This document shows, one piece after another, positions 1-33,097 of a DNA stretch of 33,097 nucleotides. The translations under genes were made by a program, and so were the position numbers. Under the pieces are notes generated by a model. It had not been told where the DNA came from. It saw only the letters and a list, made by a program, of their open reading frames with translations, and searched no databases. The stretch spans positions 1 to 33,097 of the IMG/VR virus record IMGVR_UViG_3300032218_002996. One strand, given 5' to 3'. Within the stretch, counting starts at the first letter, position 1. Each line of letters opens with the position of its first letter. Origin of the DNA: a virus. Its lineage: Duplodnaviria > Caudoviricetes.

Positions 1-1
1 A

Positions 2-97
2 ATAGATTTTAAGATACTGAGCAACAAAGAACGTAATGGCATAGTAGAAGAACAAAAAAGATTATATAATCAATTAAACCTAAAACAAACAACGTAA
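2..97 (+). CDS. 3' end of a small early gene (partial)
   Basis: Frame 2 is open from the window edge (IDFKILSNKERNGIVEEQKRLYNQLNLKQTT) to TAA at 95-97, just before ATG 104. Confidence 0.5.
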   Translation: MDFKILSNKERNGIVEEQKRLYNQLNLKQTT

Positions 98-103
98 AAA
101 CAA

Positions 104-382
104 ATGGAACTATTTGGAACAGTAAAGGCTATAATGCCAATAAAAGAAACTAATACTTTTAGAAGTATTGAATTTGTAGTAACAGATAATAGCAATGATC
201 AATACCCTCAGCATATACCAATGCAAGTATCACAGGGCAAATGTGAACTATTGAATGACATTAAGGTAGGGGACAATGTAGCAGTTAGCGTAAATATTAA
301 CGGCAGAGAATATCAGGATAAGAACACTTTAGAAACTAAATATTTTTTAAGTTTATCGGCTTGGAAAATAACAAAAAAATAA
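104..382 (+). CDS. DUF3127-family OB-fold ssDNA-binding protein
   Basis: Pattern EFVV...QYPQHI...VGDNVAVSVNINGREY...YFLSLSAWKI, typical of Bacteroidota DUF3127. Confidence 0.85.
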   Translation: MELFGTVKAIMPIKETNTFRSIEFVVTDNSNDQYPQHIPMQVSQGKCELLNDIKVGDNVAVSVNINGREYQDKNTLETKYFLSLSAWKITKK

Positions 383-393
383 TTAAAAATAAA

Positions 394-426
394 TTTTTTT
401 ATATGAAATAAATACTTTATTTTTGT
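394..426 (+). promoter_or_regulatory. Early promoter with Bacteroidota -7 box
   Basis: TATTTTTG (TAnnTTTG) at 418-425. The upstream sequence resembles the promoter at 32166-32197. Confidence 0.7.
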
Positions 427-431
427 CAAAG

Positions 432-517
432 TTAGGCTTGTGCGAGCTATTCCAAATAACTAATCTATTAACCCTATTCCCTGAGAAACGCACATTTCGA
501 GGGGTGTAGGGTTTTTT
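432..517 (+). promoter_or_regulatory. Structured 5' leader/attenuator: small hairpin plus terminator-like hairpin
   Basis: AACCCTA 470-476 pairs with TAGGGTT 507-513, followed by a T-run. Loop CGCACA (489-494) is complementary to TGTGCG (439-444). Confidence 0.65.
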
Positions 518-531
518 AATTTATAAATATT

Positions 532-801
532 ATGAAAATCACAATCGAAAAAACAGAAACAATCAAAACTGAGTTAGACATTCAGTTGCCGTATTATTCA
601 AAGTATGGTAAGCTATTCTATTACAAAGTAATTAGCGAAACATTAATGCTAAAGGTTACAAGTCCATTTGACGATCAACCTAATACTGAACTAACTAAGT
701 ACTGTATTGATTCAGCATTTAGAGATGGAACAGAACCTATTGAATACTCAGAGTTCAAAGAAGCATTAATCACAGCAACACAAAAAATCGTTAATTCTTA
801 A
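532..801 (+). CDS. Hypothetical early protein
   Basis: 89 aa ORF with A-rich start, downstream of the structured leader. Confidence 0.75.
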   Translation: MKITIEKTETIKTELDIQLPYYSKYGKLFYYKVISETLMLKVTSPFDDQPNTELTKYCIDSAFRDGTEPIEYSEFKEALITATQKIVNS

Positions 802-812
802 AAAAAAACATT

Positions 813-1337
813 ATGAGAGAGATAAATATAGATAGTATGAAGTATAGAAAATCAACTCACTTAGCTGGGATTGATGTTGAAACAATTATTGCAGAAAAAG
901 GAAACTGCATACTAACAATTAAAGAGGCTTTTTATGATACCAATGTGGATGTATCAGGAAATAAAACATCTGGTTACTTCTTAGAGTTTCATGAGAACGT
1001 AAAGCCAATGGTTGTAAATTCAATCAATCGTAAAGTAATCGGAAATATAGTTAAGGCTATTAAAAATTGCACCTCAACTGATAGTCGTAATATAGGTAAT
1101 TGGACTAATGTACAAATTGAATTGTTATTTGATGCAAATGTCAAAATGATGGGTAAAATAGTTGGTGGGATTAGAATAGCTGAGAAGTACACACTGCCTA
1201 CTTTAAAGCATCCAAGTACTGAATATGATAACTGTTATAAAGCAATCCATACAAGCGGATTTACTATTGATAAAATCAAATTAAAGTATACAGTATCGGC
1301 TGAAATAGAAAAATTATTAACTACTAAAAAAGACTAA
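813..1337 (+). CDS. Hypothetical protein, possibly a single-strand annealing/recombination partner
   Basis: 174 aa ORF between the SSB and the exonuclease. Function inferred from position only. Confidence 0.5.
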   Translation: MREINIDSMKYRKSTHLAGIDVETIIAEKGNCILTIKEAFYDTNVDVSGNKTSGYFLEFHENVKPMVVNSINRKVIGNIVKAIKNCTSTDSRNIGNWTNVQIELLFDANVKMMGKIVGGIRIAEKYTLPTLKHPSTEYDNCYKAIHTSGFTIDKIKLKYTVSAEIEKLLTTKKD

Positions 1338-1339
1338 TT

Positions 1340-1960
1340 ATGGAAAATAAATTTTTAATAAGATGTTCCCAAATCGGGAAAATAATGAGTAACGCAAAAG
1401 TAAAGGGCGAATTAAGCCAAACTTGTAAAACTTATTTAGCTGAATGGTATGCCAATGATAATGAGCAAATACATTCAAAATATATGGATAAAGGCAATGC
1501 AGTTGAACACGATTTGATTGATTTTATGGCTGAACAGTTAGGTTATGGAATGGCTGAAAAATGCATAGAATCGGCTTCTAATGAGTTTATGCAAGGCTCA
1601 TGCGATGTTATTACACACGATGCTATTATTGATGTTAAAGCGAGTTGGAATAAGAAAACATTGCATCAACAAGTTATTGATGGATTAGATAAAGATTATG
1701 AGCTACAATTACAAGGTTATATGCATCTTTACAATAAAACTAAAGCTACTTTATTCTTTGGACTTATGAATACTCCTGAAACAAATTATAGCGAAGAAAT
1801 AGTTTATGAAGATATGCCTTCTAATGAACGCTGGATTGCTTATAACATTGATTATAATCCCGAAGTAATTAAATCTATTGAAGATAAGGTTATTCAATGC
1901 AGAGCTTATTTAGCTGAGTATGATAAATTAATTAAAAACAAATTAGGTAAAATAAATTAA
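1340..1960 (+). CDS. YqaJ/lambda-exonuclease-like PD-(D/E)XK nuclease
   Basis: RCSQIGKIM, MDKGNAVE, GSCD, IIDVKASW and YELQLQGYM motifs. Confidence 0.85.
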   Translation: MENKFLIRCSQIGKIMSNAKVKGELSQTCKTYLAEWYANDNEQIHSKYMDKGNAVEHDLIDFMAEQLGYGMAEKCIESASNEFMQGSCDVITHDAIIDVKASWNKKTLHQQVIDGLDKDYELQLQGYMHLYNKTKATLFFGLMNTPETNYSEEIVYEDMPSNERWIAYNIDYNPEVIKSIEDKVIQCRAYLAEYDKLIKNKLGKIN

Positions 1961-1961
1961 T

Positions 1962-2201
1962 ATGAAAACTTTAGAGTATTTAAAAATAAAAATTTTTAAT
2001 AATATTGAAAATGATTTTGAAACTAAATATGGTTTATTTAGTAATGGTTATGATAATGGATATTTTCAATGCCAAGAAGATATAGCTGAAAAATACACAA
2101 AAGAAGATATGTTAAAAGCATTTATGGCAGGAGTAAAATGTGAATCAAAAAATGGTAAAAACTTTGAGCAATTTATCAACTCACTAAACAAACAAGACTA
2201 A
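1962..2201 (+). CDS. Hypothetical protein
   Basis: 79 aa ORF, tightly packed in the operon. Confidence 0.7.
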   Translation: MKTLEYLKIKIFNNIENDFETKYGLFSNGYDNGYFQCQEDIAEKYTKEDMLKAFMAGVKCESKNGKNFEQFINSLNKQD

Positions 2202-2202
2202 T

Positions 2203-2337
2203 ATGAGCAAAATAATTTATTACATATACATATACTTTTGTATAATTCTTGCATTACCTATAATTATAATTATAATATTAGTATTATGGATATGTGATAA
2301 ATACCACAAATTAACCTGTAAAAAATGTAAAAAATGA
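2203..2337 (+). CDS. Small single-TM protein (44 aa, not in ORF track)
   Basis: MSKIIYYIYIYFCIILALPIIIIIILVLWICDKYHKLTCKKCKK. Starts 1 nt after the previous stop and has an ATGA overlap with the next gene. Confidence 0.65.
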   Translation: MSKIIYYIYIYFCIILALPIIIIIILVLWICDKYHKLTCKKCKK

Positions 2338-2561
2338 AAAACATCCATAAAAAAGAATACGTTACAACCTTAGATGAATATACTAAACTTGTAAATTCAT
2401 TAGACGATGCTAATAAATTAAATTATAAATTAGTTTTAGAAAATTTAGAGTTAGAAAGTGATATTTTGGCACTCAAAGAACTATTTGAAAAAGTACTCAG
2501 AGAGCATATAGTACTTGCTGAGTTAAGAGATTTTTATAGGAATAAGATTAACGCACTATAA
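2334..2561 (+). CDS. Hypothetical coiled-coil protein, last early gene
   Basis: Leucine-rich heptad pattern. Converges on and overlaps the lysis cassette end. Confidence 0.65.
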   Translation: MKNIHKKEYVTTLDEYTKLVNSLDDANKLNYKLVLENLELESDILALKELFEKVLREHIVLAELRDFYRNKINAL

Positions 2562-3096
2562 AAACTGTTGCAACCACAGCACCAATAGCTCCAAATATAA
2601 TTGCAATCTTTGAACGCTTTTGTTTCTTAATATCTTTTTTAAGGATGTCATTTACTTGTTTTTGCCAGTTGTCATGTTCTTGTAGTGAACTGATTACTTC
2701 GGACTGTTTATGAATGATTGACTGGTCTATTTGCATTATACTTTTATCAGTTGAAATTATAACGCTATCACTTTGAATAACGCTATCACAATTAGCTACC
2801 GTATTATCATAGTATTTAAGTACTTCAATAGTATCGCAAATATGGTGTATTATGCTATTACGGTTACTTTCTTTTAACTTTAAATACTTAGCCTTATGTA
2901 CTTTATTAACCTCTGTGAATGAATCTAATTTAGCTATATAAATAGCCTCTTTTTTTTGCCATATCTTAACTGAATCTAAGCTAATTATTTTAGGCTCTTT
3001 AGTAATTGTAATTACTTTGTTATCACATTTATAACATAGTAAAATAAAGATTATTACTACTAATCCAAGTGTTATATAAGGTCTAAGATTGCTCAT
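2548..3096 (-). CDS. Probable spanin (unimolecular-spanin-like architecture)
   Basis: N-terminal hydrophobic stretch ending LLCYKC, a coiled-coil middle and a C-terminal TM (IAIIFGAIGAVVATVFIV). Last gene of the lysis cassette. Confidence 0.65.
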   Translation of the reverse strand: MSNLRPYITLGLVVIIFILLCYKCDNKVITITKEPKIISLDSVKIWQKKEAIYIAKLDSFTEVNKVHKAKYLKLKESNRNSIIHHICDTIEVLKYYDNTVANCDSVIQSDSVIISTDKSIMQIDQSIIHKQSEVISSLQEHDNWQKQVNDILKKDIKKQKRSKIAIIFGAIGAVVATVFIVR

Positions 3097-3325
3097 TCTT
3101 ACCGTTTTTTAACTTCATAATTTGCTCAAAAGTTACGATTCCCAAACATAATACGCAAAGCAATAGCCATACACACAAAGCATTAAATTGTTGGTCCAAA
3201 GGTAACTTAACAAATGTTATATAAGCACCCATTAATGCAGAGAATAAAGCTGTTAATTTACGACCTGAATAGCCTAAACTATGATTATCTAATGAGCCGA
3301 ATAGATTTGAGATAAATGATTTCAT
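3083..3325 (-). CDS. Probable holin (2 TM)
   Basis: 80 aa with two hydrophobic helices and a basic C-terminus, adjacent to the endolysin. Confidence 0.65.
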   Translation of the reverse strand: MKSFISNLFGSLDNHSLGYSGRKLTALFSALMGAYITFVKLPLDQQFNALCVWLLLCVLCLGIVTFEQIMKLKNGKNEQS

Positions 3326-3777
3326 TATTTGGTTATTGTTATAATTACATTTTCGCCTACCTTTAAAGCGTTATTTATTTTATCATTTAGCTTATTAAAA
3401 GCCAATGTACTACCTATTCCTAAATTTAAACTTTTAGTTGTGCAGGGTAGTAAACAGCCTTCTGTATCTTCAGGTTTATTTCCTGTATGTATGCGAACTC
3501 CTGAATATCCTTTGATGTTTAATAATATAGGTAAATAAACAGGCTTACCTTTCATAGCACTAAAACGCTCAGACTTTGTAACAACTACTTTATAAACACC
3601 GTATGGAATAGCTGTTTTCCCATGAATCTTTAGTTTATTAATTTCATCCAAACTCATAGTATCTTTTAAACATCTATCAATGTCCTCTAATACATAGCAT
3701 TCAAAAGCACCATTAACCGTTAATGTGCCTATTGTTGATTTATCTGTGAATGTATCACGTTTTAATACTATGTCCAT
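3325..3777 (-). CDS. Putative endolysin, DUF5675 family
   Basis: STIGTL...CYVLED, KTAIPYGVY and GVRIHTGN...DTEGCLL (His/Cys motif); located in the lysis cassette. Confidence 0.8.
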   Translation of the reverse strand: MDIVLKRDTFTDKSTIGTLTVNGAFECYVLEDIDRCLKDTMSLDEINKLKIHGKTAIPYGVYKVVVTKSERFSAMKGKPVYLPILLNIKGYSGVRIHTGNKPEDTEGCLLPCTTKSLNLGIGSTLAFNKLNDKINNALKVGENVIITITK

Positions 3778-4040
3778 TAGAATATACTTTCTATTTTAGT
3801 TTCACTTGGTAATACAGCATCTTTTACTTTATAAGCTATATTTTTAGGTTTACTTTTTTTATCACAGCAATCTTTTAGCTCCTCTATTTGATATTGCAAA
3901 TGCTCAACTTCATAGTGTTTTTCTGTATAAAGTTCTCTAATATCAGATTTGATTGCAAAGTATAATGATAGTACAGAAACCATTAAAGTTCCGAATTTAA
4001 CACCGTTTTCTAAAGTTACTAATTGTGTTGTTGGTTTCAT
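3777..4040 (-). CDS. Single-TM protein, possibly holin/antiholin-associated
   Basis: One N-terminal TM followed by a coiled coil; TAATG-coupled to the endolysin. Confidence 0.55.
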   Translation of the reverse strand: MKPTTQLVTLENGVKFGTLMVSVLSLYFAIKSDIRELYTEKHYEVEHLQYQIEELKDCCDKKSKPKNIAYKVKDAVLPSETKIESIF

Positions 4041-4276
4041 AATTGTTTTGGTTCAAATATTATTAATGGTAATTCTTTAACCCACATAAACTCAGGATTA
4101 TCGCAATAGTTTATTTCTTCAATAGATATTATCCAATTATCATTAATATCCTGTATTGGATTAAAATAAGAATCCTCTGTATATAATTGAATCAATAATA
4201 AATTTTTTTGTTCAACTGTTAATAGTCCTACATAAAGATTATAATCACTTATTTTTATATCTTTTAAAGTTATCAT
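4037..4276 (-). CDS. Hypothetical protein following tail fibre genes
   Basis: 79 aa with FNPIQDINDNWIISIEE; translationally coupled on both sides. Confidence 0.7.
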   Translation of the reverse strand: MITLKDIKISDYNLYVGLLTVEQKNLLLIQLYTEDSYFNPIQDINDNWIISIEEINYCDNPEFMWVKELPLIIFEPKQL

Positions 4277-5085
4277 TATATGCGTCCTAAAGTTGTTTGA
4301 TAATTATTAACGGCTGTTTTTAAAGCAGTCATTTCAGTTGTAGTTAATCCTAAACCAGCACTGAAAAAAGAATATCCAAAACCACTATAAAAGTCATTAG
4401 TTGAGCCTCTGCGACATCCTAATCCTAAAGTAATACTTGGTTGTGTTGATGTTATAGTTGTAGTATTAGAATCAATAGTTCCATTAGCTCCTATATAATT
4501 ATGTACATTATTAGCAGTTCTACTACCACACCAAAAACCTTTGTGAGTAGTTGATGATACTGTTTTTGAAACTAAATATGTTGTTGCAGTCCCACCTAAT
4601 AATGAACTTTCATTTGTTGCAAGTGTTGATGTTAAACGATTACAACTTGTTGCACTTGCATTAGCTCCGATATGTCCTTGCTGTAATGAACCTATAAAAT
4701 CACTATTAATATTAGCAGATAAATGAATATCATACGCTGTAAAATTACTTGCCATATTCATAAATGAATCAGCCCATCCATTAGTACCATTAAATAAAAT
4801 ACCAGTACTTGAATGAGTTACACCACCTGCAAAAACTAATCTAAAAGCAGCATTAGTATCTAAAGGACTAATTAAATTGAATTTATGACTTGTTGCAGTA
4901 CCACCAATGATAGGATAAACAGCCTTCATTTTAGTCCATATATTTGCACTTTTTAAATCTAATACCAATGTATTAATTGCCATTGCATTAGTTCCACTTA
5001 TACCAGTCGCTGTTATAAATGCCTGTGCATCGCTATCATTAGCAACTACTCTTGGCATCATTGATATTAATGGATAGTAGCTCAT
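4276..5085 (-). CDS. Putative tail fibre/receptor-binding protein (beta-rich, lectin-like)
   Basis: Thr/Ser/Gly-rich; DSDAQAFITA...WTKMKAVYPIIGG...FNL N-terminal module; follows the main fibre gene. Confidence 0.6.
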   Translation of the reverse strand: MSYYPLISMMPRVVANDSDAQAFITATGISGTNAMAINTLVLDLKSANIWTKMKAVYPIIGGTATSHKFNLISPLDTNAAFRLVFAGGVTHSSTGILFNGTNGWADSFMNMASNFTAYDIHLSANINSDFIGSLQQGHIGANASATSCNRLTSTLATNESSLLGGTATTYLVSKTVSSTTHKGFWCGSRTANNVHNYIGANGTIDSNTTTITSTQPSITLGLGCRRGSTNDFYSGFGYSFFSAGLGLTTTEMTALKTAVNNYQTTLGRI

Positions 5086-5088
5086 TCT

Positions 5089-7557
5089 TTATGCTTGTTG
5101 TGATATACCTATTACATCAAATTTAGTATCTGTATCATTCCAAATGCAACCTAAATAAAGTGTCTTACTAATTACTGTTGTAGTTGGTAAAGTTATTCCT
5201 ATTGCCCTATAATTAGTTCCATAAGCAATAGTTTGAGCTGTGCCATTATCTTTAATTCTAATCATTAAAGATTGCCCTTCAGTCATTGTACCTGTTGGAT
5301 TTGCTATTGTTAATCCTGCAGCCTGTGCTGTTATCTTAACTAAATCATTTGTTGAAGTTGGTGTAACTGTCGCTGAACTTGTAACACTTTGAAGTCTTGG
5401 TGCATAATCGGCTTTAGCATTCCAAGTTGAAGCACTTGTTATTCTACTATCGGCTAATGTGCCAGTCCAACCTAAAGTTAATGAAGTTGCTGCTAATAAA
5501 GATGTTGATGCAGAGCCTCCTAAAGTTAATGTTACATTGGTATCGTCTGTTTTAGTTAATGCTGCTGCAGTTATAGCATTTTGCTTACCATTAAAAGTAC
5601 TCCAATCAGTACTACTTAAAGCACCTCTATTAGTAGCACTTGCAGTTGGTAAATTAAAAGTAATTACAGGTGTTGTAGTTCCTGTTGCAACAGTTGAACT
5701 TACATCTGTGCCTGTAGTTCCTAAAGTCAATGCAGCTACAGATGTAACTGTACCTACTGAGATATTTCCACTACCTAATAAAGTAGTGCTATTAACTGTC
5801 TTAATATTTGTACCACTTACTAAAGTAGCTTGTTTATTATTAAAAGTACTCCAATCAGTATTGCTTAATTTACCTGTATTAGTAGAAGATGCTATTGGTA
5901 AATTAAATTTATGGTCTGTTCCACTATCAACTATTGCAAAATCAGTTCCTGTAGTTCCTGTTGTTAATGTTTGAACAGCTCCTGTTAAACTGTTAATTGC
6001 TGTCAAACCTGTACCTGCCATGATACCACTTTGTTGTGTAACAGTCATAATAACTGAAGCTGCTGAAGGTGGTGGTGAACCTGCTGCATAAAACTGCATA
6101 GTTACATTAGTAAAATTACTTGTACTCCACACTAATTCATAATATTGACCTGCAACAACACTTAATACATAATTCCAACCTGCTATTATATGACCTTCAT
6201 TTCCTGCTCCTGCTGATTTTCTTGCAGGTACTGATATTAATCCTGAACTACCATTTACATCAGTTCCATTAAGTCTTAACCATACAGTTACATCATGTTG
6301 AGCATTATCTGTATTTTGAAATTGTGAACTAAATTGTAAATTATATATTCCTGTATTTGCAAAAGTTATTCTTGTAGGATCCCCACTTCCATTATTTACT
6401 ATTGATAATCCATTAGGTGTAATATCAGCAGTATGAAATTTCATTGCATACCCTGTATTACTTGCAGCAGCAGTTTGTGTAAAAGCATCTTGCCAAGCTC
6501 CATAATATCCTGTTGGTGTTGCAGCAGTATTTGTAACCCATTTTAAACCTGTAGACGTTGTACTATCAGCAATTAAAACTTGTGTATCTAATCCTATAGG
6601 TAGTCTTGCATTCGCAGTATTATATGTAAATAAATCTCCCTTAGTTGTTAAAGGTATTGATGGCTTATTTAAAATCTGAGCTACTCCACTTGTTGCATTC
6701 CAATCGGCATTTACTTGGTTTGAATATAAATCCCAAATAGCAGCATTTGTACTTGCATCTGAGCAAACGTATACATCGCCATTATCTAATACCCATCTAC
6801 TGCCTACTTTAAATCTTAATGTGTCGTCAAATGTATTGTCAGGAATAATATTAAAACAATTAGAAGATTCTCTAATATTTCCACTATTATCAAAGACGTG
6901 TCTTATTCCCGATTGCCAATTATCTTCATAACCAACTGAGCATATTTGAGATATGCCTTTACTGCCACCAAAATCATAAGTTCCTTCTCTTAATAGAGAG
7001 CTATTTTTTAGTTCAATAGATGTTGCAGTTTCTAATAATATATTAGTACTACCCGTTGAATTTCCTGCTAAAAGTACATCGGATAAATTTGGAGTAGCAG
7101 GAATTCCTAAAAAATTTAATTTATAAAGTTCAGTAACACCATCACCTAATTTGTATGCGCCTGTTTGTTCTAAAAAAACTATTTCTCCTTCTAATAATAC
7201 AATATATGGATTATCATTAAACCATGCTAAATCTTTATATCCTAATTGTATATTTACATTTGCAGAATTTACATAAGGTAAATCATTCCATAAATTAATT
7301 CCATCACCAATTTTATATTTAGGAGCTATTAATAAATCATCAGTTTCAATACCTAATTGGCCAATTAATAATAATGGATTATTAGCTGTTAAATTTGCTG
7401 CTATATCTGTAAAATGCTGTAATGTCCAATCTACTTTATTATCAGTTACATTACCAGAACCAAAGAATAAATCTTTAATTCCATTAATATTTAATGTAAA
7501 ATTACTAACTGTTTTAACAATTAGTTTAGCATTTTGAACTATTAATTTATAAATCAT
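5089..7557 (-). CDS. Mosaic tail fibre protein (Mtd-N-like repeats, C1q-like domain, internal repeats)
   Basis: Two LLxGE/Q...YK(I/L)GDG modules, a C1q-like segment (TGIYNLQFS...VWLRLNG...YELVW) and two DWSTFNxKQ repeats; Thr/Ser-rich. Confidence 0.8.
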   Translation of the reverse strand: MIYKLIVQNAKLIVKTVSNFTLNINGIKDLFFGSGNVTDNKVDWTLQHFTDIAANLTANNPLLLIGQLGIETDDLLIAPKYKIGDGINLWNDLPYVNSANVNIQLGYKDLAWFNDNPYIVLLEGEIVFLEQTGAYKLGDGVTELYKLNFLGIPATPNLSDVLLAGNSTGSTNILLETATSIELKNSSLLREGTYDFGGSKGISQICSVGYEDNWQSGIRHVFDNSGNIRESSNCFNIIPDNTFDDTLRFKVGSRWVLDNGDVYVCSDASTNAAIWDLYSNQVNADWNATSGVAQILNKPSIPLTTKGDLFTYNTANARLPIGLDTQVLIADSTTSTGLKWVTNTAATPTGYYGAWQDAFTQTAAASNTGYAMKFHTADITPNGLSIVNNGSGDPTRITFANTGIYNLQFSSQFQNTDNAQHDVTVWLRLNGTDVNGSSGLISVPARKSAGAGNEGHIIAGWNYVLSVVAGQYYELVWSTSNFTNVTMQFYAAGSPPPSAASVIMTVTQQSGIMAGTGLTAINSLTGAVQTLTTGTTGTDFAIVDSGTDHKFNLPIASSTNTGKLSNTDWSTFNNKQATLVSGTNIKTVNSTTLLGSGNISVGTVTSVAALTLGTTGTDVSSTVATGTTTPVITFNLPTASATNRGALSSTDWSTFNGKQNAITAAALTKTDDTNVTLTLGGSASTSLLAATSLTLGWTGTLADSRITSASTWNAKADYAPRLQSVTSSATVTPTSTNDLVKITAQAAGLTIANPTGTMTEGQSLMIRIKDNGTAQTIAYGTNYRAIGITLPTTTVISKTLYLGCIWNDTDTKFDVIGISQQA
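5581..5904 (-). repeat. Duplicated fibre module (NLPxASxTNxGxLSxTDWSTFNxKQ, two copies)
   Basis: Copies at about 5581-5655 and 5830-5904 share ATTAAAAGTACTCCAATCAGTA on the + strand. Confidence 0.85.
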
Positions 7558-7892
7558 TATGTGGTTCTTATTGTTACGTGATCAACTAATATAAATAAAT
7601 CTGAAAAAATAGAATTAATTAAACCATTTGAATCTTTAATTTTTATATCATAATAAAATTCACCAACATAATTTACATCTGAAGCATTAAAACTAAAAGT
7701 AGTTTCACCATTAGTTGGATTTGTATGTGATGTAATTGTTTTATTAATTAATGCTAATGAATCAGAATCCTGTAAATTTCTTTTTACAGTTAAAAAAACA
7801 GTACATCCAGTTAAATCAAAAACATTTTCATTAGCATCCAATATTTGAACATCTAAATTATATGTATCACCTTTTATTCTTTTAATTATCAT
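7557..7892 (-). CDS. BppU-like baseplate upper/fibre adaptor domain protein
   Basis: KGDT...FDLTGCTV...G.FYYDIKI pattern; directly upstream of the fibre gene. Confidence 0.7.
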   Translation of the reverse strand: MIIKRIKGDTYNLDVQILDANENVFDLTGCTVFLTVKRNLQDSDSLALINKTITSHTNPTNGETTFSFNASDVNYVGEFYYDIKIKDSNGLINSIFSDLFILVDHVTIRTT

Positions 7893-8442
7893 AGCCTATT
7901 CTATTTCCTGTTTGATAATCAATATTAATGTTTTTATATTTTTTACCAACTTGTTTAATTCCTATATGTCTTTTTGAGCGTGTTTTATATGGATCATCAA
8001 AAAAAGTATAAACTATTCCATCAAATGTATAATTTGATCTATATAATTCCCTTGTCATTATAGATAAATAAGCATTTGTTTTACGTTTTACATCAGCTAA
8101 TAATTCACCTTTAGTTTTATCACTAACTTGTTGTGAAGTATCTTCTATATTGTTTCTAATGCCAAATTGAGATACATTATTACCATGCCATAATAAGAAT
8201 TTTTCATAAGCTCCGCAAATTAAATATGGCTTAATATAAGTATCTAAAAATAATTGTAATTCAGGTCTATTTGTTAAATCTCCAGTTACATCAATATAAA
8301 ATGGTTCATCCATTGTTGAACGAAACTCCAATTCTTGCATATCCTGGATAAATGAATCTAATTCTGAATCTTTACCTACATTAGCACCCAATTTGCAAAA
8401 GGTTCTAAATTCAGATTTGATTATTAATGGTCGGTAAGACAT
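7882..8442 (-). CDS. Head-tail adaptor/connector protein
   Basis: Follows the portal; FIQDMQE...YIKPYL...FGI helical pattern of Bacteroidota phage adaptors. Confidence 0.65.
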   Translation of the reverse strand: MSYRPLIIKSEFRTFCKLGANVGKDSELDSFIQDMQELEFRSTMDEPFYIDVTGDLTNRPELQLFLDTYIKPYLICGAYEKFLLWHGNNVSQFGIRNNIEDTSQQVSDKTKGELLADVKRKTNAYLSIMTRELYRSNYTFDGIVYTFFDDPYKTRSKRHIGIKQVGKKYKNINIDYQTGNRIGYDN

Positions 8443-9643
8443 TTGTATTAATATTTAATGGTTTATATCCTGCTAATTCTCTTTTTTCATCTGGTGTTAA
8501 TACTGCTAATATTGAAGGATCTAAATATTTAATTGGAGTTAATTGCGTCATTGTAAAATCCTTACCAGGAAATATCATATTTAACTGAGTACTAACTAAT
8601 TTTTGAATCTTAGTAATTCTATTATTAAATAAAGTAATATTATCTGAAATTATATTAGTAGCAAAACCAACATTTCCACCTAATCCAATAATAAATGGAG
8701 GTACACCAAAAGCTCTTGTAACTTTATTTGCTACTCTAATTGTTGATAAGTCAATCGCAGTTAATATACCTTCATTATTTATTTGTTGATATGTAGGTAT
8801 TTCTTCTTTAGTTTTAGCGTGAAATACTGCTAATTTTTGACGGCCAGTTTCTCCTTTAATATCTTTTTTATTACCTGTAAATGCTTCTAAGGTATCATTA
8901 TAATCATCCCATTCTGTTTTACCATGTTCATCTTTAGATTCATCATCAACTTCACCAACTATTGTAAAAATACCACTAGGTAAAAAAGAATTTGTAACTG
9001 ATTCTAATTCATATTTACTATTTTCAGCATCTGTATCAATATCACTAATTGCTGAATAATATGAGGGTATTGGATAAATATATTGTAAAGGTTTACGTTT
9101 AAAAAAATATAATATTTCACCAACTGGCTCACCTTCTTTATTTTTAAATTGTAAAATTTCAGATAAATCATTTTGATTAATTTTTGCACCTTTAAATGGT
9201 GGATATTTACAATCTTTTGAGCTATCATATCTAGATGATAAAGTATGATTATAAACTAAACATTCACCTTCTAATTTTCGTGTATTTTCAAATGGTATAA
9301 CCTTTACAGATATTGGATTACCTGAAGAATCACGTGAAATATGCAAAGTATCACCTTCAAATATAACTAACTGTTGAATAATATCTTCAATTAAATCATT
9401 AAAAGTTTGTGTTTCATTTACTAAAGTATTACCTAATTCTTTATCAACTAATCCTTCAGCAAATGCATATTGGTTTAATGCTTCAATACAACTTGTAGCT
9501 GTTCCACTTTCTCTAATTTGATTAACTAAATTTTGTGGAAATTTATTATCAGTATCATATTTAATTATTTCACCATAATTAACATCACTTTTAATTGTTA
9601 TAACTCTATTTACAAAAGTATATAATTTAGACTTTAAACTCAT
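8411..9643 (-). CDS. Portal protein
   Basis: 410 aa with DNKFPQ...SGTATSC, YIYPIPSY, NSFLPSGI and AFGVPPFIIG motifs. Confidence 0.85.
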   Translation of the reverse strand: MSLKSKLYTFVNRVITIKSDVNYGEIIKYDTDNKFPQNLVNQIRESGTATSCIEALNQYAFAEGLVDKELGNTLVNETQTFNDLIEDIIQQLVIFEGDTLHISRDSSGNPISVKVIPFENTRKLEGECLVYNHTLSSRYDSSKDCKYPPFKGAKINQNDLSEILQFKNKEGEPVGEILYFFKRKPLQYIYPIPSYYSAISDIDTDAENSKYELESVTNSFLPSGIFTIVGEVDDESKDEHGKTEWDDYNDTLEAFTGNKKDIKGETGRQKLAVFHAKTKEEIPTYQQINNEGILTAIDLSTIRVANKVTRAFGVPPFIIGLGGNVGFATNIISDNITLFNNRITKIQKLVSTQLNMIFPGKDFTMTQLTPIKYLDPSILAVLTPDEKRELAGYKPLNINTNVLPTINNQI

Positions 9644-9686
9644 ACTGTAAAATTAATTAAACAATAGATTTTTAGCTCAAAATATA

Positions 9687-10489
9687 CTATATTTTATTAA
9701 GTTCTTTAATATCTCTAAACTCTTGATTTATGTCTGAATAACCTGCTAAATGATATACTAACATTTCAGTAGTTTTAAACCAGTTCATATCATTCATAAT
9801 CCAAGTATAATGTGTATCAACCTGAGTTTGTTCTTTACTTATTTCTTCAATTAATTTAGGAATAGCATAATGATTAACAATATAAGCATATCCACCCCAA
9901 GTTTTAATACTTCTGTTTAACCTAAAAGAATATGGTTTTAATCCATCTGGTGGACTATAACCAGCTAAATGTAAACAATCCCAATTTGAAGGTAATTCAG
10001 ACATTGCTAAATTTAATTTAGCTTTAAAATTATCACAAAAATCAATATCATCTTCTAAAATAAAAACACGCTCATAATTTGATTTATAAGCGTGTTCTAA
10101 TAGTGTTTTATGGCTACGTAATGCAGCTATTTCAGTTGATCTAAGATTATGTTTAGATATTATTCCTTCACTCGTGATGGCCTCCCACGCTTTGGCTTTG
10201 ATTCCATTTCTTTTACAGTTTGATTCTGTAAGTTCTTTACGATCTCTTCTGGCTTTGAGATTAATGAAATAACATTTTCCGTAATTTGAATGTAACTTTT
10301 TTTTTCTGTATTATTATCATCATTCCATCTAGGATTAATTAATAATAGTGAATGTTGGCCATTTCTAAACATCATTTCCCCAAAATGATCATTAAAAGTA
10401 TGTTTAGTTACTAATACTTCAGTTCCATCAGATGTTTTAGTGATAATATCACAATCTAAGTATTCAGGTTTTAAGATATATTTATCCAT
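9687..10489 (-). CDS. GT25 (Lex2B/LgtB-like) glycosyltransferase made as a -1 frameshift fusion (267 aa)
   Basis: The frame of ORF 9687-10004 stays open up to 10310 and encodes CYFINLKARRDR, AALRSH and VFILEDD. It has no ATG/GTG/TTG upstream of these motifs. It joins ORF 10489 by a -1 shift at A9 (10297-10305). Confidence 0.75.
10160..10489 (-). CDS. Small protein with C-terminal KRGRP motif (zero-frame product)
   Basis: 109 aa ORF ending KPKRGRPSRVKE; contains the A9 slippery run. Confidence 0.75.
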   Translation of the reverse strand: MDKYILKPEYLDCDIITKTSDGTEVLVTKHTFNDHFGEMMFRNGQHSLLLINPRWNDDNNTEKKSYIQITENVISLISKPEEIVKNLQNQTVKEMESKPKRGRPSRVKE

Positions 10490-10491
10490 TT

Positions 10492-11052
10492 CTATTTTCT
10501 TTTTAAAATTGTTAAACCGTTATTATTTGTATATTCTTCTAAAATAAACCATTCTTTATTATCATTTAAAAACTCTATTATAGCAGGTTGTAATCCTTTT
10601 TTTTCTTCAACTATATAATTATTCATTATTTCTGGAGTTTGCCAGGATGTTGGTTCATCTGTAAAACCATAGGTATTAGTATCATGTAATACAATAAATT
10701 TCTTTACATTTTTAGCGTGTAAATTTAACTCTTTTTTTAACTGAGAATAGATATGTAAAGTATCAATAAATAATAAATCAGTTTTTTCTATTTCAATTTT
10801 TGTTGTATCGGCTTGAATAAATTGCCATTTAGGGTATAAATTTAATGCTTGTAATACATTTTCATTTGTATGTAAATCAATCCCAATTAATTTTTTAGGA
10901 TTTCTATACATAAATGCATAGGTACTAACTACATTTCTTACACCCATTTCAGTAATATGATCACATTCTTTAGATAACTTATATAATGTATCTATATGTT
11001 CATTAATATCACTTGGTGTTTGTTTTGCTTCGCTGAATTTTTGGTTTATCAT
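10492..11052 (-). CDS. Class I SAM-dependent methyltransferase (Methyltransf_24-like)
   Basis: ITEMGVRNVVST, IGID, DLLFIDTLH, FIVLHDT and NNGLTIL motifs. Confidence 0.85.
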   Translation of the reverse strand: MINQKFSEAKQTPSDINEHIDTLYKLSKECDHITEMGVRNVVSTYAFMYRNPKKLIGIDLHTNENVLQALNLYPKWQFIQADTTKIEIEKTDLLFIDTLHIYSQLKKELNLHAKNVKKFIVLHDTNTYGFTDEPTSWQTPEIMNNYIVEEKKGLQPAIIEFLNDNKEWFILEEYTNNNGLTILKRK

Positions 11053-11590
11053 ATTGTGTTTTTATTTTTTTTATTTGTATTGGTGTTAAATATTTTTCAA
11101 TAGCATGATACCCTAAAGTTCCTAAATGATACTGAGTTTCACAACTAAATTTATTAGCCTCTTTAATTGGAGCTAATTTTAAACCTAATTCTTTACATCC
11201 TTTAGCAAAATAAATATCTTCATTAGTTATTCCATCATAAGGTATTGAATCTAATATTTTAATCATAGCCGATTTATGCCTAAATGAAAATCCACCATTA
11301 CCGACATAAGGCTCAAAATCCCAAACAGCTCCAATATAATCCCATTTATAAAATTTTTCAATACCAGTTCTTAATAAAGCTGAATCATGTTGAATAATTA
11401 ATATATTTTCTTCTTGTATTGATTCCCAAAATTTACGACTAGTCATTAAAGTATTATAATCTTCTATTGAATGACAATCCCAATTATTATAGAATGTAGA
11501 ACCATTTGGTATAAATGCTAAATGATTATCTAATGCTTTAGATATATTTTCATCTCTATTTTCAACTAATATTACTGCTAATTTTTCCAT
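11009..11590 (-). CDS. DUF5672-like GT-A fold putative glycosyltransferase
   Basis: ILIIQHDS, WDYIGAVW, VGNGGFSFR, NEDIYF and LGYH motifs. Confidence 0.8.
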   Translation of the reverse strand: MEKLAVILVENRDENISKALDNHLAFIPNGSTFYNNWDCHSIEDYNTLMTSRKFWESIQEENILIIQHDSALLRTGIEKFYKWDYIGAVWDFEPYVGNGGFSFRHKSAMIKILDSIPYDGITNEDIYFAKGCKELGLKLAPIKEANKFSCETQYHLGTLGYHAIEKYLTPIQIKKIKTQYDKPKIQRSKTNTK

Positions 11591-12330
11591 TAAATTAATT
11601 CTTTATCAAAGTTAGGGTGTTGTTTTAAAAATTCAGGTAAAGTATTTTTATCAAAAGAAACTGCATTCCATAAGTCAATACTAACAGGATGTAAATCTCC
11701 AAAATTATTTTTAGGATTCCAACCGTAATGTGTTTTATTTAACCAATCAGTTTTAATTTCTGAAGCATGACCAAATATTTTATATTTATATCTCATAACA
11801 GCTTCAGATTGAGCAGTACTAAAATGATATATTGTTAATTGACATTCATGGTTTTGATCTTTATTATTAGCTCCTAAATTCTCTATTCTAATCGGTCTAA
11901 AACCGTCATAACAAGCCCAATTAAAAGATCTCCAAAAATTAACATATCCTTTTATACCGTAATATCTTTGAGGGTGTATATAAGCATAATTTAAAGCATT
12001 AGATAAATCTTTAGGCTCAAATACTTCATCAGCATCAATAGTTAATACTAAGTCGTAACCCATTGAATAATTATGAACTTGCCTTCTATGTTGGTTTTCA
12101 GCATAGTAATTATCATATTTATCCCATATTAATTTATTTCCTAATACTTCATTTGCAATATTAAAAATTTCTTCTTCAGTATCTGGACATTTATCAATAG
12201 TACTATAACCATGTGATGGATTAGATGTATAAGCAATTACTACTTTTTCACAATGATCTTTTATAGATAATAATGATTCTTTTAAATATTCCTTACCATA
12301 ATGAATTGTCATTAATCCTATTACTCTCAT
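11590..12330 (-). CDS. GT2-like (GT-A) glycosyltransferase
   Basis: N-terminal YLKESLLSI and the DxD motif LTIDADE. Confidence 0.75.
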   Translation of the reverse strand: MRVIGLMTIHYGKEYLKESLLSIKDHCEKVVIAYTSNPSHGYSTIDKCPDTEEEIFNIANEVLGNKLIWDKYDNYYAENQHRRQVHNYSMGYDLVLTIDADEVFEPKDLSNALNYAYIHPQRYYGIKGYVNFWRSFNWACYDGFRPIRIENLGANNKDQNHECQLTIYHFSTAQSEAVMRYKYKIFGHASEIKTDWLNKTHYGWNPKNNFGDLHPVSIDLWNAVSFDKNTLPEFLKQHPNFDKELI

Positions 12331-12524
12331 AAAAAACTAATTTTAATTAAATCACTATTATTAGTCTTGGTAAAACTTTTAGCTTTTAATTCGTTAAAAA
12401 TATAATCCTGAATAAAAAAATCAACTACTTCATTAAAATTAAATTCTTTATAATTAGATTTTAATAAAGTATATTTATTAATTACTAAATTATATAAACT
12501 TCTTTTATTATACTCTGTTTTCAT
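12327..12524 (-). CDS. Hypothetical protein inside the glycosylation cassette
   Basis: 65 aa with ATGA overlaps on both sides. Confidence 0.6.
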   Translation of the reverse strand: MKTEYNKRSLYNLVINKYTLLKSNYKEFNFNEVVDFFIQDYIFNELKAKSFTKTNNSDLIKISFL

Positions 12525-13429
12525 ACTGCTAATTTAATTATATTTTTTACTTGATGTTCAAAAGTAAAGGTATTTTTTACAAATGTATTATTTTTTTCAT
12601 TATTATAATTAATTAATATTTTGTCTATTTCATTTCGTAATTCATTAAAATCATTAAAATAAATTACATTATTTCCATAAGTTTCTTTCATTCCTTTATG
12701 ATTATAGCTAATACATTTAACACCAGTTCCTAATATTCTTAATAATCTATCTGAGTTATAATTTAAACTATCAAAATGACTACAATTAATTGCTATTTTA
12801 GCACCTCTATATGCTTTAGCTTCTTCATATTGGCTACTATTAAAGTTACCATAACAATGATTCCAGCCATTTCCATATACTCCAAACATATTACCGTATT
12901 CTTTTTGCAGAAAATCAACCATATTTATACGATATTCACTCATAGGAAAATAGCCAATACCATAATTATTACCCATAAATACTATATTTGGCATATTATA
13001 CGCTTCACCTATTGGATTATATATATTTGGATCATATCCTATTTCTAAATAATCAGATTTAAAACCTAATGAACGCATATAATTAACATCATCCATATTA
13101 CTAAATGAAGTTAATGATACATTAGGAGCTAAATCAATCATCCATTGTGGAACTTCATTCCTTTTATCACCAGTCCAATTAATTACAAAAGAACCTTGTT
13201 CTTTCATATATTGGCAAATTGTACTACTAATAATACCAGGACTTTGAATTTGCATAAATACAATATTTGGCTTAAATAAATCAAATTCAATTTTAGTATT
13301 TACATTTATATATGGATCACTTGTTGAAATTTCCTTATAATTATCTTCACCTATAATATCTATAAATGCTTGTTGAAAACCGTTAAATGGTTTTGGTTGT
13401 ACGCATAATCCTATATGTAATATTTTCAT
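12521..13429 (-). CDS. GT-B glycosyltransferase, CgeB/YkvP-like
   Basis: NWTGD, GYDPNIY, IVFMGN, VYGNGW, AKIAIN and SDRLLRILGTG motifs. Confidence 0.8.
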   Translation of the reverse strand: MKILHIGLCVQPKPFNGFQQAFIDIIGEDNYKEISTSDPYINVNTKIEFDLFKPNIVFMQIQSPGIISSTICQYMKEQGSFVINWTGDKRNEVPQWMIDLAPNVSLTSFSNMDDVNYMRSLGFKSDYLEIGYDPNIYNPIGEAYNMPNIVFMGNNYGIGYFPMSEYRINMVDFLQKEYGNMFGVYGNGWNHCYGNFNSSQYEEAKAYRGAKIAINCSHFDSLNYNSDRLLRILGTGVKCISYNHKGMKETYGNNVIYFNDFNELRNEIDKILINYNNEKNNTFVKNTFTFEHQVKNIIKLAV

Positions 13430-13431
13430 AA

Positions 13432-14205
13432 TTATTGATGTGGAAATATAAAATGATAAGGTTCGGCAATTCTTTCAGTAGTATGATTGTATGTTCTAAA
13501 TTCTGTATTATGTAAATGAATAGCGTGAATTGTTTTTGATGGATTTAATACTGAATAACCATTTGAAATTAATTCAAAAGCTAATTTATTATCACATCCA
13601 GGAACTCCTAAATTATAATCTCCAATATTTAAATTAACTGATCCATTAAAACACCAAACATCCTGGCTATCCTTTCTGTTAAATAAAACAGCTTTACCTT
13701 CATAATAATCCCATCGAGATAAAGCAAAACATTCCTTATTTTTAATCCATCGTGTATGCAAAATAGTTTCATCAAAATAAATATCTGAATTAGCTATTAT
13801 ATTAATATCATTAGGATAATCTTTTGTTAATTGAAACATTTGTTTAAATGTTATACGATCATTTATTTCAATTACATTAAAATAAGGAACTCCATTAATA
13901 TTTAAACTTTTATTTATTTCTAAGCAAGTTTCTAATTCTTTTTGTCTTTCAATATTATTTGATTCATAAACCTGAATAAATAAATTAATTTTTTTTAATT
14001 CAAATTCCCCTCTTAAAGCTCTAGATTTATAATTATTATTAAAACCTTGCTCTTTTAACCAATTTCCCAATAACATAACTGCTTCACTTATACAAGCTCC
14101 ACAATTCATATTCATATTATAATTGCATAATTCAAAGGATAAAGATTTTAAACTTTGTCTATTTTCTATTGGATTTTGTAAAGCTAGATTAACTTTTTCT
14201 ATCAT
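13432..14205 (-). CDS. Putative GT-A glycosyltransferase with N-terminal CxxC domain
   Basis: IIANSDIYFD, ALSRWD, DSQDVW, GVPGCDN and AIHLH motifs; N-terminal NCGAC. Start moved from TTG 14214 to ATG 14205 because the TTG lies within the -7 box. Confidence 0.65.
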   Translation of the reverse strand: MIEKVNLALQNPIENRQSLKSLSFELCNYNMNMNCGACISEAVMLLGNWLKEQGFNNNYKSRALRGEFELKKINLFIQVYESNNIERQKELETCLEINKSLNINGVPYFNVIEINDRITFKQMFQLTKDYPNDINIIANSDIYFDETILHTRWIKNKECFALSRWDYYEGKAVLFNRKDSQDVWCFNGSVNLNIGDYNLGVPGCDNKLAFELISNGYSVLNPSKTIHAIHLHNTEFRTYNHTTERIAEPYHFIFPHQ

Positions 14206-14211
14206 AGGAAA

Positions 14212-14219
14212 CAAATATA
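14212..14219 (-). promoter_or_regulatory. -7 promoter box for the glycosylation cassette
   Basis: TATATTTG, 6 nt before ATG 14205. Confidence 0.65.
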
Positions 14220-14223
14220 AATA

Positions 14224-14257
14224 AAAAATCCTAATTAAATTAATAATTAGGATTTTT
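14224..14257. terminator. Intrinsic (probably bidirectional) terminator after the major tail gene
   Basis: Perfect inverted repeat AAAAATCCTAATTA / TAATTAGGATTTTT with a 6-nt loop. Confidence 0.75.
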
Positions 14258-14278
14258 ATTTTATAAATTAATTTTCTT

Positions 14279-14854
14279 TTACAAAGCTGAAGATAAATTA
14301 TCTAAATATGCTAAATTTTGAGCTAATGTAGCATTTGCACCATTTATACTAAAGTATTGAGGCATAATAGTTTGTTCACCAGATAAAGTAATTTTATAAC
14401 CAGTTGTATCATTTAATAATGTTCCTGTTCCACCTTCAGCGGCTGATGCATTTAAACCAATTTCTAAGCCTAAACAAATAATTTTTCCATCATTTTGTTG
14501 CATAAATACAACACAATCATCTGAATTAATTAAACTTTGAATAGATAATAATTGAGTTGGATTGCTATAAAATAACTCTAAAACTGCTGTATGTTTAAAT
14601 GTATTAACATTTTCACCTGCAGTTATTGGCCACATAGCACTATTCTTATCTCTTTTTCCTGTGAATTTATATAATTTACTAGCTAATGATCCAACAGTAG
14701 CCATTGAAATACTATTAACATATCCAGCTGTATCAACTGAAGTAGTAATATTATTTTTTAAACCTATATATACTCTTTTATTTACACCGCCTACCTTATT
14801 TAAGGCATCGCAGTCTGGTGATAAACCAGCGATTAAATCATTACAAGTTGCCAT
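14279..14854 (-). CDS. Major tail (tube) protein
   Basis: MATC...C...GG N-terminus and GTG...GYKITLSGEQ; follows the major capsid gene. Confidence 0.7.
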   Translation of the reverse strand: MATCNDLIAGLSPDCDALNKVGGVNKRVYIGLKNNITTSVDTAGYVNSISMATVGSLASKLYKFTGKRDKNSAMWPITAGENVNTFKHTAVLELFYSNPTQLLSIQSLINSDDCVVFMQQNDGKIICLGLEIGLNASAAEGGTGTLLNDTTGYKITLSGEQTIMPQYFSINGANATLAQNLAYLDNLSSAL

Positions 14855-14883
14855 TTATATTTTGTTTTAAATTGTTTATATTA

Positions 14884-14907
14884 AGAGTGGAATATTTCAC
14901 CCACTCT
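14884..14907 (-). promoter_or_regulatory. Hairpin between capsid and tail genes (mRNA stabiliser or weak terminator)
   Basis: AGAGTGG / CCACTCT stem with no U-tract on the - strand. Confidence 0.55.
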
Positions 14908-14918
14908 ATTTTTGATTA

Positions 14919-15941
14919 TTAGAATCCTGCGAAACAGTTTAAAGCTCCATAAGCATAATTATAACCAGCTTTATAACGTAAGCGTGTATAATTAGTGTCT
15001 TGTAATGGCTCATACCACATAACAACTTTAGCTGTATCTGTGATTGCATCAGTTACGATATAATGATTATCAGCTTTAGTTAATAAAATACGGTAAGGAT
15101 TAGCTACTGCAGCAGGAGAACCAGTTGCAAAATCTAAAGCTAAGTATTTGCTAATTACTTGTGTATTTACCATTGGAATACCTCTAAATGATAATGTAGC
15201 AACACCATTTACTAATACATTACGTTGTTCACCAACACCAGAGAATTGAGTAGAAGATAAATATTTTTCCCAAGCTCTAAATACTGAATCTTCAACAAAC
15301 ATTACTTTTTGTTCATCTGGAATAAATTTCAATTCATAAGATTGAGCATCCCAAACAGCATCTAAAGTAGCTACTATATTAGAAATAGATAAAGAACTAG
15401 AAGTAATTGCACCACCATAAGTAGTTCCATCACCTGCTAAATAACCGGCTTTTACTTTTTTGTAAATTCCATCAAACGGAGTATAATTAGAATCTGATAA
15501 AGTAGTATCACCTAAGAATACAATACGATATAAATCACGTGCTGCAGTTTCAGCAACTTTTTCTAAAATATAAGTTTCAATTTCAGTTCCTGTTAAATTA
15601 TTGATATCAACACCTTTTTTACGTACTGTTTCTGCAATAGTAGCATCAAATACATCAGAACATTGCTCTAATTGTGTTTGCATATCAACTACTGATAAAG
15701 TGAATGAGCTAATAGCTACGCCAGTTCCAGTTGCTGTATTATTACATCCAACACGCTTTTTAGTTATCTTATCTAATAAAGCATCTTTGTACATAATCTT
15801 ATTAGATTGTACATCTTCTATTACTTGGAAACCTAAATCTCTTAATCCTAAGTAACCATAAAGTTTAATCATTACCAAGTCTTTGAACTCGGATTGTTTA
15901 CCTGTATAGGTAGTCATTGAAGTTATTACGTTATTTGCCAT
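14919..15941 (-). CDS. Major capsid protein
   Basis: 340 aa downstream of the protease/scaffold; VFLGD...FDGIYK and FRGIPM HK97-fold-like motifs; strongly A-rich start. Confidence 0.85.
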   Translation of the reverse strand: MANNVITSMTTYTGKQSEFKDLVMIKLYGYLGLRDLGFQVIEDVQSNKIMYKDALLDKITKKRVGCNNTATGTGVAISSFTLSVVDMQTQLEQCSDVFDATIAETVRKKGVDINNLTGTEIETYILEKVAETAARDLYRIVFLGDTTLSDSNYTPFDGIYKKVKAGYLAGDGTTYGGAITSSSLSISNIVATLDAVWDAQSYELKFIPDEQKVMFVEDSVFRAWEKYLSSTQFSGVGEQRNVLVNGVATLSFRGIPMVNTQVISKYLALDFATGSPAAVANPYRILLTKADNHYIVTDAITDTAKVVMWYEPLQDTNYTRLRYKAGYNYAYGALNCFAGF

Positions 15942-15972
15942 TTTATTTGTTTTTTTATTTGTTTATATTTAA

Positions 15973-16530
15973 TTAATTATTTCTTTTTAAACGAGCAGCT
16001 ACATGATCAAATGCTGATTCTTTCACTTCTACTTTTTTATCGTTTTTAAATTCTTGTTTAGGAGTTTCAAATTTAGCACCTGCACCAATTACCATTGATT
16101 TTAAAGCTACAAATTCTGTATTAATAGTTTCTAAACTAGCTTTGATTTCATTAGCTTCAGTTATTGCATTAAGTACTTCAGATTCTTTAGCTACTAATTG
16201 AGCTTTTAAAGTTTCAATTTCAGCTTTTAAAGCATCCATTGGTTGGTTTTCTATTTGTGCTGTTGATACTTCAGCAACTGATCCACCTAATACGCTAACC
16301 ATTAAACCATCTGCAGTTTCATAATCGCCATCTAAAGCAGGAGTTGCCATTGTAGCATCAGTATATACGGCTTGACCAGTATTTACTTTACCTTCATTAT
16401 CAACTACTATAAAAAGACTTGAACCATCTTTTAGTTTTACTTCTGTTGGTGCTGCTGCCTTAAAGACATTTGCTAAAATTGCACCGAACTTATCCATTGC
16501 TTGAACAAGTTTATTTGTGTTTTCTTCCAT
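15973..16530 (-). CDS. Nested in-frame scaffolding protein (185 aa)
   Basis: Internal ATG preceded by AAACAAACAAATAAAACAAATAAACAA, like the A-rich context before the capsid gene. Confidence 0.55.
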   Translation of the reverse strand: MEENTNKLVQAMDKFGAILANVFKAAAPTEVKLKDGSSLFIVVDNEGKVNTGQAVYTDATMATPALDGDYETADGLMVSVLGGSVAEVSTAQIENQPMDALKAEIETLKAQLVAKESEVLNAITEANEIKASLETINTEFVALKSMVIGAGAKFETPKQEFKNDKKVEVKESAFDHVAARLKRNN

Positions 16531-17151
16531 TTGTTTATTTGTTTTATTTGTTTGTTTATTTTTAAAATCAACCATTGCAACAAGTTTATAATGATTCTGA
16601 TTAACAAAATCAGTTATAATAGGACTGTTTGAAAATCCCATTTTAATAGCTTGTTCACTTGTTAAGTCTGTAGCTTTATTCATTAACGGCTCAATATCTT
16701 CAATAGATGTTCCTGTCATTTTAGAATAAAAATCTAATATCTTTGATTGCTCATTTTTTAAATCTTCACCTAAAGCAATTAAATCATTACCTTCCATTGG
16801 CATTGGAGCATCTGGCATCCAATAAGGATTATGAATAAAAAATTTAGTATTTTCATGAAGTTTTCTAGTTGATCCAGCCATATAGATAATAGTTGCGATA
16901 CTTCCAACAATTCCTTCACCTATTGATGTAATTGTTTTACCAGAAGTTTTTAATTTATCATATATTGCCCATCCTTCATTTACAGAACCACCACCACTAT
17001 TAATGTAACAATGAATATCAGTTACATCTGGCTCTAAAGAATCTAAGAATTTTTTTAATTTACTTAAATTAAAAGTTTCTTCACCTGAAAACATAGATTG
17101 AATATCAGAACCTCCAATATAACCTTCAATATTTAATTTAGCAATTTTCAT
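15973..17151 (-). CDS. ClpP-type prohead protease with C-terminal scaffold
   Basis: INSGGGSV, GSIATII and FFIHNP motifs; C-terminal coiled coil. Confidence 0.9.
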   Translation of the reverse strand: MKIAKLNIEGYIGGSDIQSMFSGEETFNLSKLKKFLDSLEPDVTDIHCYINSGGGSVNEGWAIYDKLKTSGKTITSIGEGIVGSIATIIYMAGSTRKLHENTKFFIHNPYWMPDAPMPMEGNDLIALGEDLKNEQSKILDFYSKMTGTSIEDIEPLMNKATDLTSEQAIKMGFSNSPIITDFVNQNHYKLVAMVDFKNKQTNKTNKQMEENTNKLVQAMDKFGAILANVFKAAAPTEVKLKDGSSLFIVVDNEGKVNTGQAVYTDATMATPALDGDYETADGLMVSVLGGSVAEVSTAQIENQPMDALKAEIETLKAQLVAKESEVLNAITEANEIKASLETINTEFVALKSMVIGAGAKFETPKQEFKNDKKVEVKESAFDHVAARLKRNN

Positions 17152-17155
17152 ATTA

Positions 17156-17187
17156 CAAATTTATTTAACAAAAATTTATTATATTTG
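17156..17187. promoter_or_regulatory. Back-to-back divergent -7 boxes
   Basis: TAAATTTG on the - strand (17156-17163, 4 nt before the protease ATG) and TATATTTG on the + strand (17180-17187). Confidence 0.7.
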
Positions 17188-17219
17188 TATTATACTATTT
17201 TATACTATATATTTAAAAC

Positions 17220-17426
17220 ATGGGTAGAAAACCAAAACAAAAAACTGATTCATTATATTGGAGAAAACAAATTACTTTGAAAGGTCAAACATTGGAAATG
17301 TTCAATTATGATAGGGATGATAGAGAAACTGGTGATTCACAATTAGGCTTTGAAATAATAAGAGATCATTATAGAAGAAACCCACCTTTAGGATTCTTTA
17401 AAGACTCGAAACATTCACCCCAATAG
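17220..17426 (+). CDS. Small putative DNA-binding protein (ribbon-helix-helix-like)
   Basis: MGRKPK start with a beta-then-helix pattern; has its own promoter; lies opposite to the structural operon. Confidence 0.55.
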   Translation: MGRKPKQKTDSLYWRKQITLKGQTLEMFNYDRDDRETGDSQLGFEIIRDHYRRNPPLGFFKDSKHSPQ

Positions 17427-19707
17427 AATTACTTTTACTAACATTATTAATATCAGTTACTCTTACAACTGGAGCAGGTTGTGATGCAATAGCCATTTGA
17501 ATTTGTTGTTGCATATCAAACGCTTTTACAGTATCTAAAGAAGCTGATCTAGAAGTATATCCACCGTCAAAAAATCCACTAATATTACTTTTACTAAAAC
17601 CTTTACGCATTGCCTCTAATTGTGATATATGTGGCATAGCTTCAGGCATATTCTTAACTTTAGAAGGAACTACATATTCATCATTATGAAATTGTGCGTT
17701 ACCCATTTTATAAGATTCTTTTGTTGGATCACCTTTTTGTGTAAATCCACCTTCAAAATAAGAAAATTCAGTACCTGAAATTTTAGATAATGAAGCTGCA
17801 GTTGTTGCTACCGCAATAACTTGTTGAGCAACTCCTAAAGGCCAATAAGGAATAGTTGCAGCAGCACTAACAACAGCTAATGCACCGCTTATTAAAGTAT
17901 TAGCATAAGAATAATTTTTATTCATTTCAAATTGTTGTTTAGCTAATGCTTTATCTTCTTCACTACCTTTTTTTAATCCTGCTCTTTTTGCTTGGTATGC
18001 AGCATCTTCTAAACTTTGAATAGAACTTACCAAATCACCAGCAGTTTTTAAACCAGTTTCATAATGTTGTACGGTTACTTCATTTTCTTGTTGATTATAT
18101 TTTGCATCAATAAATGCTAATTCTGCTCTTGTTTGCTCTTTACTGTTAATTTCAGCTTGTTTTTGTAATTCTAATAAATCTAATTTAGCTTGTAATCTTT
18201 CTTCTCCATTAAGATTTTCTTGTAATAAAGCTGCTTGTAATCTTAACATTCTACCAGAATTTAACTGATCATCTATTTTTAACATTTCATCAGCAGCATC
18301 ATGATTAGATTGTATATTTACTTTTACAGTTTCATCATGTATTTGAATTATCTTTTTTTGATTTTCATTATATATTTTTAATTGTTCTTCTTGGTATTTT
18401 TCATTATCCTTATAATATTCTAGATCTCTTTTTTGGATTTCTTCATTTTTCTTTTTAGTATTTTCAACTTGCTTTTTATTATACTCAATATCTAAAACTA
18501 ATAAAGCTGTTTTACTTGCTTCAATACCAATTTGTGCATCCTGGATAGCTTTAATATTATCCTTTTGTTCTTCATTAATTCTATCTTTTTTTAATTTTGC
18601 TTGTAAAGCATCTAATTTATCAGCTGTTTCTGTTGCTCCTATTTTACGAAATAAAGCAATAGTCATATTATTTAATGAATCAGTTATTGAATTATTTAAT
18701 AGTGCATCAGCAACTTTAGCAGCATTTAATCTTATTGAATTTTCAGCTTCAACTATTTCAATGGCAATCTTTTTTTTCTTTAATTCCATTAACTCTTTTT
18801 CATGACCGCCTTTAGCAGTTAATAAAGCAATTTCATTAGTATAATTACTTAATAAATTATTATTAACTATAGTTTGTGCTTGAGTTGCTGCTGTTAAACT
18901 TTTAACTTGCATTTCAGTTGCACTAAATGATCCTGTCATTTCTTTAGCAAACTTAGCTACCTTATCAAAGTTTTCAATTAAATATTTAATACCTTCAATT
19001 AATAATATTAATGGTATTGCAGACATAGCAGCTCCTATACCTTTAAATCCAGTTTTAATTTTATCAATATCAAAGTTTTGAAAGGCATCAGTTAATAAAT
19101 TCATTGATGTATTTAATCGTTCTACTCCACTACCTTGTAATGAATTAGTACTATCTTTTAAATCATCAATCTTATCTTTTAATTCTGCTACTTTTTGAGC
19201 TGCCTTTCCATCACCATTTAATGCGGCTGCTTGTGCTGCTTTTAAATCTAATCTTAATTGCTTTAATGAATTACTTTCATCAATAGCTCCTTTAATACGT
19301 TCCTGAAATAATGAAGGTATTTTTTTCTCAATTTCAATTCTTTGATTTTGTAAACTAATTAATTCATTTTGCGTATCAGCAAATTCTTTAGAATCAACAT
19401 TTAATTCTAATAATGCCTTTCTTTGTGCCTCAATTTTTTGTTTTAATTCACCATAAGAACCAACAGCAAATTTAGTAGCTGTATTTATGCCTCCTAAAGC
19501 ATTAATATTCTCTTTAGCAATGCCATTTAATGATTTAATAGTACTATCTAAACGCTTTACTTCACTACCGTATTTATTAAATTCTTCAGTATTAGGTTTG
19601 GCTTGTTCAAATAGTTTCTTAGTTTCTTTTAATTCAGCTTTTAATTTTTCAATACTTTGAATAGTATCACCAAAATTTATATTAAATATTTCTATTTGTT
19701 CTGCCAT
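17398..19707 (-). CDS. Tape measure protein
   Basis: 769 aa, Ala/Lys/Glu-rich helical coiled coils with hydrophobic stretches; C-terminal F.GG.T / EYVVP pattern. Confidence 0.85.
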   Translation of the reverse strand: MAEQIEIFNINFGDTIQSIEKLKAELKETKKLFEQAKPNTEEFNKYGSEVKRLDSTIKSLNGIAKENINALGGINTATKFAVGSYGELKQKIEAQRKALLELNVDSKEFADTQNELISLQNQRIEIEKKIPSLFQERIKGAIDESNSLKQLRLDLKAAQAAALNGDGKAAQKVAELKDKIDDLKDSTNSLQGSGVERLNTSMNLLTDAFQNFDIDKIKTGFKGIGAAMSAIPLILLIEGIKYLIENFDKVAKFAKEMTGSFSATEMQVKSLTAATQAQTIVNNNLLSNYTNEIALLTAKGGHEKELMELKKKKIAIEIVEAENSIRLNAAKVADALLNNSITDSLNNMTIALFRKIGATETADKLDALQAKLKKDRINEEQKDNIKAIQDAQIGIEASKTALLVLDIEYNKKQVENTKKKNEEIQKRDLEYYKDNEKYQEEQLKIYNENQKKIIQIHDETVKVNIQSNHDAADEMLKIDDQLNSGRMLRLQAALLQENLNGEERLQAKLDLLELQKQAEINSKEQTRAELAFIDAKYNQQENEVTVQHYETGLKTAGDLVSSIQSLEDAAYQAKRAGLKKGSEEDKALAKQQFEMNKNYSYANTLISGALAVVSAAATIPYWPLGVAQQVIAVATTAASLSKISGTEFSYFEGGFTQKGDPTKESYKMGNAQFHNDEYVVPSKVKNMPEAMPHISQLEAMRKGFSKSNISGFFDGGYTSRSASLDTVKAFDMQQQIQMAIASQPAPVVRVTDINNVSKSNSIGVNVSSL

Positions 19708-21848
19708 TATTGATTTAATTTTATTAATTCAACCTCAGTTAAATTAGGATTAGTATAATTGAATTGATTAATAGATGATATAAAAAAATAAGCCTGGAAT
19801 TGTTCTAAATATATTGGAGTAAAGTAATCTAAATTTTTTATATCAATAAAATTAAGATTAAATTTTAATTTCATTAATCTTAAATTTTGCAAAGTACTCA
19901 TTAATATAATTGAATTTTTAGGTATTAAATTTAAACCAAAACCCATACTTTGATTAGGTAATGATTGATCTATAAACCAAAGTCTTCGAGCTGTTAAATA
20001 ACTACTTGTTGATGTTCCATCAGTAAATTTAAATTTACCTATTACAAGTTCACTAAAACAAATTCTAGGTTGAACATCATTATCAAATTTAGTAGTATTT
20101 ACATCATATAAATTAATATAAGCAGTTAATGTTGTTGGAGTTGTAGCAAAATTAACATATTCACTTGAAGCAAATGGAGATGTGTAAATATCTTTAGTTA
20201 ATTCTAAATTTGAATTATAAATTACAATATCAAAATCAGTTCCATTTTCAGTTTTTAATATACTTTTATCTTCTTTATGTTTAAATAAATTATGTTGAGC
20301 ATAAGAATTATAAGAAAATTTACTTATAGGAAAATCAGATTCATTTAATTTATTGCTCCAATCTAAACTATTTGGTATATTGTCTATTAATTTATCTAAT
20401 TTATTAAATGTAACTATTTTATTATCTTCATCAACATTAGGTAATAAACCAAAACGAATGCAAATATCTTTTAAATAATCATTGCATTTTATTTTTGGTA
20501 ACATTGATGAATAAGTAATTAATCCACCAAATACTAATTCAGGTTTTAAATTAATTTTTAATGATGTAATATCTTTAATTGTAGGCAAACAAGATATAGT
20601 TAAAATTGTAGATAAAGGATTCCCTTGATAAAATTGAATATAAAGAGATCCATCTATATGTATGTCTAGGTAAAAATGCAACTGGTCTCCAATATTTAAA
20701 AATGTACTTCCAGATACTGTATCATTTAAAAATGTTTGTGTAGGTAATGAAGGAATACTAACAATATTATATACTGCTGGTGGTGAAGGTACTGGTACAA
20801 CACCGTATCCTCTTGATAACTGAACACTCCCAACTTCAGAATCAAATACACCATTAACTAATTTAATAGCTTTTAATGTTATTACTGAATTTAATGCATA
20901 AGCGGCTATCCCTCTTGATAAAACAAAACTAATACAGTCGTAACTAGCTAAGTCGCATTTAAAATTAAAATCATAAGTTCCCGAATATGTAGATGTATAT
21001 TTATTAGATAAAAAATTAAAATTTGTTGAACTACCTGTTGTTATTATTTGATTATAAGATACGGGAATTTGCATTAAATTTACCGTATTTATATATGAAT
21101 ATCCAAAAGTAAACGCAATTATATTTACAAGTTGTATATTTTGTGAAGCAATAGTACTAACTACATAGTTATTTGTATTTCCAACATCACATTGATTTAA
21201 TAATAATATTTGATTTGAAATAGTTGGATTCTTTTTTGAGTAAGGTAATATTGTAGAATCAAAATCAGTAGTATCAAAATTATAGATATAATCATACCCA
21301 AATTCATTTAACATTTTTTCTATAATAGTTTTATTAAATGTTGCAGGTAATACTTTCCTAATATTAATTATATCACTAGTTAAATTTTGTCCACTATATT
21401 GAATAATTGGATATGTATATCCATCTGTATTAGAAGAACTTAATACTGCATTTGTATAATTCCAAATATGATTATATTCATCCCAATTTAAATCATTTAT
21501 ATTTTTATTTTTTAATTGATCATAAAATGTACTATTACCTGAAAAAAATCTAATATTAATATATTCATCAATAGATTCAATAGTAATAAAACCAGTTTTA
21601 AATATTATTCCATCAATAATTAATTGACATGAAATTTTACTATAAGGTAATGTATTAGTACTTTGAATTAAAGTAGCATATTCTATTAATTGAATATTAT
21701 TATTGGTTAATGGAACTCTAAAAACATTACTATATTCACCGCTCCTACTTGTAATATTTTCTAAATTAAATATTGAAAATGTTTGAACAATATCTTCAGT
21801 ACCTAATAAATCAAAATCACCGTTATCAGTTCTAATTGTTAAAGCCAT
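19707..21848 (-). CDS. Tail tip/baseplate hub protein
   Basis: 713 aa; RSGEYSNVFRVP N-terminus, LDWSNKL, and TEVELIKL end; adjacent to the tape measure gene. Confidence 0.7.
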   Translation of the reverse strand: MALTIRTDNGDFDLLGTEDIVQTFSIFNLENITSRSGEYSNVFRVPLTNNNIQLIEYATLIQSTNTLPYSKISCQLIIDGIIFKTGFITIESIDEYINIRFFSGNSTFYDQLKNKNINDLNWDEYNHIWNYTNAVLSSSNTDGYTYPIIQYSGQNLTSDIINIRKVLPATFNKTIIEKMLNEFGYDYIYNFDTTDFDSTILPYSKKNPTISNQILLLNQCDVGNTNNYVVSTIASQNIQLVNIIAFTFGYSYINTVNLMQIPVSYNQIITTGSSTNFNFLSNKYTSTYSGTYDFNFKCDLASYDCISFVLSRGIAAYALNSVITLKAIKLVNGVFDSEVGSVQLSRGYGVVPVPSPPAVYNIVSIPSLPTQTFLNDTVSGSTFLNIGDQLHFYLDIHIDGSLYIQFYQGNPLSTILTISCLPTIKDITSLKINLKPELVFGGLITYSSMLPKIKCNDYLKDICIRFGLLPNVDEDNKIVTFNKLDKLIDNIPNSLDWSNKLNESDFPISKFSYNSYAQHNLFKHKEDKSILKTENGTDFDIVIYNSNLELTKDIYTSPFASSEYVNFATTPTTLTAYINLYDVNTTKFDNDVQPRICFSELVIGKFKFTDGTSTSSYLTARRLWFIDQSLPNQSMGFGLNLIPKNSIILMSTLQNLRLMKLKFNLNFIDIKNLDYFTPIYLEQFQAYFFISSINQFNYTNPNLTEVELIKLNQ

Positions 21849-21850
21849 TA

Positions 21851-22525
21851 TTATTGATTTTGTATTTCTTTATATTCAGCAATACGATATTTTAAACTAA
21901 TTTCATTAAATCTAATTTTAGTATTATATTTAACATAGCTGTTTGGATCTATTAAAATAGGAGTACTAATATCTGTAATTGGATCATATTCCCACGCTTG
22001 TACTGAGTATCTTAAAGATTCAATTAAATCAACTTCATTATTAGATATACCTGTTTTATAAACTACTTTATTAATAAAGTTCTTTCCTTTATAAAAATAT
22101 TTAACTATTCCATTATTATCAAATGTTTTTGAATCACCAATAGTTCCACCAAAATCTTTACGTTGATTAAATATATAAGATGAACGGCCACCTTCTCTGT
22201 TAATCCAAACAATAATAATATCATTTGAATTATAACATTCAGTTAATGGTGTTGTTAAACTATTAACTACTTCTAAAATTAATTGATGTGTTGGTAATGG
22301 TGGACTTGTTAAATTAGTTGAAAAATTATATGTATAAGTTCCTGAAACGGTTGGTGTAACATTTAATTTTAAAATAAATCCTACAAAACCTCCAGATAAT
22401 GTTTTAGTTATCCATCCAGGTAATGTACTATATTGATATAATTGAGCTTTTTGAAATAATCCTGAATCATAAAATTCAACTTCAGTAGTTACATTTCTTA
22501 ATACTCTTGTTTTTTGAACTATCAT
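21851..22525 (-). CDS. Tail structural protein (distal-tail-like)
   Basis: WINREGG..SY.F motif; in the tail cluster. Confidence 0.6.
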   Translation of the reverse strand: MIVQKTRVLRNVTTEVEFYDSGLFQKAQLYQYSTLPGWITKTLSGGFVGFILKLNVTPTVSGTYTYNFSTNLTSPPLPTHQLILEVVNSLTTPLTECYNSNDIIIVWINREGGRSSYIFNQRKDFGGTIGDSKTFDNNGIVKYFYKGKNFINKVVYKTGISNNEVDLIESLRYSVQAWEYDPITDISTPILIDPNSYVKYNTKIRFNEISLKYRIAEYKEIQNQ

Positions 22526-23307
22526 TGTTTAATACCATTAATAAATTTATGAACTATTGGAATTAATTTTAAATTATAATCAATAATAGAAGCAAATGAA
22601 ACACCTTGACTTGCTATTAATGGCTTATCTATTGGAGTTAAATAAATACCATTAGTTATTTTATCATAGGTTAATTCACTATTTTTAATAGATGTATTTA
22701 ATACAAAAGTAAAATCATCATAAACTCCACCTTCAGTTGTTATTCCATCCCATTGCATTCTAATTGCATTAAACATACTAAAATCTTCAGAATTAGCTAC
22801 TGTATTTGAAACTATATTAAATATATATTTTAAAGCCCCTTTTACATTAATTGATAAATAAGGCAATCCACTAATATTATATAAAATTGAAGGTTTAATA
22901 TCAACTACTTTTGTATAAGGTAATTCAACTTCATATCCTTCTAAAGTTTTATAACCTTTATATAATGCAAATGTTGGTATTCTTAAATGATAGGCCAATG
23001 AAGCATAATGAGTAACATCTGAAATATATGCTAAGTCTAAAGTAACTGTTGTTAATGAATAACCAGTTAATACTTTATAAGTACCATTATATACATTACT
23101 TTGTATATAAATATAATCACCAGGTACCGGCATAATATCATAAGGAACTGCAACACTTAATCTTACCTTACCTGTAGGAACTGATGCTACAACTTCGTTT
23201 GTTATTGAAAATATAGGATATGAAGCAAAATTAAATGTATAAATAACATCATCATTTGCAGAACTCCAAAGTTGTGGAACGGTATTTTGTATGATATTAC
23301 TTGCCAT
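22522..23307 (-). CDS. Tail-associated structural protein
   Basis: Beta-rich 261 aa ORF, coupled within the tail cluster. Confidence 0.55.
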   Translation of the reverse strand: MASNIIQNTVPQLWSSANDDVIYTFNFASYPIFSITNEVVASVPTGKVRLSVAVPYDIMPVPGDYIYIQSNVYNGTYKVLTGYSLTTVTLDLAYISDVTHYASLAYHLRIPTFALYKGYKTLEGYEVELPYTKVVDIKPSILYNISGLPYLSINVKGALKYIFNIVSNTVANSEDFSMFNAIRMQWDGITTEGGVYDDFTFVLNTSIKNSELTYDKITNGIYLTPIDKPLIASQGVSFASIIDYNLKLIPIVHKFINGIKQ

Positions 23308-23839
23308 CTTTAAATGCTTTTATAAAATCTTCTTTTAATTGCTGTGTAAATTTAACATTATAACTCTTAATCATTTGATCATTTACTATATTTTCTAATA
23401 ATCCTGAGTTATTTCCATGATTAGCCAAATAGATTGAACTACCAAACTTTTGAATTTTATTAGTAATTAATTGAGCTAATGTATCATTATCTACAGTTGT
23501 TGATGATATTCCTTTATCAGACATCCATTTTCTTATAGATGATTCTAAATTATGATCTATTGATGTTGCTGAAATACCAGGAGGTTTTCCCCAAACTAAC
23601 TCATAAATATAATCATTTGCCCATATAGATAGATTTGTAGAAGTTAGTTCATATCTTAAAGTATTAGCTAAATTACCTGAAGCATTAACTGGAGCTGTAA
23701 ATGGTTTATCTATATATTTACCTTTTACCTTTCTTCTACTTATACGCTTAATAGGTTTTGTTCTAATTGCATTTTGAATTAGTTTAATCAGTTCTTTAGC
23801 GAATGATTCAATTACTACTTGTTGGCCTAAACTTAGCAA
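23297..23839 (-). CDS. Neck/tail completion protein
   Basis: ASGNLANTL, GKPPG and IRKWM..KGI motifs. Confidence 0.65.
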   Translation of the reverse strand: MLSLGQQVVIESFAKELIKLIQNAIRTKPIKRISRRKVKGKYIDKPFTAPVNASGNLANTLRYELTSTNLSIWANDYIYELVWGKPPGISATSIDHNLESSIRKWMSDKGISSTTVDNDTLAQLITNKIQKFGSSIYLANHGNNSGLLENIVNDQMIKSYNVKFTQQLKEDFIKAFKDGK

Positions 23840-24264
23840 GGTGTTTTATAGCTTAATTTAATCTTTAATAATATACCAGACATTACATTTTTAATCCTAG
23901 TAATTGGCATTATCTCATATTCAGCATCTGAATAAGAGTAATTATCTAAAAAATAATTAAGCCAGTTAGTAGCCATTAATTTAGTATTAGCTTGTATTTC
24001 TTCAATAGAATCATCAATATCCAAGTTTTCATCTTTATCATAACTTGAATCTGGCTTATCCTGAAGTAAAAAACCTAAATTAATAGTTGCTGATTCAGTT
24101 GCATCATTTAATTTACCATTATAAGTTAATGGATCTAAATGTATAAAGTAATCCTGGATTGATTCTTTAGATACTTCTAATGAAGTATCAAATGAACGTC
24201 CATAACTAAATACAGATGTTGGAATATAATTTTTTACTGATTCTCTAATGTCATCTATTAGCAT
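23833..24264 (-). CDS. Tail terminator-like protein
   Basis: Acidic 143 aa ORF between the chaperone and neck genes. Confidence 0.55.
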   Translation of the reverse strand: MLIDDIRESVKNYIPTSVFSYGRSFDTSLEVSKESIQDYFIHLDPLTYNGKLNDATESATINLGFLLQDKPDSSYDKDENLDIDDSIEEIQANTKLMATNWLNYFLDNYSYSDAEYEIMPITRIKNVMSGILLKIKLSYKTPC

Positions 24265-24939
24265 TTAATATAGTATTTAATTGTTTTTCATATTTACTTT
24301 TTATACAATCATATAACATTAATGTATAAACTACCCTAACTGGCTGTTTTAATACATCATCTATTGTATTTCCGATTGCTCCACCCCTTGCAAGTTCAAC
24401 ATACGTTCCAAAGCTGCCAAGTTCTTTGAATCGCTCAATTCCAGCTTGTTGCTGTTCAGATGTTGTGTTATCTTCGTTAAGTTCGGAGTAACGATCAAAG
24501 AAATTATTAATTTGGATAAAAAAAAATTAACAGTTCCTATTATTTCTAAAAACTTTCTATCTGAAATGTCTATTTGAAACAATATTTTCATAATTGGAAT
24601 AATAGATTCAAAACCTGTTTGTTCTGTTTTCATTACATTTCTGCATGATTCAGCATCACCATAACTAATTGAGCCAAAGTCAAAATCTTTATATTCATCT
24701 AAAACATTATCAGTATCAAATACTTCTAAATTTTCAGTAAATGATATTAATTCAAATAGTAATTGAGCTTGTCTATCTTCTAATTTATTAATTATTTCAA
24801 TAGGTATTCCACTTAAAGCTGTTAATTGTAAACCTTTATCATTTACATTTTTAATTACTCCTATTGATTGTACATAAGTTACTTCATCCCAACTAATTGG
24901 AATATTGTAAGATACTTGGTTAATTATTATTGATTGCAT
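24251..24939 (-). CDS. Tail assembly chaperone, -1 frameshift product (229 aa)
   Basis: The -1 frame after T9 reads IQINNFFDRYSEL...QAGIERFKELGSFGTYVELARGG...DDVLKQPVRVVYTLMLYD...NANR* and fills the gap to the next gene. Confidence 0.75.
24361..24939 (-). CDS. Tail assembly chaperone (zero-frame product)
   Basis: IPISWDEVT N-terminus; T9 slippery run at VNFFL (24518-24526). Confidence 0.7.
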   Translation of the reverse strand: MQSIIINQVSYNIPISWDEVTYVQSIGVIKNVNDKGLQLTALSGIPIEIINKLEDRQAQLLFELISFTENLEVFDTDNVLDEYKDFDFGSISYGDAESCRNVMKTEQTGFESIIPIMKILFQIDISDRKFLEIIGTVNFFLSKLIISLIVTPNLTKITQHLNSNKLELSDSKNLAALERMLNLQGVEQSEIQ

Positions 24940-24945
24940 ATTTTA

Positions 24946-24953
24946 CAAATATA
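24946..24953 (-). promoter_or_regulatory. -7 promoter box for the tail operon
   Basis: TATATTTG, 6 nt before ATG 24939. Confidence 0.65.
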
Positions 24954-24954
24954 G

Positions 24955-26178
24955 TTATTTTCTTAATACACCATATCCTAATGGTTTCATTTTTTTAATT
25001 AAAGGCTTATCTAATTGATATACTACGCTATATCTAATCGCATCTATACAATGATTATAGGCATCAATAGGAGTTCCAGATTTCTTATCACTCCACGAAT
25101 AATTGTTAAGTTCTTTAATTATATTTAGGCTTGTTTCAGTTACAACTATCTCATAATCCTGCATAATAGTTACACCAGAACTTACTGCAATTTTAACAGC
25201 CTCTTTAATATTAACACCTTTGCGTCTTATTTCTTCAATCAAACGAGGTTCTGCAGAATCACCAATAATAAGTTTATCTCCTGCGAATCTTTTGTTTTCA
25301 ATTTCAATATCACTTGTAGTCATTCCCTGTTTACAAAAGCACTCATTAACATAAATTCGTTTATTATTCTTATCAATAGCCACATTAATTAATACAGATG
25401 GATCAATACTGAATCCATAATCCTGGCCAAATACATTAGGGATTGAATAATCAAATTCACCTATTGACCAGTTAGTAAATATAACACCTTCAGCTTTATT
25501 AAGCCATCCACCCATTATTATATGCTTAAATTTATCTGGCTGTTTAATCTTAATCTGATCAACTTGCTTTAAAAATGAATCATCCAGGTTATTAATGTTA
25601 TCTAAATATGTAGTATGAATATAGGTACAATCATCTTTAATACCATTAAATCCTTCTTGCACTCCTTTACTTTCAAAGAATCTTTTATAAATCCAATGTT
25701 CTTTTGTCGCAGGATTCATAATTAGAATGATTCTATTTTGTATGCCTTTAGAACGAATAGATAAATCAATCTTATCAAATATCGTTTCATCCCTTAGTTC
25801 TTCAGCTTCATCTAATATCCAGGTTGTAACACCTTCTAATGATTTTAGATTAGCAGTTTGATCACCTGAGGATGTTTTGATACCTTTAAATATTATACTT
25901 GACTTTGCTGTATCATTACTAATTTCATTCTTAGTAATTCTAAATAAACTATTGGCCTTTAATAAATCAATCTTACCAATAAATTCTGGAATAATAGATA
26001 AATGAGCTGCAACCATTGTATAACGAGTAAACAATATTTTTTGCGATTCTTCAATACAAAGTTTAGTTAATAGTAATGAAGCACTAAAAGACTTAGCAGA
26101 ACCACGGCCACCTGTTACAACATAGTAGCGTGTATTAGATTGAATTAATGGCAAGTATTTACGATTCAGTTGAATCAA
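24955..26178 (-). CDS. terL: Terminase large subunit, PBSX family
   Basis: GGRGSAKS Walker A, WILDEAEE Walker B, MNP, GQDYGFSIDP, DSAEP and NHCIDAIRY motifs. Confidence 0.95.
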   Translation of the reverse strand: MIQLNRKYLPLIQSNTRYYVVTGGRGSAKSFSASLLLTKLCIEESQKILFTRYTMVAAHLSIIPEFIGKIDLLKANSLFRITKNEISNDTAKSSIIFKGIKTSSGDQTANLKSLEGVTTWILDEAEELRDETIFDKIDLSIRSKGIQNRIILIMNPATKEHWIYKRFFESKGVQEGFNGIKDDCTYIHTTYLDNINNLDDSFLKQVDQIKIKQPDKFKHIIMGGWLNKAEGVIFTNWSIGEFDYSIPNVFGQDYGFSIDPSVLINVAIDKNNKRIYVNECFCKQGMTTSDIEIENKRFAGDKLIIGDSAEPRLIEEIRRKGVNIKEAVKIAVSSGVTIMQDYEIVVTETSLNIIKELNNYSWSDKKSGTPIDAYNHCIDAIRYSVVYQLDKPLIKKMKPLGYGVLRK

Positions 26179-26446
26179 CTATTTGTATTTTAGTTAATGG
26201 TTCGTTATCATCTGGATTCAGTTGTAAATTATCAACCCTAGCAAGTTTAGGTATATGATATTCAGCCATATTTAATAATAATGTCATAGCTTTATTAGGA
26301 TCTATTTCTGCAATTTGCTCAATCCATTTAGTCATATTAGGTACATTTAACTCTAATAAATTTTTAAATGCTTCACGAACATCCCTAGTATTTTTATTTA
26401 AAGTTCCTTTTTTTTTACCAGGATTACCTTCTTTAAATTTAGTCAT
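26159..26446 (-). CDS. terS: Terminase small subunit
   Basis: FKEGNPGKKKGTLNK N-terminus; overlaps the TerL start. Confidence 0.7.
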   Translation of the reverse strand: MTKFKEGNPGKKKGTLNKNTRDVREAFKNLLELNVPNMTKWIEQIAEIDPNKAMTLLLNMAEYHIPKLARVDNLQLNPDDNEPLTKIQIVDSTES

Positions 26447-26460
26447 CGTATCTTATCGTA

Positions 26461-26883
26461 TTATACGGTTAATAACTTACCAATTTTTCCTAATTTTTTA
26501 ATAACATCTGGATTATTATCATAATGAGTATTAATACCAAGTTCTTTTATCTTATTAAGTTTAGCCTGATTAGATCCAGTTGCATAAACTCTTGAATCTG
26601 GTATGCCTAATTCTTTTGCTTTAGCTAACATATTTTCTTTAGATCTACGAGCTGAAATGATATATACAATACCAGTTTGTTCTTTAGCTTTATTAAAACC
26701 TTTATCTGTAGTAAGAGTTCCATCATAATCAAAAGATACTCTAATAGCATCCTGAGTAGTAAAGAAAGCATTACATACTGCTAATCTTTCACCAATACCT
26801 GGATGTTTAGATTTCATTTCAGAATCAGACATACATCTATCAATATATTCTGATTTTTTTTCTTTAGGCTTTGGATATGGCAT
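26461..26883 (-). CDS. Two-domain protein: small Cys-containing domain plus minimal HAD-like domain
   Basis: P.P...E...YIDRCM...RLAVC followed by SFDYDGTL, IISAR and HYDNN. Confidence 0.7.
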   Translation of the reverse strand: MPYPKPKEKKSEYIDRCMSDSEMKSKHPGIGERLAVCNAFFTTQDAIRVSFDYDGTLTTDKGFNKAKEQTGIVYIISARRSKENMLAKAKELGIPDSRVYATGSNQAKLNKIKELGINTHYDNNPDVIKKLGKIGKLLTV

Positions 26884-26887
26884 ACTA

Positions 26888-26895
26888 CAAAATTA
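26888..26895 (-). promoter_or_regulatory. -7 promoter box for the packaging operon
   Basis: TAATTTTG, 4 nt before ATG 26883. Confidence 0.65.
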
Positions 26896-26919
26896 AACAA
26901 TATTATTTGAATAAAAAAA

Positions 26920-27393
26920 TTAAAATGTTTGTTCAATAAATGAATTATACCACATTAGAAAATAATCAAAATCAGTTGCTATAAAATAGATGCCACCTGA
27001 CTTTTCAATATTAGCTTGGTATTTTTTTTGAGCTTCAGACTGTCTATCCTTACCTATCTTAACTTCTATTTTTATAGACCTACCTTTAATAGTTGCACTA
27101 ATATCGGCAGTACCATTTGTACCAGTTCCTTTAATATATTTTCCTGATCCTATTTTCTTAGTATGTCCCATTATATCGGTTACTATTTTAGATTCATCAA
27201 TATAACGACCTGTATTAGATATACGCTCACCTTGCCATCCATTTATATTAAGCCAAGTTATTATACATTTAGTTAAACCATTAGCTGTAGCATCCTCAAA
27301 TTTGTTTTTAGGTACATAATTTGGTTGCATCCTTGTTTGAGAACATCTAATGCTCCAGTCCAGTTCTTGTAAAGTTTTGATTGATTTTTTCAT
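26920..27393 (-). CDS. VRR-NUC family nuclease (probable resolvase)
   Basis: GTADI...IEVK...QSEAQ...GGIY PD-(D/E)XK pattern. Confidence 0.85.
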   Translation of the reverse strand: MKKSIKTLQELDWSIRCSQTRMQPNYVPKNKFEDATANGLTKCIITWLNINGWQGERISNTGRYIDESKIVTDIMGHTKKIGSGKYIKGTGTNGTADISATIKGRSIKIEVKIGKDRQSEAQKKYQANIEKSGGIYFIATDFDYFLMWYNSFIEQTF

Positions 27394-27423
27394 ATTTTAA
27401 GTTTAATTATTAGTTTAATATTT

Positions 27424-27689
27424 GTAAATAGAATATCCATTTACTTTTCATTTACAAGCCATTTACATTCCATTTACTTTTCATTTACACGCTGTAAGTG
27501 TTGCTATTACTATATATTATATAAAAATATATATAATAATAATGATATGTAAATGGAAAACATCTAAAACTCATAGGATTTTATTTTAATAAATATTTTA
27601 TATAGTAATTTACAAAAGTTCATTTACATTTACAAAATTATTTAATTTATTGATTATTAATTAGTTATATGTAAATAGATTTGTAAATG
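27424..27689. repeat. Putative replication origin with CATTTAC iterons
   Basis: CATTTAC at 27438, 27449, 27460, 27471 and 27482 (11-bp period), further direct and inverted copies, and an all-A/T tract. Non-coding, next to the helicase. Confidence 0.75.
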
Positions 27690-27699
27690 AAATAATTTT

Positions 27700-29256
27700 T
27701 TAAAATGGTTCTGTTTCATCAAAAATGTTATTTATTTGATTTTCAACATGTTGATTATTTTCGTTTTTAAATAAAAATGGCGTACCGTTCTTTTTTATTG
27801 GATTTTCAACTCCAAAATCAACATATCTTTTCATTTTTTGTGGAATAAGTTTCATTTCTTCTTTTAATACCTTAAAAAGATAGTTAATTGATACTTGATT
27901 ATTGTGTGAAAACCATTTTTCTTTAATGTCTTTTGCAGTTGCTTCAAATTCATTAAAACCGCCATTATTAAATAAATCGTTAATGTAAATTTCAAGTTCT
28001 TTATGAACACTTGAATGTGATTCTTTTTTAATAACTTCTAAATGTGATGTTTGAATTTCATCCTGAGTAAAAACCATACGAGATTTTGAAAAGTCAATTT
28101 CTGGTATTTGTTCTAAATATTTTAAAAATTTAGGAATTTCATTAAATAAATCATTTTCAATATTAGTATTTTTTTTACCAGTAATTGGTTTAATTTTACG
28201 GACCCAAAATCGTATTTCTTCTTCGTCAATACGCATAAAATCTTTTTCTTTATTAGTACAAACAATTACCTTACCAAAAAATGGCACAGAATAGTGTTGC
28301 ACAAATTTTTGAGATACAGACATAGTTTTAGCAGTTGCTATTGATTTTAATTTTTCAACGGTATGTGCCTTATCAATAACCGTTTCATCAATCATTATAA
28401 TATTTTTTGTAGCATAAGCATCGTTAAAATTACTCATTAAATCAGATGGATTAATAAGTGTTGAATTTTCACCAAAAAGCATTTGAATATAATTAAGAAA
28501 AGTAGTTTTACCAGTTTCTCGTTCAGTAGAAACTAAAGCTAATACTGGTAATATTTGACATGGATTTTCATAAAGTATTTTCATATATTTTAATCCAAGT
28601 TCAAATTGTTCACCAAATATATGATTCATTAAACCAGTTGTAATTGGTATATCATTAAAATGAACATTATCATTATATGATGTATGTGGAAATTTAGAAT
28701 AAAGATTATAACAATTATTTTTAGAAGGTATAAAAGTTTTATTATTAGGTAAAATAGTAAAGTCATCAAACTTGTAAATCTTAGAAAGTAATGTTTTTGT
28801 ATGATCTTCTTTTATTTCATCTTTTTTCCAACTTTTAAGAATTATATTAGTTCCTGAGTATCTATCTTCTTTTTTAATAACTTTAAAATAATCGGTACCA
28901 ACACGAATATAAGGTATTTCATTATTCATTAAATTAAAAGAAACATGGCTCATAGCTTGAAAAAAATCACCTTTAAATTTTACGGTAGTTAATAAAATAA
29001 ATTTACTAAATGATTGACCTGTAGCTAAGTCAAAAGGATTAGACTTTTTAACATCTATTTTACCATTTTTATTTAGTATAAAATTAGGATTCTTAGATAA
29101 ATCAGAAATATCACTTACTGGATAAGTAGCTTCATTATCAGAAAATGAAATACATTTTTTATCACCTTCAAAAATTTGTGTAAAAGTTCCAAATTCATTA
29201 AACCAGTCAATAGGATTATAAATAGGATTTAATTCGGGTTTTTTAAATTTGCTCAT
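27700..29256 (-). CDS. SF3-type replicative helicase (DUF5906-like primase-associated helicase)
   Basis: ERETGKTTF Walker A, MIDET Walker B, VCTN and EIRFWV motifs. Confidence 0.85.
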   Translation of the reverse strand: MSKFKKPELNPIYNPIDWFNEFGTFTQIFEGDKKCISFSDNEATYPVSDISDLSKNPNFILNKNGKIDVKKSNPFDLATGQSFSKFILLTTVKFKGDFFQAMSHVSFNLMNNEIPYIRVGTDYFKVIKKEDRYSGTNIILKSWKKDEIKEDHTKTLLSKIYKFDDFTILPNNKTFIPSKNNCYNLYSKFPHTSYNDNVHFNDIPITTGLMNHIFGEQFELGLKYMKILYENPCQILPVLALVSTERETGKTTFLNYIQMLFGENSTLINPSDLMSNFNDAYATKNIIMIDETVIDKAHTVEKLKSIATAKTMSVSQKFVQHYSVPFFGKVIVCTNKEKDFMRIDEEEIRFWVRKIKPITGKKNTNIENDLFNEIPKFLKYLEQIPEIDFSKSRMVFTQDEIQTSHLEVIKKESHSSVHKELEIYINDLFNNGGFNEFEATAKDIKEKWFSHNNQVSINYLFKVLKEEMKLIPQKMKRYVDFGVENPIKKNGTPFLFKNENNQHVENQINNIFDETEPF

Positions 29257-29259
29257 AAA

Positions 29260-30141
29260 TTAGTTTTTTAAATAAGTTGGGTTATTAATTCCTTTGTCAA
29301 TCATTGTTTTTGCTGTTTTTTTATATACTGAAGCCTTTTGTGTTAAATAATGATGTGAATCTATCATATTATTAATCATTTGAATAGAGTAATTATAATC
29401 AATATAATTAGCACCAATATAGCCACCAAGTAAATATGCAGTTGCTCTAAGTATTATATGACCTGAATCAGTAATTGTGTTTATACGTTTTAAAATAATA
29501 GATTCAATAACATTAGATTTATCAGTAATAATATACTGTTTTAATGAAGGTTTTTCAATAGGAATAAACTTACGATTAAATATAGTACTATCGTTTCGCA
29601 TTAGTAAATTAGGGTCATAAGATATAAATAAAGGTAATACACAGTTTTTTGGAGCTGGGTCAAAACCTTTATAAATCTTTAATTCATTTTCTAAAGCACC
29701 AAAATACTGTTTAAATTCATCAATATTTAAGCAAATAGGAATATTAACAACAGCACGAACACCACGCTTTGAAGCACTAAGCCATGAAGCAATAATATAA
29801 GGATAAGTATTAAATAGATATTGTTTAAATTCTTCAGCATATTGTACTGATTCCATTTTGTCAAAGTCTAATATAGCAATACCTGTAAAGTGTTTAATAT
29901 TATCGTACTTTCTTTTACCTTCAATATAAACGCATGGATTAAATGAAAATAGCTTAGTCTTAAGTTCTTGTTTTCTTTTAGCATCCTTATTTTCATCGGC
30001 TATCATAATTTGCTCAAAAATATGTTTTATATCCTGTTTAGGATTTTTAATAGCATTTAGCATATATTCCAATGAAACATATCCTAATGGAGTATGATGT
30101 GTAATATCAGCATCATAGTAAGGAAATATAATTTGTTTCAT
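29260..30141 (-). CDS. BT4734/VirE N-terminal primase-like protein
   Basis: LKTKL, FTGIAILDFD, WLSASKRGVR and FISYDP motifs; upstream of the helicase. Confidence 0.8.
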   Translation of the reverse strand: MKQIIFPYYDADITHHTPLGYVSLEYMLNAIKNPKQDIKHIFEQIMIADENKDAKRKQELKTKLFSFNPCVYIEGKRKYDNIKHFTGIAILDFDKMESVQYAEEFKQYLFNTYPYIIASWLSASKRGVRAVVNIPICLNIDEFKQYFGALENELKIYKGFDPAPKNCVLPLFISYDPNLLMRNDSTIFNRKFIPIEKPSLKQYIITDKSNVIESIILKRINTITDSGHIILRATAYLLGGYIGANYIDYNYSIQMINNMIDSHHYLTQKASVYKKTAKTMIDKGINNPTYLKN

Positions 30142-30416
30142 ATTTTAGATTTTAATTGTGAATAAAAATCATTAATTGCAGTCATTGCCTCATTAGAACC
30201 TCCACTATCAGGATGGTATTTTTTACATAATGAAATATAAATTTGCCTTAAATCATTTTTATTATTAATATCAACCGATATACTATTTAAGTGTTTAATA
30301 ATATAACTTTTTAAATAAAAATCTAAATTAGTTGAATTTTCAATTAACCAGTTTAAATAATTTGCATCAATATTTTCTATATTGACATTTTTAAATTTAC
30401 CGAATGGCATCTTCAT
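30138..30416 (-). CDS. DUF3820-like domain fused to a minimal J-domain
   Basis: MPFGKFK...YLNWL followed by KKYHPDSGGSNEAM..IN. Confidence 0.8.
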   Translation of the reverse strand: MKMPFGKFKNVNIENIDANYLNWLIENSTNLDFYLKSYIIKHLNSISVDINNKNDLRQIYISLCKKYHPDSGGSNEAMTAINDFYSQLKSKI

Positions 30417-30493
30417 ATAAAAAAATAACCCCCAATATTCATAGCCCTACCACAGGCATTTGAATAAAGGAGGTATATTTTAAATATTTTCAT
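30413..30493 (-). CDS. Putative leader peptide (26 aa)
   Basis: MKIFKIYLLYSNACGRAMNIGGYFFI. Runs through the terminator hairpin; its TGA overlaps ATG 30416. Confidence 0.45.
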   Translation of the reverse strand: MKIFKIYLLYSNACGRAMNIGGYFFI

Positions 30494-30526
30494 AGGTGGT
30501 AGAATTTTAGTACGGATACAAAAATA
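30419..30526 (-). promoter_or_regulatory. Promoter plus attenuator-like leader of the replication operon
   Basis: TATTTTTG at 30519-30526. Hairpin ACCTCC..TATTCA..GCC / GGC..TGAATA..GGGGGT followed by T7. Loop GTGGTAG is complementary to upstream CTACCAC. Confidence 0.65.
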
Positions 30527-30562
30527 ATAATTTAATTACATATAAACAAACATTTTTTTAAC

Positions 30563-30570
30563 TATATTTG
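30563..30570 (+). promoter_or_regulatory. -7 promoter box
   Basis: TATATTTG upstream of TTG 30585, divergent from the replication promoter. Confidence 0.6.
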
Positions 30571-30584
30571 TTAAAAATTTTATT

Positions 30585-31574
30585 TTGGCAAGTAATAAAA
30601 CAATTAAACAGGATATTGTTCGAGATTATTTAAAAAAGTTTCCAGAGGCAAGTTATGCATCATTAGCTCGCAAAATTTATAAAGAAAATGAAACATCTTT
30701 TATAAATACTGAAACTATTAGAAGTATGATTAGATATATAGTTGGTAGTTCAGGCGCAAATAATAAATCTGTTAAAGATAAATCAATGTTTAAACCAAAC
30801 AGACCGTCCTATTATTAATTACCACAAAGTTATGCAAATGACTATACACCCTATGAAATAAAGCAAAGCCGAATATTAATTATCAGTGATTTACATTTTC
30901 CGTATCAAAATAATAAAGCTATAACTTTAGCATTAGATTATGGTAAATTGAAAGAAGTAAACTGTATTTTGATAAACGGTGATTTGATTGATTTTGCTAA
31001 CATATCACGACATGAGAAAGATTTTAGAGCAAGAAGTATTGCTCAAGAATTTGAATCAGTAAGGGTATTTTTTAATTCATTAAGACAGCATTTTCCAAAT
31101 ACAAAAATAGTTTATAAATATGGAAATCACGATGAACGCTGGGAAAAATATTTATATGCAAAAGCACCTGAAATATTTGATGTTAGCGATTTTCAATTAG
31201 ATATATTATTAAGATTAGCAGAATTAAAAGTTGAGGTTGTAAAGGATAAGAAACCAATAAAGATAGGTAAATTAACAGTCCTGCATGGACATGAATTACT
31301 TGGTATGGGCGGAGTTAATCCTGCAAGAGCTACTTTTACAAAGACTTTTGAAGATACATTAGTTGGACACTATCATAGGACAAGTTCACATTCTGAGCCA
31401 ACAATGAACAATAGGCTAATTAATGTCCATTCTCAGGGATGTTTATGTGATATGAATCCAATGTTTGCACCAATTAATAAGTGGAACTTAGGTTTTAGTT
31501 ATATAGAGCTAAATATAAAAACGGGTGAATATTTTTTAGAAAATAAAAAGATTGTTAATGATAAAATATATTAA
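30585..31574 (+). pseudogene. HTH plus calcineurin-like metallophosphoesterase with one in-frame TAA
   Basis: The two track ORFs are in the same frame, separated by TAA 30816-30818. The 43 codons between them encode RILIISDLHFPY; GDLID, GNHD, HGH and GHYH follow. Confidence 0.75.
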
Positions 31575-31577
31575 ATT

Positions 31578-31904
31578 ATGAGCCAGTTTAAATTTAAGAT
31601 ATACGATACGCATGAAGTACAATCATTTGGAGATGAAGGATTAAGCTGTAAAGCCTTTGACTGGTGGCATAAGTTTTGGCTATTAATTGATGTAAGTGAA
31701 ATTACAATTACTTCATTTAGAGAATATATATTATTCGATGCTGAAAACAATCCCACTAAATGTACTAAGGTATTTCTTAGTGATGGGACTTTTGTATTTG
31801 CAGTTGATAAATTCGCACAATTTGAGCAAAGTTATTTAGATATTTATATCCCTTTATTTAAAGTTTCTGCTTCAGATACTCTTTTACCTTATCCCAAAAT
31901 ATAA
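31578..31904 (+). CDS. Hypothetical protein
   Basis: 108 aa ORF starting 3 nt after the phosphoesterase stop. Confidence 0.65.
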   Translation: MSQFKFKIYDTHEVQSFGDEGLSCKAFDWWHKFWLLIDVSEITITSFREYILFDAENNPTKCTKVFLSDGTFVFAVDKFAQFEQSYLDIYIPLFKVSASDTLLPYPKI

Positions 31905-32091
31905 CCTGTTCTAAGGATTCAAATTCATTTACTTTACCGTATATTAGATTATGTCTATAAAGTGTATTACGTTGTTCTTTACACTGTAAAATAGCCAGTT
32001 CTATATTTGTTTTATCGTTTGAACATTGATGGCAAATGATACGATCAATTTCCTTAATCATTGCTTCGGCTTTAATTTCGTGTTTATCCAT
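31858..32091 (-). CDS. Hypothetical protein (77 aa from ATG 32091)
   Basis: Ends FWDKVKEYLKQKL. TATATTTG (32095-32102) lies 3 nt before ATG 32091, favouring this start over 32118. Confidence 0.6.
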   Translation of the reverse strand: MDKHEIKAEAMIKEIDRIICHQCSNDKTNIELAILQCKEQRNTLYRHNLIYGKVNEFESLEQVIFWDKVKEYLKQKL

Positions 32092-32165
32092 GAGCAAATA
32101 TAATAAAATTAATTGCATTGATAATCAATAAGTTATAAAATAATTTAAAAATAATTATAAAAAAG

Positions 32166-32197
32166 TTTTTTTATATCAAATTAATGCTTATATTTGT
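32166..32197 (+). promoter_or_regulatory. Early promoter
   Basis: TATATTTG at 32189-32196; extended similarity to 394-426. Confidence 0.7.
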
Positions 32198-32230
32198 ATC
32201 ATATTAATAATAACACTAAAAATTAAGATT

Positions 32231-32407
32231 ATGAAAGCAATAGTAAACATCAGAACAAAAACAAACGGAAATTTATTATCTGAAAATTTATTTAATTCTA
32301 AAAAAGAAGCTATGAATTTTATAAATAATTATCCAAAAAAAGAATGTCAAATGATTTTTGGAAATTATAGAACAAACGGAAAAAACTTTTATTCTAAATT
32401 TAATTAA
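32231..32407 (+). CDS. Small early protein (58 aa, not in ORF track)
   Basis: MKAIVNIRTKTNGNLLSENLFNSKKEAMNFINNYPKK...FYSKFN; first ORF after the promoter. Confidence 0.7.
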   Translation: MKAIVNIRTKTNGNLLSENLFNSKKEAMNFINNYPKKECQMIFGNYRTNGKNFYSKFN

Positions 32408-32422
32408 AATCTATATAAAACA

Positions 32423-32599
32423 ATGGGACGTAAAAAACTAACTGACAAAATTAAGCAAGTGCCAATCGGTGTTAAAGAATCGGTTATTGAAGGACTTGGA
32501 AAACAAACTATTCAAAATGAGTGCGAGGATAGAGTTGAGAAACTATGGAAACAATTTGTAAACAATATTAAAAGAGATATGACAAATGATATACGATAA
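32423..32599 (+). CDS. Small putative DNA-binding protein (58 aa, RHH-like, not in ORF track)
   Basis: MGRKKLTDKIKQVPIGVKESVIEGLG...; A-rich start. Confidence 0.65.
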   Translation: MGRKKLTDKIKQVPIGVKESVIEGLGKQTIQNECEDRVEKLWKQFVNNIKRDMTNDIR

Positions 32600-32750
32600 C
32601 CCAAACCTAACCCCGCCAAATGAGAATGAGCCTAAGTATACTAATTGTGAAAATTGTACTGAAGGATTCACTTATTGGACAGATGACGATTGCAATTTAA
32701 TTAAAGAAAAATGCGAATATTGCGAAAACGGATTAATATTAATAAACTAA
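32586..32750 (+). CDS. Small DnaJ-type zinc-finger protein (54 aa, not in ORF track)
   Basis: CENCTEG and CEYCENG motifs. Confidence 0.7.
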   Translation: MIYDNPNLTPPNENEPKYTNCENCTEGFTYWTDDDCNLIKEKCEYCENGLILIN

Positions 32751-32754
32751 TAAA

Positions 32755-33012
32755 ATGACACAAAAAGAAATAATAAACGAGGGCTTCAATCACGCAGCTC
32801 AAAACGACCAAAATTTAATAGGCTGGTTATTCTTAGCAATATGCTTTCTATTCTTAACTACTTTTTTATTCATTTGCTTATGGTTTTATCGTGGCAATAA
32901 AATTAAAGGCTTAGAATATCAGTTGAATCAATGCAAAGATGTAGAGGCAGTTTACAGGGCAAATAATGAATGTTTAACAAATGCTAATCTAAAACAAAAT
33001 GAAACAAACTAA
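32755..33012 (+). CDS. Single-TM early protein
   Basis: Long hydrophobic helix followed by a coiled coil. Confidence 0.7.
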   Translation: MTQKEIINEGFNHAAQNDQNLIGWLFLAICFLFLTTFLFICLWFYRGNKIKGLEYQLNQCKDVEAVYRANNECLTNANLKQNETN

Positions 33013-33097
33013 AGAACCGCCGAAAATGATACCATACCATGTTTACTATCCGTATTTTCAGCTTGTACCGGCTAATAAGAAAGTAGAACTCAGAGAT
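32999..33097 (+). CDS. 5' part of an early gene (partial)
   Basis: MKQTKEPPKMIPYHVYYPYFQLVPANKKVELRD, open to the window end. Confidence 0.55.
   Translation, partial: MKQTKEPPKMIPYHVYYPYFQLVPANKKVELRD

Follow-up and report, generated by a model that had tools for sequence, protein, structure and literature searches.

A conserved nine-adenine run probably recodes a small late gene into a leader-GT25 glycosyltransferase fusion in a tailed-phage family

A late gene of a tailed phage is likely to encode two proteins through a conserved, programmed recoding event at a run of nine adenines (A9), with one stretch of the gene dual-coded and with a GT25 glycosyltransferase frame, which has no start codon of its own, as the recoded extension. 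The window (the whole stretch of DNA that was analyzed, 33,097 nt) is a 33-kb tailed-phage record whose minus strand encodes the terminase, the portal, and the capsid module. In the proposed mechanism, the unslipped mRNA would be translated into a 109-aa protein with a basic tail, while slippage of the host RNA polymerase on A9 would add one A and give rise to a 267-aa leader-GT25 fusion, the first 64 residues being identical in both products. Judged from the conserved features described below, the probability that the fusion is made, by either transcriptional or ribosomal slippage, is roughly 0.9, and the odds that the slippage is that of RNA polymerase are even.

Phage and host

The terminase is closest to those of the Nonlabens phages P12024L/S (57%), followed by those of Riemerella phages (46-47%). 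Among 30 genes whose start contexts were checked, an SD-like motif was present in 2 and an A at position -3 in 21, a low-SD pattern with A at -3 which we take to be a Bacteroidota trait. Based on the terminase relatives and this start-context pattern, the host is likely a member of the Bacteroidota. In the terminase region, terL (26178-24955, minus strand) overlaps the end of terS and begins at TTG, and its frame stays open for a few codons further upstream.

Layout of the leader/GT25 locus

The GT25 frame (Table 1) runs for 207 codons with no stop and has its first ATG only at codon 103. A preliminary description of this DNA had proposed that the frame is open with no start codon ahead of its N-terminal motifs, that A9 lies within GAA AAA AAA AGT of the leader ORF, and that a -1 shift there joins a 64-aa leader to GT25; the frame check and the translation agree with all three points, giving a predicted fusion of 64 + 203 = 267 aa. 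The same protein was computed from one added A and from a -1 ribosomal slip. The 0 frame indeed continues for 45 codons beyond the run, and its KPKRGRP motif, described as the end of the protein, is followed by five more residues. The dual-coded length up to the 0-frame stop, put earlier at about 150 nt, measures 139 nt when counted from the run and 151 nt when counted from the opening of the -1 frame. The A9 run pointed out in terS is also present (26416-26408, minus strand; codons 10-13 of the small terminase-like gene), and the -1 frame there closes at once, after a few codons.

Only two minus-strand frames that stay free of stops for at least 60 codons have no ATG, GTG, or TTG in their first 40 codons, namely the GT25 frame and one in a tail-assembly-chaperone-like gene. 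Because both open at a 9-nt homopolymer, the start-less layout of GT25 is not a chance occurrence. A conserved third product in the +1 frame was considered and rejected, as that frame reaches a stop within 2-13 codons after the run.

Table 1. Positions of the putatively recoded locus, its neighbors, and the second homopolymer site in the window.
Feature	Position	Strand	Description
Leader gene	10160..10489	-	109 aa, 0 frame: folded domain of about 55 aa (no family recognized), linker, and basic tail
A9 slip site (putative)	10297..10305	-	0-frame reading GAA AAA AAA AGT
Start-less GT25 frame	9687..10310	-	-1 frame; 10298-9687 encodes the C-terminal 203 aa of the predicted 267-aa fusion
Dual-coded stretch	10160..10298	-	0-frame tail overlying the first strand, helix, and second strand of GT25
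Basic KPKRGRP motif, AT-hook-like	10178..10198	-	In the short product
EDD metal-binding motif of GT25	10047..10055	-	Invariant in alignments A2 and A3; aligns with EDD of COLGALT1
Portal gene	8411..9643	-	PF04860, E 2e-9; directly downstream of GT25 here and in mapped relatives
Upstream cassette of transferase-like genes	10492..14214	-	CxxC domain with GT-A-like domain, PF13524, DUF5672, methyltransferase-like
T9 site (putative)	24518..24526	-	Tail-assembly-chaperone-like gene 24939-24251; opens a start-less 91-codon -1 frame

The enzyme and leader domains

By sequence and predicted fold, the start-less frame is a member of the GT25 (PF01755) family, and sugar transfer is its predicted activity. 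Residues 12-110 match PF01755 with 49.6 bits (cut-off 24; E 5.7e-13), and the N-terminal IN[LT]..R.DR strand-helix, SH, and EDD motifs are present together with a GT-A fold (model mean pLDDT 67), which is most similar in structure to mimivirus R655 and COLGALT1 (E 2e-10 to 2e-9). The leader is modeled with a pLDDT of 83-87 over residues 1-50, and searches of Pfam, PHROG, PDB folds, and the Atlas returned no assignment for it. Comparison with lambda gpFI yielded neither a Pfam nor a fold match, with a modest model (pTM 0.43), and a complex prediction of the capsid protein with leader residues 1-80 scored 0.02.

The basic tail of the short product carries a recurrent motif. [KRP]GR is found in 34 of 42 close tails and in none of 91 control segments, and [KR]GR is found in 8 of 13 distant tails, where its distance from the preceding GT25 IN motif is 17, 25, or 53 codons depending on the clade. 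Since its position relative to GT25 differs among clades and the controls are devoid of it, the enzyme reading frame alone does not give rise to [KR]GR. Within the close family, the glycine of the motif does coincide with an invariant tryptophan of the glycosyltransferase. The AT-hook model PF02178 matched the tails weakly (1 of 33 and 3 of 10 members; E 0.04-0.55, best 0.044).

Conservation of the run in the close family

The close set consists of the window and 52 loci obtained from GT25-motif searches of viral and metagenome contigs and from one leader search; the GT25 motifs, not the run, retrieved every locus except the window and L082. Re-fetched contigs (L008-14, L050-56, L077-81, and L083-96) and distant GT25s of <36% identity (L039-49 and L098-100) were left out. 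The set comprises 43 unique loci with a minimum GT25 identity of 41%; at amino-acid identities of 90% and 70%, they fall into 16 and 8 clusters, respectively.

The run occurs in the same phase in all 53 loci, as A9 in 52 and as A10 in one (L061), where it is extended upstream and the phase is kept; L097, found later, likewise has A9. On a tree of the 43 unique loci, the nine run positions show 0 parsimony changes, compared to 5-12 changes per position in the upstream flank, and the three synonymous third positions inside the run never change. Among 19 control columns of K, E, or Q, none is all-A and third bases change 3.4 times on average; one control column is invariant, and it is all G. The second lysine codon is never AAG in the close family. 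The two A's outside the heptamer A_AAA_AAR are fixed as well, as the residue before is always E, Q, or K (NAA) and the residue after is T or S, and a serine after the run is always encoded by AGY (6 loci, 3 changes). These two extra A's are non-synonymous and so may be held by protein constraint. Among 82 leader homologues in the protein database, KK[TS] preceded by E, Q, or K is kept in 80, and 74 of those 80 have the 45-residue tail.

There is no ATG, GTG, or TTG ahead of the first GT25 motif in 52 of the 53 loci, the exception being L061 with an in-frame TTG. GT25 homologues in the protein database are mostly N-terminally truncated calls of 114-152 aa. No in-frame leader-GT25 fusion was found among 31 GT25 homologues, among the pattern-scan loci described below, or among longer proteins, the last being weak evidence; P0110 and P0112 were examined as leader fusions and rejected as chimeric-looking glycosyltransferase fragments. 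The leader had no match in 50,697 GenBank phages, in which GT25 matched three jumbo phages (28-32%), and a genome collection yielded distant GT25s only.

Selection on both frames

Among 16 representatives, not one of the 737 overlap codons is a stop in the 0 frame, compared to 226 of the 2469 codons that lie beyond the overlap; the third frame has 49 stops within the overlap. Synonymous recoding of GT25 would leave the 0 frame open with a probability of 0.003 for the window and 0.007-0.28 for the other representatives. In 13 close pairs, pS of the GT frame is 0.17 in the overlap versus 0.36 outside, i.e., synonymous change is halved, and pN/pS of the 0 frame is 0.71 in the overlap versus 1.35 in the same frame outside. 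The overlap holds strand 12-16, helix 22-34, and strand 39-42 of the GT25 model. These comparisons indicate that both frames are under selection over the 45 codons. The preliminary description had noted that both frames look functional, which the stop avoidance and the halved synonymous rate bear out, and the homologues do keep the slippery run together with both open frames; the pattern it had named as contrary evidence, homologues with an independent GT25 start and no conserved overlap, was not what the close family displayed.

Distant relatives and gene neighborhood

A pattern scan for GT25 motifs preceded by an A6R run returned 119 loci from 58 of 64 parts scanned, of which 17 below 12 bits were dropped. 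The pattern fixes a run of six, not its length or phase, and run lengths were visible when the loci were assigned to groups on the basis of leader ORF and start codon. Besides 27 family members, the scan identified 15 loci (13 distinct) in which a GT25 of 24-36% identity lies start-less in the -1 frame behind a leader with a basic tail, one of them (L154) having an in-frame GTG. The run is exactly A9 in 11 of the 13, A8 in L139, and A6 in L146 (CCA AAA AAG), and the short-run loci are confined to one small clade. The distant A9 runs occupy two phases (NAA AAA AAA A and NNA AAA AAA AA). By comparison, of 44 distinct ordinary GT25 genes that the scan returned, 4 contain a run of nine (Fisher p 5e-7) and 38 have an ATG of their own. 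The distant leaders are homologous to the window leader (hhalign 98.4%, E 4e-15; two of ten rows came from the A4 search), and a portal-like gene follows GT25 wherever the flank reaches. By these sequence comparisons, the leader/-1 GT25 layout is old.

A profile search identified longer leader homologues with an N-terminal CxxC domain. P0125, P0128, L139, L146, and L149 combine this domain with the leader, and in L236 and L237 it stands alone. In L146, the order is capsid, a 185-aa gene, CxxC plus leader/-1 GT25, and portal. In the window, the transferase cassette sits between the CxxC domain and the leader, which form one gene in some relatives; its first ORF (14214-13432, minus strand) has a CxxC-like N-terminal domain (hhalign CxxC match 79%, E 1.6e-5) in frame with a domain that is presumably GT-A-like, given its NSDI motif. 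The gene content of the cassette (13429-10492) varies among close relatives, and leader/GT25 remains last before the portal gene. In L118, L121, L147, and L158, ORFs of 280-430 aa that look like other glycosyltransferases terminate in the leader domain, and a shift there would yield multi-enzyme fusions, these family labels being given by resemblance. Phages with about 50% GT25 identity to the window share 68-70% identity with it in the capsid, and one with 74% GT25 identity shares 49% (L001 and L005 capsid genes), a mismatch that suggests module exchange.

A second homopolymer site

The other start-less frame of the window opens at a run of nine T's (T9) in the tail-assembly-chaperone-like gene and includes about 50 dual-coded codons. 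The run is exactly nine in 9 of 9 relatives. In the cultured Nonlabens phage P12024L, a comparable T9 site (L239:24388-24396) lies in another phase in gp40/gp41, which are annotated as two hypothetical genes, and its -1 frame is open. In three distant phages, the chaperone-like parts form one in-frame ORF with no T9.

Proposed mechanism of the shift

Transcriptional slippage would account for a homopolymer of about nine A or T that is conserved in 53 of 53 close and 11 of 13 distant loci and is not tied to codon phase, with two phases for A9 and two for T9. Runs of nine A or T are known to slip efficiently in vivo and are used by Thermus dnaX (PMC5009743), and An with n > 7 is a listed slippage motif (PMC3711429). 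No other run of at least 9 A occurs in 87.7 kb of flanking coding strand. In 16 loci, neither a conserved SD-like 5' stimulator nor a conserved hairpin was found, the mean folding z being -0.2 to -0.7 and the consensus energy -0.9 in non-pseudoknot folding. Because the length of nine is fixed, independent of phase, and accompanied by no stimulatory structure, slippage of RNA polymerase is slightly favored.

The same two products could arise by tandem -1 ribosomal frameshifting on A_AAA_AAA, in which two lysine tRNAs would move back one base and a longer run would only raise efficiency; we consider this the foremost alternative, at somewhat below even odds. The X_XXY_YYZ heptamer A_AAA_AAR in the 0 frame is the sole element common to all 53 close and 13 distant loci, and L146, with only A_AAA_AAG (six A's), and L139, with eight, fit ribosomal shifting better, although these short runs are restricted to a single small clade and orthologues may switch mechanism, as in dnaX (PMC3711429). 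Orthologues shifted in both +1 and -1 directions, given as a sign of slippage in PMC3711429, were absent: every locus is -1, the distant scan having covered the -1 layout only. A -1-only direction is a mark of ribosomal shifting according to Antonov et al. (PMC3711429); in this gene, the direction is constrained to -1 by the overlap. E. coli reporters with A7, A9, and A11 gave 10, 40, and 63% frameshift product with the mechanism not separated (PMC3711429), sites of the lambda G/GT type are ribosomal (PMC5009743), and the three distant phages with an in-frame chaperone-like ORF and no T9 were counted against slippage. On the other hand, no stimulator was found for ribosomal shifting, AAG is absent at the second lysine in the close family, and the heptamer does not require a length of nine in two phases and two bases. 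Both slippage mechanisms may also operate, by analogy with the dnaX orthologues.

Independent expression of GT25 as a separate overlapping gene, through a non-standard start or translational coupling, is very improbable. Of the 43 unique loci, 34 do have ATT, ATA, or ATC among their first 11 codons, and the database proteins P0083 and P0084 are called from a start such as the upstream in-frame TTG of L061. However, ATG, GTG, TTG, ATT, ATA, ATC, CTG, and ACG are all missing there in the window and in 8 further unique loci, the candidate codon has no conserved position, initiation at the first ATG would lose the first strand, the helix, and the EDD motif, and the fixed run would be left unexplained.

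Equally slim is the chance of phase variation at the DNA level, in which replication slippage to A10 would create a permanent fusion in a sub-population of phage genomes. Homopolymers are known phase-variation sites (PMC3711429) and contigs lose rare variants, but the fused allele was found in 0 of 53 close and 0 of 13 distant loci and in none of 8 runs, and the sole A10 (L061) grows upstream with the phase kept.

Homopolymer sequencing errors are common, and the preliminary description had asked for read support of A9 versus A10. This check was run on contigs from 8 runs, including a possible source of the record (X1) and one that does not bridge the site (X14): contigs from 6 runs of 6 studies (X2, X5, X7, X12, X17, and X19) bridge A9 with substitutions and zero indels, and an A10 fusion appeared in no contig and no homologue. 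The A9/-1 layout is not an assembly error, as the run length is identical over independent assemblies and deep divergence, and a decayed gene is practically discounted by the strong purifying selection on GT25 (pN/pS 0.11 outside the overlap). The original observation is confirmed.

Possible function and comparison with known systems

The gene lies in the late module between the capsid and portal genes, together with other transferases. The leader domain would act as an adaptor present in a tail form and a minority enzyme form, which would limit the dose of the enzyme and aim it at the partner of the adaptor. It is a toss-up whether the shared domain brings both forms to one late-made target, which would most probably be a virion protein glycosylated with the help of the neighboring transferases. 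Virion glycosylation is known in mycobacteriophages (PMC12582341, citing Freeman 2023). Alternatively, the target may be the host surface; a glycosyltransferase that Gratiaviridae encode in their portal-capsid region has been suggested to modify that surface (PMC8008677). The most complete reading is a widespread family of dsDNA phages, likely of Bacteroidota, that uses slippage of the host RNA polymerase on exact 9-nt runs, not ribosomal shifting, at two late genes, doses a glycosyltransferase onto a virion-targeting adaptor, and makes another isoform with a DNA-binding basic tail overprinted on the first strand and helix of the enzyme; it is unlikely to hold in every part.

The predicted fusion would explain the prevalence of N-terminally truncated fragments among the database entries of this GT25, and the short leader offers a way to study how glycosyltransferases of phages reach their target. 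It would also mean that the products of phage recoding can gain an enzyme rather than a structural extension. In the main texts of open-access papers (among them PMC10885494), neither a frameshifted phage glycosyltransferase nor a case of transcriptional slippage in a dsDNA phage was found. If transcriptional, the shift would be an instance of a dsDNA phage exploiting slippage of the host polymerase, for which the cultured P12024L provides a comparable site.

As an enzyme, the phage GT25 resembles COLGALT1, mimivirus R655, and bacterial beta-1,4-galactosyltransferases in sequence motifs and predicted GT-A fold, and differs in having no start codon of its own. Thermus thermophilus dnaX, Shigella spa13/mxiE, and IS elements likewise use a 9-nt A/T run to make alternative C-termini, which is a minority C-terminal extension in spa13 (PMC5009743, PMC3711429), whereas these are cellular or IS genes with demonstrated slippage and the phage slippage is inferred from sequence. 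The extended capsid and tail proteins of T7, T3, Lactobacillus A2, and Listeria A118/A500/PSA are also minority isoforms encoded in the structural region (PMC5009743), although theirs add Ig-like or other structural domains near the end of genes for major virion proteins, and the passages of that source on these cases name no enzyme extension. A further parallel is lambda-type gpG/gpGT (PMC5009743), in which one late gene similarly gives a short and a -1-extended product with a shared N-terminus and is kept across divergent phages. The leader gene is not itself a tail assembly chaperone gene of the G/GT type, as its extension is GT25 and it adjoins the portal gene, which it precedes in place of the tape measure gene. 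In contrast to gpG/gpGT, the shift would take place in mid-gene, with 45 dual-coded codons and a fixed 9-nt run, and the window has a G/GT-like site of its own at T9.
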